This document shows positions 1-64,000 of a stretch of 64,000 nt of DNA, one piece after another. Position 1 is the stretch's first letter; each line of letters opens with the position of its first letter. The notes below the pieces were generated by a model. The model saw only the letters and a list, made by a program, of their open reading frames with translations. It made no database searches and was not told where the DNA came from. The translations under genes were made by a program, and so were the position numbers. This stretch comes from an uncultured virus (IMG/VR IMGVR_UViG_3300021963_000096). Its lineage: Duplodnaviria > Heunggongvirae > Uroviricota > Caudoviricetes. The DNA is taken from IMG/VR virus record IMGVR_UViG_3300021963_000096; one strand, 5' to 3'.

Positions 1-10
1 GGAAATCAAA

Positions 11-214
11 ATGAAAAAAGAAATCGTAGAAACATTGAAGCAACATTTCGGAGCACACATTCTTAAGCATAAAATGAATGTTGATATCATGTTAGCCAAT
101 CCTATGGCTATTCACGATCACACAGATTTAATGGATGCTATCGAAAAAGAAGTTAATCAGATTGCTGAATATATGGATAAACTTGAAGTAATGGAAAAAT
201 ATTTTAATGACTGA
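11..214 (+). CDS. hypothetical phage protein (67 aa)
   Basis: ORF in a tightly packed + strand run; no recognisable motif. Confidence 0.6.
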   Translation: MKKEIVETLKQHFGAHILKHKMNVDIMLANPMAIHDHTDLMDAIEKEVNQIAEYMDKLEVMEKYFND

Positions 215-401
215 AATTAAAATACCTTGGAAAAATCAAAGTAATGTTTTTTGGAACGAAACATGTGCCAAAATTCTTGAACACTTTGGTTTGCCGGGGG
301 ACAAATACACTACTGAAGTATCTGCTGACGATATGAAGTTCTTTTTTAAAAACGAAAAAGATGCTTTCTTTTGCAAGCTAATGATCAGCGAGGAAATATG
401 A
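207..401 (+). CDS. hypothetical phage protein (64 aa)
   Basis: Overlaps both neighbours in operon fashion; C-terminal F-F-x-x-E-K-D-A-x-F-x-x-L pattern resembles that of 6145..6390. Confidence 0.6.
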   Translation: MTEIKIPWKNQSNVFWNETCAKILEHFGLPGDKYTTEVSADDMKFFFKNEKDAFFCKLMISEEI

Positions 402-607
402 GAGATCGAATCATCGTAATACTCGCCCTTATATTCTGTATCTGTATACTGTTCTTTTCTGATTTTGGAAATTCTAGGACTAGAGTCTACGATTGTAGTA
501 TATCTGAAATCAGTCCAGATTTCCCCATCGAAGTCAAAGAAGAGTGTCGGAGGCTGAGAAGAGAGTACTACGAAGATCAGCATAGGAATAGTAGATATAT
601 TACATGA
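398..607 (+). CDS. small N-terminally membrane-anchored hypothetical protein
   Basis: Probable start ATG 398 (MRDRIIVILALIFCICILFF hydrophobic stretch) after GAGGA, overlapping the upstream stop as ATGA; the track starts it at 371. Confidence 0.6.
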   Translation: MRDRIIVILALIFCICILFFSDFGNSRTRVYDCSISEISPDFPIEVKEECRRLRREYYEDQHRNSRYIT

Positions 608-1422
608 GTAGAACATTATTTTTAGGTGATAGTCATACCTGCGGATACGTAACTGAACCCGGAAAGTTAGGTCCTGGCAGCTATAGTATGTGGAATGACA
701 ATAACTATGCCGAATGCTATGCTGAAGCATTCCAGAAACCTACTTCAGTTTATGCTTTACCCGGAGTTTGTAATAGAATATATCCAGATTGGCTACGCAC
801 AATGTTAGATAAACATCCTGAAACAGATGAAGTGTTTGTACTATTGGCCAGTTTCAATAGATTTGTGTTAGCTTTCAACGAAACACTTTCAACTGACATA
901 TTGCCGGCAGACTTTTTTACACTAGAACACGAGAAAAAGAATCCGTTAGTCGATCTATACTATGATCAAATTTTTAAAGATGATCGATTTCAATTATTAA
1001 ACAAACCAACATACGAAGATTTTGGAAAGATTGCTGATATTAATTTTGATTATCAAAATGGACTGATGAAACCCGATCTTAGAAAAGATTCATACATGGA
1101 AGTTAAACTGTTTTTTGAATTAAACACGCATCTAGAACAGCGAGATTTTTTTAAAGATATATTAGTAATGGATCGTATGTGTGAAGATCACGGTTGTAAA
1201 ATTTATTTTTTCAATATGACTGATAGAGTTCAGTTTCCTGAACGATTTGATTTTTATACTAAACTGAAATCTACGGTAATATCTCCTGTAACAATAGAAT
1301 CATTCTTTAGACAGAGATTTATAGATCATAAAAAATATTTTTTAGAAGACAAAGAACATTATAACAAAGCATTTCATGATTTAATAGCTACTAAATTCAT
1401 ACCATGGCTAAAAACGATTTAA
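604..1422 (+). CDS. SGNH/GDSL hydrolase-like protein
   Basis: N-terminal LFLGDSHTCG (GDS block I) and C-terminal DKEHYN (DxxH block V). Confidence 0.6.
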   Translation: MSRTLFLGDSHTCGYVTEPGKLGPGSYSMWNDNNYAECYAEAFQKPTSVYALPGVCNRIYPDWLRTMLDKHPETDEVFVLLASFNRFVLAFNETLSTDILPADFFTLEHEKKNPLVDLYYDQIFKDDRFQLLNKPTYEDFGKIADINFDYQNGLMKPDLRKDSYMEVKLFFELNTHLEQRDFFKDILVMDRMCEDHGCKIYFFNMTDRVQFPERFDFYTKLKSTVISPVTIESFFRQRFIDHKKYFLEDKEHYNKAFHDLIATKFIPWLKTI

Positions 1423-2006
1423 AAATATTATTAGCAGGAGATAGCTTTTCTGCGAAATGGCCTGATGGGCCGTCCGGTTGGCCGCAACTATTAGCCAAAG
1501 AATTTCACATAACTAATGTTTCTCAAGCCGGTGTAGGGGAATATAAGATCCTTAACCAAATTAAGTCACAGAATCTAAATAAGTTTGATTTAGTAATCGT
1601 AAATCATACCAGTCCTTTTAGAATACACACAAATAATCCTATCCACAATACAAAGCTACATAAAGATTGCGATTTAATTTTTAAAGATGTAGAATCAAAC
1701 CTAAATATCAATGACGAAAAAGTAGTCACTGCGTTTAATTGGTTCAAATATCATTATGACGAAAAATATCAAATAGATATCTACGATTTGATGAGAAAAG
1801 AAATTCAATCTATTATTAAAATTCCATATTTGGCTATAGATCATAGTCCAACTAGTTACGAAAGAGCATTTGAAGATTGCCATATCAATTTCAGCAATCA
1901 TTGGAGTTTTCATCGAGGATTAGTTAATCACTATACCGAAGAAGGAAACAAAATAGTTGCCCAACGAATCAAGGAGAAATTAAATGAGATGGATTTTAGA
2001 TGTTGA
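1404..2006 (+). CDS. SGNH/GDSL hydrolase-like protein
   Basis: ILLAGDSF block I, NVSQAGVG block II, C-terminal NHYTEEGNKIVA. Confidence 0.6.
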   Translation: MAKNDLKILLAGDSFSAKWPDGPSGWPQLLAKEFHITNVSQAGVGEYKILNQIKSQNLNKFDLVIVNHTSPFRIHTNNPIHNTKLHKDCDLIFKDVESNLNINDEKVVTAFNWFKYHYDEKYQIDIYDLMRKEIQSIIKIPYLAIDHSPTSYERAFEDCHINFSNHWSFHRGLVNHYTEEGNKIVAQRIKEKLNEMDFRC

Positions 2007-2151
2007 AGAAGACGGTACATTAACATTTCCTCCAGAGCTGTTAGAAGCGAATGGGTGGAAAGAAGGCGACGTTTTAGTTTGGAAAGATAATGGCGACGGT
2101 TCTTGGACATTGTCTAAGAAACTTGACAACGACGATGAAAAGAGTGTATAA
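1984..2151 (+). CDS. AbrB/MazE/SpoVT-like DNA-binding protein (55 aa, not in the ORF track)
   Basis: Hand translation MRWILDVEEDGTLTFPPELLEANGWKEGDVLVWKDNGDGSWTLSKKLDNDDEKSV; AAGGAG RBS at 1971-1976; L-x-F-P-x-E-L-L-x-x-x-G-W-x-E-G-D-x-L pattern typical of the AbrB fold. Confidence 0.75.
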   Translation: MRWILDVEEDGTLTFPPELLEANGWKEGDVLVWKDNGDGSWTLSKKLDNDDEKSV

Positions 2152-2152
2152 T
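2123..2152 (+). promoter_or_regulatory. sigma70-type promoter
   Basis: TTGACA (2123-2128), 18 nt, TATAAT (2147-2152); both hexamers are consensus. Confidence 0.75.
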
Positions 2153-2157
2153 ATATT

Positions 2158-2430
2158 ATGAACAATAAAACTCAAGAAATTATGAGCATTCTTCAAGAAG
2201 AATGCGCCGAAGTCACACAAGCGGTATCGAAGTGCTTTCGATTTGGTCTTGATAATAAGAAACCAGGAAAGCCATTAACTAATAGAGAACATCTAGAAGT
2301 TGAACTCGGTGATGTGTTGGCTATGATAGAACTATTAGAAAACATCGGAGTTGTTTCTTCTAAAGCAGTTGATGATGCTAAAGAAGCCAAGTTCGAAAAA
2401 TTAAAAACATGGTCAAGCATATATGAGTAA
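2158..2430 (+). CDS. mazG: MazG-like nucleotide pyrophosphohydrolase
   Basis: LQEECAEV ... LEVELGDVLAM (ExxE...ExxD metal-binding helices). Confidence 0.75.
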   Translation: MNNKTQEIMSILQEECAEVTQAVSKCFRFGLDNKKPGKPLTNREHLEVELGDVLAMIELLENIGVVSSKAVDDAKEAKFEKLKTWSSIYE

Positions 2431-3274
2431 ACTAAAAATCGCAGAGCTGTTTTACAGCATTCAAGGTGAAGGACGCTTTATGGGCGTTCCTTCTGTTTTC
2501 TTACGTACATTCGGTTGTAACTTTAAATGTGCTGGCTTCGGTATGCCTAAAGGGGAACTGAGCAAAGAAGTTGAAGATATAGCTTCTCGAGTACATTATT
2601 TTAAAACATATGAAGAACTTCCATTGGTTTCTACTGGTTGTGATAGCTATGCTAGCTGGGATCCTCGCTTTAAGGATCTTAGCCCAATGCTTACTAGCGA
2701 CGCCATCGCAGAAAGAATCTCTGAAATTCTACCATTCAAGGAATGGCGAGACGAGCACCTTGTCATCACAGGAGGAGAACCGTTGCTTGGGTGGCAACGT
2801 GCTTACCCCGAACTGTTAGATCATCCTAAGATGAAAGACCTCAAAGAAATTACATTTGAAACGAATGGTACTCAAAAGCTAACCCCAACTTTTAAAGATT
2901 ACTTGCGAGACTGGGGTATGGAAAATCGAGGGTATCATCGATTGACATTTTCAGTCAGTGCTAAATTAAGTTGTTCTGGTGAGGAGCGGCATGAAGCTAT
3001 CCGACCCGAAGTTGTCTGCGAATATGAAGAAGTTGGCTATACCTATTTGAAATTTGTTGTAGCCACAGAGGAAGATGCTGAAGAAGCGATCGAAACTTAT
3101 GACATTTATAGAGCAGAAGGATTTAGTGGTCCTTGTTATCTAATGCCCGTAGGCGGAGTTGAAAGTGTCTATACATTAAATAATCGCCGTGTAGCAGAAC
3201 TAGCAATGAAAGCAGGCCTACGCTATTCAGATCGCTTACAGGTACCTTTATTTAAAAATGAGTGGGGAACATAA
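2423..3274 (+). CDS. queE: 7-carboxy-7-deazaguanine synthase QueE-like radical SAM enzyme
   Basis: ELFYSIQGEG...G.PSVFLRTFGCNFKC, CDS, LVITGGEPLL, FETNGT, SVSAK, C-terminal RLQ; cluster motif is CX3CX36C. Confidence 0.85.
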   Translation: MSKLKIAELFYSIQGEGRFMGVPSVFLRTFGCNFKCAGFGMPKGELSKEVEDIASRVHYFKTYEELPLVSTGCDSYASWDPRFKDLSPMLTSDAIAERISEILPFKEWRDEHLVITGGEPLLGWQRAYPELLDHPKMKDLKEITFETNGTQKLTPTFKDYLRDWGMENRGYHRLTFSVSAKLSCSGEERHEAIRPEVVCEYEEVGYTYLKFVVATEEDAEEAIETYDIYRAEGFSGPCYLMPVGGVESVYTLNNRRVAELAMKAGLRYSDRLQVPLFKNEWGT

Positions 3275-3702
3275 TGAAAGACTTTATTAAACGAATTACA
3301 GGTCTTAAGAAATTAGAAGAAGAAAAACAAGCTCTTGAAGAAGCTAGAGATAAAGCAGTTGCCGAAACAGTTAGAGCACAAGAAGCCGAAGAACTAGCCA
3401 AACTAACACCAAAAGAACGTGCTACCAAAAAAGGAGAGGCTTGGGTATCTGTGCTCGATACCAAAGTAAATCCAGATAACATCCGCAACGGCTTTTTTGA
3501 ACTTGACTGGAATGAGCTTTTTGTGCTAAAATTAAAGCAAGAGGGATATGGTTTTGAAGGTGATCCTGAGGAGGAAATCGTCGATCGTTGGTTTAGAGAT
3601 ATTGTTCGACAGATGCTTTCCGACGAAGGACTAGATGTTAATAGACCAGCAGGCTATATCAATGTTACACCAATTTCTAAAGGCAAATCAGAGGTTTCAT
3701 GA
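3262..3702 (+). CDS. hypothetical phage protein (start possibly 3274)
   Basis: ORF between queE and rnh; FFELDWN motif; function unknown. Confidence 0.65.
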   Translation: MGNIMKDFIKRITGLKKLEEEKQALEEARDKAVAETVRAQEAEELAKLTPKERATKKGEAWVSVLDTKVNPDNIRNGFFELDWNELFVLKLKQEGYGFEGDPEEEIVDRWFRDIVRQMLSDEGLDVNRPAGYINVTPISKGKSEVS

Positions 3703-4685
3703 CCTATATTTTAGTCGATACTGCTAACACATTTTTTCGTGCTAGACACGTAATTCGCGGTGATGCTGATATTAAGATCGGCATGGCTTTTCACATCACA
3801 TTAAACTCTATACGCAAGGCTTGGCAAGATTTTAATGGGTCTCATGTCATCTTCTGTTTAGAAGGTCGCTCATGGCGTAAAGACTACTACGAGCCTTACA
3901 AACGCAATCGCAGTGATGCTAGAGCAGCTCTTAATGAAAGAGAACAAGAAGAAGATAAACTGTTCTGGGAAGCATTTGACACATTTAAAGAATTCGTGTC
4001 AGAAAAAACAAACTGTACAGTTTTACATAATCCTCGGCTTGAAGCTGATGATCTTATAGCAGGATGGATACAGAATCATCCCGAATCACAACACGTTATA
4101 ATCTCCACTGACAGCGACTTTGAGCAGTTAATCGCTCCGAATGTAAAACAATACAACGGTGTCAGCGAGATTACCATAACACATGACGGATATTATGATG
4201 CCAAAGGTAACAGAGTCAAGGACAAAAAGACAGGCGAAGAAAAAGCAGCCCCAAATCCAGAATGGCTCTTGTTTGAAAAATGTATGCGTGGTGATACCAG
4301 TGATAATGTCTTCTCAGCGTATCCGGGTGTGCGTACTAAAGGCACAAGCAAAAAGGTGGGTCTTACTGAAGCGTTCGAAGATCGTAAAAGCAAAGGATTT
4401 GCGTGGAACAATCTCATGCTTCAGAGATGGGTTGACCACAATGGACAAGAACACAGAGTCTTAGAAGATTATGAACGCAATCGTCGATTAATCGATCTTA
4501 GCCATCAACCCGACGACATCAAAGAAGTAATCAATGATACTATCAATCAAGCAATCACTTCTAACAAAAATATTAGCCAGGTCGGAATAAGACTAATGAA
4601 GTTCTGTAATCTTTTCGACCTTAAAAAGATTTCCGATCAAGCACAAAGTTATTCGGAGCCATTAAATGCGAGGTATACACAATGA
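3699..4685 (+). CDS. rnh: T4-type RNase H / 5'-3' exonuclease (FEN family)
   Basis: ILVD.AN, SWRKDYY.PYK.NR, LEADDLI, IISTDSDF.QL, GD.SDNV motifs. Confidence 0.9.
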   Translation: MTYILVDTANTFFRARHVIRGDADIKIGMAFHITLNSIRKAWQDFNGSHVIFCLEGRSWRKDYYEPYKRNRSDARAALNEREQEEDKLFWEAFDTFKEFVSEKTNCTVLHNPRLEADDLIAGWIQNHPESQHVIISTDSDFEQLIAPNVKQYNGVSEITITHDGYYDAKGNRVKDKKTGEEKAAPNPEWLLFEKCMRGDTSDNVFSAYPGVRTKGTSKKVGLTEAFEDRKSKGFAWNNLMLQRWVDHNGQEHRVLEDYERNRRLIDLSHQPDDIKEVINDTINQAITSNKNISQVGIRLMKFCNLFDLKKISDQAQSYSEPLNARYTQ

Positions 4686-5158
4686 CAGACATACATGCCA
4701 AACCGATTATCGATAATAAGTTTTGGATCATCGAAGAGAACGGAGAGAAAGTCGCGACCCTTAGAAAGAATGAGGATGAGCGATTTGTTATGAGTAATGA
4801 AAAGGGCGTTAAGATATATGAAACTAAAAAAAGTCTAACTGATCAATTTGGTAAAGATTTTTTTGTAGTTAAGATTCTTAAAGAAGCACGTGATGCTGAC
4901 CCGTTAGAAGTTCACGGATATCCTACTAGTGCCGAACCACACAATGCCATGTACGACATCCAGAAAAAACTTCCACTGTTTACCAAGAGCGGGGATTCAA
5001 AAAGTCTTTACTGTGCCGGTTACTATGTGATTCGATTCGACAAAGGTTGGGTCAAAAGTTTCTGTCCTAAATTGATTACTTTACAACGGTATCAATATGA
5101 AGGCCCATTCAAGACAGAAGTAGAAATGCGTCAGAGGTTATCAAGTGTCTCAAGATAA
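4682..5158 (+). CDS. hypothetical phage protein
   Basis: ATGA-coupled to rnh; no recognised motif. Confidence 0.65.
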   Translation: MTDIHAKPIIDNKFWIIEENGEKVATLRKNEDERFVMSNEKGVKIYETKKSLTDQFGKDFFVVKILKEARDADPLEVHGYPTSAEPHNAMYDIQKKLPLFTKSGDSKSLYCAGYYVIRFDKGWVKSFCPKLITLQRYQYEGPFKTEVEMRQRLSSVSR

Positions 5159-5393
5159 AATTTCAATTCAACTACCTAGTGTAGAAAGACTAGTACAACG
5201 GTTGGTTACTGCTGAAAAAACCAATCAAAAAGAAATACGGATCACTGTTCATGAAGCACGTGAACTCGTCACTGACCTTAGTCTATTAACAACTAAACTA
5301 GGTAAACATATCCAAGAAATACATGCGAAATTGGACAAACTGACTCCCGAACAACAGCAAATAACAGTACAGATGGATGGGGGTATATTTTAA
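5145..5393 (+). CDS. hypothetical protein (helical/coiled-coil)
   Basis: GTG start after GAGG; fills the gap in the operon. Confidence 0.55.
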   Translation: MSQDKISIQLPSVERLVQRLVTAEKTNQKEIRITVHEARELVTDLSLLTTKLGKHIQEIHAKLDKLTPEQQQITVQMDGGIF

Positions 5394-5397
5394 AAAG

Positions 5398-5404
5398 ATA
5401 AATA
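5398..5404 (+). promoter_or_regulatory. T4-like late (gp55-dependent) promoter
   Basis: Intergenic ATAAATA upstream of 5432; matches the T4 TATAAATA core, which recurs before other genes in the window. Confidence 0.6.
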
Positions 5405-5431
5405 TATGCGTGTATTATTGTAGAGAAATAA

Positions 5432-5725
5432 ATGAGTAGACCCAAGCCAAAGATACTGTTAGAGTATGCTAACAAGGAAAATTTTAAGGTAGATCAGATT
5501 CTCGAGTCTGATGCTATTTGGGCTGTCTTTTATTTAGGCAAACCTTTCAATTTAAAAAGCGGTAGCTTGATATCTAGTTACCCTGGACCTAAATATAAGA
5601 AGGTAAGTTTTTCTAATCCTGGCCACGCATACAACCTAGCAAAAAAATTAAACAAACTGTTTAAGACAGAAGATTTTCAAGTTGTCAAATTGACACAGGG
5701 CGAAATCATCACGTCGAAAAAATGA
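5432..5725 (+). CDS. hypothetical phage protein (basic)
   Basis: ORF with GAGA-type RBS after a late-promoter motif. Confidence 0.7.
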   Translation: MSRPKPKILLEYANKENFKVDQILESDAIWAVFYLGKPFNLKSGSLISSYPGPKYKKVSFSNPGHAYNLAKKLNKLFKTEDFQVVKLTQGEIITSKK

Positions 5726-6111
5726 AAAACAAAGATGTCTATACACAAGTATTCCTAAAAGCTGCTGAAGAAGAATTTAACGAAGAGATAATAAATTCTA
5801 AAAAAAGTATTTGGTGGTGGAGTACAAGAAATAAAGACAGTGGCGGACTACGGCTTACTGAAGAAGGTATAAACTACATCATTGAAAAATCCGATCTAAA
5901 AACCTACAAGATCAAATTCCCAAACGAAATCACTATTACTCCACAAATACTTGTATGGCTTGACAATTTCATTGAAAGCCCGTATTATATAACAAAGAAA
6001 GACATAACTGTTATTGCTGAAAAGGCAGCTTTTGAACTTTACCTATTTTCGGGCGATATCCGCAAACTAGGATATGGTAAAGCATTACGAAAAAGAATGA
6101 ACCAAGATTAG
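5722..6111 (+). CDS. hypothetical phage protein
   Basis: ATGA-coupled; GGLRLTEEG motif; function unknown. Confidence 0.65.
   Translation: MKNKDVYTQVFLKAAEEEFNEEIINSKKSIWWWSTRNKDSGGLRLTEEGINYIIEKSDLKTYKIKFPNEITITPQILVWLDNFIESPYYITKKDITVIAEKAAFELYLFSGDIRKLGYGKALRKRMNQD
5960..5988 (+). promoter_or_regulatory. possible intragenic sigma70-type promoter
   Basis: TTGACA (5960-5965), 17 nt, TATTAT (5983-5988) inside ORF 5722..6111. Confidence 0.45.
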
Positions 6112-6133
6112 TATCTCGAACTTCCTAACACCG

Positions 6134-6139
6134 TAAATA
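6134..6139 (+). promoter_or_regulatory. T4-like late promoter core
   Basis: Intergenic TAAATA, 5 nt before ATG 6145. Confidence 0.5.
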
Positions 6140-6144
6140 CTAGC

Positions 6145-6390
6145 ATGAATCTTAATCCGTTAAACATCTTGAACAAAAGATCTTTATCATGGATCCCTCC
6201 GCATTTTGCTCGGATCAAAATAAAGCATCAACTTTTTGAAAAAGATCTCGAAGATTGGATAACATATAAACTAAGAGGTAGATATTGTCTCATTCAAAGT
6301 TTAGACAATAATACTGCTACAATAGGATTTGAAGATGAAAAAGAACTAACATATTTTATGTTAGCCTGTCCACATTTTAGGAGAATATAA
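6145..6390 (+). CDS. hypothetical phage protein
   Basis: C-terminal IGFEDEKELTYFML; function unknown. Confidence 0.65.
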   Translation: MNLNPLNILNKRSLSWIPPHFARIKIKHQLFEKDLEDWITYKLRGRYCLIQSLDNNTATIGFEDEKELTYFMLACPHFRRI

Positions 6391-6620
6391 TGGCAGAAGA
6401 AGTTAAACAAGAACAACCGCAAGCACAACCGTCAGAAGCTAAGGCACCCGAACTCACTATCAATGATCTCGGAGCTCTACGTACCATTGTCGATGTTGCT
6501 ACACAGCGTGGTGCTTTTAAAGCGGCAGAAATGGAATCAGTCGGAAAAGTCTATAACAGACTAGCATCATTCCTAGAGAGCGTAACACCGAAAGCAGAAG
6601 GACAAAAAGAAAATGGCTAA
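6390..6620 (+). CDS. hypothetical phage protein
   Basis: Strong AGGAG RBS; TAATG coupling to the upstream gene. Confidence 0.7.
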   Translation: MAEEVKQEQPQAQPSEAKAPELTINDLGALRTIVDVATQRGAFKAAEMESVGKVYNRLASFLESVTPKAEGQKENG

Positions 6621-7233
6621 TATTAAACATGTAGGTCGTATGAAGTCTAACAAGGCAAAAATCTTGGTAGTTTTCAAAACGTTACCGAACGACTCAGATC
6701 ACTGTCTTGTTGTCGGTACAGCGAGTTTAGATGATGTGTATCATAACTCCATTATCAACCTTGTCGAAAGTCAACAAGCACAGGACACGTTCGAGTTCGG
6801 TGAAATCCTTTCTATTCGATATTTTCCAGACGGAAAACCGATGTTAGCTGCTTTACATCAAAATCGGAACCTAATCCGTGTTCCTACTAAAGATGTAGAA
6901 ATGACGCCTAGCACAACTACAGTTATTTCTTTAGATGAGCTCAACAATTTAATCGCAGAACAGCGAGGTGTAAAAGTTGAAGATCTAGCTATCACAGCAA
7001 GTTCAAATAAATCTGAAGTAAAAGAAGTTGCTAAAGTTAAAGATCTAATGGAACAGGCTCCGGCTCCCGAAGTTAAGACTGATGGAGTATTGTCTGACAC
7101 TGATTTAGCTAAATCATATCGCAGTCAAGCAGATGCTATGTACAAAGAAGCTGCTAGATTACGTAAACAAGCAGATGAACTAGATCCGCCGAAGAAAAAG
7201 ACGGTAAAGGTATCAGAAGAAGCTAGTGCCTAA
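6613..7233 (+). CDS. hypothetical phage protein
   Basis: 206-aa ORF with a charged C-terminal helix. Confidence 0.7.
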   Translation: MANIKHVGRMKSNKAKILVVFKTLPNDSDHCLVVGTASLDDVYHNSIINLVESQQAQDTFEFGEILSIRYFPDGKPMLAALHQNRNLIRVPTKDVEMTPSTTTVISLDELNNLIAEQRGVKVEDLAITASSNKSEVKEVAKVKDLMEQAPAPEVKTDGVLSDTDLAKSYRSQADAMYKEAARLRKQADELDPPKKKTVKVSEEASA

Positions 7234-7540
7234 AAAATACTTCAAGCCTCCAAAAGATGTTATAAAAGAGTGGCCCGAAGTATTTGAAGAGATATACATG
7301 AGCTCAATGCCCATCAAGTATATCAATGGAGTAGAGCTAACTTTTAATGACGGTAGAGTTTGGGAAATCGATCTTCCGGAACAATTGAATCTCGCCGATG
7401 AAGATGCTATCATTGAAAAACTCTCTGAGGGAATCAGAGATTTTCAAGAAGAAATCATTACCATTAATTTTCAGGTTGATATCGATAGACTCAAACAAGA
7501 TATTATAAACTTAACACAAAATATATTAGGTGACAAATGA
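7226..7540 (+). CDS. hypothetical phage protein (acidic)
   Basis: GTG start overlapping the upstream stop; coupled to thyX. Confidence 0.6.
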   Translation: MPKKYFKPPKDVIKEWPEVFEEIYMSSMPIKYINGVELTFNDGRVWEIDLPEQLNLADEDAIIEKLSEGIRDFQEEIITINFQVDIDRLKQDIINLTQNILGDK

Positions 7541-8220
7541 ATGTTAATCTCGTTTCCTACTCACAGCCCACAGGTAGATTTAAAGATATGGGCATCTCGG
7601 ATGCACAAGAACTTATCGCGTATTGTGCCCGTGTCAGCAATCCCTCCAATCAACTCAACACAGACACCTCCGAAAAACTCATCAGATACTTGGTCAAACA
7701 CAAACACTGGTCACCACTTGAAATGGTCTCAGCCTGCCTCGAAATCACAACTACCCGAGACATCGCAAGACAGATTCTCAGACACAGAAGTTTCTCATTC
7801 CAAGAGTTCAGTCAGCGATATGCTGACCCTACTAAAGATCTCTCGTTCGTATTTAGAGAAGCACGACTACAGGATACCAAGAATCGACAAAATAGTATAG
7901 AATTAGATCTAAGAAATGATGAGCATCGCCAGATAGCCTACCAATGGGAAAATCTACAGCGTGATCTCGTTAATCAGGCCAAGGATGTTTACGAATGGGC
8001 TGTTTCTAAAGGTATAGCTAAAGAGCAGGCTCGTGCTGTGTTACCAGAAGGACTTATTGAAAGTCGTTTATATATGAATGGTACACTGCGAAGCTGGATT
8101 CACTTTATCGAATTGCGTAGTGCTAATGGTACACAGAAAGAACACCAAGAGGTGGCCATAGCCTGTGCTAAAGTGATAGCTGAAATATTTCCGTTAACTG
8201 ACGATTTTATCAGCCAATAA
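7537..8220 (+). CDS. thyX: flavin-dependent thymidylate synthase
   Basis: ThyX motif RHRSFSFQEFSQRY, HWSPLE, AKEQARAVLP, NGTLRSW, TQKEH. Confidence 0.95.
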   Translation: MNVNLVSYSQPTGRFKDMGISDAQELIAYCARVSNPSNQLNTDTSEKLIRYLVKHKHWSPLEMVSACLEITTTRDIARQILRHRSFSFQEFSQRYADPTKDLSFVFREARLQDTKNRQNSIELDLRNDEHRQIAYQWENLQRDLVNQAKDVYEWAVSKGIAKEQARAVLPEGLIESRLYMNGTLRSWIHFIELRSANGTQKEHQEVAIACAKVIAEIFPLTDDFISQ

Positions 8221-9594
8221 TTTCCATCGATTATATTCATTAACCATTTTGGGGAACGTAGTTAAAAAACTCGTTCCTCTTCTCTTGTCGTGCTCGTCAA
8301 CAAAAGAAACAAAGTCTCTTCGGATAGTCGGTAACAGGTCTGGGCCATATCTATTATCTTCTGCCCATTTAGCCACTCGTTGAAATTTAGACAATTCAGT
8401 ACTGTCAAATTTTTTATAACTTAGATTATCGACCTGTGTATTCATATAATCTATAGCTCTATATAACCGTTGAATCTGCTCATCATTAGCAATCTGTAAA
8501 CTTAAATGAGGCGGCTCTAATAGATACGGAGTATCCATCTGTATTCGTCGATTGAATATAGTATTGTATTTTTCTCGTAATTCTAAAATCTTATCTAACA
8601 GTTCTTCGAAATTATAAATGCTCAACAGATTGACAGTTATCATAAAACCTAATTTACTATTCGGTACTTCGTCGAGATATCTATGAACATTTCTTTCCCA
8701 TTGTTCTAAGTCTAGTCCATTTCTAATATATTCGGCTTGTGCTCCCCAGGTGTCAACGCTGGTATACAACATTATTTCTTTTACTTTATTATTTTCTTTC
8801 AGTGATTTAGCACGAGCGATAAATCTATCTAAATTTCTCTGAGGAACACTCATATTGCTGTTGATAGCAAATTGAAGATCTGGTCTAGGATTTTCCTCTA
8901 TATAATCTAACATTTTAATAAAATTAGAACTGAGTAAAGGTTCTCCTCCAGTGACTCTAAGAGTATTAAGATGTTTATAACATTCAGGAAACCATTTCCA
9001 AAAAGCATCAATATAAGGATTATCTTCTTCTTTATAGACAGTTCGACCTTTAGGATTAATAGCATATTGTCTACGGTTAGGCAGATATTCTAAAGGATAC
9101 TCTCCATGTTTTTTGATCTCACCTTCCCAGGCACTGCTGATAGTAGGAGCACAATACATACATTTCATTTGGCATTCGGAACCGAAACTCAATTCCATGT
9201 ATCTAGGATAAACATCAGCATCCCATGGCAAATTTTTTATTTCGTTGAGACTGGAATTTTTCTCTTCGAATTCCCAACTTCTTAAATGTCTATCGCTGAT
9301 CTGCCCTAGATCTTCTAATGCCCAACAATAAGAACATTCTTGAGGACGCTCTCCCTCTAGCATCATTTTGCGTTGTTGTTTTTTATACTTGCTATTGTGT
9401 AGAGCTGCTGGATTTTCTTTAACTTCTTCGACGCTGACTCTGTGCATAGAAGGATGATAGCAACTATGATTATCGCCCGTATGGAGGTGGATAGTGACCA
9501 TATTCCATTTTGCTAGACAAAATCCTTTTCCGGTCTTGTCTAGTTCATTAGCAATTTTAATATACTTTTTATTCGGATCTCGTCGCCAAAACAT
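8194..9594 (-). CDS. radical SAM protein with an N-terminal auxiliary Cys cluster (twitch/SPASM-like)
   Basis: CQMKCMYC (CX3CX2C) and VTGGEPLL; extra FCLAKW, SCYHP and ECSYCW cysteines N-terminal to the core. Confidence 0.85.
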   Translation of the reverse strand: MFWRRDPNKKYIKIANELDKTGKGFCLAKWNMVTIHLHTGDNHSCYHPSMHRVSVEEVKENPAALHNSKYKKQQRKMMLEGERPQECSYCWALEDLGQISDRHLRSWEFEEKNSSLNEIKNLPWDADVYPRYMELSFGSECQMKCMYCAPTISSAWEGEIKKHGEYPLEYLPNRRQYAINPKGRTVYKEEDNPYIDAFWKWFPECYKHLNTLRVTGGEPLLSSNFIKMLDYIEENPRPDLQFAINSNMSVPQRNLDRFIARAKSLKENNKVKEIMLYTSVDTWGAQAEYIRNGLDLEQWERNVHRYLDEVPNSKLGFMITVNLLSIYNFEELLDKILELREKYNTIFNRRIQMDTPYLLEPPHLSLQIANDEQIQRLYRAIDYMNTQVDNLSYKKFDSTELSKFQRVAKWAEDNRYGPDLLPTIRRDFVSFVDEHDKRRGTSFLTTFPKMVNEYNRWKLLADKIVS

Positions 9595-10252
9595 ATTGTT
9601 CTTTTAAAAAATTAAAATCATTTATCTTTCTTAGATCTTCGTGACTGTTTTTGAATTTATATCCGTACTCTCTTCCAGCACGGGCACCATTTAAACACTC
9701 TTGAGAAAACTCATTTCCGTTAGCGTTTTCACACCATACATCTAATCTATATTCATCGTCATACTTATTTCTGTTCTTTATCACAGAAGATGAGAGTTTT
9801 ACACATTCTCTAAAAGCAGTCCTCCATGTATGAAATTCGCTAGAATTAAATCTATGTATATTTAAAGTTAAATTTACATGTTCGATTTTACCAAAAAAAC
9901 TTGTAGAGAAATCAATGACTTCCTGATCAGTAAAAAACTTTTTCTGAAATATTTTTATCGCACCGTGACCGTATTCAAGATCGTTAATAGGATTCCTTGC
10001 TGAAAAAATATACATTTTTTCTTGGTCTGTTATACTTTCATAAATTTTTGAAATTTCAAAATCGTTAAGCAAATAAGCATCCGAATCGATTACTAAGAAC
10101 ATATTAGTGAAAGATTTTTCTCCGCATAATTTATGAGACCGAGCTATGTTTTCTTTTGTACTAAAAAGATTAAGATCTGTGATCTTAGATTTAGCTAATA
10201 GATAGTTTTCTGCTAGGTTAGGATCATCATAGCTTAAGAAGAACTTTTCCAT
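9569..10252 (-). CDS. GT-A fold glycosyltransferase-like protein (paralog of 10234..11151)
   Basis: FLSYDDP, VIDSD (DxD), N.L.YG.G.IK and W(R)TAFRE.VK shared with the neighbour. Confidence 0.65.
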   Translation of the reverse strand: MEKFFLSYDDPNLAENYLLAKSKITDLNLFSTKENIARSHKLCGEKSFTNMFLVIDSDAYLLNDFEISKIYESITDQEKMYIFSARNPINDLEYGHGAIKIFQKKFFTDQEVIDFSTSFFGKIEHVNLTLNIHRFNSSEFHTWRTAFRECVKLSSSVIKNRNKYDDEYRLDVWCENANGNEFSQECLNGARAGREYGYKFKNSHEDLRKINDFNFLKEQYVLATRSE

Positions 10253-11151
10253 ACTGGATCCTTATTATAATAAGTCTGTCCTAAAGAAACGGTTTCAGCA
10301 TACAGATCTCTAAAATATACACTTTGTTCTGGAGAAAAAGTTGTTAGCTGTAGACCAATGCCTGCTCGAATTTCAAAAGCCAACCACTCTAACTTTTCTA
10401 AAATTTTTTCTTTGTTATTTTCAAGATCTTTATAATTTTCTTCATAGATTGTTTTTAGACAATCAAAATCTCTAACTTGTACATAATCCCAATCTGTACA
10501 GTAGGTCATGTAACTTCCGGCACGAGCACCAAGCATCGCATATATTCCATTTTTCGCATGGTCTCCTATAGAGCACCAAATCTTTAATCTATGTAAATTG
10601 TGCCAATAGATCTGATTAAGCACAACTGATTCAGAAACTTTAACCCCGTCCTTGAGCAACATTTTTACACCTTCACGGAACCCTGCTCTCCATGCTTGGT
10701 AAGGAGAATAGTTGATAACAGTCTTGCTGAATACACTTGGATGATTTAAGTAACCATCCTCCCAGCAAAAATCTACCTGCGCCCTAGAAGCTTCAGCAGC
10801 TTCGTGTGTTCGCATATTTTTTACAAATGATTTATTCCATATTTTCAATCCACCGTTTCCATATCGTAGATTGTTGATAATATTCTCACCCGACCAACCA
10901 TACACTTGTATACCCGGTGTTTCTGTTATTTCAATATTAAGAAATCGCTCATCTATTATGTTATCACCATCCACAGTAACAAACCATTCTGTATTTGATA
11001 ATTCGGCAGCGGCTTTGTGAGCGTTATCTGAACCCTTCACTCCATGAACACGTTTAGCCCAAGGCGCTTTATTAATTAAATCAGCATGATTTAAATCAGC
11101 GTTTGGTTCGTCATAAGAGATAAAAATAATGTCTAATTCCGATGTTTTCAT
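10234..11151 (-). CDS. GT-A fold (GT2-like) glycosyltransferase-like protein
   Basis: IIFISYDEPNAD, AHKAAA, FVTVDGDN (DxD), YGNGGLK, AWRAGFREGVK. Confidence 0.7.
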   Translation of the reverse strand: MKTSELDIIFISYDEPNADLNHADLINKAPWAKRVHGVKGSDNAHKAAAELSNTEWFVTVDGDNIIDERFLNIEITETPGIQVYGWSGENIINNLRYGNGGLKIWNKSFVKNMRTHEAAEASRAQVDFCWEDGYLNHPSVFSKTVINYSPYQAWRAGFREGVKMLLKDGVKVSESVVLNQIYWHNLHRLKIWCSIGDHAKNGIYAMLGARAGSYMTYCTDWDYVQVRDFDCLKTIYEENYKDLENNKEKILEKLEWLAFEIRAGIGLQLTTFSPEQSVYFRDLYAETVSLGQTYYNKDPVWKSSS

Positions 11152-11723
11152 ATTATAGTATAAACCATGTTTAATTTTTTTCTATGATAAAAACTAATGT
11201 TGTTGGAAAATAATTTTCTATAATCGCAACGATCTATATCAAAAATCATTTCCTGAGATGTAAATTTTTTTAAATCTATTTCGAAAGTTTGATAGTGTTT
11301 GTTAACATCGTTCTTATCAGTGAGATGAATATAACTTTTATTCTTATAAGAATTTAATTTCAGAGATTCATCTCCTAAAATTATTATTTTTAATACTGGT
11401 CGATTATCTAAACTAGTGATTATTAATTTAACTTCAGCTGTTGTATCAACATTACGATGTATATAAGTCACCGGCAATAATTTATTATAATGTTTATCGG
11501 CAGTAGCAACCTGCTGATCTAAAAGATTTAATTTTCCGTCAATAATAAATGCTTTAAAATCAGTAAACAATCTAGATACTGAATCAGTATCTATTAGTTC
11601 TTTTAATTTTTTTTCATCTACCTGCACTGATAATTTACTATCAAGATCGTTTTTTATCGGAGTTCCAGAAATTTTAATAATAGATCCAGAAATTTTATCA
11701 AACAAAATATAAAGATTATCCAT
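11148..11723 (-). CDS. hypothetical protein
   Basis: ORF coupled within the glycosyltransferase operon. Confidence 0.6.
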   Translation of the reverse strand: MDNLYILFDKISGSIIKISGTPIKNDLDSKLSVQVDEKKLKELIDTDSVSRLFTDFKAFIIDGKLNLLDQQVATADKHYNKLLPVTYIHRNVDTTAEVKLIITSLDNRPVLKIIILGDESLKLNSYKNKSYIHLTDKNDVNKHYQTFEIDLKKFTSQEMIFDIDRCDYRKLFSNNISFYHRKKLNMVYTII

Positions 11724-12570
11724 TGGTTACCTTCATATTGCTAATAAATTTATTTTGATAAATCTGTATTAAAGAACCAACATCAAGATCTTTATCTGAA
11801 TAGTGTAATAGATCTATTTGATTAAAAATACCAATTTTAAAAGTCTTCTCGTCAAAATAATATCCAAGGTCTTCGTATACAGTTCCGTTCTTAATACCGT
11901 CCTGTAGTATAGCCTTTAGATGTGTAAATCGTGGAAATTCTAAAGGATATGCTATTTGATCTTCAATATCTAATATTTTTGCTGCTAGACTAAATGCTTC
12001 GTCGGTTCCGACTACTTCGGGTATATAATTCGATAAGAAAAAGTTCTTAAACTCTTTAGGATTTAAGATTATCTCTCGTCCTAATTGAAAAAATTCAGTA
12101 GTCTTGTCTGATTTAGAAAAAAACGTATAAGCAGAGTATAGCATCGGTAACTGATTTTTTGTAAAAGTTTTTCTACAGAAATCATCTGTTAATTCTAATC
12201 CGTTATATTGTAACACCCTATTATTAACATAGAGATAATTTTCTTTTATAAAATAATCAATCCAATGACTAGTATCTCTAAAAAATATCATATCTGTATC
12301 CAAGCATACAGTGTATTCCCACGGTGATAACTCGTCCATCCACGACCTACCGTCCCAATGAGATTGCTTATCCCAGAAAATCACTCTATCAAAATAAGGC
12401 ATTCCTTTTAGCCAGGAAATTTTTTCTTTATCGTCAGTTACTAATGCTACTTGATCATAACCGACTTTCTGGGTACGTTTGATAGACTGTGCTAATAGAA
12501 TAGCCATCAGATCGTAACGATGTTTTTGACTTTTAGATATTACTATCAGATATCCAAAATTTCTATTCAA
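11716..12570 (-). CDS. GT-A fold (GT8-like) glycosyltransferase
   Basis: A.LLA.SIK, VALVTD, SPWEYTVCLDTDM (DxD), TDEAFSLA, FTHLK. Confidence 0.7.
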   Translation of the reverse strand: MNRNFGYLIVISKSQKHRYDLMAILLAQSIKRTQKVGYDQVALVTDDKEKISWLKGMPYFDRVIFWDKQSHWDGRSWMDELSPWEYTVCLDTDMIFFRDTSHWIDYFIKENYLYVNNRVLQYNGLELTDDFCRKTFTKNQLPMLYSAYTFFSKSDKTTEFFQLGREIILNPKEFKNFFLSNYIPEVVGTDEAFSLAAKILDIEDQIAYPLEFPRFTHLKAILQDGIKNGTVYEDLGYYFDEKTFKIGIFNQIDLLHYSDKDLDVGSLIQIYQNKFISNMKVTNG

Positions 12571-13336
12571 TTTCTAGCTCCTGCAAATTAAATTTATTCA
12601 TTATATGAACATCGCAGTTTATTTCGAGGTCATCAAAAACTATCGTATCTTTATTAAACTTCTTTACTTTGAAATTTTCCAAAGTCATTAACGGACTCGG
12701 TAAAAAATTATCTGTAGGCACGAACCCATTAGCTATATGATTAGCTATAGTAAAAGCAAAATCATTTCTAAAACTAGTTGGAGGAAGATTATATAGATCA
12801 ACAAAGTAAAACCAATTATCTTTAACATATTCCACTATTTTAAAAATAGTTTTTACGAAATCAGTTTTTGAAAACATGATAGCAGTAGCCCATCGCATAG
12901 GAATAGTTGTTGGAGATAAATTTATAGTATCAGAGGATAATCTTTCTCCGACAGATTTCATTCCCTCAGTTATCAAAAATTCTTGGTCCGAATTCCAGTA
13001 AGAATTTAATCTATCTGTAAGTATAAAAAAATCTGAGTCGATCAATAATGTTCTCGAATACGGTGAATATTCAAAAGCAAGATATCTGTTAGTGTTGATA
13101 AAATCTATATGACGATTTGAGAGAAGTCGCGTGTTAGTTATAACTGGTCGATCTATAACTAATAGATTATCAATATTTTCAAGAGTCGACGACGTAGTAG
13201 TTACGGAATGATGATCAGTGATTAATGTAACCGGTACCCTTAAATTTTTAGTAGCATATCCGGCAGACATATTAGCTAATTTAACATAATCTATTTCTTT
13301 AGAATTATGTCCAAAAATTACTATACCTTTATCCAT
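12563..13336 (-). CDS. GT-A fold (GT8-like) glycosyltransferase (paralog of 11716..12570)
   Basis: DYVKLA.MSA, VTLITD, SPYSRTLLIDSDF (DxD), FRNDFAF, VHIMNK. Confidence 0.7.
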   Translation of the reverse strand: MDKGIVIFGHNSKEIDYVKLANMSAGYATKNLRVPVTLITDHHSVTTTSSTLENIDNLLVIDRPVITNTRLLSNRHIDFINTNRYLAFEYSPYSRTLLIDSDFFILTDRLNSYWNSDQEFLITEGMKSVGERLSSDTINLSPTTIPMRWATAIMFSKTDFVKTIFKIVEYVKDNWFYFVDLYNLPPTSFRNDFAFTIANHIANGFVPTDNFLPSPLMTLENFKVKKFNKDTIVFDDLEINCDVHIMNKFNLQELEIE

Positions 13337-13652
13337 TTTTTAGATCTTGATATCCAGCGTTATATCGCCCCAATGCCATAAAATATCGATCTAAAATGTC
13401 TGTTTGAAATTGTAATAGGTGCTCTATAACAATGGGATTTTTATTAACATCTAATAAGATGACGTTTTGTTGTTTACCCAATGACAACACAGTGTTGACA
13501 TAGGAAATTAACTGCGGGTCAATTTTAAAAATACCGCCATTAAATCCAAATGTAATGTCAGCATCAAATCTCTCTTTGAGGACTTGACGTTTGATCTTGA
13601 CTGACAATAGTCTGTCAGATTTTTTGATTATAGATTCTAAAGATTTTTCCAT
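13329..13652 (-). CDS. hypothetical protein
   Basis: First gene of the glycosyltransferase sub-operon. Confidence 0.65.
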   Translation of the reverse strand: MEKSLESIIKKSDRLLSVKIKRQVLKERFDADITFGFNGGIFKIDPQLISYVNTVLSLGKQQNVILLDVNKNPIVIEHLLQFQTDILDRYFMALGRYNAGYQDLKNG

Positions 13653-13689
13653 AGTTTAGCTCGACAACTTATATATGCCGAGCTAACTA
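13652..13689 (-). promoter_or_regulatory. stem-loop abutting the start codon of 13329..13652
   Basis: Minus-strand RNA UAGUUAGCUCGGCA-UAUAUAAGU-UGUCGAGCUAAACUA(UG); about 14 bp with one bulge and a G-U pair that forms only on the minus strand. Confidence 0.6.
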
Positions 13690-13691
13690 GG

Positions 13692-14924
13692 TTATAGGTT
13701 ATTTGTGAAGCTAACTGTGATAGCTGTTCCTGGATCCCAACCTAGAGGTATAGGATCTTTAGAATAGAACATGTTGATATTGAAAGTAATATCAGCTGTA
13801 ACACCGCCAGTAAACTGATTATCGACTTGATCTTGTAGCAGTAATTTAAATTCAATAGCGTTAGGAGTGGCTATTGGCCTAAAATGTTCCATGAGGATAT
13901 AGTTGGAAGTATAAGGGCTAGTAATAGCATTTTTTCGATATATTTCAGTGAATCCTGCGGCACTAGAAGTAAAAGCGCCTTCAGAAGTATAGTTATTTGT
14001 ATCAGTGGTCCTATCAGGAAGGAACGTTGTTGAATCGTATCCTTGTACTGCTTTAGTAAATCCGCCATAATACATTGGAAAATTATCTCCAACTAATTGT
14101 TTCCAAGATGTATCTTTAGCAGCCTGTACTCCTGTAGTCGATTCGTTAGTGACCACAAGGTTAAATCTTATTATGCCGCCAGTATTCCAAAATTGGAAAA
14201 ATTTTAATTCGTCCGGCCATGTAATAGTGAACTGAGCGTCAATGCCAGCGGCACCATTACCCCAAGTCGATGACTGAGATCTGGTCGCAAGTAGTACATT
14301 GTCATAGGTTCTTAATACTAGTTTTTTAGTCACAGCCTGATTAATAGCTGTATAATATTGATTATAAACAGAACCCTGTATGGTTGTACTTCGAGTAGGG
14401 CTTACAGTACTAGAATTAGTGGCATAGATATGCTGGAATAATGCGTCTAAATCCACTTTAATTCTATCAAATTGACTTTTATGAACTATAGGTTGTGACA
14501 CGGCTCCGGCAGGACCTATGTATGCTCCGACACTGGTTGTAGTGAGTGTTGTATTTTTTAAAGCAAAGGTATTGTTGGTTCTATTAACTACTTCAAAATA
14601 CCCGCCTTCAAGGCCCGACTGTGTTGACCACGAGCCCGGTAAACCTGAAAGATAAATTATGTCACCATTCTGGAATCCGTGATTAGTTGTAGTAGTAACA
14701 ACTCCTGGATTGGTCTTTGTAATATTAGAGATAGTTTTAGTAAAAGGATAAGGAGAAGAATTTAAGATAGCTGATGTTAACCCATATCCGTTTCCTTTAG
14801 ATGAGGCTAAAGGTTTTCCTGTATTGTCTACACCAATTGGCCCAATGATAGCCAATAGGGTATTGTATAAATTGTCCCAATCGCTAAATGATATCGGGGT
14901 TACACCTGGGGTAATGGTTGGCAT
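13692..14924 (-). CDS. virion structural / tail-associated protein
   Basis: Thr/Ser/Gly-rich; ISNITKTNPGVVTTTTNHGFQNGDII beta module; FWNTGGIIRF; lies in the fibre cluster. Confidence 0.6.
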   Translation of the reverse strand: MPTITPGVTPISFSDWDNLYNTLLAIIGPIGVDNTGKPLASSKGNGYGLTSAILNSSPYPFTKTISNITKTNPGVVTTTTNHGFQNGDIIYLSGLPGSWSTQSGLEGGYFEVVNRTNNTFALKNTTLTTTSVGAYIGPAGAVSQPIVHKSQFDRIKVDLDALFQHIYATNSSTVSPTRSTTIQGSVYNQYYTAINQAVTKKLVLRTYDNVLLATRSQSSTWGNGAAGIDAQFTITWPDELKFFQFWNTGGIIRFNLVVTNESTTGVQAAKDTSWKQLVGDNFPMYYGGFTKAVQGYDSTTFLPDRTTDTNNYTSEGAFTSSAAGFTEIYRKNAITSPYTSNYILMEHFRPIATPNAIEFKLLLQDQVDNQFTGGVTADITFNINMFYSKDPIPLGWDPGTAITVSFTNNL

Positions 14925-14934
14925 TCTTCTTTCC

Positions 14935-16731
14935 TTATAATACTAAAGCTTCTACTATTTTTATTCCAGTATCGTCTGACGATTCTAGTGCTATAGCAAA
15001 AACATCGGCAAACTGATGGAAACTGGCATAGATCGCACAACCGTTGTTCGATGCTACTAGCCTGTCACCTTTTTTAACGGATCCAACTACCTTAACAGGT
15101 ACTCGACCCTTTAGTGCTATATATGTTCCGTTGGACAAATCTTCATTCATTCTGAATGCTGGATTTTCGGAAACCACGCCTATGGCTCTATCTCCAAATT
15201 GTGCTTCACGAACTTCGGCTGCTCCACCGATTGCTACAACTGTGCCCACTTCATAATCTTTATCTGCGAGATATTTCTCCGCCAAGTCAGCATATCTAGA
15301 ACTTGTAGAAGTTCCATTAAAAAATCTAGCATTAATGTCAGCACCAGCAGTTCTTATAACGATCGTGTCTGGATCTTTTTCTGTCGAGGGGAGTCTACCT
15401 TCAACTGATTGGGTATCAGTTGACTGGCCCTCAAAGAGTACAGCTCTAATAGTTCCGTTGGATGTTCTAATAGGTATAGACGCTGCACTCGGCAAAGCTA
15501 AATCGCTAGGATTGTAAATGTTAGCGCCTACTTGTAATCTTGTAGCGGAGATAGCAGATGAAGCCTGACCCACAATAGGTCCAGAAAATTCACCTTCAAA
15601 CTTTCCATAGAATGTACGTGTAGTAGCATCAAATGAAATTACATTTGATATGTCTCTAATGCTGCCTGTGTGTTCACCTACCGTGTTTCCTGTGAGATCT
15701 CCTTCGACATCTCCAAAAAGATGATTGGCGTATATCTTGTTCCACTTTTTACCAGAATATCCTAGATTATACTTAGAGGTTGATCCTGGTAATATACAAA
15801 ATTCCGAATCTGGATCGGTTACGTCAAACAACTGTCTAGAAAAAATCATCATGTCGTCTTTGTCAGTATTAGAACCAGCATTGCTTATCCTAACTAAAAT
15901 CTGACCATTAATTTGATTTTCAATAATAGGTTGTTGACCAACTGACGAATTAACATAAATTTTAAGATCTTTTCTGATACTGGTTCCAATAGTCAATCCT
16001 GCTTGGAATCCAACAGTATTATTAAATCCGCCTTCGATATCTGATCGAATATAATTCGATGGGCTTACTCCGCCTAGTTTCTGAGAATCACTGGCTGTAC
16101 CCCAGAAAATTTGTCCGGTACTAACACCCGTCGAACTTACAGCATTTAGAGTGATACCTTTTTTAACCTGTCGACCTGTTTCTGAGAAACCAGCAATGTT
16201 ATTCGATGTCGATAATGTAAAATCATCATCATTACTAAAAATAGCAGTAGTCACGCCACCAACAACAGCACGTAAAATAACATGGCTGGTATTATTAGAA
16301 TCTTTTACAACCTGTGTTACGATCTGAGATGTGCCAAAACCCGGAGCACTCTGTGGTCCAATAAGAACAAAACTAGATCCATTCCATGCCGACAGCTGAT
16401 TGGTGTTTGTATCAAACCATAGATCGCCTGCTGTTAAACCTGGCGGAGGTGTAGATGCTATTTCAGCACCGCTGGCTACTTTAAATTTTGTACCATCGTA
16501 GAATTTTAATTTTCTATTAACAGAATCATACCAAATTTGACCTAAAATAGGCTTTAAAGGAGGTATTGTATTAGCGAAATTTTCTAGTAAGTGTAGAAAA
16601 TTTTCATTCTGTACTTCACCATATCCTGTATAATTTCTACCTACAAATTTAAGATCTGTAGTATTGTCTATAGTGCCGTCAGAAACGTTGGTTAAAAACG
16701 TTCCGTTATATCTATCTACGCGGTATGTCAT
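14935..16731 (-). CDS. tail fibre protein with a C-terminal intramolecular-chaperone (autocleavage) domain
   Basis: Shared fibre N-terminus (GRNYTGYGEVQNENFLHLLENFA...GQIWYD); C-terminal YADLAEKY...GTVV.IGG...IGVVS.NP...IAL.GRVPVKV.G.VKKGD. Confidence 0.75.
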   Translation of the reverse strand: MTYRVDRYNGTFLTNVSDGTIDNTTDLKFVGRNYTGYGEVQNENFLHLLENFANTIPPLKPILGQIWYDSVNRKLKFYDGTKFKVASGAEIASTPPPGLTAGDLWFDTNTNQLSAWNGSSFVLIGPQSAPGFGTSQIVTQVVKDSNNTSHVILRAVVGGVTTAIFSNDDDFTLSTSNNIAGFSETGRQVKKGITLNAVSSTGVSTGQIFWGTASDSQKLGGVSPSNYIRSDIEGGFNNTVGFQAGLTIGTSIRKDLKIYVNSSVGQQPIIENQINGQILVRISNAGSNTDKDDMMIFSRQLFDVTDPDSEFCILPGSTSKYNLGYSGKKWNKIYANHLFGDVEGDLTGNTVGEHTGSIRDISNVISFDATTRTFYGKFEGEFSGPIVGQASSAISATRLQVGANIYNPSDLALPSAASIPIRTSNGTIRAVLFEGQSTDTQSVEGRLPSTEKDPDTIVIRTAGADINARFFNGTSTSSRYADLAEKYLADKDYEVGTVVAIGGAAEVREAQFGDRAIGVVSENPAFRMNEDLSNGTYIALKGRVPVKVVGSVKKGDRLVASNNGCAIYASFHQFADVFAIALESSDDTGIKIVEALVL

Positions 16732-16752
16732 AGTTATTCTTCCAATTCACTG

Positions 16753-16759
16753 TATTTAT
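16753..16759 (-). promoter_or_regulatory. T4-like late promoter core
   Basis: Intergenic ATAAATA on the minus strand, upstream of start 16731. Confidence 0.6.
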
Positions 16760-16769
16760 CGTAGCAGTA

Positions 16770-17240
16770 TTATTCAAAATTCTGCTTTTTAGCTATGATA
16801 TCTTGCTCTTCTGCTTCTGAAACAAATGTAAAAGCACCGGTATTTGAAGAATATGACCTTACCTGTTCTTGATGATTCTGTTTAGCAGCGTCTAGAAACT
16901 CTTTCATAGCTGCGAATTCTGCGGTTTTAGTAATATCACTCCTATCTAACATATCGATCAGTATGTTTATTTGTCGGTGTATAGGATATTCCGACAGAAT
17001 CGTTACATTAGTGTTGTACTTTACATATGATTCAGTGATAACTGGTTTGTCAGATCTTGATCTAACTTCGCCAGTGCTATAATCACCGTACCAATAGTCA
17101 CCAGAATCTTCATCTAGCTCAACTGTTTTAACTAAAAAATTGTCGAGATTCAATGCTGTTCGATCAGTGTCGGGAGTTATTTCTCCTATTAACACACCGG
17201 TATTTTTTATAAAAAGTAATTCTCTTGCTACTTTAGCCAT
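16770..17240 (-). CDS. hypothetical protein, possible fibre assembly/chaperone factor
   Basis: Probable start 17240 (MAKVARE) after GGAGGA and TAATG coupling; YPIHRQINI resembles fibre-chaperone segments. Confidence 0.55.
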   Translation of the reverse strand: MAKVARELLFIKNTGVLIGEITPDTDRTALNLDNFLVKTVELDEDSGDYWYGDYSTGEVRSRSDKPVITESYVKYNTNVTILSEYPIHRQINILIDMLDRSDITKTAEFAAMKEFLDAAKQNHQEQVRSYSSNTGAFTFVSEAEEQDIIAKKQNFE

Positions 17241-17737
17241 TATCCAATCCTCCCCCAAGCCAATACTAGACTATATTTAGGCCGTTCTGTGGGTCCTATT
17301 TTTGTAACTTCATGTTCCAAGTGTATAGGCATGTCCATTAGAGCACCTGGTTCTTCTTCAACTAAATGATCTATGCCCTGATCATCATAATACTTAAAAT
17401 GAGGTTGATCGCTTTGAAGGAAAATCAATTTGAATTTCCAGTAACCACCTATGCTGTCTTTGTGTCTTAATAGATAGTCTCCCGGATCGTATCTATTAAT
17501 TGTCATACTAGTGATGAATCTCGAATCATCTGGTATAGTTTTAGTGATAGCATATTTTAAGTCATTGTCCATGTTAAAATGAAAAAGACTTTTTAATTTA
17601 CTATTACCATACGATGTTTTAAAATTATGTGTGTCAGTTGAGGTCCGGCTAGAAAACCTATCGCTATGCTTTTCTGCTAGTTCGATTATCTCTTCTACAT
17701 TAGTAACATAATTTTTTACTAGTTTAACCTGAGACAT
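17240..17737 (-). CDS. 2OG-Fe(II) oxygenase (prolyl-hydroxylase-like)
   Basis: INRYDPGDYLLRHKD (HxD), HEV distal His, KYSLV 2OG-binding strand. Confidence 0.75.
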   Translation of the reverse strand: MSQVKLVKNYVTNVEEIIELAEKHSDRFSSRTSTDTHNFKTSYGNSKLKSLFHFNMDNDLKYAITKTIPDDSRFITSMTINRYDPGDYLLRHKDSIGGYWKFKLIFLQSDQPHFKYYDDQGIDHLVEEEPGALMDMPIHLEHEVTKIGPTERPKYSLVLAWGRIG

Positions 17738-19505
17738 ATTCCCAACTCGATTGTATTGTATTGACTCTATAAATCAAAAGATTATTTCTAGAAGGATTTG
17801 TAACAGTAGTAGTTACGGAAACATTAGATACAAAAGATACACTGATCCAACTTCCTCTAGAAACAGATGTAGATGTTGATACATTCTGTATAGTGCTGGC
17901 AATATGTGCCAGCGTTCCTACACGGAAATTCAACGGGGGTGCTAATTGATTCAATAATCCAGCTACTGATCCTGCTCCGGTACCGGTAGTAGATAAACCA
18001 TTAGTATCTAAACTAAAATATAAAGTCCTATTAGCTATCTGATCATCGACATATTTTTTAGTAGCAGCATGTTTTTCATCAATAGGTTCATCAACAAGTG
18101 TCAGATAACCTGTCATTATTCCGCCAGCTTTAGCCACACGGGTGTTGTCTACTACTTCAATATTTTCCGAACCGTCGAAAGCAACACCATTGATATATTT
18201 TGGGGACTGTAATTTAGAAGCAGTAGCGGCGTTGCCGGTTAATGTGCCAGTAAATGTTTTAGTGCCGGCATTATAAGCGATAGTATCATCGCCGGCATAG
18301 ATATCGCCCTTAAGATCTCCAATAACTTTATCAATTAGTGTTAATGTATTTGTTGTTATATTTGTAAATGTACCTTGAGCACCTGTGAATGCTCTGGCAG
18401 ATGAGTCGAAACACAAAGATGTGTCGGCCGCTCTAATATCACCTTGAAGTGTGCCTACATGTGTTCCAAAAAATTCTTTAGCACTGGCATCAAACATTAC
18501 TTGGTCATCTTCTGCCAAAAGATCTCCTTGTAGTGTTCCTCGAACATTTCCGTAAAAATCTTTAGAATATACAGAATTCCATTTCTTTGATACCGAACCT
18601 AGATTGTAAATTTCTGTAGTGTTAGGAGCCATGCCTTCTTCTGAAAATATAGCCACATCGTTATTGATGGTACCATTTTTTACACGTATTTTTAACGGGC
18701 CGTTCAATTGACTCGATAGGACAATTTTATTAAAATCTTCTACAAATATTTTTAAATCACTATCGTCGCCTACGGTAAACCCATTATCGCCAAACGTTGA
18801 ACCATTTAAGCCACGCATTACAAAATCTGCGGTAGTGAATCCCTCAAACTTTTCTGAATTGCTAGCTGTTCCCCAATATCTGTAATCGGTAGATGTTACA
18901 CCAGTAGCAGGAGTATCAACTAATGTGAAACCTTTCTTAATCTCAGTGAATCCATCAATCTCATCGATAATACCAATATCAAATTCTGTCGAACTAACTA
19001 CTGCCACAACTGTTTCATTATTAAATACTTTGATTATAGCATGTTCAACGTTGCTGTTATCTCGTATAGTGCCTGAACTGAATTTTGTTTCGCCGAATCC
19101 TACTGCTAATTCAGGTCCAATAATAACATAGTCTGCGCCGTCCCAAACATTTAATTGTTTAAGAGTATCATCGTACCAAAGATTACCTTTGTCTTTAGCT
19201 GCTAGTCCAGTCGGTGCTGCTGCTGACACATCGGTAACAGAAACAGTTTTCCACTTTGCTGTATCATCATAAAATTTTAATTTGTTGTTTAGTTCATCGT
19301 ACCAAATCTGTCCAGTAATTGGTCGTCTTGGGGCACTGAAACCCCTAAAATTTTCTAGCAGATGTAATACATTTTCATTTTGTACTTCACCATATCCAGC
19401 ATAATTTTTTCCGATAAGTTTCAGATCAGAACTAGAACTGTCCACAGTTTGGTCGGGTACTTCTATAAAAAACGACCCGTTATATCTATCAATCTGGTAT
19501 GGCAT
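17724..19505 (-). CDS. tail fibre protein (paralogous family)
   Basis: Shared N-terminal module; GNAATA..L..P..INGV.FDGS and HAATKKYVD fibre repeats. Confidence 0.75.
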   Translation of the reverse strand: MPYQIDRYNGSFFIEVPDQTVDSSSSDLKLIGKNYAGYGEVQNENVLHLLENFRGFSAPRRPITGQIWYDELNNKLKFYDDTAKWKTVSVTDVSAAAPTGLAAKDKGNLWYDDTLKQLNVWDGADYVIIGPELAVGFGETKFSSGTIRDNSNVEHAIIKVFNNETVVAVVSSTEFDIGIIDEIDGFTEIKKGFTLVDTPATGVTSTDYRYWGTASNSEKFEGFTTADFVMRGLNGSTFGDNGFTVGDDSDLKIFVEDFNKIVLSSQLNGPLKIRVKNGTINNDVAIFSEEGMAPNTTEIYNLGSVSKKWNSVYSKDFYGNVRGTLQGDLLAEDDQVMFDASAKEFFGTHVGTLQGDIRAADTSLCFDSSARAFTGAQGTFTNITTNTLTLIDKVIGDLKGDIYAGDDTIAYNAGTKTFTGTLTGNAATASKLQSPKYINGVAFDGSENIEVVDNTRVAKAGGIMTGYLTLVDEPIDEKHAATKKYVDDQIANRTLYFSLDTNGLSTTGTGAGSVAGLLNQLAPPLNFRVGTLAHIASTIQNVSTSTSVSRGSWISVSFVSNVSVTTTVTNPSRNNLLIYRVNTIQSSWEYVSG

Positions 19506-19517
19506 TGTCCGCTCCTG

Positions 19518-19877
19518 TTATTCTGTTATACTGTCTGCTGCAGCCTGTCTTTGCTGCTCTAATTCTAAATATTCTTGTTCTGAAAGAGATGTAGGAATTT
19601 CTAACGCTTTTTCTCTAAGGTGTCTTAATATCTTCCAATCAGTTCGATTTAAAAATTCTCTGTGAACACTATTACTAGTATATGTTGACTTTGCTAAAAC
19701 TTGTTCAGTAGACAATTCACAAACAGTGTTCGTTGTTGTGTCAAAATAGTGTGTATCTGAAATTATTTGACCGTATTGCTGATCGGTTATACTAGTAACC
19801 TGAACGCCATTAGGCGTATTTGGTTGATAATTTAATATCGCTGTGATCTGATTATTTTCTACGCAAACGTAATACAT
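19518..19877 (-). CDS. tail fibre assembly chaperone-like protein
   Basis: C-terminal FL..TDWK.LRH.....L.....L....Y..L...RQ.A pattern; located between fibre genes. Confidence 0.55.
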   Translation of the reverse strand: MYYVCVENNQITAILNYQPNTPNGVQVTSITDQQYGQIISDTHYFDTTTNTVCELSTEQVLAKSTYTSNSVHREFLNRTDWKILRHLREKALEIPTSLSEQEYLELEQQRQAAADSITE

Positions 19878-19878
19878 A

Positions 19879-21501
19879 TTAACTCCAAATAGCTAGCCAA
19901 TTGGCTGCTGGTGTTGATCTCTGTTCTGTATTCTGAACCCAAACACGAATCCTATCTCCAAGATTGCTCCAGGTACATCTTAAGCTGTCATTTCCATCTA
20001 CGCCGCCGGCATAGTGTATAACAGCGATACTTGGCATAAATGCCACAAGGTTTGTCATAGCTTTTCCGCTCGGAGGATAAACATCAAAGAAATTTGCTCC
20101 GTTATTAAATGATCCGACTTGATTTGTATAACCAGTAGTACTATACTGTGTATTACCGTAAGTAATTGTATAATTGGTCGGAAATAATGCTATAACTTCA
20201 TTTTTTATAATCTGATCCCTAGCATCAACATATTGTTTTGTAGCAGCACCCAATCCCGTTGATGGATCATTGGCTAAAATTAGTGGTCCAGTTAATGTTC
20301 CTCCGGTGCTAGGAAATTTAGTATTATCAAAAACTGTGATACTAGATTGTCCTGTAAAAGGAACATTGTTAATAAGTATATCGCTCTGTAATCGTGTAGC
20401 CGTAGCAGCATTACCTGTTAACGTACCTGTAAAGATTTTCGTAGTACCGTCATAGGCCACAGAATCATCTGCGGCAATTAAACTTCCCTTGACATTGCCT
20501 AATACACTGCCTGTCAATGAACCTGTAACATCACCAACTACATCACCTGTAACATTACCTAAGACATTGCCTGTTAGATTACCAATAACATTTCCAGTTA
20601 CTCCACCAACAACAGGACCAGTATGTGTACCTACACTATTGCCTGTGAGATTAGCCACTACTGTATTAGCGGCAAAATTTCCAGAACTATCTCGAACAAC
20701 CACAGTATCTTGAACATTATTTGACGAAGCATCTAATGTCCAAGTAATATTTGCCGATCCGTCAAAATCTGCTCCGGATACATAGTCGCCTGCGATTAAT
20801 TTAAATGTAGTAGAGGCTTTAACTGTTATGTCAGCGGCTCCGCTGAATGCCACACCGTTGATATTTCTAGGTGTCGTTAATGTTGCTGCTGAACCGGCGC
20901 TGCCTGATATATTCCCATTAATAACAGCAGTGCTTGATAAATTGATTCCCTTCACAAAAGAAGTAAATCCTGTTATAGGTGTTAGAGGTGTAAATGCTCG
21001 ATCAGCGATCACTGAAATAATTGTGTCGTTGATAGTTGTCTGTATTACCGGTATATCGTTACCCGACGAATCAACTATGATTGTAGAAACATGTCGTGTG
21101 TTACCAAAACCTGCTACAGTTTCCGGACCTACAAATTGAAAATCAGATCCGTCATAGACATAGAATCTACCGCTATCTGATTCATACCATCCGTCGCCTG
21201 GAGCAGGATCTTCTGGTTCTGTTTCTGATAGTTTTGTTCCGCCCACAATATTCCATGTAGAACCAGAATATACTTTTATACGCTTATCGGTCGAATCATA
21301 CCATAACTGCCCGGCCAACGGTTTCCCCGGAGCTATTCCACCTGCGAAATTTTCTAATAAAAATACAAAATTTTCATTTTGTGTTTCGCCGTAGCCGGCA
21401 AAGTTTTTTCCTACTAGATTTAAATTCGTAGTGGAATCTAGTGTACCATCTTCTAGTATTACTAGTCGCTCTCCGTTATATTTGTTAATTTGATATGGCA
21501 T
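19879..21501 (-). CDS. tail fibre protein (paralogous family)
   Basis: Shared N-terminal module; G-N/D-V-x tetrapeptide run; AATKQYVD; distinct C-terminal tip domain. Confidence 0.75.
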   Translation of the reverse strand: MPYQINKYNGERLVILEDGTLDSTTNLNLVGKNFAGYGETQNENFVFLLENFAGGIAPGKPLAGQLWYDSTDKRIKVYSGSTWNIVGGTKLSETEPEDPAPGDGWYESDSGRFYVYDGSDFQFVGPETVAGFGNTRHVSTIIVDSSGNDIPVIQTTINDTIISVIADRAFTPLTPITGFTSFVKGINLSSTAVINGNISGSAGSAATLTTPRNINGVAFSGAADITVKASTTFKLIAGDYVSGADFDGSANITWTLDASSNNVQDTVVVRDSSGNFAANTVVANLTGNSVGTHTGPVVGGVTGNVIGNLTGNVLGNVTGDVVGDVTGSLTGSVLGNVKGSLIAADDSVAYDGTTKIFTGTLTGNAATATRLQSDILINNVPFTGQSSITVFDNTKFPSTGGTLTGPLILANDPSTGLGAATKQYVDARDQIIKNEVIALFPTNYTITYGNTQYSTTGYTNQVGSFNNGANFFDVYPPSGKAMTNLVAFMPSIAVIHYAGGVDGNDSLRCTWSNLGDRIRVWVQNTEQRSTPAANWLAIWS

Positions 21502-21513
21502 GTCGCTCTTCCA

Positions 21514-23580
21514 TTATATTAATCTTGTACCGTATGTCGCATATGGAATATCATATGGCGAAGGATCTTCAACTAACGGTTCGTAAACTACCCATGTTAA
21601 CGTTGAAGAAATATTTTCTAATCGTAAAACAATTTTTCCTCTTCTAACAAATAATAGCGGAGGAGCTTTAGCTGGTATAACTACTGGATTCTGTATATCT
21701 AAAACAACACCATGAGGTGTTTCAAGTCCGCCGGGCGTTTCAGAACCATCAACTTCATATAATGTAGAATAGTTGATATTGAATGTTTGTTGTGCGATAT
21801 CTTCTTGATAGTATCTTGATGTCGCTATTCGGCAAAGGGTATTTTCTTCGTACTCATCAGGAGGACAAATATCTGTAACAATAGCAATTATTTCAGCATT
21901 GGTTAACGATGTTTCTGCCTGTGTTCCTTGACCGCTGTTATTATTCTTTGTGATATCTAAAGATAGAGGAATGCTTCTAGTTCTAACTAGATTAGTAACG
22001 TATTTCTTTGATGTAGCTTGTGCTAATTGATCAGGGTCGTTGGTAGATAGGTAAGTATAGCCTTCTTGTGTTTGATCCGGAGCACTTTCTCCATCTGTAG
22101 TGATACCTAGTAGCCTAGGAGATCCGACAAACTCAACATCGCCTAACGGTTCAAAAATTAAATCGTTTGGATTAGCTGGATCGCCGTCGGCATAAGGAGT
22201 ATTTCTTCCATTGTTAGAAATCCTATTATCGTCGATAGTGATGTTATCAGCAGTAAGAGCCGTCTGAGATCCGAAACTAATTAATCCCGGAGCTATAGTA
22301 ACTGCCGAGGTTAATTCAATTGTCGTACCATTATTTCTAAGAACTTCAACTCCGCCTATTTTATAAGAACGTGTCGCTGGAATATCAATGTTTTCACTAA
22401 AGTCCCAATCCTGTTCGTCAGCTACAGCAGATTCGTCTTCATTCCAAATAATATAATGATCAGTAGTTCCGTTTAGAATAATACCACCGCCATACGCCTG
22501 AGCATCTGTTATATTGGTTCCGTCAGACTTCTTGCCTAATTCTATGTTCTTATCTTCTACCCTTAATGTCGATACATCAACACTAACTGTATTTCCTAAA
22601 ACTGTAAGATCGCCGGTGATTTCAACACTGCCGCCAATGGTAGTTAAACTCTGAGGATTTGATGGTGCTATCTGTATTAAATCATCACCACCGGTATCAG
22701 GAGTTATTATAAAATAACTTAAAAGATTACCGCCACGGGTAGCTTTTAGAGTTATGCTTCCGTCTTCGGAAGTGTTTCTTAGCGTTACATCAGTCGAATT
22801 TTCCACTGCTAACTGTCCCTGAGGACCTGTACCAAAAAACAATCCGTCGTTTCTTTGGATTGTTAATGTTTCTGTTAGTACGTTAGGAAGATCTTTTCTT
22901 ACATAAAATACAGAATCAATCTCACCTAATCTATCTGTATTATATGCTGTGCCCTGCCATTTGAATGTAGGATCGGCTGAATTGAAGCCGATCTTTATCA
23001 GCGTATTAGGAATCGACTCACCATTTTGATTAACTGTGTTATAATCAGAAATGGGATTTCTTAGAGAAAATTCCTGTGAGCTGAAAAATCCCATCAGCCT
23101 GCCACCATTATAAACAGCAGATACGATCTTACTTCTTCTATCAGAATCTTCTAAAGATTCAATCCTAAAACCGCTAAGATTCTGAGATGAGCTGTATATC
23201 GGTGCTACTAGAGTATCTTGACTTCCGTCAAAAAAGAATAGTTGTGCTGTCGAGGTATTGAACCAAAAATCCCCTGTGCTGATGTCAAGAGGTCGAGATA
23301 TAGATAAAGCTGCGGTTCCGACAGATTTCCATTCGTTTCCCGAATATACCTTAATTCTATTTTCTGTAGTATCAAACCATAACTGTCCTATCAATGGCTG
23401 CGAAGGCTGTGATTGAGAAGCAAAGTTTTCTAGGAGATGAACAAAATTTTCGTTTAGATAATCGCCAAAGCCGCTAAAATTTTTGCCGATAAGTGTTAGG
23501 TCAGTCGATCCTTGATCAATCTGACCGTCAGCTACTGTAGCTACTATCGATCCGTCTGTTTTGTTTACTGTATAGGCCAT
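21514..23580 (-). CDS. tail fibre protein (paralogous family)
   Basis: Shared N-terminal module; GDLTVLG...VEDKNIELG shaft motif; ATSKKYV. Confidence 0.75.
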   Translation of the reverse strand: MAYTVNKTDGSIVATVADGQIDQGSTDLTLIGKNFSGFGDYLNENFVHLLENFASQSQPSQPLIGQLWFDTTENRIKVYSGNEWKSVGTAALSISRPLDISTGDFWFNTSTAQLFFFDGSQDTLVAPIYSSSQNLSGFRIESLEDSDRRSKIVSAVYNGGRLMGFFSSQEFSLRNPISDYNTVNQNGESIPNTLIKIGFNSADPTFKWQGTAYNTDRLGEIDSVFYVRKDLPNVLTETLTIQRNDGLFFGTGPQGQLAVENSTDVTLRNTSEDGSITLKATRGGNLLSYFIITPDTGGDDLIQIAPSNPQSLTTIGGSVEITGDLTVLGNTVSVDVSTLRVEDKNIELGKKSDGTNITDAQAYGGGIILNGTTDHYIIWNEDESAVADEQDWDFSENIDIPATRSYKIGGVEVLRNNGTTIELTSAVTIAPGLISFGSQTALTADNITIDDNRISNNGRNTPYADGDPANPNDLIFEPLGDVEFVGSPRLLGITTDGESAPDQTQEGYTYLSTNDPDQLAQATSKKYVTNLVRTRSIPLSLDITKNNNSGQGTQAETSLTNAEIIAIVTDICPPDEYEENTLCRIATSRYYQEDIAQQTFNINYSTLYEVDGSETPGGLETPHGVVLDIQNPVVIPAKAPPLLFVRRGKIVLRLENISSTLTWVVYEPLVEDPSPYDIPYATYGTRLI

Positions 23581-23592
23581 TAAATCGCTCCA

Positions 23593-25788
23593 TTAATCAT
23601 TAGTAGGTCTGCCGCTTCGAATAATATAATTCAACGTGATAAAAGGATTCATCACAGTGAAAGGTTTGCCTGTTTGAGAATCCGCAAATCCAGGTCGTCG
23701 TTTGTTCTCATCTGTTACTTTAACTAATCCCGAAGAAGCCATAGCTTGTGCTCCGTTTGCGGCTGTTCCACCCTCTATTCTTATGTTAGTAATCGATCCG
23801 CCAGGTTGATAATCTAAATTTGTAGTCGGCGATTCTGTAATAGCATAGTACTGAGTAGCACGAGAGTTAGCAGACGATCTACCATACATATCATGTTCAT
23901 GATCTGGAACATTAGGTCCCTGTAGAGTATATTGATCTGCTCCGCCTGCTCTACCTAAACTATTAGCCGACGATGTGTCAGCAACACGATTTCCACCTAC
24001 TTCAGACAACGGGGTTTCAGCAGCAGGGCTGTTGTTTCCTCCTGGATAAGGAACTGTTGTATCAGCATTCATATCTTGTTTACCAAGAACAAAACGCCCT
24101 CTGAGGTCTGGAACTCGGAAAGTTTCGCCCTTGTCAGATCCTTTAAGGTCTAAATTTACAGTTCTACCTAAATTCTTATAATTAACATTTGATCCAATGA
24201 TATCATATAGATCCCTAAATCTATATGCTTCATATTCAGATCCGTCACACAGCAAGTAACCTGTAGGTGCTGTAGTGCCAGCGTAAGGCAAGACTGCTCC
24301 GATAGGAACACCTGCATCATCAATAAATGTTTCTCTGGTCATCTTACGAAGACCCAGAGTACTTCTATAAACTAATAATTCGTCTGTATCTCTAACATTA
24401 CCTAATGCCGACTTAGTCGAAATAATATCTGATGTTAGTGTTGTTACAAATGTTTTAGTTAAATTTCCTGTACCATTAAACACCACAACGTTACTAGAAA
24501 CGTCACCTTCTAGTTTAAAATTAGTAGCAGATTGTAACGACGTGGATGTTTGAGCATTACCAGCAAGATTACCGCTTAGGTTACCTTTAATAATAGACGC
24601 ATCAATAGTGTTAGCATAAATCGTACTGTATCTATTTGCTGAATCACCGATAGTTTCTGATGTTGTTAACGGTTTAATAGATTTTGAAAAAATGTTTCCG
24701 TTTAAAACAGATAAGTCACCGCCAACGTTTAAGTTCTTAGCGATAGCAGCACCGCCAGCTGTTTGTATAGCACCATTGCTAAGATTTGACGACTGCTGTT
24801 CCGATGTATTAATAATTTCGCCCGCTATCTTAACATTGCCACCGACATCTAACGGCTGTTGAGGATTAGTATTGTTAATACCGACACGGTCTTCAACTAT
24901 CTTAATTACGGTTGTCGGCAAACCAGCAGCACCTGTTCTAGTGGTCTGCAAATCGATAGCCGCACCAGGTGTTGAATTATAAAAAATACCGCTCGATGAC
25001 CTTACTCCGAGGTTTATGTTTCCGTTAGTACCTACAAATAGACCAGAGTCAGATCTAATATTAAGCTGTGCCTGGATCGTTCCGGTAGTATCAGTTCTAA
25101 TAAAACTAGAGGAAGGAATCTCGTCAGTGCCTACTAGCAAAGATTCTGCAGATCTAGCTATGCCTATTAATCTAGGAGTAACTACTTCTTCAGAAATATC
25201 AGTCCTATTTGTTATATTGATGCCGGCTTTAATTTCAGTAAATCCCTGAATAACAACCTTAGGAATAAAATCGTCTTTGCTAATGATTGTTACAGGAATA
25301 TCTTTAGTATAAAATACAATTACAGTTCGTTCTAAGTTATCAATATCAAGTATTGTTTCAACTAGAGGACCTGATTTTGTTCCTTCACTGAACTGTGGTC
25401 CAATCAAAACCCAATTAGTTCCTGACCACAGATATAACTGCTGTGTACTAGAGTTGACCCAAAGGTCACCAAGGCTTGATCCAGTTGGCTCATTAACGCC
25501 TGTGCTAATATTACTGGTTGTTTTGTATTCTATGCCATCATAAACATAAAGTTTATTTTCGTCTGAATTAAACCAGAGTTGACCTACAACTGATTTTGAT
25601 GATTCAGGTGCTGAACCGCTGGCAAAATTTTCTAATAGATGTATAAAATTTTCAGCGATTATCTGTCCATAGCCTGTTTGATTTCGGCCAGGTATTGAAA
25701 TACTAGTTGAAGTATTTGGAAAATTATCCGGAACTTCTAATGGTTCAGGATGTAGCGTACTGTCGGTAAAATATACTTTATATGCCAT
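23593..25788 (-). CDS. tail fibre protein with a phage tail-collar domain (gp12-like short fibre)
   Basis: Shared N-terminal module; PIGAVLPYAG..APTGYLLCDGS...LYDIIG...FRVPDLRGRF and terminal MNPFITLNYII. Confidence 0.8.
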   Translation of the reverse strand: MAYKVYFTDSTLHPEPLEVPDNFPNTSTSISIPGRNQTGYGQIIAENFIHLLENFASGSAPESSKSVVGQLWFNSDENKLYVYDGIEYKTTSNISTGVNEPTGSSLGDLWVNSSTQQLYLWSGTNWVLIGPQFSEGTKSGPLVETILDIDNLERTVIVFYTKDIPVTIISKDDFIPKVVIQGFTEIKAGINITNRTDISEEVVTPRLIGIARSAESLLVGTDEIPSSSFIRTDTTGTIQAQLNIRSDSGLFVGTNGNINLGVRSSSGIFYNSTPGAAIDLQTTRTGAAGLPTTVIKIVEDRVGINNTNPQQPLDVGGNVKIAGEIINTSEQQSSNLSNGAIQTAGGAAIAKNLNVGGDLSVLNGNIFSKSIKPLTTSETIGDSANRYSTIYANTIDASIIKGNLSGNLAGNAQTSTSLQSATNFKLEGDVSSNVVVFNGTGNLTKTFVTTLTSDIISTKSALGNVRDTDELLVYRSTLGLRKMTRETFIDDAGVPIGAVLPYAGTTAPTGYLLCDGSEYEAYRFRDLYDIIGSNVNYKNLGRTVNLDLKGSDKGETFRVPDLRGRFVLGKQDMNADTTVPYPGGNNSPAAETPLSEVGGNRVADTSSANSLGRAGGADQYTLQGPNVPDHEHDMYGRSSANSRATQYYAITESPTTNLDYQPGGSITNIRIEGGTAANGAQAMASSGLVKVTDENKRRPGFADSQTGKPFTVMNPFITLNYIIRSGRPTND

Positions 25789-26447
25789 TATTGTACCTCA
25801 GTGAAACCAGTTAGGCTCTGTATTCTAATTGTATAATCGATCTGTATCAAACGATTCAGAGATTTTTGTACAGGATGGAATATTACATGTGTTAATAATT
25901 TTCCAGATCCATTAGCTTTTAGTCCTAATTCGTCAAATACGAAATCTCCAGACATGTCAACTGAGTTATCAAACGCTTCTTGGCTAGCTGGTTCGCCGTA
26001 GTCTAATAAACAACTTACAACAATATCAGTATATGTTGCTCCGGTTACATGCCTGATTTCCATTTTATTTCTAACAGGATCGTTGTTTGTAGCAGAATTT
26101 TGATCTACTACTTTTGAATAGGTCTGCGAATAAAGGCTGGAATTAGTACCGTTAGTATTTGGTGTTAGATAGGTAATTAATCCCGTAGGATCAACTACAG
26201 TTCCTCCATTGCCAAATACCATTTCTGATATCCATCCCTGGAGTTGATTAGACAAAGACTGTGCCATCGCTACGCTCATATTCTCGTAATGGATAGCATT
26301 TCTTTTATCTATAAAGATTTCTCCGTTTTCAGGATCAAATATCTTTATATGCCCTTCAACATGAAACCCTCCTGTTTCGTCAGGTTTTTTCTCTGGAATT
26401 TGTTGTATTGGTTGTTCTAACATAGTTTTAGACTCGTCTTTATTCAT
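25788..26447 (-). CDS. baseplate/tail structural protein
   Basis: GHIKI...NAI, FDELGL...LLTH..F.PV.KS....I.YTI pattern; lies between the giant wedge gene and the fibres. Confidence 0.6.
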   Translation of the reverse strand: MNKDESKTMLEQPIQQIPEKKPDETGGFHVEGHIKIFDPENGEIFIDKRNAIHYENMSVAMAQSLSNQLQGWISEMVFGNGGTVVDPTGLITYLTPNTNGTNSSLYSQTYSKVVDQNSATNNDPVRNKMEIRHVTGATYTDIVVSCLLDYGEPASQEAFDNSVDMSGDFVFDELGLKANGSGKLLTHVIFHPVQKSLNRLIQIDYTIRIQSLTGFTEVQ

Positions 26448-26453
26448 ATCATA

Positions 26454-26460
26454 TATTTAT
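26454..26460 (-). promoter_or_regulatory. T4-like late promoter core
   Basis: ATAAATA on the minus strand overlapping the stop of the giant ORF, 6 nt before ATG 26447. Confidence 0.55.
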
Positions 26461-29400
26461 TATGGTAATTTTGTACTGCTATTTTGTAGAAACTTAGCGA
26501 TAGCGGTGTTGCTATAGCTGAGTCCTTGCCCAGTAGTTGCGGTTGTAATACCGCGATCATACCATAATCTTCCCTGTCTGCGTATCACTGTGATACGTGT
26601 TCCCGCCGGAGCAGGCACAGTTAATCTAATATTCTCTGTGATTCCGTCCACAGAAAACTCTGCCTCGACGTCAACATCGCCGGCAGGACTATAAGCTCCT
26701 ACTGTAGGATCGTAGAGCTTAGTCGGATCTTTTCTCAATCTTCTTCCGCCTACAAATACTTCGATCTGATCACAGCGGCCGAAATCGTCTGGAATTGTGT
26801 CTCTATACCAATTTGTTACTGTTGTTTTTTGAGGAACATAAGTAAGCGGACCAATTATATGTGAAGTTCCATCAGATATGAAATCTTCTTTTTCCTGAGA
26901 TTCTTGGTAAGGAACAAATTCTAAAAAGCTGGTATCAACTACTAGTGTTCCCTTAGTGTGCAATGGCCTAATAGCTGTTCCGAACAATCCTCGTTTGATA
27001 TTTCTGAGTATATTTCCAGATTTTTCAAAATACTGTATCTTTTCTCCCTGTATTGTTACGATACCTGGTTGATCTTTGGCAGGGGTTGGCAGAGTACTAG
27101 CATCTACTAGAACTATTTCGTTATCGTAGTAATTTAGATCTTTGTCTAGCTCGATCTCAGAAACCCTAAATCTGCTGAAATGATTTCTATTCAATACGTC
27201 TTTAAATATCTCAAAAGATAGCGGTTCTTTATATAAAAGATCACCGAAGCTGATAGTTTCTATTATATCTGTTGTCGAAGTTTCGTCTTTTAGATAGATA
27301 GTCCTTGGTAATTCGACATAGAAATCAATGTCGGGAGTTAGACGTTCACCGTTTTTATAAACCCAAACATATGAAATTCCTAACAACGGTCTTTGCAATG
27401 AAAAGCTAACTTTGCCACCGGTAAATTCATCTTTGACCACGTCAAGTTCAGTATATCTATCAAACCAAGTAATAGATAATATATCACCTGTAGTAAATGA
27501 AGTAGATTGTTCTAGGATAATCTGTGTACCTAAAATTGAATACTGTCTAGCCGATGAATCCTCTATGCGGATAACTGCTCCTATTTCCACAGGTTTGGTA
27601 AATGTAACAGTATTGTTTTCTGAGGTAAAGACATAATCAATACCAAAAGTTTTAATAACACCGTCAACAAAAACTTTTAAGTCAGTGAATATAATAGTGC
27701 CTGGTTCTCTCGGTGTATCAACTCCGATAGGCACACTATTATTCCCGTCATAGATTTTATAAGTAGTCTCAACAGTTCTTAGTAACTGCCCATTTAACTC
27801 AACTATCATATCACCGGCTGGATCAATGTCTAATCCGCTGAAAGTAGGTATAGCATATTCTAGTATCGTATCGTCAAGAATAATTTCAGTTTGATTAATT
27901 TTAATCAGTGGTCTGTCAGCGGATAATAGTGCTATTAAAATAATCTTAGAACCGACTATTGGTGCTACACCAAATTCGACAAGAGCTTTGTCTTGTGTAT
28001 CTGTTAATTGACTACTGTTAATAAATCCAACATCAATAGGTTGATTATCGACGCTAGCAAATATCGTCGCTGTTTCGTCAAACGCGGCGCCTGTTATAAA
28101 ATATCTATCATTACCGGTTCCGGTAAATTCTCTATAATCTAAAATACCGGCGCCACCTGGCCCCATACTAAAAATTTCTATTATAGATCCTAGAATCGGA
28201 GCAGATCCTATAAATCGAACAGAATCGGTCTCTGGAATAATAACAAAGTCTGTGTCAATAGATTTTTTGTATTTGTCAACAAATACTATTATGTTTGTTT
28301 TTTCAATTACCTGTTGTCCGATATCAAACAATATCGTTGTGCCGTCACCGATAAAAATATTAGATTTGAGAGACGAACCACCACTACGCGATGAGTGAAA
28401 AACTTTGATGCTTAATGCTTCAAGGACTTGACCGGGAACGTTTTCTTCCGGTGCCGGAACTTGTTCGGGACTGATAAATCTATCACCGTCAAGCAAGATT
28501 TCCGATGCTGTTGATCCTGTAGCAGTTGAATACGCAGCCATTCCAGATAGAGAGCCACCTGATATATAAGCATCGATACTGTTTCTTCCGCCAATAATTA
28601 AACTTCCGTCGCTGGTGTCTGGACGGAATATTAGAAGGTCGCCAGATTCTAAATTGGTTGCCTGCGGTAAAATTACTGCGGCTGTCGATCCATCACCAAC
28701 AAACGTATTCATCACTGCGGTATCAGGTGGAATTTCTCCTGTATAAGAACTATCTCCTAACTGATACTCGTCGTATCTTGGATGATCTAATCTTACAGTT
28801 TTTCCTGTAGTTTCACGTTTTACATAAACGTTGATATTGATTCCCGCTGCGGGAACAGTAGGCAATGTTACAGATGTTGTGCTTCCGTCAACTAAGAAAT
28901 AATAATCTGTTTCATTAACTTCAGCACTATCCCATCCTTCGGTAAACCATGGTAATGCGTCCCAACCTGCACCAACATCAAAAGTAGCACCTTGGACAAT
29001 AGTTCCGCCGTAGTCAATTCCTGTAATTAACTGAGAGTAATCAGATACAATTTCACTGCCTTCTGTATCATCAACTTTAGTTTTTTCTACTCCTAACTGA
29101 CCGGCAATAGGTTTATAATATTTGTCGATCCTGTTTAAACTGTCTAATATTTCATCATTCTTTTCATAATTAATAGCAACTAAAGAATTAGCAGACGGTG
29201 CTATATTAAGAATCAATCTGCCGATTAACTCAGTAGTTCCATTTATTATTTCTTCTGTTAGACTTACAGAATATTGACTAGCTAATAGTCTAGATCCGTT
29301 AACCGAAACTTCGATGGTCGATTTATCTAGAGATAACGGATATTTCAATCTATAAGTGGTCTGTTTGTTCTGTGCGACAAAAGTTTCTGATTCTACAAAC

Positions 29401-32400
29401 TTTTCATCGTAGCTATATGATTTAAATTTAGGTATCTTAGAAATCCTATCAAACTTTAATTTCATATCAAAGGTTCTAACCTTTGAGTCGCCGATGATCG
29501 CTACAGCTCGAGCAGCATTCTGTATTTCGCTACCTACTCCGCCCACCACTAAAACATTCGGAGCGGATGTATATCCCGATCCCGAAGAGGTTACAATAAT
29601 TTTAGATATTTTTCCGTTTGAAATATATGCCTGTGCCTTAGCTCCGCTGCCTCCGCCGCCTTCAAAAACTATCTGCGGGACGGAAGTATAACTCGATCCC
29701 TGTGAAACTATCTTAATATCAACAACAGAAAAATGATTATTGTCTGACCAAAGTTTCCACGGATATTGCGATATCTCTTCTGAACTATTATCGATAGTCT
29801 TAATTGTCTTTGTAGCAGCGTTCCATACTGGTGGTAAATCAAAATCTGTAGTTACTTGATTAGCTGTTTCAATATTGAAATACTTACTAACATAACTTCT
29901 AATCTTTGTCCTATATGGTTTTACTTCTTCTATATAAGACTGATAACTCGAAAGATTATCGTTTTTATAATTAAGTTTCTGTTCTAAGTATCCTACATTA
30001 TGTGTACCTTTAACAAAACTAGTTTTAAATGCCCAGTCAACATATAGTTGTTCTGAAAATACATATCTCACAGCCACAAAAAATAGTTTATTCCACTCAA
30101 CCAATAAATCATCTTTAAATATATCTTCCTTAACAGCTCTTAAGATATTTCTAAATTCAATAGCAGCCGATGTATCATATCGATTACTATCAAACGCTTG
30201 GGTTAGATCGTACCCAGTTGATTCTGCGGTTGTGTTATAAAAACCGTTAATAATTTCAATAGTACCTAGATTTCTACCAACTAATCTATATTTTTCAAAA
30301 ATATCAGCATCTGTCGTCTCAACACGCTCTAATACAGCCCATCCACCAGCACCGTAGTTTTCTAGTCTTAGAAGTTCTCCGATTTTGAGATCAACACTAG
30401 ATTCTTCGTATAACCCAGCGATTGTTTTCTTAATTTTAGATTTTTCGTTGAAAGGTGCTAACCACCAATCTATTTTTTTCCAATACTTTCTTGTATCATA
30501 AGATTGAGTAGCAGATCTATAAAACTCTTTATTTTTTTCTTCTAAAGAATAAATGCTCCAGGCATTGTTAACTGTAGAATCTGTTCTAACTAACACAGCG
30601 AATGGCCGTACTATCAATGATACTGTAAGATATTTTTTGCCTTGATTAATAACTTGAACAGAAGTAATTGTGCCCCTGTTATTAAGTATCGGTTTTAGTT
30701 TAGCACCAGAACCAGTACCTATTATTTTTATGTCAGGCGGAGTCTTATATCCATACCCTCCATCGATAACGTCAACAGTATTAATATGACCATTAACTAT
30801 GTTTGCTTTTAATATTGCTGTTTTAATTTTAGATGTAGCTATAAATCTTAATTCGGCTTCGGTTTCTAAAACCTGATCATAAAGATTTTTTACAGATGAT
30901 GGTTCTTCATCTAATAGATTTAAATTAGTATAATCAATTATTTCAGCAAATGGTCTTTGTTTTAAAATATCATTAACATATCCGATAGTAATGTTTACTG
31001 CTTTATTTCTATCGACAAACATACTTTGTCTCGGTCTAGATAATATTCCATATCTCATTTTAGTAGACAATTTTCTGTCTGGTACTGTTTGTCCAGCAAT
31101 GTCTTCGCCTATTAAACTGTCAATCCATTTGTTTTCTAATTCTTGATTAGGATACTCTAATATGCCTTCAGATAATAATTGATATTCAGTGTGAATTAAG
31201 TTAATGTCTTTTTCTTTTTCAAAAAACTGAATATTAACTAAAAATTTATCTTGATCAATAACAGAATCAACATTAACTAAACTAAAAGTATTTTTAGAAG
31301 TTAATACCGCGTATGGAACTCCTGCCGAGAGCGGAGATGAAATATAATTTGCTATTTGTTGAGCAGTAAATTTTCTTTCTACGATATCTGGAATTGTAGT
31401 TTTATTTTTTACCCAATAATAATATGTAACAGATGACGGAAACCCGGTAGTTACGTCCAATACTGTGCGTACAGAATAATTTGAATCGTCACCGTATAAT
31501 GCTGTTCCCGATACTCCTATTGAGAATCCTTCTGATGTACCTGTAATATCATTCCATTCACTAGGCTTCAACTCTGTCTCAACCCACTCATAAATGTCGA
31601 TACTACTACCTAGAACCGGAGAACCCCAATTTCCGCTACGGAAAGATAATGAATCCTGTTCGTATAAAGTCCACTTGACTGTAGACAAATCCCACCATAT
31701 CGAACCTACTTTATCTGACTGCCATGCTTGGTTGGGGTCTACTGGTGAATCTTCTGTTCCCACTCCGTATATCGCAGGATCGAATGATGTTTTAAAATCG
31801 ATATATTGATCTGCTTCTGAAAGTATTTTTCCTTTGTACGGATCAATAATATCAATATCAGCTATCTTTAAATTATTAAATTTATCGTATAAGGCAAAAT
31901 TCTTTAACAGATCGATGTTAACCTGGTCGTCTTGTTGTCTGATAGTGAACCAGGGCTTAGTATTTGGAATCTTATCAAACTTCTGTATACGACCGATTCT
32001 AACAGCTTCGAACGCTGGATCTTCAGAAATGTACAACGGAGATCCAACTATTATTGAACTGTTAGATACAGAAAGACCTCGACCAAAATCTTCGTCAGTA
32101 TTCAAACCTTGATCTAGAATTTCTGACAGAACAAAAGAACCTGTATAATTTGTATAGACATATACTTTACCTGTCTTACCTTGAGAATCTCTAAAGTTAG
32201 TTACAAACCTGTCAAACGCTGTATTTCCATTATCAAATATAGTTGTTTTAAATGTAGATGCGCCTTCAGCGGATATAGCTAAAGTTACTCCGTCGGGCGA
32301 TACAGAAAGATTTGAACCAAATCTTTCACCTGGTTCTAATACTAATCCGTTGACTTTTTGTATTAGAGAGAACTGGCCGTTTCGTTTATCGAAAATAAAC

Positions 32401-35400
32401 ACACTACCTTGGTCTTTACCGATAAAGTCAAAATTAGGAGCAGACACAAACAATCGTGTGCCTTCTTCATTTATTACAACCTTGTGACCGAATTCATCTC
32501 CAGCTTCTAATGCTATTTCATCGGCGTCGATTGTTTGTATCAAATTAAATGTTTCTGCGTCATCTTTTTCATAAATGAATACAGATCCGGTCTTGCTTAG
32601 AGTTGAATCTGTATTTTCTTGCCATATAGACGGTGTTAATTCTGGTGTTGAATTAATATTATCAGCGAGACAATTATAATAGAAAGTACCTCTTCTTACG
32701 GTATCGCCAACAAGATAATTGATATTATTTTTCCAAATTCCTTTGAAGTTTTCAAAATCTGCTGTGTCATTCCTTGGAGCAGAAATTACCATTACTGAAC
32801 CATCTTTGCTAAATGCTGTTGATGTTCCAAAATTGCTGCCAGTAGTTAAGAATTCTACATTGCCATCAACCCCTTGTTGAAGTGTTGAACCATCGTCGGC
32901 ATAGGCCAATGTCGATGGTAGTATGCTTCTGGTAACTTCGGCTAATTCTTCCCAAGCACCAACACCCGGTTGATTATTTGAAATAGCTGGAATGTTTGAT
33001 AATGCCTGCCAATAGGCATTGTTGTACCAAACTTTTGATCCCGCCGGATAATTTTTAGCGGACGAATAGATTCCAACAAACGCAGGGTCGTCTAAATGCT
33101 TCCACGATATTCCATCAAATTTGTAAAGATATGATCGACCGGTATCGTCTCTAGAACCCGAAGCACCTACAACCATATAATAGGCTTCCTCGACACCGCC
33201 CAATGTACTGCCTAAGATCCTAATTTGGTCTCCAACATTGTATCGAGTTCCTGACACATTGACTACAGCGGAATAACCGCCATTTTCTCTAATGATATCA
33301 AAAATCGCACCTTGCCCTGGGTCGCTTACATCTTCACCTTGTAGGTCATTAAATTGTCTTTCGCCAGCAGTTCCGACACCAGTCCAGGTAATACCAGACG
33401 ATGCTGTTCCTCTGTAAGAAAAATTATCTATACTCTTGTTAGCAGTTATAGAATTAACTCTAATAGTAACATCGTGTTCGCCATCTTCACCGCCGAGTTG
33501 GCTACCTAAAATAGTTATAATTGATCCAGAAACATAGCGAATTCTATTTCCTGTTATGTCTAGGTCAGACCATTCAACCGCAGCTTCAGCAAAAACTGCC
33601 CCCGATACTTGCTCCCAGTATTCTTGATCTGTTGGGAATATTGGCTCTGCTGTTTCCCACTTAGTTATATCGGTAGGAAGAACTCCTGTATTCAATCCTA
33701 AAGCAACATAATACGAACTTGAGTTAGCTGGATATTTTACGATGTCTCCTGATTGATAAGTTCTATTAGGATCCCATACTCCTAGATCAACTCTAGTATC
33801 TTTGATACAGGCATATAATCGACCAGAGTATCGCACAATGCTCCTAGAAAAATAACCTGTGCCGGCATTGATTTTAGAAATAGCATATCTAGTTCCAGAT
33901 TTCGTAACACGAAACGTTGCTTCGGTTAGCGGAGCGATCGAGTTAATACCAATAATATTATTATATGTGGCAGACCCTACAATCTCGCCAGTTGATGTGA
34001 CAGCGGTCACTGTGATAATTAAATCATTAAATGGTGTCAACCCTAATAAATTACTACCAGAAATTTTTATTCTGTCGCCAACAGCATATCGAGTACCGCC
34101 GGTTCTTACTAGAACAGTATACGTATTATTAGATTTTAAAACATCAAATGTTGCGTTAGAACCAGGAAGACTAATGTCAACGCCGCTTACATTAGAGAAT
34201 GTAGCATCTTCTAACCCGCTTTCTCCTTGAGCGGAAACTTCTAATATTCCTCCGAGCGAATCTATAGATGCTACAGTTAGTGTAACGTCGCCGCTTGTTC
34301 CTTCTATTCCCTGTCTCTTAGACAAGCTGATAGAAGAAGCAAATTTTTCTCCGTGTGCCGGTCTTGGACTAATAATTGTGTGCCTTAATTGATACTGACT
34401 GAATACTTCGTCGTATTCAAATATCTCTATAGCACCTTGCTGGCGATATCCTTGATTAACATCATATAGGCCGATGCCTAAAGGGTTAGCTAGGTGTTCT
34501 GTCGCAGGAATCCAGTCCTGACTTTCAATATCTATAGATGACCCGTCACCGATGATTGTCCTTTGAGCTTGCCATAACTTTCCAGCATATAGAACTGTAT
34601 CGCCAGGATTGTATGTTGCTGTTGAACTAAATGTTTCTTTGTAATTGCTAGGAATATAAGATACATTAGGTGATCCGACCATTAACCAACGGCCGTCTTT
34701 GCTGACCGATAACACTTCACCGTATGATCCTAAGAATGATGTTCTCAGACCAGAGTTAGGATTTAAAACCTGTAAAGGTATTAGACCTTCTTCGCTCTGT
34801 CCATAAATTACTACTGCTGATTCTCTAATAACTTCGCCTGCTGGAACAACCTGTCCGGGGTTGGCAGAAACAACTTGATTTCTAGCTTCGATGTATAGAA
34901 CATCCTTGCCCGATCCGGTTGGAAAGGCAACACCGTAGTTAGCAACGTCAATGGCTTTATAAATTCTACGTTTTTCTAATACTTCCCATTTATTGGATCC
35001 GTTATCATCTAGCCAAACTTTTGTGCCTTCTCTGTATGCTGCGAATCGATCTAATACGAGATCGCTATACTCACCTACACGCAGAGGTTTAAAAATAGAT
35101 ATTGTGGCGAAAGAACTTTCATCGATAACCGGTTCTTCGTCATAGCCTGCTATCTCGATAATAATTGTAGTAGATCCGACAGCCTTGATACGCCAAAAAC
35201 CTTCTAAGTATCTAATATTGTTGATTCCGATGATATCATCAATTTTTAAACCATGCGGTTTATTTGTTTCTAAAGTCACCGAGGTAGTATCAACAACTGC
35301 TACTGCTCCAATGATTATATCAGTTACAGTGTATCGTAAAACCGTCCACCCCGGATTATCAAAAGTTACCCATACTGTAGATCCATCCTGTAATTGATTA

Positions 35401-38400
35401 ATATCGAGGGCATATAAGTTTATTCTTTCTCGAACCACAAAATCAACATCACCGGAATACACGTAGCCCGCCGATGCTTCAGATACCGGATAAGACTTAG
35501 TAGGAAATAGATAGTCTGAATTGCCGACAGTAAAATCATCTGGTTTGACCAATATATAGTTTTGATAATTTGATTTAATCAACCCCCTACTATTCACTAT
35601 AACAGGCTGAGGATTTAATTTAATATCTCTTTGATCAATTGTTAATTCAACTTCATCAAATTGAGCAGATCCGCCAAAAGATCCCATTAAGAAAGCCCAT
35701 TCTTCGTTTAGTTCTATAGCATCTTGGTCGATAGGGCTTAGTTTATCGAAAATTTTTGTTATAGAATTTTTAGTTCCTTTTTCTCTTATAAATCCTTGAT
35801 AAATTCTAAATTGTGTTACTTCGTCCTGTGCGATATCTTCCAGATATTGTCTCTTTTGATATCCAAGAGTATGTCTTGCTAATTCTTTTTCAGTATCGTC
35901 TATACCTTGATAACCTAATTCATAATAATCCTCAATTTGATTAATCTTATAATCAAAATTTGCAACTAAACCAGCTGTGGGATAAGAATCTAACCTTTCC
36001 CAATTACTAAATTTGAAATCAGGAGTTCCTGTATGAGATAATTTCGCCACATAAAAGAATTCTCTAAAACGAGTTATATCACCGATCCTGTAATCTTTAA
36101 AAGATTCCCATGAATTAATTTCAGCAGAATCGTATATGAAACCTGGACTAGTATAATCGCCATCCCAGTCTGTGGTCCTAAAACCTAATAACTTCATTCG
36201 GTCTTGTCGATATCCTGGCCCTTTGTCGTACAATATATCCCCGAACATAGTTCTATCATTGAAGATAGCTATATGTTCTTTCTGCACAAAATTAAGTTTT
36301 GCAAAATATATTCCTTCGTTAGAGTCTAGAGGGGTTAGACTAAATTCATCGTACCCTCTGTAAACTTGTATATTTGTCGACGGTATCTTTGTACCATCAT
36401 TTTTAAAAATATTATACTCGTAAAAGCCATCTAATAAGTTTTCAACAACGCTTCCAACATTCGAAACTTTTAATTTGGTAGCCGCTGGACTCAATGTAAT
36501 TAATGATCCCACTGCCCAATTATGCGTAGTCCAAAACATAAACTCTTTGGCTGATAATAACCAATCACTAGGTGTTGATAAATCTTTATTAAACTCATCA
36601 AATACTACGCCTTGTCCCTTTAACCATTCGCTGTAGCCCAAGATAATATCTACTACTTCTTGCACTGTGTAGGCAATAAAATTATAAGGAATACGCTTTA
36701 CTCTAAAAGTATTAAAGGTGGTTCTTTTTATCGCTTGGACTGCTCCTGTAATTGGTAATGACGGCAACCTAACAAAATTTTCTGATTGAAAATTATCGCC
36801 GGACACGTGATTTATTGTACATCTATAGTACAAATCAAGATTTCGAACTAGTGTTCCTTTGCCATAAAATTTTTGAGAAATCCAATCGACATATTTTTCG
36901 CTCACTCCGCCAACTGATATAACAGGATCGTCTATGCGGGTATAGTGTTCGTAAATATTAAACACAGAATTTAATCTATCATACCCATACAGTTTAAATC
37001 CGCCATCAACTTTTTCGATGAGCATACCAGAATAACTGATTGTTTTAACAGGCGTACTAGTGTTAAAAATTATTTGATAGTCTTCCTGCGGAACAAATAC
37101 TGCCGGAGATTTTGATATTGGATTTTTACTATCTAAGACATATCGCTGTCTTTCTTTTTCAACAAATCCTCCGATTCTATGAGACAATTTAACATCTAAA
37201 TTTTTAATATATTCTGAAAGAATTGATATATCTAGAGCACTAAATTTTAGATAATTCTGAATGTATGTAAACAGACCACTCGGTTGATTAGCTAGGCTAG
37301 TGATTAATGTATTTTTATCAATAAATGTTTTAGTATTTGTATCAACTAACTGTCCTAAAATGTTCCTTGAAATTGTAGATCTATCGAAATTGATCGAGAT
37401 AAAATCAAAAGGATTTAAAATAGCGACAGCAGAAATGATAGAAAAAGGATATAAGGAACTTCTTCTCCAAGCATTTTCTACAGGGCCGCAATCGCCAAAC
37501 TGGAAATCTTCATTTATTCTATTAAGAGAATAATCTATTATCGCAGTAGCATCTTGCGGAGATCTTATCTTTCCTTGATCATCGACAGGCAAATAATTTA
37601 ACAATCCAGGACGCTTGTATCTCTCCGATACACCGGCAAAAGGCCCTTGTCTAATAAGCCCTTGCTGTAAATCTTCCCACAACAGTAAATTGCCATTAGT
37701 GTAGGGTGCCGGGCCGTATTCATCTTCCCACCACATTGGTTTTTCAGAAAATCCTAACATCTCCCACGGGCATATATGAGGGCGATCAGTATCGTATAAA
37801 AATTTATAGATACCCCTCCAGTATTGAGGAAGTTTTTCTCTTTTATTTCGATCAGTTGCTCTATAATATGTATAAGTGAAGGGATTTTCAGCTTGATATA
37901 TATCGTTTTTGTAGTTGTCTATTCCTAAATTATTTGACCACTTTAAAAAATCTGTTTCTATCACAGCGTCGATCGCAGAGTTTTTATACAGAGCCGATCC
38001 GTGATACCCGGTCGCTATTTTATCAATATCAAAAATTGCCGGATCATATTTTATCTTAATATTATTATAAATTCTTTTTTCTAATTCTAATAATACTTGA
38101 TCTCTAAAATCTCCGAACGCTATAGTAATGCTTCCGTCGTGGCCTTGAATTACTTCTGTTGGTTCTATGAATGTATCATCGAGGTAAATTCGAGGTGTGT
38201 ATTTTTTATATAGGCCTAGCTTAGTCGGAGTCTCGGGAATAAAATTGTAAGCAGTACTTAGATACTGTCTAATTTCGATGCGATCACCTTCAGATAAATC
38301 TACTAATAATTTTACAAAACCAAATATTGAATCAAATACATAATCAAACCCGTGAAGTAATTGATTTTCATTAAGGTACACATATACTGCCTTAGAAGAA

Positions 38401-41129
38401 TATGTATCAAGATCAAATTTTTCAGTTAGGGCAAATGTTTTAATTCCCTCATCTTCTACCAAATAATTAATAACTTTATACGCACCGTTTCCGATCATAT
38501 CAGATGTAGAAAAAGGAAAATCTAAAACATTAGATTTAGACATACTATCTAAAATCTGATCAACAAATTCTACTATACTTCTTTGATCAAAATCTAATTC
38601 TCCAGATAGTTTTATAAAATTATTTTTAAACTTTTCATATTCCGAAGCAGCATGATTAATTGATCTAATTAAATTAATTTGTTTATCACAGATCAAAGGC
38701 AAAGACATAACCCCGAGGCCATATCTTTTCATAAATCTTGAACCGTTTTGTCTATAGTTCGATATATCTCGTATGTTGCTAGTTCCAGGAAAATTTCCCG
38801 TAAACTCAGTGTCAGCTTCGATCATTGTTCTAACATGATCGTTGGCTTGCCCTAATGTGAATTGATTTAAGGTTTGATTTAACGGATTTTTTTCTAGAGA
38901 ATAAGGTATTTCATAATAACCTAAATTAGGCTCGTCTGTAGTATAAATTTTCAGGGTTACAGAATCACCTGCGTTAAAAATTTTATCAAAAATAAATGTT
39001 CGAGTCTCTGGACCAATGCTATCTGTGACTTGTCCGTTAAATTTTTCTCCGTTGATATAAAATAAAATTTGTTCAGTGGCAGTTCCGCTCCATACACAAG
39101 CAGAAGAAACGATAGTGTTTGAATCATTAGTCAACACCGTTGTCTCGAGTATTGGCTGTCTTAAATTTGGATTGTACTTGATCCAACTGTTAGAATACTG
39201 ACCGGTCTCTGAATTTTTAATAAATCCCGACGATGTTGATGTGTTAACCGTTTGTCCATTAAGCTGATATAAAAAAGAATCAGTTTCATAGTCAACTTCA
39301 AAAAGAATGTCACCAGAATTATTAATATTTTGATAACTTAAAGGAAACCCAAGTTCTGTATCTACTGGGCCCGATCCCTTTTTGTAACTAAGTATTTCTG
39401 TTCCGAAAAAGGACGATGTTTCATATTTTTGAGGATCAGAAAAAGAAACTCCGGAGTCGTCAAACAAATCAAACAACGGAGATTGATTGATTGCTTCTTT
39501 TGTCTGACTCTTAATCCATGTTTCTCCGTTATAATAAAACATTCTACCTTTATTAGCAGAGCTACCGTTAGAAATAATCACGGTTTCACCTAGACTAGGA
39601 GTAGAGTCTTCTGATTCAACTAAACTTATCTGAGTTCTATTAAAAACATTATTGCTGGTCTGAACCTGTATGAATTTTACTACAAAAATTTTATTTTGAA
39701 CAAACGGATCTTTATCATTTATAAACAATACACGATCGCCGTCGGACAATGACTGACCATCAATATTATAACCTGACGATCCTTCAATCGTCGAAAATAC
39801 ATCCGATGTGAAGTCGTCGATAAGATCTACAGTTTTTTTAGATATGTATCCGTGATTGAATAATTGTAAATTAGGTAAAAATTCTATAATAGGTCGTTTC
39901 GCTCTGTCAGATTCTGAAATCGTAGGCGGAACCCCATTTTTATTTGCCGCGTATTCTATTACTGATCTGTGAAACCAACGATTATATCGACTCCATGGAT
40001 TTCTATCTCGACTGGCACGATTAATAGTAATATAATCTTTTTGTGTAGGGTATGACGAGGCATCATCAAAAGGAACAGTGTCAAAACCTTCATCATCAAA
40101 AGTAATTTCAATATCAGAGGTTGTTATCGGTGGTATTTCTAGATCATTAAAATTAATTAATCGAATACTATCCCCAACCCCTTCAACTAACCATGTTGTA
40201 TCTCGATATATTTCAGGAATTACTTTTCCAACAAATTGAATCTTCAATCCGTTTGTAAAAACTATATCATTAGAACTAGTATAGTTAACTTTTCCTAAAA
40301 TTTCTTTTTCTACATTAATCGAAGAGTTCTCTGTAATAGATTCAATCACAAAACTTCCGACTCTGTTGATATTACTTCCGCTCTGATAATAGAGTAGGTC
40401 AGGAGCATCTAACGGTATTTCAAAAGTGATAGTTCCAACTTCTATTCCGTTATTAGTTACTCCCTTATTATAATTTTCTTGCTGTCCTTTAAGATTACCT
40501 GAACGTATAAAAAACGCATCCCCTGGACTGTTGACATCAAAAATGTATGTCTGTCCTCTATAAAGAGTCAGCTGCGGATTTCTTTTTAATCCGTCCGGAA
40601 AAAATATCCATTCATTTTGACCATCTGATCTCACCCTATACTGAGATACCACAGCATCTGCTTGCCCTGCCACAGGTAAGATCTCTGGGCCAACTGGCAA
40701 CCAATAATATTCTCTATAATTAACAAACTTATCCCAGTCAATTGGAGGGTTCCAGGTTAATTGTTCTTGATTAGTAATGATATCATCGCGTTCGGAGATA
40801 TTGTTAAAAAACTTCAATTGATTTTTTAAATCAATATAATCGTAGACTTTCTGAACCTTTTTATTAGACTCAATTACTGCTGCGGGTTCTAATTGATATA
40901 CTGATCTTAGAGATTGCTCTACATCAATGTAAATGTCAGACGATTTAAAAGTTTTTCCGTATCGTCTGCCGACAAATCCCGATAATCTTTCTAATGCTCC
41001 GGGCTGGGTCAACGCATCAGCAGTTGCTGATAAAAATTTTTCGTTCGTGCTAGTCTTGAATGTATCAGGAAGAAGCTCAACAGTTCTTCTTAATGGTAAT
41101 TCGCTTTTCTTAAAAATTTTATCTGACAT
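26460..41129 (-). CDS. giant (4889 aa) baseplate wedge-associated virion protein, in the gp7 position
   Basis: Uninterrupted 14.67-kb ORF directly after gp6; FG-GAP-like propeller repeats, CBM5/12-like repeats, Ig-like and GSGYT repeats. Confidence 0.7.
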   Translation of the reverse strand: MSDKIFKKSELPLRRTVELLPDTFKTSTNEKFLSATADALTQPGALERLSGFVGRRYGKTFKSSDIYIDVEQSLRSVYQLEPAAVIESNKKVQKVYDYIDLKNQLKFFNNISERDDIITNQEQLTWNPPIDWDKFVNYREYYWLPVGPEILPVAGQADAVVSQYRVRSDGQNEWIFFPDGLKRNPQLTLYRGQTYIFDVNSPGDAFFIRSGNLKGQQENYNKGVTNNGIEVGTITFEIPLDAPDLLYYQSGSNINRVGSFVIESITENSSINVEKEILGKVNYTSSNDIVFTNGLKIQFVGKVIPEIYRDTTWLVEGVGDSIRLINFNDLEIPPITTSDIEITFDDEGFDTVPFDDASSYPTQKDYITINRASRDRNPWSRYNRWFHRSVIEYAANKNGVPPTISESDRAKRPIIEFLPNLQLFNHGYISKKTVDLIDDFTSDVFSTIEGSSGYNIDGQSLSDGDRVLFINDKDPFVQNKIFVVKFIQVQTSNNVFNRTQISLVESEDSTPSLGETVIISNGSSANKGRMFYYNGETWIKSQTKEAINQSPLFDLFDDSGVSFSDPQKYETSSFFGTEILSYKKGSGPVDTELGFPLSYQNINNSGDILFEVDYETDSFLYQLNGQTVNTSTSSGFIKNSETGQYSNSWIKYNPNLRQPILETTVLTNDSNTIVSSACVWSGTATEQILFYINGEKFNGQVTDSIGPETRTFIFDKIFNAGDSVTLKIYTTDEPNLGYYEIPYSLEKNPLNQTLNQFTLGQANDHVRTMIEADTEFTGNFPGTSNIRDISNYRQNGSRFMKRYGLGVMSLPLICDKQINLIRSINHAASEYEKFKNNFIKLSGELDFDQRSIVEFVDQILDSMSKSNVLDFPFSTSDMIGNGAYKVINYLVEDEGIKTFALTEKFDLDTYSSKAVYVYLNENQLLHGFDYVFDSIFGFVKLLVDLSEGDRIEIRQYLSTAYNFIPETPTKLGLYKKYTPRIYLDDTFIEPTEVIQGHDGSITIAFGDFRDQVLLELEKRIYNNIKIKYDPAIFDIDKIATGYHGSALYKNSAIDAVIETDFLKWSNNLGIDNYKNDIYQAENPFTYTYYRATDRNKREKLPQYWRGIYKFLYDTDRPHICPWEMLGFSEKPMWWEDEYGPAPYTNGNLLLWEDLQQGLIRQGPFAGVSERYKRPGLLNYLPVDDQGKIRSPQDATAIIDYSLNRINEDFQFGDCGPVENAWRRSSLYPFSIISAVAILNPFDFISINFDRSTISRNILGQLVDTNTKTFIDKNTLITSLANQPSGLFTYIQNYLKFSALDISILSEYIKNLDVKLSHRIGGFVEKERQRYVLDSKNPISKSPAVFVPQEDYQIIFNTSTPVKTISYSGMLIEKVDGGFKLYGYDRLNSVFNIYEHYTRIDDPVISVGGVSEKYVDWISQKFYGKGTLVRNLDLYYRCTINHVSGDNFQSENFVRLPSLPITGAVQAIKRTTFNTFRVKRIPYNFIAYTVQEVVDIILGYSEWLKGQGVVFDEFNKDLSTPSDWLLSAKEFMFWTTHNWAVGSLITLSPAATKLKVSNVGSVVENLLDGFYEYNIFKNDGTKIPSTNIQVYRGYDEFSLTPLDSNEGIYFAKLNFVQKEHIAIFNDRTMFGDILYDKGPGYRQDRMKLLGFRTTDWDGDYTSPGFIYDSAEINSWESFKDYRIGDITRFREFFYVAKLSHTGTPDFKFSNWERLDSYPTAGLVANFDYKINQIEDYYELGYQGIDDTEKELARHTLGYQKRQYLEDIAQDEVTQFRIYQGFIREKGTKNSITKIFDKLSPIDQDAIELNEEWAFLMGSFGGSAQFDEVELTIDQRDIKLNPQPVIVNSRGLIKSNYQNYILVKPDDFTVGNSDYLFPTKSYPVSEASAGYVYSGDVDFVVRERINLYALDINQLQDGSTVWVTFDNPGWTVLRYTVTDIIIGAVAVVDTTSVTLETNKPHGLKIDDIIGINNIRYLEGFWRIKAVGSTTIIIEIAGYDEEPVIDESSFATISIFKPLRVGEYSDLVLDRFAAYREGTKVWLDDNGSNKWEVLEKRRIYKAIDVANYGVAFPTGSGKDVLYIEARNQVVSANPGQVVPAGEVIRESAVVIYGQSEEGLIPLQVLNPNSGLRTSFLGSYGEVLSVSKDGRWLMVGSPNVSYIPSNYKETFSSTATYNPGDTVLYAGKLWQAQRTIIGDGSSIDIESQDWIPATEHLANPLGIGLYDVNQGYRQQGAIEIFEYDEVFSQYQLRHTIISPRPAHGEKFASSISLSKRQGIEGTSGDVTLTVASIDSLGGILEVSAQGESGLEDATFSNVSGVDISLPGSNATFDVLKSNNTYTVLVRTGGTRYAVGDRIKISGSNLLGLTPFNDLIITVTAVTSTGEIVGSATYNNIIGINSIAPLTEATFRVTKSGTRYAISKINAGTGYFSRSIVRYSGRLYACIKDTRVDLGVWDPNRTYQSGDIVKYPANSSSYYVALGLNTGVLPTDITKWETAEPIFPTDQEYWEQVSGAVFAEAAVEWSDLDITGNRIRYVSGSIITILGSQLGGEDGEHDVTIRVNSITANKSIDNFSYRGTASSGITWTGVGTAGERQFNDLQGEDVSDPGQGAIFDIIRENGGYSAVVNVSGTRYNVGDQIRILGSTLGGVEEAYYMVVGASGSRDDTGRSYLYKFDGISWKHLDDPAFVGIYSSAKNYPAGSKVWYNNAYWQALSNIPAISNNQPGVGAWEELAEVTRSILPSTLAYADDGSTLQQGVDGNVEFLTTGSNFGTSTAFSKDGSVMVISAPRNDTADFENFKGIWKNNINYLVGDTVRRGTFYYNCLADNINSTPELTPSIWQENTDSTLSKTGSVFIYEKDDAETFNLIQTIDADEIALEAGDEFGHKVVINEEGTRLFVSAPNFDFIGKDQGSVFIFDKRNGQFSLIQKVNGLVLEPGERFGSNLSVSPDGVTLAISAEGASTFKTTIFDNGNTAFDRFVTNFRDSQGKTGKVYVYTNYTGSFVLSEILDQGLNTDEDFGRGLSVSNSSIIVGSPLYISEDPAFEAVRIGRIQKFDKIPNTKPWFTIRQQDDQVNIDLLKNFALYDKFNNLKIADIDIIDPYKGKILSEADQYIDFKTSFDPAIYGVGTEDSPVDPNQAWQSDKVGSIWWDLSTVKWTLYEQDSLSFRSGNWGSPVLGSSIDIYEWVETELKPSEWNDITGTSEGFSIGVSGTALYGDDSNYSVRTVLDVTTGFPSSVTYYYWVKNKTTIPDIVERKFTAQQIANYISSPLSAGVPYAVLTSKNTFSLVNVDSVIDQDKFLVNIQFFEKEKDINLIHTEYQLLSEGILEYPNQELENKWIDSLIGEDIAGQTVPDRKLSTKMRYGILSRPRQSMFVDRNKAVNITIGYVNDILKQRPFAEIIDYTNLNLLDEEPSSVKNLYDQVLETEAELRFIATSKIKTAILKANIVNGHINTVDVIDGGYGYKTPPDIKIIGTGSGAKLKPILNNRGTITSVQVINQGKKYLTVSLIVRPFAVLVRTDSTVNNAWSIYSLEEKNKEFYRSATQSYDTRKYWKKIDWWLAPFNEKSKIKKTIAGLYEESSVDLKIGELLRLENYGAGGWAVLERVETTDADIFEKYRLVGRNLGTIEIINGFYNTTAESTGYDLTQAFDSNRYDTSAAIEFRNILRAVKEDIFKDDLLVEWNKLFFVAVRYVFSEQLYVDWAFKTSFVKGTHNVGYLEQKLNYKNDNLSSYQSYIEEVKPYRTKIRSYVSKYFNIETANQVTTDFDLPPVWNAATKTIKTIDNSSEEISQYPWKLWSDNNHFSVVDIKIVSQGSSYTSVPQIVFEGGGGSGAKAQAYISNGKISKIIVTSSGSGYTSAPNVLVVGGVGSEIQNAARAVAIIGDSKVRTFDMKLKFDRISKIPKFKSYSYDEKFVESETFVAQNKQTTYRLKYPLSLDKSTIEVSVNGSRLLASQYSVSLTEEIINGTTELIGRLILNIAPSANSLVAINYEKNDEILDSLNRIDKYYKPIAGQLGVEKTKVDDTEGSEIVSDYSQLITGIDYGGTIVQGATFDVGAGWDALPWFTEGWDSAEVNETDYYFLVDGSTTSVTLPTVPAAGININVYVKRETTGKTVRLDHPRYDEYQLGDSSYTGEIPPDTAVMNTFVGDGSTAAVILPQATNLESGDLLIFRPDTSDGSLIIGGRNSIDAYISGGSLSGMAAYSTATGSTASEILLDGDRFISPEQVPAPEENVPGQVLEALSIKVFHSSRSGGSSLKSNIFIGDGTTILFDIGQQVIEKTNIIVFVDKYKKSIDTDFVIIPETDSVRFIGSAPILGSIIEIFSMGPGGAGILDYREFTGTGNDRYFITGAAFDETATIFASVDNQPIDVGFINSSQLTDTQDKALVEFGVAPIVGSKIILIALLSADRPLIKINQTEIILDDTILEYAIPTFSGLDIDPAGDMIVELNGQLLRTVETTYKIYDGNNSVPIGVDTPREPGTIIFTDLKVFVDGVIKTFGIDYVFTSENNTVTFTKPVEIGAVIRIEDSSARQYSILGTQIILEQSTSFTTGDILSITWFDRYTELDVVKDEFTGGKVSFSLQRPLLGISYVWVYKNGERLTPDIDFYVELPRTIYLKDETSTTDIIETISFGDLLYKEPLSFEIFKDVLNRNHFSRFRVSEIELDKDLNYYDNEIVLVDASTLPTPAKDQPGIVTIQGEKIQYFEKSGNILRNIKRGLFGTAIRPLHTKGTLVVDTSFLEFVPYQESQEKEDFISDGTSHIIGPLTYVPQKTTVTNWYRDTIPDDFGRCDQIEVFVGGRRLRKDPTKLYDPTVGAYSPAGDVDVEAEFSVDGITENIRLTVPAPAGTRITVIRRQGRLWYDRGITTATTGQGLSYSNTAIAKFLQNSSTKLP

Positions 41130-44100
41130 TATTGTCCCGTCCTAGTTACAACTTGGCTATTTAGAAGATTCAATTCTGTAGCGGTAATATTATACAAAAT
41201 TTCAATGTTATCAACTGTAGCCGCACTTACTAATATTTCATCTGGTTGTGCTTTGATTTCAATTAAACTACCGTACGCCTGATTTTCCTGCTTAGGCACC
41301 AATACCATGTTACTAATATCTGGTGAATTCTGAGATATAATATATGTAATCAATTCGCTAGCAAAAAATCTATCCCCGAAGTCCCAGTTTTCTACTGAGA
41401 AGAATTCATTAATACTGTTTACAATTCTTACCTTAAGATCATTGTCGTTAATTACTCTATTAGGATTTTTTACAACTTTAAAGATCGCTTGAAATTCTGT
41501 GTTGGCATTATTGCCGAATAGCGGAAAATATTTCACAGGATGATATACAATTTCGTCACTGATTGATTTTATTTCATCTAGATTAAATCCAAATTGTGTT
41601 TTTAAACTCTCAGATGTAGGTTCGGCAGGTTTGGTCGAGCCGCCTGTGAGCCATAATCTATAATTAGTGTCGTATGATCTAGTTAATAGATATATGTCAA
41701 CAATATTACTTACGCTAGGATCAATTCTTCTGCTTTCACTAGCATTATGAATATATTGAAACTTTAAATTATCTCTTCCTGTATAAACAATGTAGCTAGG
41801 TTCTAAAATAAAAGACCTTGTAATCAAATCAACACGCTTGACTAAATTTTCAGATTGGTCATAAAAATAAACGAGTTGATTATGATCATAATCATTAACA
41901 TTAGCATTAACTTCTTTATCAAGAATTATAAATTTTCCGTTAGAGTTCGAAACAAATTTCAAAACATCAAAACCATTCTCGTCTTGGATCTGCTGAAAAA
42001 ATACATATTTTTTAGTAACATCAGTTCCAACTATTTCATCAAATGAATCTGGGTTATCTATAACTCCGTCGTTATCACTATCATAGAAAGAAAGTTTTAT
42101 AGAATCTGAGCTCTTGTACCCGTCTTGAAATCTTACCGAATCTGCGATTTCAAAAGAAACATCGTCTTTTAAAATTTGTTGCCTGTCTACGATAGTTAAT
42201 ACATCGGCTTCTGTGAATAAAGGATTTGATTCCCTTAACGAAACCACAGCCGCTGCGATTTCAATATTGCTTAGAATAGAGCTTTGTGGTGATGTATTAA
42301 TTCCTAAAACTTTAACCTGATCTTTTACTACTGTTCTAGCACGACTGTCATAAACTTTTTCTCCTTTGTCAAAATAGAATCTATTTTGAGAAATACTTGA
42401 GAAAACATATTCTGTTCCTCTAATCCTAACTCTATATTCGTCGCCATCGTAGACAAAGGCAACTAGCCATGAACTGTCTACTCCAGCATTGGATGAATCG
42501 CCTGCTTGTCCTAGATTAAAATCATTTTCTAGATCTATGTTTGTAGAACTTATTATTTTCCACTCACCGGCTAAAACATCGTAGCGAAGACCAAAAGTTT
42601 CTGACCTGTCGGCTGCATTATCGATCGCCCCAACTGAGCTAAACGTTAAATTTAAAATTTCATTTTCAATATCAGCAGGAAGTGTAGAGATAAACTTCGA
42701 TACTACTTGGGAAGGCAACGACCCTGTAGGAATTAATTCGCTGAATGTTATTGGTCCTTTGCCGGAGTTTAGATTTCCTTTTCCAGCATTAGTTCCATCA
42801 CCAACTAATTTAACAACCTTAGACCATATATATTTTTTGTGATTTTTATTAGCCGGGTCATATGTTACAATATTTCCGTTGAAAAATGCCTTATCTGCCG
42901 ACGGAGGAATAAACTTAACAAGGCTTCCAATTTCAATATATTTTAAATTGCTTGTTGTATATGATCCGACTTTAATCGGAAAGCTATCGAATATATTTCC
43001 AAAATATCCAGTAGAGGCGTTTTCCTCAGTCGTTGACTTGATCCATTTAACATTAACATCAGCAGTAAAAATCTTGTCAAAATTAGTTAGATAAAAATTA
43101 TAAGTCTGAAAAGAAGATAGTGCCGGTTGTATAACAGTTCTAATAAAATTTAAAACATTATTTCTATTTGTATATTTGAAAGAATAATACCGCTCTTCAT
43201 CTTTTCTATAAATTAATCCGTCATCAGCAAAAACATTTATCTTAGAATATTTGCCAGACGCATCGATAATATCAAAATTTCTACTAATACCGCTGCTGGT
43301 TCTATTCACTGCTTTGACTTTTAATACTTCTTGAGAACTAGATAGCGGAGCAAGATTATAATCTTCTCCGGTTATCATCCTGTTTTGTGTATAATATAAC
43401 GCCGGAGCTTTAGATTTAATAGATTCAATTGTTTCTGAAGGAGAACTATTTTCAACAGTATATTCTAGACTCAAAGAAATAGACAGAGTATGTGATACTC
43501 CTTGTTTATTAACATAAGGTATTGATATACTGATCGCTTTCATTTCAGCCGGAGTGATGATATATCGTTGGCCGTTACTAACTCTATAGTATACTCTAAA
43601 ATCACCTGATGGCAATTTTCCGTACACACCATCAGAGAACTGGAGATCTATAGCATCGCCGGCCTGTGTTATGACAGAATAAACAGAACGTTGATTATTA
43701 GTCAAACTATTATAAACTATATTGTTTCCGAATACTGATGATACCGGCGTCCATTTATCAGTTATATTTCCGTTTGCATCAGTTGAATATAACCAGACAT
43801 CATCGTTATTGATGTTTCCTGTTGCGATAGAAACGATCTCATTAGGTGTTGACTGCGTTACAGAAAAATCTGCACTTTCTAAGGATCCTTGTTTAAAAAT
43901 CATAAAGAACCCTGTATTATTACTAGCCGTACCTTTACCGTCTTGCCTGTAAACAAAAGCAAGCTGTTTACCATCTTCAGGGTCTTCTTCAAATATTACA
44001 TCTTTTGATTCTGTTATTCCGGTGCTAACTAATTCAAAAGTAACTGCTCGTCCGGCGACGTTTTTGTTGTAAGAAAAAAGAGGTATTCCAGTATTTGTAG

Positions 44101-44671
44101 AGTTGAATCTATATTGTTCAGTTCGTATATTATCAATTACTTTGTTAACTTGAGATTTTCCAAATTCTACATTATCGATCATAGCTGAATTTAATATCGA
44201 TATAAACTGCTCATACCAATTAGAATTAGATGGATCGTTCCATACTATTGTTTGATTAGCAAGATTTGTGCCGTTGCTGTCGACTAGGCTTTCTGTAGTA
44301 GAAACTGATTCAAATTTTAATAGCCCCGAAGCTGATTGATTTCTTTTAGAATTATATGCCAACATTCTGGCCAATCTTAACACACTTTCTTTTCTATCAG
44401 CTAATTCAATAAAATTTTCTCGACTGTTAAGATCTATCCTAAACGCCAAACTTTGTCCTAAAAAAGCGATCAGGTCTATAAGAGCAACGTATTCAGAACT
44501 TTCAATAAAATCATTAAAATCCTCAGGATAATTTTCCTTGATATAATTGATCATTACCCTACGAAGATTTTCAAAATCGTAAGATTTAAAATCCGCATTT
44601 TTAAATGTCTGATATATCCTAGTCCAATCTTCGGCTAGTATCAGGTTATTTTGTCTGGTTGTAGTAGTCAT
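41129..44671 (-). CDS. baseplate wedge subunit (T4 gp6-like)
   Basis: DFENLR..MI.Y, LIDLIAF, E.F...A....SVL.LA..L.Y, FSDGVYG..P, ETIESIK..AP..Y.TQNR.IT.EDY. Confidence 0.85.
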   Translation of the reverse strand: MTTTTRQNNLILAEDWTRIYQTFKNADFKSYDFENLRRVMINYIKENYPEDFNDFIESSEYVALIDLIAFLGQSLAFRIDLNSRENFIELADRKESVLRLARMLAYNSKRNQSASGLLKFESVSTTESLVDSNGTNLANQTIVWNDPSNSNWYEQFISILNSAMIDNVEFGKSQVNKVIDNIRTEQYRFNSTNTGIPLFSYNKNVAGRAVTFELVSTGITESKDVIFEEDPEDGKQLAFVYRQDGKGTASNNTGFFMIFKQGSLESADFSVTQSTPNEIVSIATGNINNDDVWLYSTDANGNITDKWTPVSSVFGNNIVYNSLTNNQRSVYSVITQAGDAIDLQFSDGVYGKLPSGDFRVYYRVSNGQRYIITPAEMKAISISIPYVNKQGVSHTLSISLSLEYTVENSSPSETIESIKSKAPALYYTQNRMITGEDYNLAPLSSSQEVLKVKAVNRTSSGISRNFDIIDASGKYSKINVFADDGLIYRKDEERYYSFKYTNRNNVLNFIRTVIQPALSSFQTYNFYLTNFDKIFTADVNVKWIKSTTEENASTGYFGNIFDSFPIKVGSYTTSNLKYIEIGSLVKFIPPSADKAFFNGNIVTYDPANKNHKKYIWSKVVKLVGDGTNAGKGNLNSGKGPITFSELIPTGSLPSQVVSKFISTLPADIENEILNLTFSSVGAIDNAADRSETFGLRYDVLAGEWKIISSTNIDLENDFNLGQAGDSSNAGVDSSWLVAFVYDGDEYRVRIRGTEYVFSSISQNRFYFDKGEKVYDSRARTVVKDQVKVLGINTSPQSSILSNIEIAAAVVSLRESNPLFTEADVLTIVDRQQILKDDVSFEIADSVRFQDGYKSSDSIKLSFYDSDNDGVIDNPDSFDEIVGTDVTKKYVFFQQIQDENGFDVLKFVSNSNGKFIILDKEVNANVNDYDHNQLVYFYDQSENLVKRVDLITRSFILEPSYIVYTGRDNLKFQYIHNASESRRIDPSVSNIVDIYLLTRSYDTNYRLWLTGGSTKPAEPTSESLKTQFGFNLDEIKSISDEIVYHPVKYFPLFGNNANTEFQAIFKVVKNPNRVINDNDLKVRIVNSINEFFSVENWDFGDRFFASELITYIISQNSPDISNMVLVPKQENQAYGSLIEIKAQPDEILVSAATVDNIEILYNITATELNLLNSQVVTRTGQ

Positions 44672-44690
44672 CTAAACAGTTCCTATACAG

Positions 44691-44697
44691 TATTTAT
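44691..44697 (-). promoter_or_regulatory. T4-like late promoter core
   Basis: Intergenic ATAAATA on the minus strand upstream of the gp6-like gene. Confidence 0.6.
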
Positions 44698-44725
44698 TTT
44701 TTTGAAAATGTACGCATATTATCTT

Positions 44726-45169
44726 TCAACTTTTAGGAACATTGTCTTTATCAAAATTTAAAAACATTTTTTCAGTGATATCAAGCTCGATATATTGGAG
44801 GTCTAGTTCAATTCTTATACCTTGCTCAGTGGCGTCAGTTGATAAATTTTTAATTTTAATTCGAGGATCAGATTGTACTATCCTTTTCACATCTTCCTCT
44901 ATGATACGCTTATTTTCATCATTCATAGGTTCGTAGATCATCGACCAAATTGTCGTTCCGAACGTTGGATTTTCTAGCTTCTCACCTTTTTTTATATTAA
45001 AATGGTTCGAAATATCTTGCTTGATTAGTTCTAAGTCATAGGATTTAAATTTCTGCTGGATATTTTTACTATTGAAACCTTTATAAAAAATCCCGCCGGC
45101 GATTCGATCATTTCCAGTTGACGTTCTTAGAGATTCAACTTTCTTAACATTATAAATTTTGTTGGACAT
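44726..45169 (-). CDS. baseplate wedge subunit (T4 gp25-like)
   Basis: D.ELIKQDI.N....KKGE...NP.FG..I...IYEP...DPRI signature. Confidence 0.85.
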   Translation of the reverse strand: MSNKIYNVKKVESLRTSTGNDRIAGGIFYKGFNSKNIQQKFKSYDLELIKQDISNHFNIKKGEKLENPTFGTTIWSMIYEPMNDENKRIIEEDVKRIVQSDPRIKIKNLSTDATEQGIRIELDLQYIELDITEKMFLNFDKDNVPKS

Positions 45170-45183
45170 TTTTATTCCTTATT

Positions 45184-46833
45184 TTATGTAGCGGGTGGAA
45201 GAGCCTGACGAGTTTCTCGATCGGTCTTTTCTAACGTACTCTCTTGAGGGTCTACGTTTTCGTGTTTGTACCACGGCTCATGCATAGGCATGCGTTTCAT
45301 TATACTCTGTATCAGCTCAAATGATTGATATCTTGTTGAAGAATATTTTTGAGAAGCATCAACTACTTCGTTAGGATGAAGTTTTATTCTTTCTTCTTTT
45401 GTGATTCTCTCTGCTAATATCGGAGATTGAGCAGGAGTAGCAGGATCGCATTTAATTTCAATTTTGTCGGCATATTCTATGTGCTTATTACCGCTTAAAA
45501 AATGACTGTCTGTTCCTGCTGTTGAAAATATACTTGTACCCGCTGTTAGATGACTGTTGCCGGCAACTTTAATTTTTTGATCGGATCCGATAGATAACTC
45601 TAGGCTTTCTCCCACTGATTGTAATAATGATCCTTCGAAAACATTTTGTATTTCTCCGCCAACATAGTTATTGACAGTACCGCCAATGTATGACGAAAAT
45701 GCTTTTTCAATATCTTGAGTATAATTTTTTTCAGCACGGATATTAATATTACGTCCAGCTTCTAAATTAATATCTCTATCTGCTCTAAAATTAAAATCTC
45801 CTTGAGTATGAATACTCACAGAATCTGCTGCGTAGATGTCAATTTTTCCATTACTAGTTAATTCGATCCACGATGTTCCTCTTGAATTTCCTATATAAAT
45901 TAAATCTTCAGAGTTATGTAATAGTATCTGATGGCCTGTTCTAGTTCTTACTCTAAAATATTCGCTGATAGGAATTCTAGTATCACCTTTTTCTTTTTTA
46001 CTAGCATTAGCATATTCGGGAGGTCCGGACGAAGCAGGAGTTTTTCGAAAGAATCGATCGTCACCATCATCCATCACTAACTGAGTTCCTCCTACACGAC
46101 TAACCGGAAGAGGTTGAGTTTTATCTGTATCAGTTCCTTTAGTGGTTCTTTTGGCGCCGGGTCGTCTATCTAAAGGACCAGGGGTAGATATTCCGAACAC
46201 AGACGTTGGACGATTTCTACGCATAGTAGAAGTTGTCCTACCTCTAATATCGTCTTCTAAAAGTCCTTGCTCTAGCATAAATCCGGCGATGGGATGTACG
46301 GGTTTTTTAATTTCGTCTGGAGAATTCGGTGTAGTCTTTTTACCGGCTAGAACCCTATTAAATTCTGCTGTAGGCAAAGGAATATTCCCGTAATCTTCTT
46401 TTTGTGTCGGCGAAAGATCTACAGCAGCCGATGCTGCGATAGCTGGAACCATATTATTCATAAATCTGTCAGGGACACACCCTATCCAGTATCCTTGGCC
46501 GGTTTGTTCTTCGAATATAACCAGTACTGTAACTCCTACATCAGGAGGTACAAATGACATCCCGTAAGATTTTTGCGTATCGTCAAAGGCATTTTCATTT
46601 CCTGTATTAAGTCCGTTGTTAAGATAATTAGTAGATCCAAAAAATGGAGGGCAGTATCTAACAGGAAAAATCTTCGAATCGCTACCGACTTCGTCCGAAT
46701 CTGCGGTTAACAGAGTAACGAACAATGTTCCCATATAGTCATCGTCGTTGTGACCGACAACTTTAGCTAGTCGAGGCCCGAGAGAAAGCTCGCCTTGAGC
46801 CGCATCGTTGCTTAGTCTATAAGTGTTTCCCAT
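45184..46833 (-). CDS. baseplate hub/spike protein (T4 gp5/VgrG-like) without a lysozyme domain
   Basis: N-terminal OB fold (VPPDVG..VLV.F...GYWIG), RTRTGHQILL, then beta-helix repeats; no T4 lysozyme motif seen. Confidence 0.75.
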   Translation of the reverse strand: MGNTYRLSNDAAQGELSLGPRLAKVVGHNDDDYMGTLFVTLLTADSDEVGSDSKIFPVRYCPPFFGSTNYLNNGLNTGNENAFDDTQKSYGMSFVPPDVGVTVLVIFEEQTGQGYWIGCVPDRFMNNMVPAIAASAAVDLSPTQKEDYGNIPLPTAEFNRVLAGKKTTPNSPDEIKKPVHPIAGFMLEQGLLEDDIRGRTTSTMRRNRPTSVFGISTPGPLDRRPGAKRTTKGTDTDKTQPLPVSRVGGTQLVMDDGDDRFFRKTPASSGPPEYANASKKEKGDTRIPISEYFRVRTRTGHQILLHNSEDLIYIGNSRGTSWIELTSNGKIDIYAADSVSIHTQGDFNFRADRDINLEAGRNINIRAEKNYTQDIEKAFSSYIGGTVNNYVGGEIQNVFEGSLLQSVGESLELSIGSDQKIKVAGNSHLTAGTSIFSTAGTDSHFLSGNKHIEYADKIEIKCDPATPAQSPILAERITKEERIKLHPNEVVDASQKYSSTRYQSFELIQSIMKRMPMHEPWYKHENVDPQESTLEKTDRETRQALPPAT

Positions 46834-46834
46834 C

Positions 46835-48877
46835 TTATTCTGTTAATCCTTTATTTTGTTGTGTGTTAAAACTGGCTTTAGGAGGAAACGTATTCACTGT
46901 AGTTTCATTTGCCGATGGAGCAGACCCGTCGCCGGCTATTGATAAGAATGGATCTCTTATAGCATTTTGTATTTCTTCTACTTGTTGTCCTCGATCTCTA
47001 AAGAGGTTAAGCTCTTGAGTAAAGACCCCATCTGAAAATTTGCTCTTAACAAATCTTATTTTATATAATCCGCTGTATGGGCTGTCAGTATATCCTGCCG
47101 AGGGAAATATATAAAGACTTGAGCCGTAAGCAGGAGCATCAATAGGACTCTTAAATCTCAAATATATCCTTACTTCGCCGTCTTCAGTGGCCATAGTTTT
47201 ATCATTATTAACCTGCGAACCGTCGGAAGCTGGTCCGACCCTATCAATGAAAACTCCAGATTTAGTCAAGTAATACGGATCCCCTAATATCGTCAGGTCT
47301 AACATTATCATGTCAGTTTCCACTAACAGAGATTCTTCAAACGCACGAGCAATTCGAATATCTACGTTATCGACTGTAGATCCTCCGAGCGGTTTTCGAT
47401 AAGAGGCTTTAGAATCCTGGAGAACTTTTCCGGCTGGAGTTATCGACGTTAGTCCGGCTGTGTTTGTTCCGGCTTCATTTCCGCGCCCCTTTGTCTCAGA
47501 TACTGCCTTACCGTTAGCATTTATATCCCCCGGTTGATTTCCAAACGGCGATGACGGAATAGCTGTATAAAATGTATTATCAAATTTTAATTCCCATCTA
47601 ATAATGTCGTCGTTAAGACCAGTATAGATGTAGTCATATTTCTTTTTAATAGACGCAGGAATTTGTTCGGGGGCGAAACCATAAGAATATTGAGACGGCA
47701 ATTTAAACACCGAATGGTGAACTCTATAGATTTTTACTGCGTAAGTAATTTTGTATGCAGGTCTGTTTTGTATCTTATCTAATTTAAATTTATTTCCAAG
47801 ATAACTTAATTTTGCCGACGGACGATACCATTTTATATATCCGGTGTTCTTGTCTACATTAGATGGTATTAGATTTTTAGTACAATATTCCGACGATTTC
47901 ATTATCTCTGAAATCATATCAATTATCCTGCGACCGTTTTCTGCCTTGGGCCAATTAAAAGTTCTTTCGCCTGCTACTTTAGAACCTCTGCCAGATTCAC
48001 TACCGTTTTTCGTAGAATTAGAATTATTTCCCGGAGCACTTGGTTGATCGTCGGCAGCGACAAATTGTGAATCGGCGATTTCTGGATCGAGAACAAAATC
48101 ATATTCGTCGGCTAATTCAATCATCTTAGAATTTTTTTGTGTGTTTTGATCGTTGTTTAAAACGGTTTTTAAACTTTCTATAGCTTCTTTGACCGTTTTT
48201 CCTTTGACCGACGCTGTTCCGAAAAAAGTGCCGTAGACGTTGTTAAACGCATCTAGATTAAAATCTAGACATCTAACAGTATACTTACTGCCTCCTTCGT
48301 TACTGGTGAATGCTACTCCAGTGATTTTCAAAGGATAATCTCGTACAGATCCAGGAATTACTTCTTGTGTGTTTGTGGACGGATTAGTTCCGACAAACTC
48401 TACTCTTAATAAGAATGGACATTCTATATAACTGTTATATCCAGATCGGACCGCAGAATTTTGAAGACTCTGTAAGAATAATCCTATGCTGTACGGTTCT
48501 ACTATTTCAAAATTTATAGTTAAATTTCCCGACAATCCAGATTTTCTTGTAGGTGTAGCAAAGGTGTTTATTTCTACGTTGTTTATAAAATACTCAGGAG
48601 AACCAAAAAAAGTACTTACTCGTAGATTATCATATCGACCAGCAGATGAAAAAACTACATTTTTAATCAATGAAGAAAGAGATCCATCAGATTGTACCTG
48701 GTCTAGTTCAGTAGGAGTTAATGGTAATAAAGTAAAAAGATATGTAACATTAGTATAGGATTTTAAGATATTCGGCTCAACGTTTTTAAAAGCAGCTGCA
48801 TTATTAGCTGCCGTTAATTGTTTGTTAAGATCGATAGTTGCCCTATCCTTTGAAATACCCCCAACAGTCGCAGCCAT
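46835..48877 (-). CDS. baseplate hub protein (gp27-like position)
   Basis: Between gp53 and gp5; LTILGDPYY and YSGLYKI..V...FS.G.FTQ.L C-terminal hub-type pattern. Confidence 0.6.
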   Translation of the reverse strand: MAATVGGISKDRATIDLNKQLTAANNAAAFKNVEPNILKSYTNVTYLFTLLPLTPTELDQVQSDGSLSSLIKNVVFSSAGRYDNLRVSTFFGSPEYFINNVEINTFATPTRKSGLSGNLTINFEIVEPYSIGLFLQSLQNSAVRSGYNSYIECPFLLRVEFVGTNPSTNTQEVIPGSVRDYPLKITGVAFTSNEGGSKYTVRCLDFNLDAFNNVYGTFFGTASVKGKTVKEAIESLKTVLNNDQNTQKNSKMIELADEYDFVLDPEIADSQFVAADDQPSAPGNNSNSTKNGSESGRGSKVAGERTFNWPKAENGRRIIDMISEIMKSSEYCTKNLIPSNVDKNTGYIKWYRPSAKLSYLGNKFKLDKIQNRPAYKITYAVKIYRVHHSVFKLPSQYSYGFAPEQIPASIKKKYDYIYTGLNDDIIRWELKFDNTFYTAIPSSPFGNQPGDINANGKAVSETKGRGNEAGTNTAGLTSITPAGKVLQDSKASYRKPLGGSTVDNVDIRIARAFEESLLVETDMIMLDLTILGDPYYLTKSGVFIDRVGPASDGSQVNNDKTMATEDGEVRIYLRFKSPIDAPAYGSSLYIFPSAGYTDSPYSGLYKIRFVKSKFSDGVFTQELNLFRDRGQQVEEIQNAIRDPFLSIAGDGSAPSANETTVNTFPPKASFNTQQNKGLTE

Positions 48878-48878
48878 A

Positions 48879-49181
48879 TTAAACTCCTAGTGATTCCATC
48901 AACAAATTTTTTTGTGGAATTTTAATAACTAATCCGGGCTCAAAATCGTAAATGGGATCTTTGATTATATCCATATTTCGTTGAGCGAACACCCACCATA
49001 GTTTCGGCGTGCCGTAAAGATCAAACGACAGAAGATCGGGTCTATGCTTATATCTAGTTTCGATGATATAGTTTATATCGGTTGCGTCAGCAGGTACTGG
49101 TCTAATTTCTAATAATTCTAAGTATAGATTATTTTGACGTGTTCGATACCAAGGGGATGTATTTTTATAAGTTGCCATCAT
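48879..49181 (-). CDS. baseplate wedge protein (T4 gp53-like, LysM-type)
   Basis: RPDLLSFDLYGTPKLWWVF...N...DP...G..I.IP. Confidence 0.85.
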   Translation of the reverse strand: MMATYKNTSPWYRTRQNNLYLELLEIRPVPADATDINYIIETRYKHRPDLLSFDLYGTPKLWWVFAQRNMDIIKDPIYDFEPGLVIKIPQKNLLMESLGV

Positions 49182-50197
49182 TAAAATCCTAATAGGTTTC
49201 CTTTAGCATAGTCTTCTAGATTGAAGCGTTTTCTTGCTTCTTCTCGATTGTAGATAGGACTTACAATTACTGTTATCGTGCTTGACATCGGCACACTCTG
49301 AGGATTTCCTCGTTGACTTAGACCGTCAACAGTCAAGTACTGAACATTATCTTTAAAATCTATTTGAAACGATTTAACAACAACAGGAAGATTTGAAAAT
49401 ACTTCATCACCAAACCCGCCTAAATAGCAAACCGGTGGCGGAAATCCTTTAGGTGTTGATGCTCCATAAAACATTTTTGTCGATGTCTTTAAAAAATGCA
49501 TCGTTGCCAACCAAAATTGGCCTTCGTCATGATTTTGTACAGTGAACTCTCCCTGTATAGTTATGTCTTCAACTTGGCTCGATTTGTAAGATTGAAAGGG
49601 AAAGTTAGAATGTACTATTCCTTCTGTGTTTGTATAAGTGGCCTTGTGGGTCATCGATATCGTTGGAGTATACGGAAATACTACACCCCCGGCCTTTTTT
49701 AATAAATTAAAATATGGATTAGTGTTTCCGAATATCGAAAAATCGGTCCAAATTTTGATCCGACGATCTCCTTGGCTAATAAATGTACCTTCGGTTGTCT
49801 TACCTAACGCTGTTTCACTAGTTTGTCCGCCATCAAAAAATGTTATGACGCTGTCGGCGCTGGTTGCGAATTTGCCTTTTAACGCATTTGTATCGAATCG
49901 ATAATTTTTAACTGTAGAATACAATCCTTTGCCGGCGGCGATTAAAGCTTCGGCTGTTCCTAATATGCCCAGTGCCTTATCTAGTCCGCTGAAATCTGGA
50001 ATTCGGAGGCCTTTGGGGGCCTTAGGGGTGCCCGCACTCCCACCAGGAGCGCCGGAATATGCACTAACAGCTAAATCGGCGCCGTTGGCTGGCCTATCGC
50101 TAGGTCCTGTGTTTACGCCGGACGATTTCTCAGGGACTGATTTTACTACAACTGCTACACCCCCGATAGTAGTTTGCGTGTTTAATGGTAATGGCAT
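49181..50197 (-). CDS. tail tube initiator / baseplate cap (gp48/gp54-like)
   Basis: FPYTPTI...A.Y...HSN, I.I.GEFT, PPP...L.GFG......PVVV.SF tube-fold pattern. Confidence 0.65.
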   Translation of the reverse strand: MPLPLNTQTTIGGVAVVVKSVPEKSSGVNTGPSDRPANGADLAVSAYSGAPGGSAGTPKAPKGLRIPDFSGLDKALGILGTAEALIAAGKGLYSTVKNYRFDTNALKGKFATSADSVITFFDGGQTSETALGKTTEGTFISQGDRRIKIWTDFSIFGNTNPYFNLLKKAGGVVFPYTPTISMTHKATYTNTEGIVHSNFPFQSYKSSQVEDITIQGEFTVQNHDEGQFWLATMHFLKTSTKMFYGASTPKGFPPPVCYLGGFGDEVFSNLPVVVKSFQIDFKDNVQYLTVDGLSQRGNPQSVPMSSTITVIVSPIYNREEARKRFNLEDYAKGNLLGF

Positions 50198-50216
50198 ATT
50201 TTGGCTCCCTTTAGAC

Positions 50217-50223
50217 TATTTAT
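50217..50223 (-). promoter_or_regulatory. T4-like late promoter heading the baseplate operon
   Basis: ATAAATA on the minus strand, then GGGAG RBS and ATG 50197. Confidence 0.6.
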
Positions 50224-50236
50224 TTTCTTAAAAATG

Positions 50237-50245
50237 TGCTATTAT
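50237..50245 (+). promoter_or_regulatory. possible extended -10 promoter for gp55
   Basis: TGcTATTAT (TGn + -10) upstream of GAGGA RBS and ATG 50269. Confidence 0.45.
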
Positions 50246-50268
50246 TATATTTCTAGAGGAACGATTAA

Positions 50269-51120
50269 ATGACGATAACGCAACCACCAAAAGTCAAATA
50301 CTTGACAAACAAGGATTTGTTAGCAGAGATACACAGAAGTAAAAATACATTTTGTTCATACACTTCACCAGAATACGCAGACTATGATCTAATATTACCA
50401 AATTTAGCCAAACTCAATATACGAACCATCGCAGAAGCTAAACGCAACAGAGCCGCTAAAGAAAGCAAAAAAGCACACGAAATAGCACAACAAACCAATA
50501 AAAAGGCTTCGGCCAAAGATTCTGAAATAGATTATAAAAAAATCAATAAGCAAGATCTCGTATTTCGTATAATGACCTTTGATCATGTGCCGCTGGCACC
50601 GGGTCGTAAAAAGACTGTGAAGTCAAGGGCTGACAGCCACGAAAAAGTTAATTTTCCACCTTTCCAACATTGGAAATATGATGCCAACGATAATTTAATC
50701 TGTGTCGGTAAAAGTCATTGGAAAGGCGATATCGACAACGGAGTGTTCAGCAAAGATCACGGCCAGATGACTAATGACCTTGCTCGTATGTTTATCAAGC
50801 TCTGTGAAAGGTATGCCACCCGAGGCAACGTCCGTGGTTATACCTACAACGACGAGATGAAAGGTCAAGCCATCCTTCAACTAACCCAAATAGGACTACA
50901 ATTCGATGAAAGTAAATCTAATAATCCTTTTGCTTACTATACTGCTGCTGTCACTAATTCATTCGTTAGAATTATCAACATTGAGAAACGTAATCAAAAC
51001 ATTCGAGACGACATTCTCGAAATGAACGGGATGAATCCAAGTTGGACTAGGCAGAACAGCGGTGGCGGTAGCGGAGTAGCACCGGGTCCTGTTATCACTG
51101 ATAGCAGTGATTGGGATTGA
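50269..51120 (+). CDS. late-transcription sigma factor (T4 gp55-like)
   Basis: YLTNKDLL.EI N-terminus; GYTYNDEM, FDESKS.NPFAYYT....NSF.R.I..EK; adjacent to gp47/gp46 as in T4-like phages. Confidence 0.85.
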   Translation: MTITQPPKVKYLTNKDLLAEIHRSKNTFCSYTSPEYADYDLILPNLAKLNIRTIAEAKRNRAAKESKKAHEIAQQTNKKASAKDSEIDYKKINKQDLVFRIMTFDHVPLAPGRKKTVKSRADSHEKVNFPPFQHWKYDANDNLICVGKSHWKGDIDNGVFSKDHGQMTNDLARMFIKLCERYATRGNVRGYTYNDEMKGQAILQLTQIGLQFDESKSNNPFAYYTAAVTNSFVRIINIEKRNQNIRDDILEMNGMNPSWTRQNSGGGSGVAPGPVITDSSDWD

Positions 51121-51145
51121 TCTTTTATATTAAAAACAGTATAAT
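51117..51145 (+). promoter_or_regulatory. sigma70-type promoter
   Basis: TTGATC (51117-51122), 17 nt, TATAAT (51140-51145). Confidence 0.65.
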
Positions 51146-51151
51146 ACACAT

Positions 51152-52162
51152 ATGAGTCTATTCAAAAAAGCAGCTTGTTTTACAGACATACATTTTGGAT
51201 TAAAATCTGGTAGTCGCACACATAACACAGACTGTGAAGAATTTGTTAAATGGTTCTGCAAGACTGCCCGCGATGAAGGTTGCGAAACTGCGATCTTCCT
51301 AGGCGACTGGCATCACAATCGTGCGACCACAGATGTCAGCACAATGAATTACACAGTTTCAAACCTAGAGCGACTGAGCCAGAACTTTAAACAGGTATAC
51401 TTCATTCTCGGAAACCACGACCTATTCTACAAAGATAAACGAGAAATCAACTCTGTAGAATTCATGCGACTGTTTCCTAATGTGATTCCTATTAAAGAAC
51501 CTTTTACCGACGGTGATGTAACTATATTACCCTGGCTAGTAGGCGACGAGTGGCGAGAAGTATCTAAGATCAAAAGCAGATATGTGTTTGGCCACTTAGA
51601 ACTGCCTAACTTTTTTATGAACGCTATGGTACAGATGCCCGATCACGGACAGTTACAAAGTACGCATTTTGTAAATCAAGAGTATGTATTCAGCGGGCAT
51701 TTCCATAAACGACAGAATAATCGCAATATCACTTACATAGGCAATGCGTTTCCTCACAACTATGCGGATGCTGGCGATGACGAACGAGGCATGATGATTC
51801 TAGAATGGGGTAGCAAACCGGAATATCGCACTTGGCCTGGGCAACCCCTATATCGTGTTTACAAGCTCAGTCAAATCATTGATACTCCGGATGCTCTTCT
51901 TAAAGAAAAGATGCACTGTCGAGTTACCATAGACTTGCCTATTACTTTTGAAGAAGCTAATTTTATCAAAGAACAGTTTATACCGCAGTATAATCTTAGA
52001 GAATTGATGCTGATTCCCGAAAAGGTAGAAGTCGAAAGCAACTCTGTACCCGTTGATATTAACTTTGAATCAGTTGATACTATCGTTATGAATCAGATCG
52101 ATGCTATCGAAAGCGACTCCTACGACAAAAAACTATTATTGGACATCTATAGAGATTTATGA
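51152..52162 (+). CDS. recombination endonuclease subunit (T4 gp47 / Mre11-SbcD-like)
   Basis: TDIHFG, LGDWHH, LGNHD, FGHLE, SGHFH metallophosphoesterase motifs. Confidence 0.92.
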   Translation: MSLFKKAACFTDIHFGLKSGSRTHNTDCEEFVKWFCKTARDEGCETAIFLGDWHHNRATTDVSTMNYTVSNLERLSQNFKQVYFILGNHDLFYKDKREINSVEFMRLFPNVIPIKEPFTDGDVTILPWLVGDEWREVSKIKSRYVFGHLELPNFFMNAMVQMPDHGQLQSTHFVNQEYVFSGHFHKRQNNRNITYIGNAFPHNYADAGDDERGMMILEWGSKPEYRTWPGQPLYRVYKLSQIIDTPDALLKEKMHCRVTIDLPITFEEANFIKEQFIPQYNLRELMLIPEKVEVESNSVPVDINFESVDTIVMNQIDAIESDSYDKKLLLDIYRDL

Positions 52163-53937
52163 TCAAAATAAAAAACCTCACTGTAAAGAATTTTATGAGC
52201 GTGGGCAATCAAACCCAGGCTATAGACTTTGACCGAGGACAGCTGACTCTGGTACTCGGTGAAAATCTAGACCTAGGTGGTGATGATAGCGGTGCTAGAA
52301 ACGGCACAGGTAAAACAACCATTATCAACGGTTTAAGTTATGCTATCTATGGGCAGGCCTTGACTAATATCAAGCGGGATAATTTAATTAATAAGATCAA
52401 CAGCAAGGCCATGTTAGTTACTGTAACCTTCGAAAAGGACGGTATAGAATATCATATTGAAAGAGGTCGCAAGCCTAATCTATTGAAATTCGCTATTAAT
52501 GGCCAGGAACAAGAACTAGAGGACTTAGATGAAAGTCAAGGCGACAGTAGAGAAACACAAAAGGCCATCGAAGAAATGTTTGGTATGAGCCACGAGATGT
52601 TCAAGCACCTCGTGGCATTAAACACCTATACAGAACCGTTCCTGGCTATGAAGGCTGCTGATCAAAGATCTATCATCGAACAACTGTTAGGTATTACCTT
52701 GCTCAGTGAAAAAGCGGAAAATCTCAAAGAGCAGACTAAACTTACCAAAGAATCTATAGCCACAGAAAACACACGCATCGAAACTATCAAGATCTCTAAT
52801 GAAAAAATACAACAGAGCATCGAAAGTCTAGAAAGAAAACAAAAATTATGGGAAGATCAAAAAGAGCGAGCATTAGAAGACCTTAGGAAAAGCATTGATG
52901 TGCTTGGCACTATCGACATTGATCAGGAAATTGTTAATCAACGTGCTCTAATCGAATGGAATAAGAACAAGAAAGAACACGATAATCTAACTGCGATGAT
53001 CGCTAAACAGGTTACTACATTAGAAAAAGAACAAAAAAACCTAGAAAAATTAGAAAAAGAATTATTATTGTTGGCAGATCACAAATGCCATAGCTGCGGT
53101 CAGGATCTACACGACGAAAAACATGAATCAATGGTTGCTGTCAAAAGCAAACAAGTAGATGATAGCAGTATAGCTGTCAATGACCATCAGAACGAACTAA
53201 ACACTCTACGTGAAGCACTAGAATTATTAGGTGAGTTGAACGCCTGTCCCAAGGTCACTTATGATAATCTAGAAGAAGCGTTGAATCACAAGAACACATT
53301 GTCTAGTCTAGAAAAAGATATCACGATCAAGGAAGCAGAAACTAATCCCTATGCTGAGCAGATCGAAGAGTTGAAAAACACAGCCGTACAGGAAATTGAC
53401 TGGGATGCTGTTAACGATCTAACTAGACTGAAAGATCATCAGGAATTCTTATACAAACTATTAACTAACAAAGATAGTTTTGTACGCAAACGCATCATCG
53501 ATCAGAATCTAGCATTCTTGAATCAACGGTTGACCTATTATCTCGATAAGATTGGCTTACCGCACATCGTTGAGTTCCAAAACGACCTTAGTGTTATCAT
53601 CACTCAGCTAGGTCAGGATCTAGATTTCGATAATTTAAGCAGAGGTGAACGTAATAGATTGATTCTAAGCCTAAGTTGGGCATTCCGAGATGTATGGGAA
53701 AACTTGTATCAACCTATTAATCTACTGTTTATCGACGAGCTTGTGGATTCGGGCATGGATGCCAGCGGCGTTGAAAGCTCTATCGCTGTGTTGAAAAAGA
53801 TGACCCGAGAACGCAACAAGAACGTATTCCTTATTTCGCATAGAGATGATCTAACTAGCAGGGTAAATCATGTGTTGAAAGTCATTAAAGAAAACGGGTT
53901 TACCAGCTATAGCAACGATGTCGAGATTATAGAATGA
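52159..53937 (+). CDS. recombination ATPase subunit (T4 gp46 / Rad50-SbcC-like)
   Basis: Walker A NGTGKTT, coiled coil with CHSC zinc hook, LSRGE signature, LLFIDE Walker B, ISH. Confidence 0.92.
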   Translation: MIKIKNLTVKNFMSVGNQTQAIDFDRGQLTLVLGENLDLGGDDSGARNGTGKTTIINGLSYAIYGQALTNIKRDNLINKINSKAMLVTVTFEKDGIEYHIERGRKPNLLKFAINGQEQELEDLDESQGDSRETQKAIEEMFGMSHEMFKHLVALNTYTEPFLAMKAADQRSIIEQLLGITLLSEKAENLKEQTKLTKESIATENTRIETIKISNEKIQQSIESLERKQKLWEDQKERALEDLRKSIDVLGTIDIDQEIVNQRALIEWNKNKKEHDNLTAMIAKQVTTLEKEQKNLEKLEKELLLLADHKCHSCGQDLHDEKHESMVAVKSKQVDDSSIAVNDHQNELNTLREALELLGELNACPKVTYDNLEEALNHKNTLSSLEKDITIKEAETNPYAEQIEELKNTAVQEIDWDAVNDLTRLKDHQEFLYKLLTNKDSFVRKRIIDQNLAFLNQRLTYYLDKIGLPHIVEFQNDLSVIITQLGQDLDFDNLSRGERNRLILSLSWAFRDVWENLYQPINLLFIDELVDSGMDASGVESSIAVLKKMTRERNKNVFLISHRDDLTSRVNHVLKVIKENGFTSYSNDVEIIE

Positions 53938-54164
53938 GTACAGATGCCCACGATCGTATGATCCACGCTTTTCAAGAGTATTTTAAATGGCAGGACCGTT
54001 TTGAATACAAAGGATCTGACGAAGCGGGCATCAAAGCCAGATACTGGCTGTCAGAAATACGCAACGAGGCAAGCATTAGGCGAGTAGAAATACAAGACAA
54101 AAGGCACGAACGTAAAAAATCCAGAAAAGGCATGCTAGGTCGTCCACCAAAACTAACTAAGTGA
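53934..54164 (+). CDS. small basic protein, loosely Hc1 (histone H1-like) family
   Basis: F..KG...AG..AR..L.E........R..I pattern with a Lys/Arg-rich tail; family call is tentative. Confidence 0.5.
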   Translation: MSTDAHDRMIHAFQEYFKWQDRFEYKGSDEAGIKARYWLSEIRNEASIRRVEIQDKRHERKKSRKGMLGRPPKLTK

Positions 54165-54599
54165 GTGCTGTGGACATATCAAAATCAACCCGTAGAAGAA
54201 ATACCCGAAGGCTACATAGGCTTTGTTTATCTCATCACCAATCTACAGACCGGACAGAAGTACATAGGCAAAAAACTAGCTCAATTCAAACGTACTAAAC
54301 CACCACTCAAAGGCAAAAAACTTAAAAGAAGATCAACAGTAGAAAGCGATTGGCGCGAATACTGGGGTTCATCTGATAGGTTAAACGCAGACGTCCAAGC
54401 ATTAGGTCCGGAAAACTTCACTAGAGAAATACTTTATCTTTGTAAATCCAAGGCAGAAATGTCATATCTAGAGGCTAGAGAGCAGTTTGAACGCAGGGTT
54501 TTAGAAACAGATGACTATTATAATGGCATTATAAACGTCAGAGTTGGCGGTTCAAACATACTTAGACAGCGTCTAGAAGAACATAAAAAGGCAAAATAA
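54165..54599 (+). CDS. minimal GIY-YIG (Seg-like) endonuclease
   Basis: GFVYLITN...KYIGKK, YWGSS, FTREIL, catalytic-type Glu in YLEAREQ, YYN; GTG start. Confidence 0.8.
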   Translation: MLWTYQNQPVEEIPEGYIGFVYLITNLQTGQKYIGKKLAQFKRTKPPLKGKKLKRRSTVESDWREYWGSSDRLNADVQALGPENFTREILYLCKSKAEMSYLEAREQFERRVLETDDYYNGIINVRVGGSNILRQRLEEHKKAK

Positions 54600-55041
54600 T
54601 CGCCAAAAAAACCCGCACCGGTGACTGTTATGGTGCCCGAAATCCGTGGTGATGTCGCACGGTAAGGACCCTAATTGGCGAAGGGTAAACATAGTACTAT
54701 CCTTAACAGGACGTGGATCGGATATGCCTACAACCGGTTTACTATGTGAAAAACGCATTTTTAAAGGCTAAATGAGGGTTAATAGCCCACGACTATACTG
54801 TACGATAGCAGGTATTTTATAGTCCGCCGTCATAATAAGACTGAGCTCGAGGTACCGGATGACCGCCTCTGTAATGCTCTACTGCTGTGTGACATGTTCG
54901 ACTCGGATAATGTTCATCTTTTAGCCCGCAAGGGCTAAGTGTGACTGAACGATCTGGATAATATTAAAACTGCTTCGCAGTTAAATCTAAAAAAAATGTG
55001 TCTGAGCGTTAGCGAAAGACACGAGTGAGCATCGCTCACTC
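54600..55041 (+). ncRNA. putative large structured non-coding RNA / origin-like element (unassigned family)
   Basis: Only long intergenic gap in the window; about 45% GC by hand count (188/420 over 54601-55020); more than 10 complementary stems and up to three loop-mediated pseudoknots, several with G-U pairs favouring the + strand. Confidence 0.65.
54887..54965 (+). repeat. imperfect direct repeat pair flanking a GCAA-tetraloop hairpin
   Basis: GTGTGACaTGttCGActcGGATAATgTT (54887-54914) versus GTGTGAC-TGaaCGAtctGGATAATaTT (54939-54965). Confidence 0.7.
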
Positions 55042-55049
55042 CTAAATGA

Positions 55050-55056
55050 ATAAATA
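55050..55056 (+). promoter_or_regulatory. T4-like late promoter core
   Basis: ATAAATA upstream of AGGA RBS and ATG 55080. Confidence 0.6.
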
Positions 55057-55079
55057 ATCATTATTAGGAATAGGTCTGT

Positions 55080-56183
55080 ATGAAAATAACTGACGTCATC
55101 ACTGAATCAAAAAAAGTTAATGAAGCACCTGTAGGTATGTTAAAAAGGGCTGGTCTAGGTATTGCTTCTAAATTAGGCAGTACTCGAGCTGCTGGAGCAC
55201 TAGATACTGCGGAAGTGGCTAACAATCTAAAAAAAGCCTTTAGTAGATTCCTAGGTCAAACAGGACAAAAACCTAATTCTGATAGCATTATCGCTTTCTT
55301 GCAGAGAAATAGCTTGCCTACTGACGGTGCTGAGAAAGCTATCCAACAGGCTGCTGCTGGTGCCGGTATACAAGTAGGACCTGCTAAAGATATGGCCGCA
55401 ACATTAGGCATTGGAAAAAATGCTGGCGGTCCTATGGCGACACCTAACCCAAAACCATCCGCAGGTACTAGCAGTGCAGAAGCTCCTCCCGAAGCTGGAG
55501 GCAGACCTGCTGCCGCGGAGCCTGCTGCCGCAGGCGGAACATCCGATGTAGATTATGACATTCCGGCATATAAGAGAAAAGGTATGCCTGAACCTACAAC
55601 TACACCAACTACACCAACTAACCCACAAGCTGATCTCAAAGCTAGACTTAAAGCTAAAAAAGGTGCTGGTAAAGTTAAAACTAATTTTAAAGCATATCAG
55701 AATGCTGCCAAAGCAAAAGGTCTAAACGCTGGTTTAGATTTATTTGGTAATCCTATCATGGAAGTTGATCTCAAAGGTTCAACTGTTGATAAAATTATTC
55801 TAGCCGCTGTACAAGATGCTATTAAGAATGGTATGGGACAGCAACTGTCCGCTGTGAGCTCTGGTAGCGGAGCAGGAGCTGCTGATGGTGGTGAAGAAGG
55901 TGATCAAGAACAGGGATTCATGGCTGGCATAAAGCGTGGAATTAAAGGTGGTGATCAACCAACACAAGCTAGAGGCAATGTTAATTACGGAAAATTAGGA
56001 GAGCTGCTGCCTGGTGTTGATCCTGCTCAACTAAGAAAAGCTGTCACTAACTCTCTAGCTGGCAGACCGTTGTCAAGAGAACAAATGGGTGTCATGGCAA
56101 CTGCGTTTGGTGAGGTTATTAAATTAGATCCTGCGGCAAAAACTCAGGTATTTCAATTACTCAAAGCAGTAAGAGCCGCTTAA
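55080..56183 (+). CDS. Ala/Gly/Pro-rich protein, possible head internal protein
   Basis: N-terminus MKITDVITE...VNEA resembles T4 capsid-targeting/prohead-protease (I/L/V-x-E) leaders; preceded by a late promoter. Confidence 0.55.
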   Translation: MKITDVITESKKVNEAPVGMLKRAGLGIASKLGSTRAAGALDTAEVANNLKKAFSRFLGQTGQKPNSDSIIAFLQRNSLPTDGAEKAIQQAAAGAGIQVGPAKDMAATLGIGKNAGGPMATPNPKPSAGTSSAEAPPEAGGRPAAAEPAAAGGTSDVDYDIPAYKRKGMPEPTTTPTTPTNPQADLKARLKAKKGAGKVKTNFKAYQNAAKAKGLNAGLDLFGNPIMEVDLKGSTVDKIILAAVQDAIKNGMGQQLSAVSSGSGAGAADGGEEGDQEQGFMAGIKRGIKGGDQPTQARGNVNYGKLGELLPGVDPAQLRKAVTNSLAGRPLSREQMGVMATAFGEVIKLDPAAKTQVFQLLKAVRAA

Positions 56184-56449
56184 AAAAACGGCAACCCAGA
56201 AGTTTTAGTTATGTCCATATTATCCTTGACTATTTCAAGGACAAGTTCTCTTTCGTCGTGGCTTAGATTCATCGCTTCAGCAAACGACAAACCACCACGC
56301 ATATACCAAACTGATCGCATAGCTTCTAACTTGATCTGTTTTGCCTGATCATCTAAGGCCTTCGACTCGGCTAATACTTCAGGAATACTTAACGTCGAAA
56401 GCCTTTGCCGAAAAAATCCGACTGATCCATAGTAAGTTCTACTTCCCAT
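56180..56449 (-). CDS. gp51-like baseplate/tail assembly factor, probably made as a -1 frameshift extension of the upstream ORF
   Basis: WYMRGGLSF.EA.NLS..ER pattern; no RBS before ATG 56449; overlaps the upstream ORF end at T-TTT-TTC. Confidence 0.6.
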   Translation of the reverse strand: MGSRTYYGSVGFFRQRLSTLSIPEVLAESKALDDQAKQIKLEAMRSVWYMRGGLSFAEAMNLSHDERELVLEIVKDNMDITKTSGLPFF

Positions 56450-57282
56450 TCATTGGCACAGTTTTGACATTTGCTGTGAAAGGTGCTAAGATTACCTGTT
56501 TCTCTGGTCTTGCTGACAGCATTATTAATCTGTTCAAAGATATTCTTATCAGTTTTTTGTAAAAATTCTTTTATGAACTCTGGATTGTCAGTCATGCCTG
56601 CTGAACTTTCAATACGAGTGATACATCTAACTGCGGTGTCGATGGTTAAATCGGTAAGTTTAATAAAACTTTCTTGAAACATCTTAAGTTTTTCTTGCTC
56701 GCTGATAGACTCATCGTTGATAATAGTGAATATCCTCTGATGCTCAAAAGCCTTTAATGCTGCTTTGGTAATTTCTTCATAGGTCATAGGTCTTAGATGA
56801 ACGACCATTTGATCTCCAATCTCAACTTTGGTATCAAATGTAATACTGTTTAATTTGTCTAAGACTGTGCGTAGATCAACGACAGCATCATTAGCATGAC
56901 TGCACTTAGGGCATCTAGCCACAACTTCCATATCTTCCCCGTAGGTTGCGATACGAATAGCAGATAAAATAGCATCAACATCTAGGCTAGGTACTTGCCA
57001 AGGATCGACGATATTAGGAATGCAGCTTGAGATTACTTCTTTCGTAGCTACTCCGTTCATCAAAGCATCGGGAGTCTTAAACAGTAGCTCGTCTCTAGCC
57101 GTCATAGCATAAACAGGATATTCATTGTTAGGAGTTCTTTTTAAGGCTCCTTCTGGATAAAAATTACCTTTTGACGGTAGAGACACATAGATTTTTGGCT
57201 GTCTAAAAAAACTAGACAACGGGTTTAAGTTTTGTTGAGGAGCAGACTGTGCTGCGACCTTACTTGGATCAAAATCTGACAT
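56389..57282 (-). CDS. baseplate hub assembly protein (T4 gp26-like)
   Basis: LPSKG.FY, MTARDE, D.DAIL.AIR.ATYG, CPKC and CQNC Zn pairs, terminal DFF. Confidence 0.8.
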   Translation of the reverse strand: MSDFDPSKVAAQSAPQQNLNPLSSFFRQPKIYVSLPSKGNFYPEGALKRTPNNEYPVYAMTARDELLFKTPDALMNGVATKEVISSCIPNIVDPWQVPSLDVDAILSAIRIATYGEDMEVVARCPKCSHANDAVVDLRTVLDKLNSITFDTKVEIGDQMVVHLRPMTYEEITKAALKAFEHQRIFTIINDESISEQEKLKMFQESFIKLTDLTIDTAVRCITRIESSAGMTDNPEFIKEFLQKTDKNIFEQINNAVSKTRETGNLSTFHSKCQNCANEWEVELTMDQSDFFGKGFRR

Positions 57283-57293
57283 GGTTTTCCACC

Positions 57294-57321
57294 TATAAAT
57301 AAATGTAGTAAGATATTTATA
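57294..57321. promoter_or_regulatory. pair of full-consensus T4 late promoters on opposite strands
   Basis: TATAAATA on + at 57294-57301 and TATAAATA on - at 57321-57314. Confidence 0.75.
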
Positions 57322-57361
57322 TACTCAGATTTTCTGGTATTTTAAACCTGGTGCTCAAAAA

Positions 57362-59965
57362 ATGGCAAAAACTTCAGTAGAAATCCTAGGCGGAAAATTA
57401 GATGGCACTGTAATTAATAACATGGCCAGCGAAGCCACGATGCGTGATCTGCTGGTTGCTGTTAAAAAAATGTCTGGGAGTACTACTGGTAGCTCATCAT
57501 CTTCTGGACCAGCAAAAAGTAAATCAAATTTAAAAAAGAATTTAGGAACTATGTCTAGTTTAGCCGACGGGCTAGGCGAACAAATAGGCAACGTGATTGG
57601 AGCAGTTGGCGGCATGGGTGCTATGCTTGCTGTAGGTAACACACGGATGAGTTCCTATACTAAAGCTCTAAACGATCAAGTAATATCTAAAATTCCTTTA
57701 GTAGGCGGCCTACTTGGTGGCCTCGGAGGTGTGATCAACAGCACCATAGAAGTCTTTGAAGAATGGAATGAAAGTCTTAAGAAAGGCACAGATTCTGGTG
57801 CTACATTCGGTAATAGCATATTAAGAGCATCAAAAGCAGCCACATCAGCAGCCATGGGCCTAGATGATTATATGGCGATGGTTAACAAGCATTCAACAAC
57901 AATGCTAAATCTAGGAGGAACTGTTACTGAAGGAGCAGAAAGATTTAGTAGAGTAGCTAAACAGATGAATAGGCAAGGCGGAACAGCGACCAAAACACTG
58001 AGACAAATGGGCTATTCAGCCGAAATGGTCAATGAAGCATTTTTACAATATGTTGAAATGACCGGAATGGGGCTACAGCAGAGCGGAATCACAGATAGAC
58101 AACTAGCAGAATCATTTGATACCTTTCAACTTAATTTAATTAGGATGGGCTATCTCACAGGACAGGGTGTAAAAAAACTCGAAGAACAGATGGCAGTAGC
58201 CAGTCAAGATATTGTATTCAGGATGCAGCTAGCAAAACTAAAAGATCCAAAACAACGAGATAAAGTCATGGCATCGCTGGTACAGTTTACTTCAATGTAC
58301 GGCGAAGCTGGAGCAGAATTATTCAAAGCGATATTTTTAGGAATGCCACCGGGCGGCGAAGATGCTAGGAATCTAATGGTGATGATTCCTGAATTGCCAG
58401 GGCTTATGAAAAAATCTTTAGATTCAGCTGTGAAGGGTAAAGCTTCTGTAGATGCTTATATTCAAGATAATGAAGACGTTTTAATTGACGCTATGGTAGC
58501 ATCAGCTAGAAGAGGCGAAGGTATTGAAGGAATGTTAGCTGCTGCCGGTTCAGGATACGCTGATGCTGAAAAACTTAGAAAATCTCTGATACCAATACTC
58601 ACACAGTTGAACAAGTACGGAGACATTGCTAATATTGATAGACTAAAATTAAAAGAGCTGTTCGCCAGTGCTAGAAGAGAAGCCAAAGATAGAGACGAAC
58701 TTACTCAATTTTTAAATAACATGTCGATGGCCTTTGAAGAATTAAAATTTGGGTTGATGGACTTTTTTATTCCGATGCTGGAGGATCTAGGAATTTACCT
58801 TGAAGAAAAAGACCTACCCGGCAAAGTTAAAGAATTCGGATTGTTTTTAAAAAATTCAGTTGAAAAATATCTACCAGACGTTATAACATTCTTTAAATGG
58901 CTAGGAGATGAAAATGGTAGATCTTATATCCTAAATGAAATGGGTTATTTTTTCAAACGGATGGCTGTAGAATTCGAATATTATGCCAAAGAAGCCTTTG
59001 GATTTGGTACAGCTGAAGAATACCAAGCATTAAAAAACGAAGAACTAGGTAAAATTAAAAAAGATTATGAGGATCAAAAAACCAAGCTAGCACCAAAATT
59101 GCCTGAGCGATATGTGCCACCACATAAAAGAGAAGGAGCAGCTAGAGAAGAACCGGCTGCTCCAGGAGCACGTCGTGAACAACGTCCTCCCTCGTCAGGC
59201 ACGATGTCCACGACTGGTCAAGGTCCCTTAGGTATACGTGATCAAACACAATATGCGGCAGATTTAGAGAGAGGCGGTTCTTTACAAAATATTCAAGGTA
59301 CAATTATCCATCATACCGGTGGTCGAGCTATGTCTGGAATGTACGCTACTTTAAGAAACAAAGGATTTTCTTATAATTACGCTATAGATCGAGAAGGAAA
59401 TATACATCAGATATTGCCAGACGGCACAGTAGCTTACCATGCTGGTAAAACTCCTAAGATGCCGCATCTTAGCAATCAAAACACATTAGGTATATCTTTA
59501 TTAGCCAACGACGATGCTGATATACTGCCTGTACAATTAGAAAAATTAGTAGAGTTACAGAAATTTCTAGCAGAAAAATACGGCTTCACAGCCACATCGG
59601 CATTTGGCCACGGTGAAACATCAGCTAAACAACCTACAGAAGGCGTCACAGGTGCTGGCCACATTAGACAAACTTTAAGTAAAGCAGGGGTTAGATCTCA
59701 TAAATCTGGAACACTGGGACAATACGGTTCTCTGTTTAAAGACTTCGGAGCTGGAACAAATGTAATATTAGATGACGTTGAAACTGTGATGACTCCTTCC
59801 CAGATGAATTCTATGATTGTTGGTTCTGGAAATATCGCTACAACTGAAATGTTACAGTCTTTAGATAGGAACTTTCAGAGATTAGTAACTATTATGTCAG
59901 AAAGAACTAACATATCTAAATCACAATTATCTTACATAGAACAAAATCAAACTAGGATAGCTTAA
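57362..59965 (+). CDS. tape-measure-like protein with an N-acetylmuramoyl-L-alanine amidase (Amidase_2) domain
   Basis: Long Ala/Gly/Met helical region; IIHHTGG...YNYAIDREG.I........AYHAG...N..TLGI...Q...L..L...L..KYG...GHGE. Confidence 0.75.
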   Translation: MAKTSVEILGGKLDGTVINNMASEATMRDLLVAVKKMSGSTTGSSSSSGPAKSKSNLKKNLGTMSSLADGLGEQIGNVIGAVGGMGAMLAVGNTRMSSYTKALNDQVISKIPLVGGLLGGLGGVINSTIEVFEEWNESLKKGTDSGATFGNSILRASKAATSAAMGLDDYMAMVNKHSTTMLNLGGTVTEGAERFSRVAKQMNRQGGTATKTLRQMGYSAEMVNEAFLQYVEMTGMGLQQSGITDRQLAESFDTFQLNLIRMGYLTGQGVKKLEEQMAVASQDIVFRMQLAKLKDPKQRDKVMASLVQFTSMYGEAGAELFKAIFLGMPPGGEDARNLMVMIPELPGLMKKSLDSAVKGKASVDAYIQDNEDVLIDAMVASARRGEGIEGMLAAAGSGYADAEKLRKSLIPILTQLNKYGDIANIDRLKLKELFASARREAKDRDELTQFLNNMSMAFEELKFGLMDFFIPMLEDLGIYLEEKDLPGKVKEFGLFLKNSVEKYLPDVITFFKWLGDENGRSYILNEMGYFFKRMAVEFEYYAKEAFGFGTAEEYQALKNEELGKIKKDYEDQKTKLAPKLPERYVPPHKREGAAREEPAAPGARREQRPPSSGTMSTTGQGPLGIRDQTQYAADLERGGSLQNIQGTIIHHTGGRAMSGMYATLRNKGFSYNYAIDREGNIHQILPDGTVAYHAGKTPKMPHLSNQNTLGISLLANDDADILPVQLEKLVELQKFLAEKYGFTATSAFGHGETSAKQPTEGVTGAGHIRQTLSKAGVRSHKSGTLGQYGSLFKDFGAGTNVILDDVETVMTPSQMNSMIVGSGNIATTEMLQSLDRNFQRLVTIMSERTNISKSQLSYIEQNQTRIA

Positions 59966-62472
59966 TGGCTAAAAATACTGTAGAATATTATAGCAGCAGT
60001 CTAGGTTCCGGAATTATTAATAATGCCGTATCCGAAGCTACACTTCAAGAGCTATTAAGAGCATTTGAAAATTATTCGACTAATTCCAATAGCGATGATG
60101 ACGACGATGTTTCTTCAACTATCGCTAAAACTAACAAAGTATTATCGGCTACTCGTAAAGCATTTTCATCTTTAGCAGCTGGTTTAGGACACACCGCATC
60201 AGCTGGAAAAAATTTCGTAACAATGATAGCACGTGGGGAAAATAAACTCAGTGCGTATAGTAAGTTTTTAGAAGAAGACCTAATAAAAAAATTACCAATA
60301 GTCGGTGATACACTGGGAAGTTTTGCTGAATTAGTTACAACAGGAATATCTATATTTGAAGAATGGAACGACGATCTAAGAAAAGCAAACTCATACGGAG
60401 TTACGTTTGGGCATAGTATTATAGAATTCAAATTAGCTGCTGTTGAAATGGGATTGTCAACCGATGAACTTGTTAATTTTGTAGCTAACAATCATGAAAA
60501 AATAGTTTCGTTTGGTGGCGGCACAATGACCAACGGCATGAGAGAATTTGCCAAACTATCAGGTAGGATGTTCATGGATTCTGATTACGTGTCAGATCAA
60601 TTAGATTCTATGGGTTATTCTTCAGTACAACAAAATGAATTATTAGCTGATTTTTATTTTACTACTCGACGAGGTAAACATCTACAAAGAAACAATTACG
60701 ATGATACTAGCAAAGAATTTCTAAGTTATGCTATCACGTTAGACAAGTATACAAAACTAACCGGACAAAATAGACAACAAAGACAACGAGCTACCGAAGC
60801 AGCAAGTTTAGATGTGTCGTATCAGTTGAAAGTTAACAAATTAACTGATACTGCAAGAAAAAGAATGGACGTTGCTCTAACCGGATTCTCTATGTTATTT
60901 GGTGAACAAGGTGCCGAGTTATTCAAAGCTAGAGAACTTAATGTAACAACTGCTAATGAAGTAGCATTGGCATTACAAACTGCTCTCGGACCCGATTTTG
61001 AAAAAGCTATAGGTAAAATGCAGGAGTTAGCTAAGTCAGGTGTTAGTGATAAGGTATTTGAAGAAACACTTGATAGCATATTAGGAGATCAGCTGGTGCG
61101 GGCTAAAACAGCTACTACTAAATTAGAAGACCTTCTTAAAAGTTCAGCATCAAATAATCAAGATGCTCAGAAATACGCTAAGGCATTATCCCCTGTGACT
61201 GAATATCTATTAAGACAAGGGGACTCAGTAGATGGAGTTAAAGGTCAATTTTTAGCAAACATAAAAAAAATCAAAGCTGAACAACAGAAGCAAGAACAGT
61301 TTACCAACATATTGAGAAAATTTCAACGTGCTGTTATGAAAGTTTATAGATCTTTTATGAAAAATTTAGTTCCTGTGTTTAAAGATCTAGCTAAAGAATT
61401 TAATATAGCAGCAACACCGCAAATATTGTTAGAGTTTAAAGATCAATTGATTTTTCTTGCTAAAAAAGCAATGCCATATGTTAAAAATTTCTTTGAAAAC
61501 ATTACAACTGAAGAAGGGTTAGATTTAATGGGAGGAACTTTTAAATCTATGTTTGAATGGTTGAGTTTGACATTAAAAGCATGGGTCAAGAAAGGCATGC
61601 AGGAATGGGCTCCGGATTGGTTAAGAAAAGTATTATTATGGATGGGAGTTTGGGACGACCCTGAAAAAATTAATCAGGCAAGTCGATCTGCCTACGACGA
61701 TTTTATGTACAAACTAGAACAGCTAATTAGTCCTGGCATGAAGGTGGATAGAGCACCTCCAAGTGAAGGAGCTGATACTCGTGTACCTATAACAATTAAT
61801 GGTCAAACTTTTTACGTGAGTAGAAATCAAATGGTTCGAGATTCAGAAGGTTTGTTTAGATTTTATTCTGGACGATTCCGATCTGATCGAGCGTATATCC
61901 AATCTCGAACCCCTCAGATGGAAGCAGAAGTTTTAAAACTAAGAGAAGGTCAGGTCTCGTCCAATGGTTTAAAAATAGCAGATGATCCTAGTGCTTTCGA
62001 CGGTCTAAATCTGTTACAAAGAGAAGCATTAATGGGTTGGATGACCCAGGATGTCTTAGGAACTAGAAATTCTAATTCTAAATTTGCTCCATACTTGGCT
62101 AGTCCTGAAGCTTACAAAACCGCTGACGAATATACTAGAAATCATATTAAAAGTTTCCTTTCTAATTCAGCGGTACAATCTCGAATAAAACAATTTAGAG
62201 AAGCATATCCTAAAACATTCGAAGGAATGAGAACAGGAACATTAGGCGTTCTTGGATCACTGTTTGGTAATTTTGGAAAAGGCACGCTAACTACATTACA
62301 CGGAAATGAGGCCGTAGCTACTCCTGCTCAATTACAAAAAGTTATCGAAACCGGCGGCCAAATCTCTGTCAGAGATGTAGTAAATCGTTTAAATAGTAAT
62401 ATTAATCGTATGATCACTCTAGCCAAAGAAGAAGTTAATTTAGAACGATCTAAACTATATGCTATGTCTTGA
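59965..62472 (+). CDS. second tape-measure-like protein (paralog of 57362..59965)
   Basis: Collinear similarity: INN.ASEAT..LL.A, FEEWN..L.K....G.TFG.SI, GAELFKA, GTLG..GSLF..FG.GT. Confidence 0.7.
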   Translation: MAKNTVEYYSSSLGSGIINNAVSEATLQELLRAFENYSTNSNSDDDDDVSSTIAKTNKVLSATRKAFSSLAAGLGHTASAGKNFVTMIARGENKLSAYSKFLEEDLIKKLPIVGDTLGSFAELVTTGISIFEEWNDDLRKANSYGVTFGHSIIEFKLAAVEMGLSTDELVNFVANNHEKIVSFGGGTMTNGMREFAKLSGRMFMDSDYVSDQLDSMGYSSVQQNELLADFYFTTRRGKHLQRNNYDDTSKEFLSYAITLDKYTKLTGQNRQQRQRATEAASLDVSYQLKVNKLTDTARKRMDVALTGFSMLFGEQGAELFKARELNVTTANEVALALQTALGPDFEKAIGKMQELAKSGVSDKVFEETLDSILGDQLVRAKTATTKLEDLLKSSASNNQDAQKYAKALSPVTEYLLRQGDSVDGVKGQFLANIKKIKAEQQKQEQFTNILRKFQRAVMKVYRSFMKNLVPVFKDLAKEFNIAATPQILLEFKDQLIFLAKKAMPYVKNFFENITTEEGLDLMGGTFKSMFEWLSLTLKAWVKKGMQEWAPDWLRKVLLWMGVWDDPEKINQASRSAYDDFMYKLEQLISPGMKVDRAPPSEGADTRVPITINGQTFYVSRNQMVRDSEGLFRFYSGRFRSDRAYIQSRTPQMEAEVLKLREGQVSSNGLKIADDPSAFDGLNLLQREALMGWMTQDVLGTRNSNSKFAPYLASPEAYKTADEYTRNHIKSFLSNSAVQSRIKQFREAYPKTFEGMRTGTLGVLGSLFGNFGKGTLTTLHGNEAVATPAQLQKVIETGGQISVRDVVNRLNSNINRMITLAKEEVNLERSKLYAMS

Positions 62473-62487
62473 TCACTGGAGAATAAA

Positions 62488-64000
62488 TTGAGTTGGAAAA
62501 AATATTTTACCCCTGTACCAGTAGCTAGACAGCCCGGATCATTGAGTCCATTGGGCGGAGGTTCCGGCTCTCGCCCAGGCCCAGCACGTTCTAATTATTC
62601 TAGTTTTTTACCTGATGTTTACGCTGGGACACCAAATCGAGTTGAACGCTACATCCAATATGAAACTATGGACATGGACAGCGAAGTTAATGCTGCCTTA
62701 GATATCCTAGCAGAATTCTGTACTCAAACAAATAGAGAAAATAATACCGCCTTCCAAATACTATTCAAAGGTCAGCCTACAGCAACTGAAGTTAAAATAC
62801 TCAAAGATGGTTTACAAAAATGGAATAAATTTCAACAGTTTGAAACACGCATGTTCCGTATCGTCCGTAATGTATTCAAATACGGAGATGTATTTTTTAT
62901 CAAAGATCCAGAGACACAAAAACTTCACTATATAGATCCTGCTAAATTAGTTAAAATCATTGTCAACGAGAGTGAAGGCAAAAAGCCTGAGCAGTATGTG
63001 GTTCGAGATATGAATTTTAATTTCAAGAATCTCGTAGCTACTTCGATACTAGCTAATACAAATAAAACACCAGCCGGAACAGCGTCTTATGTTAGCGGCG
63101 GCTCGTTTGGTCGAGGCATGGTAGGTACAGCCCCTACACAGACTGGTACTAGATTTAGTACTACACAAGAAGAAATCGCTATAGATTCGAAACACATAGT
63201 CCATCTCAGTCTTTCAGAAGGACTAGACAACAATTATCCGTTTGGTAATTCACTGTTAGAATCAGTATTCAAAGTCTACAAGCAGAAAGAACTGCTCGAA
63301 GATGCTATCATTATCTATCGTGTACAACGTGCTCCAGAGCGTAGAGTGTTCTATATCGATGTGGGTAACATGCCCGCACACATGGCCATGAGCTTTGTTG
63401 AGCGAGTTAAAAACGAAATCAACCAACGACGCATACCAAGCCAAACAGGCGGTGGCGCTAACATGATTGATGCCAGTTACAATCCGTTAAGTATATCAGA
63501 AGACTATTTCTTTCCGCAGACAGCTGAAGGACGCGGATCAAAAGTAGATACTTTACCAGGTGGTACAAACTTAGGTGAAATTGACGACTTACGCTATTTT
63601 ACCAATAAATTATTCCGTGCTCTACGCATTCCTAGTAGCTATTTGCCAACAATGCCTGACGACAGTCAAGCAGCATTTACAGACGGAAAAGTAGGTACTG
63701 CTTACATACAAGAGCTACGCTTCAACGAATATTGTAAGCGATTACAGACTAATATTGTATCAGAATTTGATCTAGAATTTAAAACTTGGTTGATCGAAAC
63801 AGGCATTAATATTGATAATGCGTTATTTGAATTAAAGTTTAATCCGCCACAAAATTTCGCAGCTTATCGTCAGAGCGAACTCGATAATGCTCGTGTACAG
63901 ACATTTGCTGCCCTACAAGAAGTTCCGTTTATGAGCAAACGATTTGCTCTCAAGCGTTTCTTGGGTCTAAGCCAAGAAGAGATCACTGAAAACGAGCGTA
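62488..64000 (+). CDS. portal vertex protein (T4 gp20-like), truncated by the window end; absent from the ORF track
   Basis: TTG start after GGAG (MSWKKYFTP...); YETMDMDSEVNAALD, LLEDAIIIYRVQRAPERRVFYIDVGNMP, EDYFFPQTAEGRGSKVDTLPGG.NLGEIDD, LRIPSSYL. Confidence 0.92.
   Translation, partial: MSWKKYFTPVPVARQPGSLSPLGGGSGSRPGPARSNYSSFLPDVYAGTPNRVERYIQYETMDMDSEVNAALDILAEFCTQTNRENNTAFQILFKGQPTATEVKILKDGLQKWNKFQQFETRMFRIVRNVFKYGDVFFIKDPETQKLHYIDPAKLVKIIVNESEGKKPEQYVVRDMNFNFKNLVATSILANTNKTPAGTASYVSGGSFGRGMVGTAPTQTGTRFSTTQEEIAIDSKHIVHLSLSEGLDNNYPFGNSLLESVFKVYKQKELLEDAIIIYRVQRAPERRVFYIDVGNMPAHMAMSFVERVKNEINQRRIPSQTGGGANMIDASYNPLSISEDYFFPQTAEGRGSKVDTLPGGTNLGEIDDLRYFTNKLFRALRIPSSYLPTMPDDSQAAFTDGKVGTAYIQELRFNEYCKRLQTNIVSEFDLEFKTWLIETGINIDNALFELKFNPPQNFAAYRQSELDNARVQTFAALQEVPFMSKRFALKRFLGLSQEEITENER

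Follow-up and report, generated by a model that had tools for sequence, protein, structure and literature searches.

An extended, full-length form of the Polynucleobacter-1 RNA next to a SegE-type GIY-YIG nuclease gene in an uncultured phage genome

Results

The 64,000-nt stretch of an uncultured Caudoviricetes genome analysed here (IMG/VR record IMGVR_UViG_3300021963_000096; hereafter the window) carries, on its + strand at 54600-55042, a conserved, multi-pseudoknotted RNA of ~440 nt, which represents the Polynucleobacter-1 RNA (Rfam RF01718) in full length. Of its three parts, the 5' domain contains a leader pseudoknot and the middle domain two pseudoknots; the third, a 3' module, had not been catalogued before. 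This RNA occurs in phages and bacterial islands, and we consider it reasonably probable that its gene stands on its own in these mobile elements and that a nuclease gene of the homing type has become lodged at the 5' edge.

Genomic context and the adjoining nuclease gene

The RNA occupies the sole internal stretch of at least 200 nt in the window that is free of open reading frames (54600-55079, taking as ORF-free any sequence without an ORF of at least 75 aa), with a GC content of 45.2% over 54600-55041 versus 37.1% across the window. An earlier reading made from the letters alone (hereafter the sequence-only reading) had described this as the only long non-coding gap, at about 45% GC, and both statements hold. 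The elements at the locus are as follows:

53934-54164, + strand: 76-aa ORF preceded by the gp46-like gene and followed by the nuclease gene, with tblastn matches in part of the relatives
54165-54599, + strand: SegE-type GIY-YIG nuclease gene, 144 aa, catalytic domain only (Pfam PF19835)
54600-55042, + strand: whole structured RNA, the extended Polynucleobacter-1 RNA, delimited by conservation, profile HMM, minimum free energy (MFE) z-score and covariation
55080-56183, + strand: 367-aa gene, the downstream neighbour, outside the element and not conserved 3' of the RNA

The phage gene row gp47-gp46-(orf76)-nuclease is closed at its 3' end by the RNA on the + strand; many loci have, immediately after the RNA, the end of convergent 89-aa and baseplate-hub genes. 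The 76-aa ORF matched no Pfam or PHROG family, and a blastn search in distant mode with the gap against 50,697 phage records returned no match.

Residues 3-123 of the nuclease match Pfam PF19835 (SegE_GIY-YIG; E 7.5e-37), and its full length matches phrog_447. Residues G19, V21, Y22, Y33, G35, R87, E103 and N120 are invariant in 19 relatives and F20 is present in at least 90% of them; we take R87, E103 and N120 to be the catalytic Arg, Glu and Asn of GIY-YIG enzymes. As the sequence-only reading had noted, this 144-aa protein has no separate C-terminal DNA-binding domain: no other family was matched, and the tail after the Pfam domain varies in length among relatives. The basic insert that it had also pointed out is present in 19/19 aligned relatives. 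For the AF2 model (pLDDT 83), the best fold in the PDB was the I-TevI catalytic domain, a weak match (probability 0.72), with no Foldseek match at E <=0.001, and a profile search of solved structures with the nuclease gave one weak GIY-YIG match (E 0.24).

Identity and extent of the RNA

A profile over 56 homologues shows sequence conservation from ~54590 to ~55042, and a profile HMM has a single match in the window, at 54601-55042. Analysis with cmscan identified a full-length match to RF01718 at bases 54610-54749, covering model positions 1-141 of 141 and scoring 63.5 bits where the cut-off is 37 (whole-window E 3.8e-11). The sequence-only reading had not recognised the structure as belonging to a named family, and had reckoned a strong Rfam match among the outcomes that would speak against its main proposal, a nuclease working together with a structured RNA; the RF01718 score corrects the former and weighs on the latter. 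No other family exceeds its Rfam cut-off in the gap. A group I intron, a riboswitch or another named family was rejected for the rest of it, the sole other Rfam match at E <=1 being a chance-level hit to CRISPR-DR57 (18 bits versus a cut-off of 39).

The match to the published motif continues beyond the Rfam model. The region up to ~54890 fits the 280-300-nt rows of the original alignment, with conserved blocks in the same order; these rows represent a long form with a loop-to-3'-end pseudoknot, annotated on the SS_cons_1 line (Weinberg, 2010; PMC2864571, supplementary file 5). Habitat labels also agree between the RNA and the published motif (fresh water, estuary, Burkholderiales), which was originally reported from genome NC_009379.1 at 2130772-2130906. 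Relative to Rfam and to this alignment, the leader pseudoknot, the pseudoknots termed PK0 and PK3 below, and the 160-nt 3' module are new.

Fold of the 5' and middle domains

The first two thirds of the RNA contain the following elements:

54600-54606, + strand: leader strand TCGCCAA of pseudoknot PK1, pairing with TTGGCGA at 54675-54681 in the P3 loop
54610-54749, + strand: 5' domain (P1, P2, P3 and the three-way junction P4/P4a/P4b), equivalent to the RF01718 model
54611-54622, + strand: mini pseudoknot PK0, in which ACC (54611-13) pairs with GGT (54620-22), bracketing the 5' strand of P1
54750-54890, + strand: middle domain with the conserved AAAGGCTAAA, hairpin P5, long hairpin P6, P7/P7a and the invariant GGTACCGG..ACCGCC
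54806-54811, + strand: TAGCAG in the P6 loop (PK2), pairing with CTGCTG at 54882-54887
54829-54833, + strand: GTCAT (PK3), pairing with ATGAC at 54859-54863

Covariation among homologues, which the sequence-only reading had proposed as the check on its fold, supports the structure as a whole, with a score of 0.306 versus 0.141 in shuffles (reached by 0/500) and at most 0.121 when pairing partners were slid. Stem pairing was scored by aligning 56 distinct homologues with plain MAFFT. In the 5' domain, P1 (GCACC/GGTGC) is 99.3% paired with changes on both sides in 5/5 pairs, and P4a (TCCT/AGGA, closing a TAAC loop) is 83.6% paired. In the middle domain, P6 (GACTATA/TATAGTC) is 86.5% paired with both-side changes in 7/7 pairs, P6i is 92.4% paired, P7 (GAGC/GCTC) is 90.6% paired with both-side changes in 4/4 pairs, and P7a (GAGG/CCTC) is 96.4% paired. 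P1, P4a, P6, P7 and P7a had all been drawn in the sequence-only reading. Four further stems from that source, CCGTG/CACGG, ACCCT/AGGGT, ACATAGTA/TACTATGT and GATCGG/CCGGTT, pair in the window and coincide with helices of the Rfam model, but they are 25-55% paired among the homologues in the MAFFT alignment; visible register shifts suggest that these low values reflect misalignment.

The long-range pairings fared unequally. For PK1, the duplex between leader and own loop has an energy of -7.6 kcal/mol versus -4.3 kcal/mol for mismatched combinations, a value reached by 0/10000 permutations. This pseudoknot is absent from the Rfam model and from the Weinberg alignment, and its leader strand starts at 54600, so that the structure does begin at the base after the GIY-YIG stop codon (54599), as had been claimed. 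PK2, likewise predicted, is 99.4% paired with 6/6 pairs compensatory, and equals the SS_cons_1 pseudoknot of the published alignment. PK0 is 91.7% paired, with both-side changes in one pair and one-side variation in two. PK3 is paired in 100% of the 56 sequences, with 3/5 pairs compensatory and two invariant, and it displaces a predicted CGG-ATGA-CCG hairpin, the loop letters of which covary with GTCAT at 54829-54833 instead. A third predicted pseudoknot, GCCT/AGGC, is indistinguishable from chance (own -5.29 versus cross -5.31 kcal/mol; 5500/10000 permutations). A few compensatory cases are visible for it despite this null permutation test.

The 3' module and its twin loops

Downstream of the region covered by Rfam, the RNA ends in a module with two similar loops:

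54886-55044, + strand: 3' module, outside Rfam, five covarying hairpins, ~160 nt
54891-54914, + strand: hairpin H8
54921-54938, + strand: hairpin H9, with a GNRA loop
54968-54982, + strand: hairpin H10
54998-55022, + strand: hairpin H11, with an inner GC-GNNA-GC
55023-55041, + strand: hairpin H12
54901-54912, + strand: twin loop 1, ACTC-GGAT-AATG, with a variable tetramer
54952-54963, + strand: twin loop 2, ATCT-GGAT-AATA, with a variable tetramer

A covariance model built for this module (R2) gave 81 full-length matches across 99 sources, and none of 14 control loci was matched; an earlier model (R1, an RNAalifold consensus with 16 pairs) was set aside. Within the module, 90.8% of cells are paired versus 63.0% in shuffles, both-side changes are seen in 32/33 pairs, and the covariation score is 0.598 versus 0.175. 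H12 resembles a terminator on the - strand and shows no + strand bias (26 G-U versus 41 A-C cells).

The tetramer of loop 1 equals that of loop 2 in 94/97 modules, and in the Polynucleobacter islands the two are identical in 9/12. Mutual information between equivalent positions of the two loops amounts to 0.89, 0.85, 0.52 and 0.40. The variable part of each twin loop spans 4-8 nt. Mutual information revealed no complementary column for the loops inside the RNA, and a search for their complement within 5 kb in 27 phage loci gave scattered matches only. Complements located beyond the integrase gene in 20-kb stretches around 12 islands lacked a common context, and no sequence matching the loops was found at or near the island ends. 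The sequence-only reading had suggested that the RNA might guide the nuclease; the RNA has no long variable segment and no complementary target was found, which argues against that suggestion. Two other interpretations of the loops were rejected: pairing with each other, as drawn by the MFE fold, would be broken by the ACAT variant present in 28/97 modules (examined by hand), and the variants do not fit a tRNA anticodon loop, a Shine-Dalgarno sequence or a CsrA site (by eye).

Strand and transcription

The element has the signature of an RNA on the + strand, the strand of the nuclease gene, bearing out the claim of a large pseudoknotted RNA: the MFE z-score is -4.96 on the + strand versus -1.64 on the - strand, and core helices contain 171 G-U versus 12 A-C cells. 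RNA libraries of four studies contain contigs of the region, for which carried-over DNA is a possible source. Among them is a 243-nt contig identical to 54604-54846, and metatranscriptome contigs of relatives bridge the nuclease ORF and the RNA, a pattern compatible with co-transcription that falls short of showing it. Gaps and depth of these contigs were given no weight in ranking RNA against gene. A sigma-70 scan detected no + strand promoter near the RNA start, and the AGGCAAA just 5' of the RNA was discarded as a junction or promoter box, with 15 matches in the window versus 9.5 expected.

The RNA and the nuclease, together and apart

In three overlapping sets of loci from uncultured aquatic phages, the RNA follows a SegE-type GIY-YIG gene in the same orientation (36/38, 61/61 and 53/56); the neighbourhood observed in the window is thereby almost constant in this lineage. 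The pair is kept where upstream genes differ (e.g. hemC-like, HAD-like), and no empty site, that is, an RNA without an upstream nuclease gene, was seen in any phage locus examined. A PDDEXK_15 nuclease of 173 aa takes the place of the GIY-YIG enzyme in 2/38 loci, and unrelated ORFs separate nuclease and RNA in 2/38 and 5/61 loci. Measured against the base equivalent to 54610, where the Rfam match starts, the nuclease stop codon lies anywhere between 50 nt upstream and 7 nt downstream. An RNase HI gene adjoins the RNA in one locus.

The nuclease also occurs without the RNA, in the isolated phages Melnitz, ACP17, S-SRM01 and RHph_I1_18, contrary to the expectation for an obligate pair. In Melnitz, a 65% identical nuclease adjoins nrdB, and gp46 is merely 24% identical; in the other three the next gene begins 0-90 nt after the nuclease, which in ACP17 and S-SRM01 is a lone opposite-strand gene. 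The nearest isolates by gp46, PA5oct and Atu_ph07 (46-48% identity), have the same synteny and possess neither nuclease nor RNA.

Conversely, RF01718 scores above its cut-off in 17/151 genomes of Polynucleobacter, which are lake bacteria, with two copies in four of them, and the 3' module is present in 15/15 bacterial loci. A GIY-YIG profile found no match in 3/3 tested RNA-bearing Polynucleobacter genomes. The sequence-only reading had counted an occurrence of the RNA independent of the nuclease against its proposal, and this is what these genomes show; because the RNA resides in islands without a GIY-YIG gene, it is probably not the guide of that nuclease. In 12/12 islands, the neighbours of the RNA comprise DUF6641, a 188-aa Phage_integrase protein and two unnamed families, joined by an AAA ATPase in 11/12, and no recognised nuclease lies beside the RNA in any of the 12. 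A full-text literature search for DUF6641 by name returned no match. The gene preceding the RNA in the islands is divergent, not a same-strand ORF. In 12/12 islands the gene for the 188-aa recombinase is found 3' of the RNA in the same orientation, 280-1250 nt away and often with an intervening ORF.

Discussion

We attach somewhat better than even confidence to the reading that we favour, in which the RNA gene stands on its own in mobile elements and the nuclease gene at its 5' edge is of the homing type. According to it, a single + strand non-coding gene of ~440 nt would specify an RNA with several pseudoknots, carried as a module by uncultured giant phages of aquatic habitats, a lineage with PA5oct and Atu_ph07 as relatives, and by integrase-bearing Polynucleobacter islands. 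The gp47-gp46-(orf76)-nuclease row would form one transcription unit, and the RNA would probably arise either as the last part of this transcript or by initiation a short distance 5' of the RNA. The GIY-YIG gene would be a free-standing homing-type gene that settled beside the RNA, comparable to T4 segB among tRNA genes, and its product, judging from the distribution of the two genes, would not be RNA-guided. The RNA itself would most likely be a compact, trans-acting molecule that holds a partner through its two identical loops, possibly a dimeric protein or a repeated nucleic-acid site. Three observations count against this reading: the nuclease is near-fixed without any empty site, an atypical state for a selfish homing gene; nuclease and RNA remain paired when upstream genes differ; and the RNA has three small DNA enzymes as neighbours (GIY-YIG, PDDEXK and the 188-aa tyrosine recombinase), which could equally indicate functional coupling.

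Such coupling would be realised in a functional nuclease-RNA system, in which the RNA binds the GIY-YIG enzyme (or PDDEXK) and scaffolds, regulates or aims it, another small DNA enzyme taking this role in the islands. We regard this as unlikely, but the same-orientation adjacency throughout the phage loci and its persistence through changing flanks argue for it, as do a nuclease that lacks a DNA-binding domain and conserves a basic insert, the presence of two unrelated nuclease families in the same slot, the concerted variation of the twin loops, as specificity elements might show, and RNA-library contigs spanning nuclease ORF and RNA. These points are offset by the tested Polynucleobacter genomes with the RNA and no GIY-YIG gene, the absence of a recognised nuclease beside the RNA in the 12 islands, the four phages with the nuclease alone, the variable distance between stop codon and RNA, and loops that vary over no more than 4-8 nt, for which searches over 5 kb in phages and 10 kb in islands gave no consistent complement.

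The RNA is always last in its + strand row and often faces a convergent gene, which, with the terminator-like (- strand) H12 and its unbiased G-U and A-C counts, would fit a cis-acting 3' end of the operon, serving solely to protect, terminate or process the gp47-gp46-nuclease messenger. This is distinctly improbable, since a 440-nt fold containing four pseudoknots, with invariant letters at its junctions, goes far beyond the demands of end protection; moreover, the RNA follows a divergent gene in the islands and is kept behind unrelated upstream ORFs.

A more speculative scheme, which we rate as quite a long shot, would make the extended Polynucleobacter-1 RNA a portable recognition module for domain-minimal DNA enzymes, with the twin loops supplying the missing nucleic-acid specificity. 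The enzymes concerned would be the 144-aa GIY-YIG or 173-aa PDDEXK nuclease just upstream in phages and the 188-aa, catalytic-domain-only tyrosine recombinase downstream in islands.

About as improbable is a cis-regulatory, riboswitch-like leader of the downstream gene, the function implied by the entry 'cis-reg: y' (probably cis-regulatory) for Polynucleobacter-1 in the table row of the original report (Weinberg, 2010; PMC2864571). The same-strand recombinase gene downstream in all 12 islands agrees with that entry, but it lies up to 1250 nt away and often behind another ORF, and in the phages the downstream gene is not conserved and in many loci convergent, which argues against a leader. A DNA-level element (a replication origin or a packaging or recombination site, its pairings being DNA palindromes or protein sites) would suit the presence in phages as well as islands, the pair of direct repeats in the 3' module, which resemble protein sites, and the RNase HI gene beside one RNA, but is very improbable indeed in view of the G-U bias, the strand difference in MFE z-score and the long-range pseudoknot covariation.

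Rfam has listed Polynucleobacter-1 since 2010 as a motif of 141 nt with an unexplained role, guessed to be cis-regulatory. The RNA described here is now about three times larger, with at least four long-range pairings, and its carriers are giant aquatic phages and bacterial integrative islands in which it has no tie to a downstream gene. Its defined ends, its two concerted loops and the Polynucleobacter genomes that carry it provide handles for experiments, as ends to test and loops to mutate. If functional, the near-fixed pairing with a nuclease in phages would represent a new type of RNA-protein DNA-targeting system, and the recognition-module scheme, if true, would amount to new RNA-assisted DNA cutting or recombination.

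Comparison with known systems

The closest relative is the published Polynucleobacter-1 motif itself, with which the RNA shares its 5' 140 nt end to end, the next 140 nt and their pseudoknot fitting the long rows of the original alignment. The published model stops at ~141 nt (Rfam) or ~300 nt (paper) and is without the leader pseudoknot, PK0, PK3, the 3' module and the twin loops; the paper's table row (PMC2864571) lists it as probably cis-regulatory, whereas the RNA of phages and islands is not tied to a downstream gene. The extended form joins the few large, ornate mobile-element RNAs without an assigned function.

ROOL and GOLLD, large phage-linked RNAs of unknown function, belong to this group. 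They resemble the present RNA in their length of hundreds of nucleotides, their many pseudoknots and their presence on phages and other mobile DNA, but there is no sequence or model similarity, Rfam reporting RF01718 alone over its cut-off. HEARO/IscB-omegaRNA and TnpB-omegaRNA are RNA-guided nucleases of IS200/IS605 elements; these mobile elements likewise encode a large structured RNA alongside a small nuclease gene, both in the same orientation. The nuclease studied here has a GIY-YIG rather than a RuvC/HNH fold, the RNA has no 12-20 nt terminal guide, and each of the two occurs alone, without obligate co-occurrence. The bridge RNA of IS110 lies beside the IS110 DEDD/serine recombinase and has two loops that match the donor end and the target site. 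In the islands, too, a structured RNA with short variable segments in two internal loops lies beside a recombinase gene; however, that neighbour is a tyrosine enzyme (Pfam Phage_integrase), the two loops are identical to each other, and no matching sequence was found at or near the ends of the 12 islands.

The seg genes of T4 are free-standing GIY-YIG homing endonuclease genes, and segB lies within a tRNA cluster. The nuclease of the window, a candidate homing enzyme, differs in having no C-terminal DNA-binding domain and in being near-fixed in its lineage instead of patchy. The two cases share a small GIY-YIG gene beside a conserved stable-RNA gene in a T4-type phage, and a nuclease family that is found at other sites in distant phages, next to nrdB in Melnitz and elsewhere in ACP17 and S-SRM01.

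A named RNA family within a larger conserved element

The RNA lies in the only internal gap of at least 200 nt in the window that is free of ORFs of 75 aa or more (54600-55079), and GC content over 54600-55041 is 45.2%, against 37.1% for the window overall; both properties had been described correctly from the sequence.

Features at and around the RNA (window coordinates)
Upstream: gp47-like phosphoesterase gene and gp46-like SMC-type gene
Upstream: 76-aa ORF
54165-54599 (+): nuclease ORF, 144 aa; Pfam SegE_GIY-YIG at residues 3-123, E 7.5e-37
54600-55042 (+): the RNA, with a 5′ domain (54610-54749), a middle domain (54750-54890) and a 3′ module (54886-55044)
55080-56183: 367-aa ORF downstream of the RNA, no family
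56180-56449 (-): 89-aa ORF
56389-57282 (-): T4 baseplate-hub gene (gp26-like, 297 aa)

The nuclease ORF aligns end to end with phrog_447. The gp26-like ORF ends just past a TTTTTTC slippery run (~56410-56416) and overlaps the 89-aa ORF in a different frame.

The sequence-only reading recognized no named family in the RNA. An Rfam scan of the whole window nevertheless returned one match over threshold, RF01718 (Polynucleobacter-1), at 54610-54749 on the plus strand, with 63.5 bits (cut-off 37) over model positions 1-141 of 141. A full-text literature search found this name nowhere beyond Weinberg et al. 2010 (PMC2864571). In that work a table row records the motif as RNA (y), cis-regulatory (y) and switch (?), from Burkholderiales and fresh water/estuary; a supplementary table row gives 16 sequences; and the rows of the Stockholm alignment (supplementary file 5) are either short (~135 nt) or long (280-300 nt) (PMC2864571). 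In order, the long rows carry AAAGGCUAA, one hairpin, a second, long hairpin (loop UAGCNU), CGAGGUACCGGnnnACCGCCUCUGUAAUG and a 3′ ACGCUG that pairs with the hairpin loop (PMC2864571). The window carries these blocks in identical order and, because of this shared order, 54610 to ~54890 is the long form of the published motif. The TAGCAG/CTGCTG pseudoknot (PK2) proposed from the window is likewise the one drawn in 2010 (PMC2864571).

The RNA element exceeds the published motif in size. A pattern from its invariant middle part yielded at least 120 IMG/VR loci, among which, as listed, 62 contain a homologue (nhmmer E < 1e-3), and in the 56 distinct full-length homologues among the matches listed conservation spans ~54590 to ~55042, the entire gap. 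For the structure assembled here, scored on their plain MAFFT alignment, 70.3% of cells are paired, against 60.2% in shuffles, and the covariation score is 0.306, against 0.141 in shuffles (0/500 reach 0.306) and at most 0.121 with partners slid, in agreement with the claim of a structured RNA.

Pairing support by helix (P) and pseudoknot (PK), 56 homologues
P1: 99.3% paired; 5/5 pairs changed on both sides
P6: 86.5%; 7/7
P6 inner: 92.4%; 4/4
P7: 90.6%; 4/4
P7a: 96.4%; 2/4, remaining 2 invariant
PK0 (three bases flanking the P1 5′ strand on each side): 91.7%; 1/3
PK2: 99.4%; 6/6
PK3 (GTCAT 54829-33 with ATGAC 54859-63): 100%; 3 pairs, remaining 2 invariant

PK3 is absent from the 2010 model and supplants that model's three-pair CGG/CCG hairpin; with ATGAC fully paired to GTCAT and three pairs compensatory, it also supersedes the CGG-ATGA-CCG hairpin drawn by the sequence-only reading. 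PK0 is likewise absent from the 2010 model. Helices P2, P3, P4 and P4b are paired in the window and part of the Rfam model yet score low in the MAFFT alignment, probably because of register shifts visible in it. The leader pseudoknot (TCGCCAA/TTGGCGA) differs in register between clades, and its column counts are poor because of these shifts. In a permutation test, of a kind that sequence relatedness inflates, leaders paired with their own P3 loop at -7.6 kcal/mol, against -4.3 with other loops, and 0/10000 permutations reached the own-loop value; this proposed pairing therefore stands, while the proposed GCCT/AGGC pseudoknot gave no signal.

G-U outnumbers A-C in the core helices (171 vs 12 cells), and the folding z is -4.96 on the plus strand (0/100 shuffles as good) vs -1.64 on the minus strand; hairpin H12 alone has no strand bias (26 G-U, 41 A-C) and is terminator-like on the minus strand. 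Aquatic metagenome runs from many studies contain near-identical DNA; six RNA libraries contain parts of it. Among four of these compared, the evidence consists of assembled contigs, which are silent on transcript ends and level and could be carried-over DNA: a 243-nt contig identical to 54604-54846 (1/4), contigs of relatives spanning the nuclease ORF into the RNA (2/4) and a 262-nt contig covering 54719-54980 (1/4).

The 3′ module and its twin loops

The stretch 54886-55044 falls outside every family in the Rfam scan. A covariance model of this 3′ module (26 sequences, five hairpins), searched over 99 sources, gave 81 full-length matches: the window (1/1), 12/13 other loci of its clade (the one missed, L025, ends just past the 5′ domain), 53/56 loci collected by nuclease and 15/15 bacterial loci. 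None of 14 control loci matched (the whole Melnitz genome in 8 stretches, PA5oct, Atu_ph07, ACP17, V45v66, S-SRM01 and RHph_I1_18). In 77 distinct rows, whose alignment was fitted to the structure and is hence biased towards it, 90.8% of cells are paired vs 63.0% in shuffles, 32/33 pairs changed on both sides, and covariation is 0.598 vs 0.175 in shuffles (0/500) and at most 0.114 slid.

The module contains two alike stretches, A[C/T]TC-NNNN-NNNN and ATCT-NNNN-NNNN (twin loops), both readable in 97 of 102 distinct modules. The variable tetramer is identical in both loops in 94 of these 97 (AGAT 32, ACAT 28, GGAT 27, GCAT 3, GAAT 2, AGTT 1, GGAG 1); the other three we read as regex matches in the wrong register. 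For each variable position, mutual information is highest with its counterpart in the twin loop (0.89, 0.85, 0.52, 0.40); it revealed no complementary column within the RNA. Copies in Polynucleobacter islands (n=12) have other tetramers (AGCG, AGAG, AACA, ATCA, AGCA), identical within the RNA in 9/12. The twin loops have the appearance of specificity elements; no partner was found inside the RNA, around phage loci or around islands.

Gene neighbourhood in phages

Sufficient upstream DNA was available for 38 of the 62 loci among the matches listed. A GIY-YIG gene lies directly upstream of the RNA in 34 and beyond one unrelated ORF in two (L041, L058); in the other two a 173-aa PDDEXK_15 nuclease (PF24608, E 2.5e-29) replaces it. 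The PDDEXK_15 gene directly precedes the RNA in L046 (~4221-4742, + as oriented for analysis), and in L025 the next features after it are an RNase HI-like ORF and a gap of 394 nt. In a second sample, collected with the 3′ module pattern, 106/119 new loci were real and 45 were short of upstream DNA; all 61 assessable loci have the GIY-YIG gene, adjacent in 56 and farther away in five. The adjacency first noticed in the window recurs, with GIY-YIG upstream in 36/38 listed and 61/61 phage loci. Anchoring on the nuclease instead gave 600 candidate stretches, of which 593 encode relatives; of the best 80 retained (67-96% identical), 53 of the 56 with at least 560 nt downstream carry the 3′ module. 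The RNA-anchored and nuclease-anchored samples share contigs. The nuclease stop codon falls between 50 nt before and 7 nt after the equivalent of 54610, the first Rfam-match base, and no empty nuclease slot was seen among the phage loci examined.

A second phage clade (L134-L200) keeps a ~500-nt non-coding stretch after the nuclease gene (e.g., L166 3432-3836; L172 3450-3915), with a different conserved 5′ part starting TAAGGTTGGCGGGCCAG at the stop codon and the shared 3′ module next. Rfam recognized this 5′ part in none of 20 loci; the stretch probably represents the same RNA in diverged form.

The gene downstream of the RNA is not conserved across loci, and often the convergent 89-aa gene abuts the RNA with its 3′ end. 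The variable genes 3′ of the RNA (55080-56183 and the first plus-strand ORF past the RNA in L046, L134, L138, L162 and L166) tend to resemble one another at the N-terminus (MKI/MKL/MRV x D/E V/I/L T); they are Ala/Gly/Pro-rich. T4 internal proteins carry capsid-targeting leaders, which these N-termini may recall.

The nuclease also occurs without the RNA. Among isolates, its closest relatives are encoded next to nrdB by Methylophilales phage Melnitz (65% identity), whose gp46 is just 24% identical to the window's; a search of the whole Melnitz genome gave no RNA match. In ACP17, S-SRM01 and RHph_I1_18 the nuclease homologue is a lone gene lying 0-90 nt from the start of its neighbour, and no RNA was found at these loci or that of V45v66. 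The nearest isolates by gp46 (46-48%), PA5oct and Atu_ph07, preserve the late-sigma, gp47, gp46 ... baseplate hub arrangement, with neither nuclease nor RNA.

Bacterial islands

Of 120 loci matching the 5′-domain pattern in a genome scan, three were real: two from Polynucleobacter and the third from a MAG labelled Nitrospira lenta (L238). RF01718 exceeds its cut-off in 17/151 Polynucleobacter genomes searched, four with two copies. The GIY-YIG profile found no match in 3/3 RNA-bearing genomes tested, which speaks against the candidate nuclease-RNA system of the sequence-only reading. Twelve chromosomal Polynucleobacter copies share one gene order: a divergent DUF6641 gene, the ~480-nt RNA, often a variable ORF, a 188-aa Phage_integrase protein, two unnamed families, an AAA ATPase (11/12) and a 424-aa integrase-like gene (9/12).

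Next to the 188-aa FimB-sized tyrosine recombinase, the two unnamed families and the ATPase form a block of three genes that is inverted in 2/12 copies (L475, L478, versus L476, L477 and L479-L486), which suggests an invertible segment. The left arms vary between copies, resembling a cargo region; that of L480 holds a patatin-like phospholipase gene (6456-7562, -). In L238 a Polynucleobacter-type island (DUF6641, RNA, small integrase) has a large unrelated gene beside it, which may reflect mis-binning of the contig or transfer of the island.

Relationship between nuclease and RNA

In our reading, the RNA is a mobile-element module in its own right. We read the phage nuclease gene as a homing-type gene settled at its edge, because the slot can hold another nuclease family (PDDEXK_15), the gene is mobile between distant phages and the RNA exists in bacteria without the nuclease. 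Against this reading, adjacency is almost fixed in phages, no phage locus examined had an empty slot, three different small DNA enzymes adjoin the RNA and the twin loops resemble specificity elements; for these reasons we retain a functional nuclease-RNA pair as an unlikely alternative. A bolder reading, with the RNA as a recognition module for minimal DNA enzymes, we consider very improbable. Setting the self-standing module beside the one named family that it matches, we read Polynucleobacter-1 as the 5′ part of a larger RNA.
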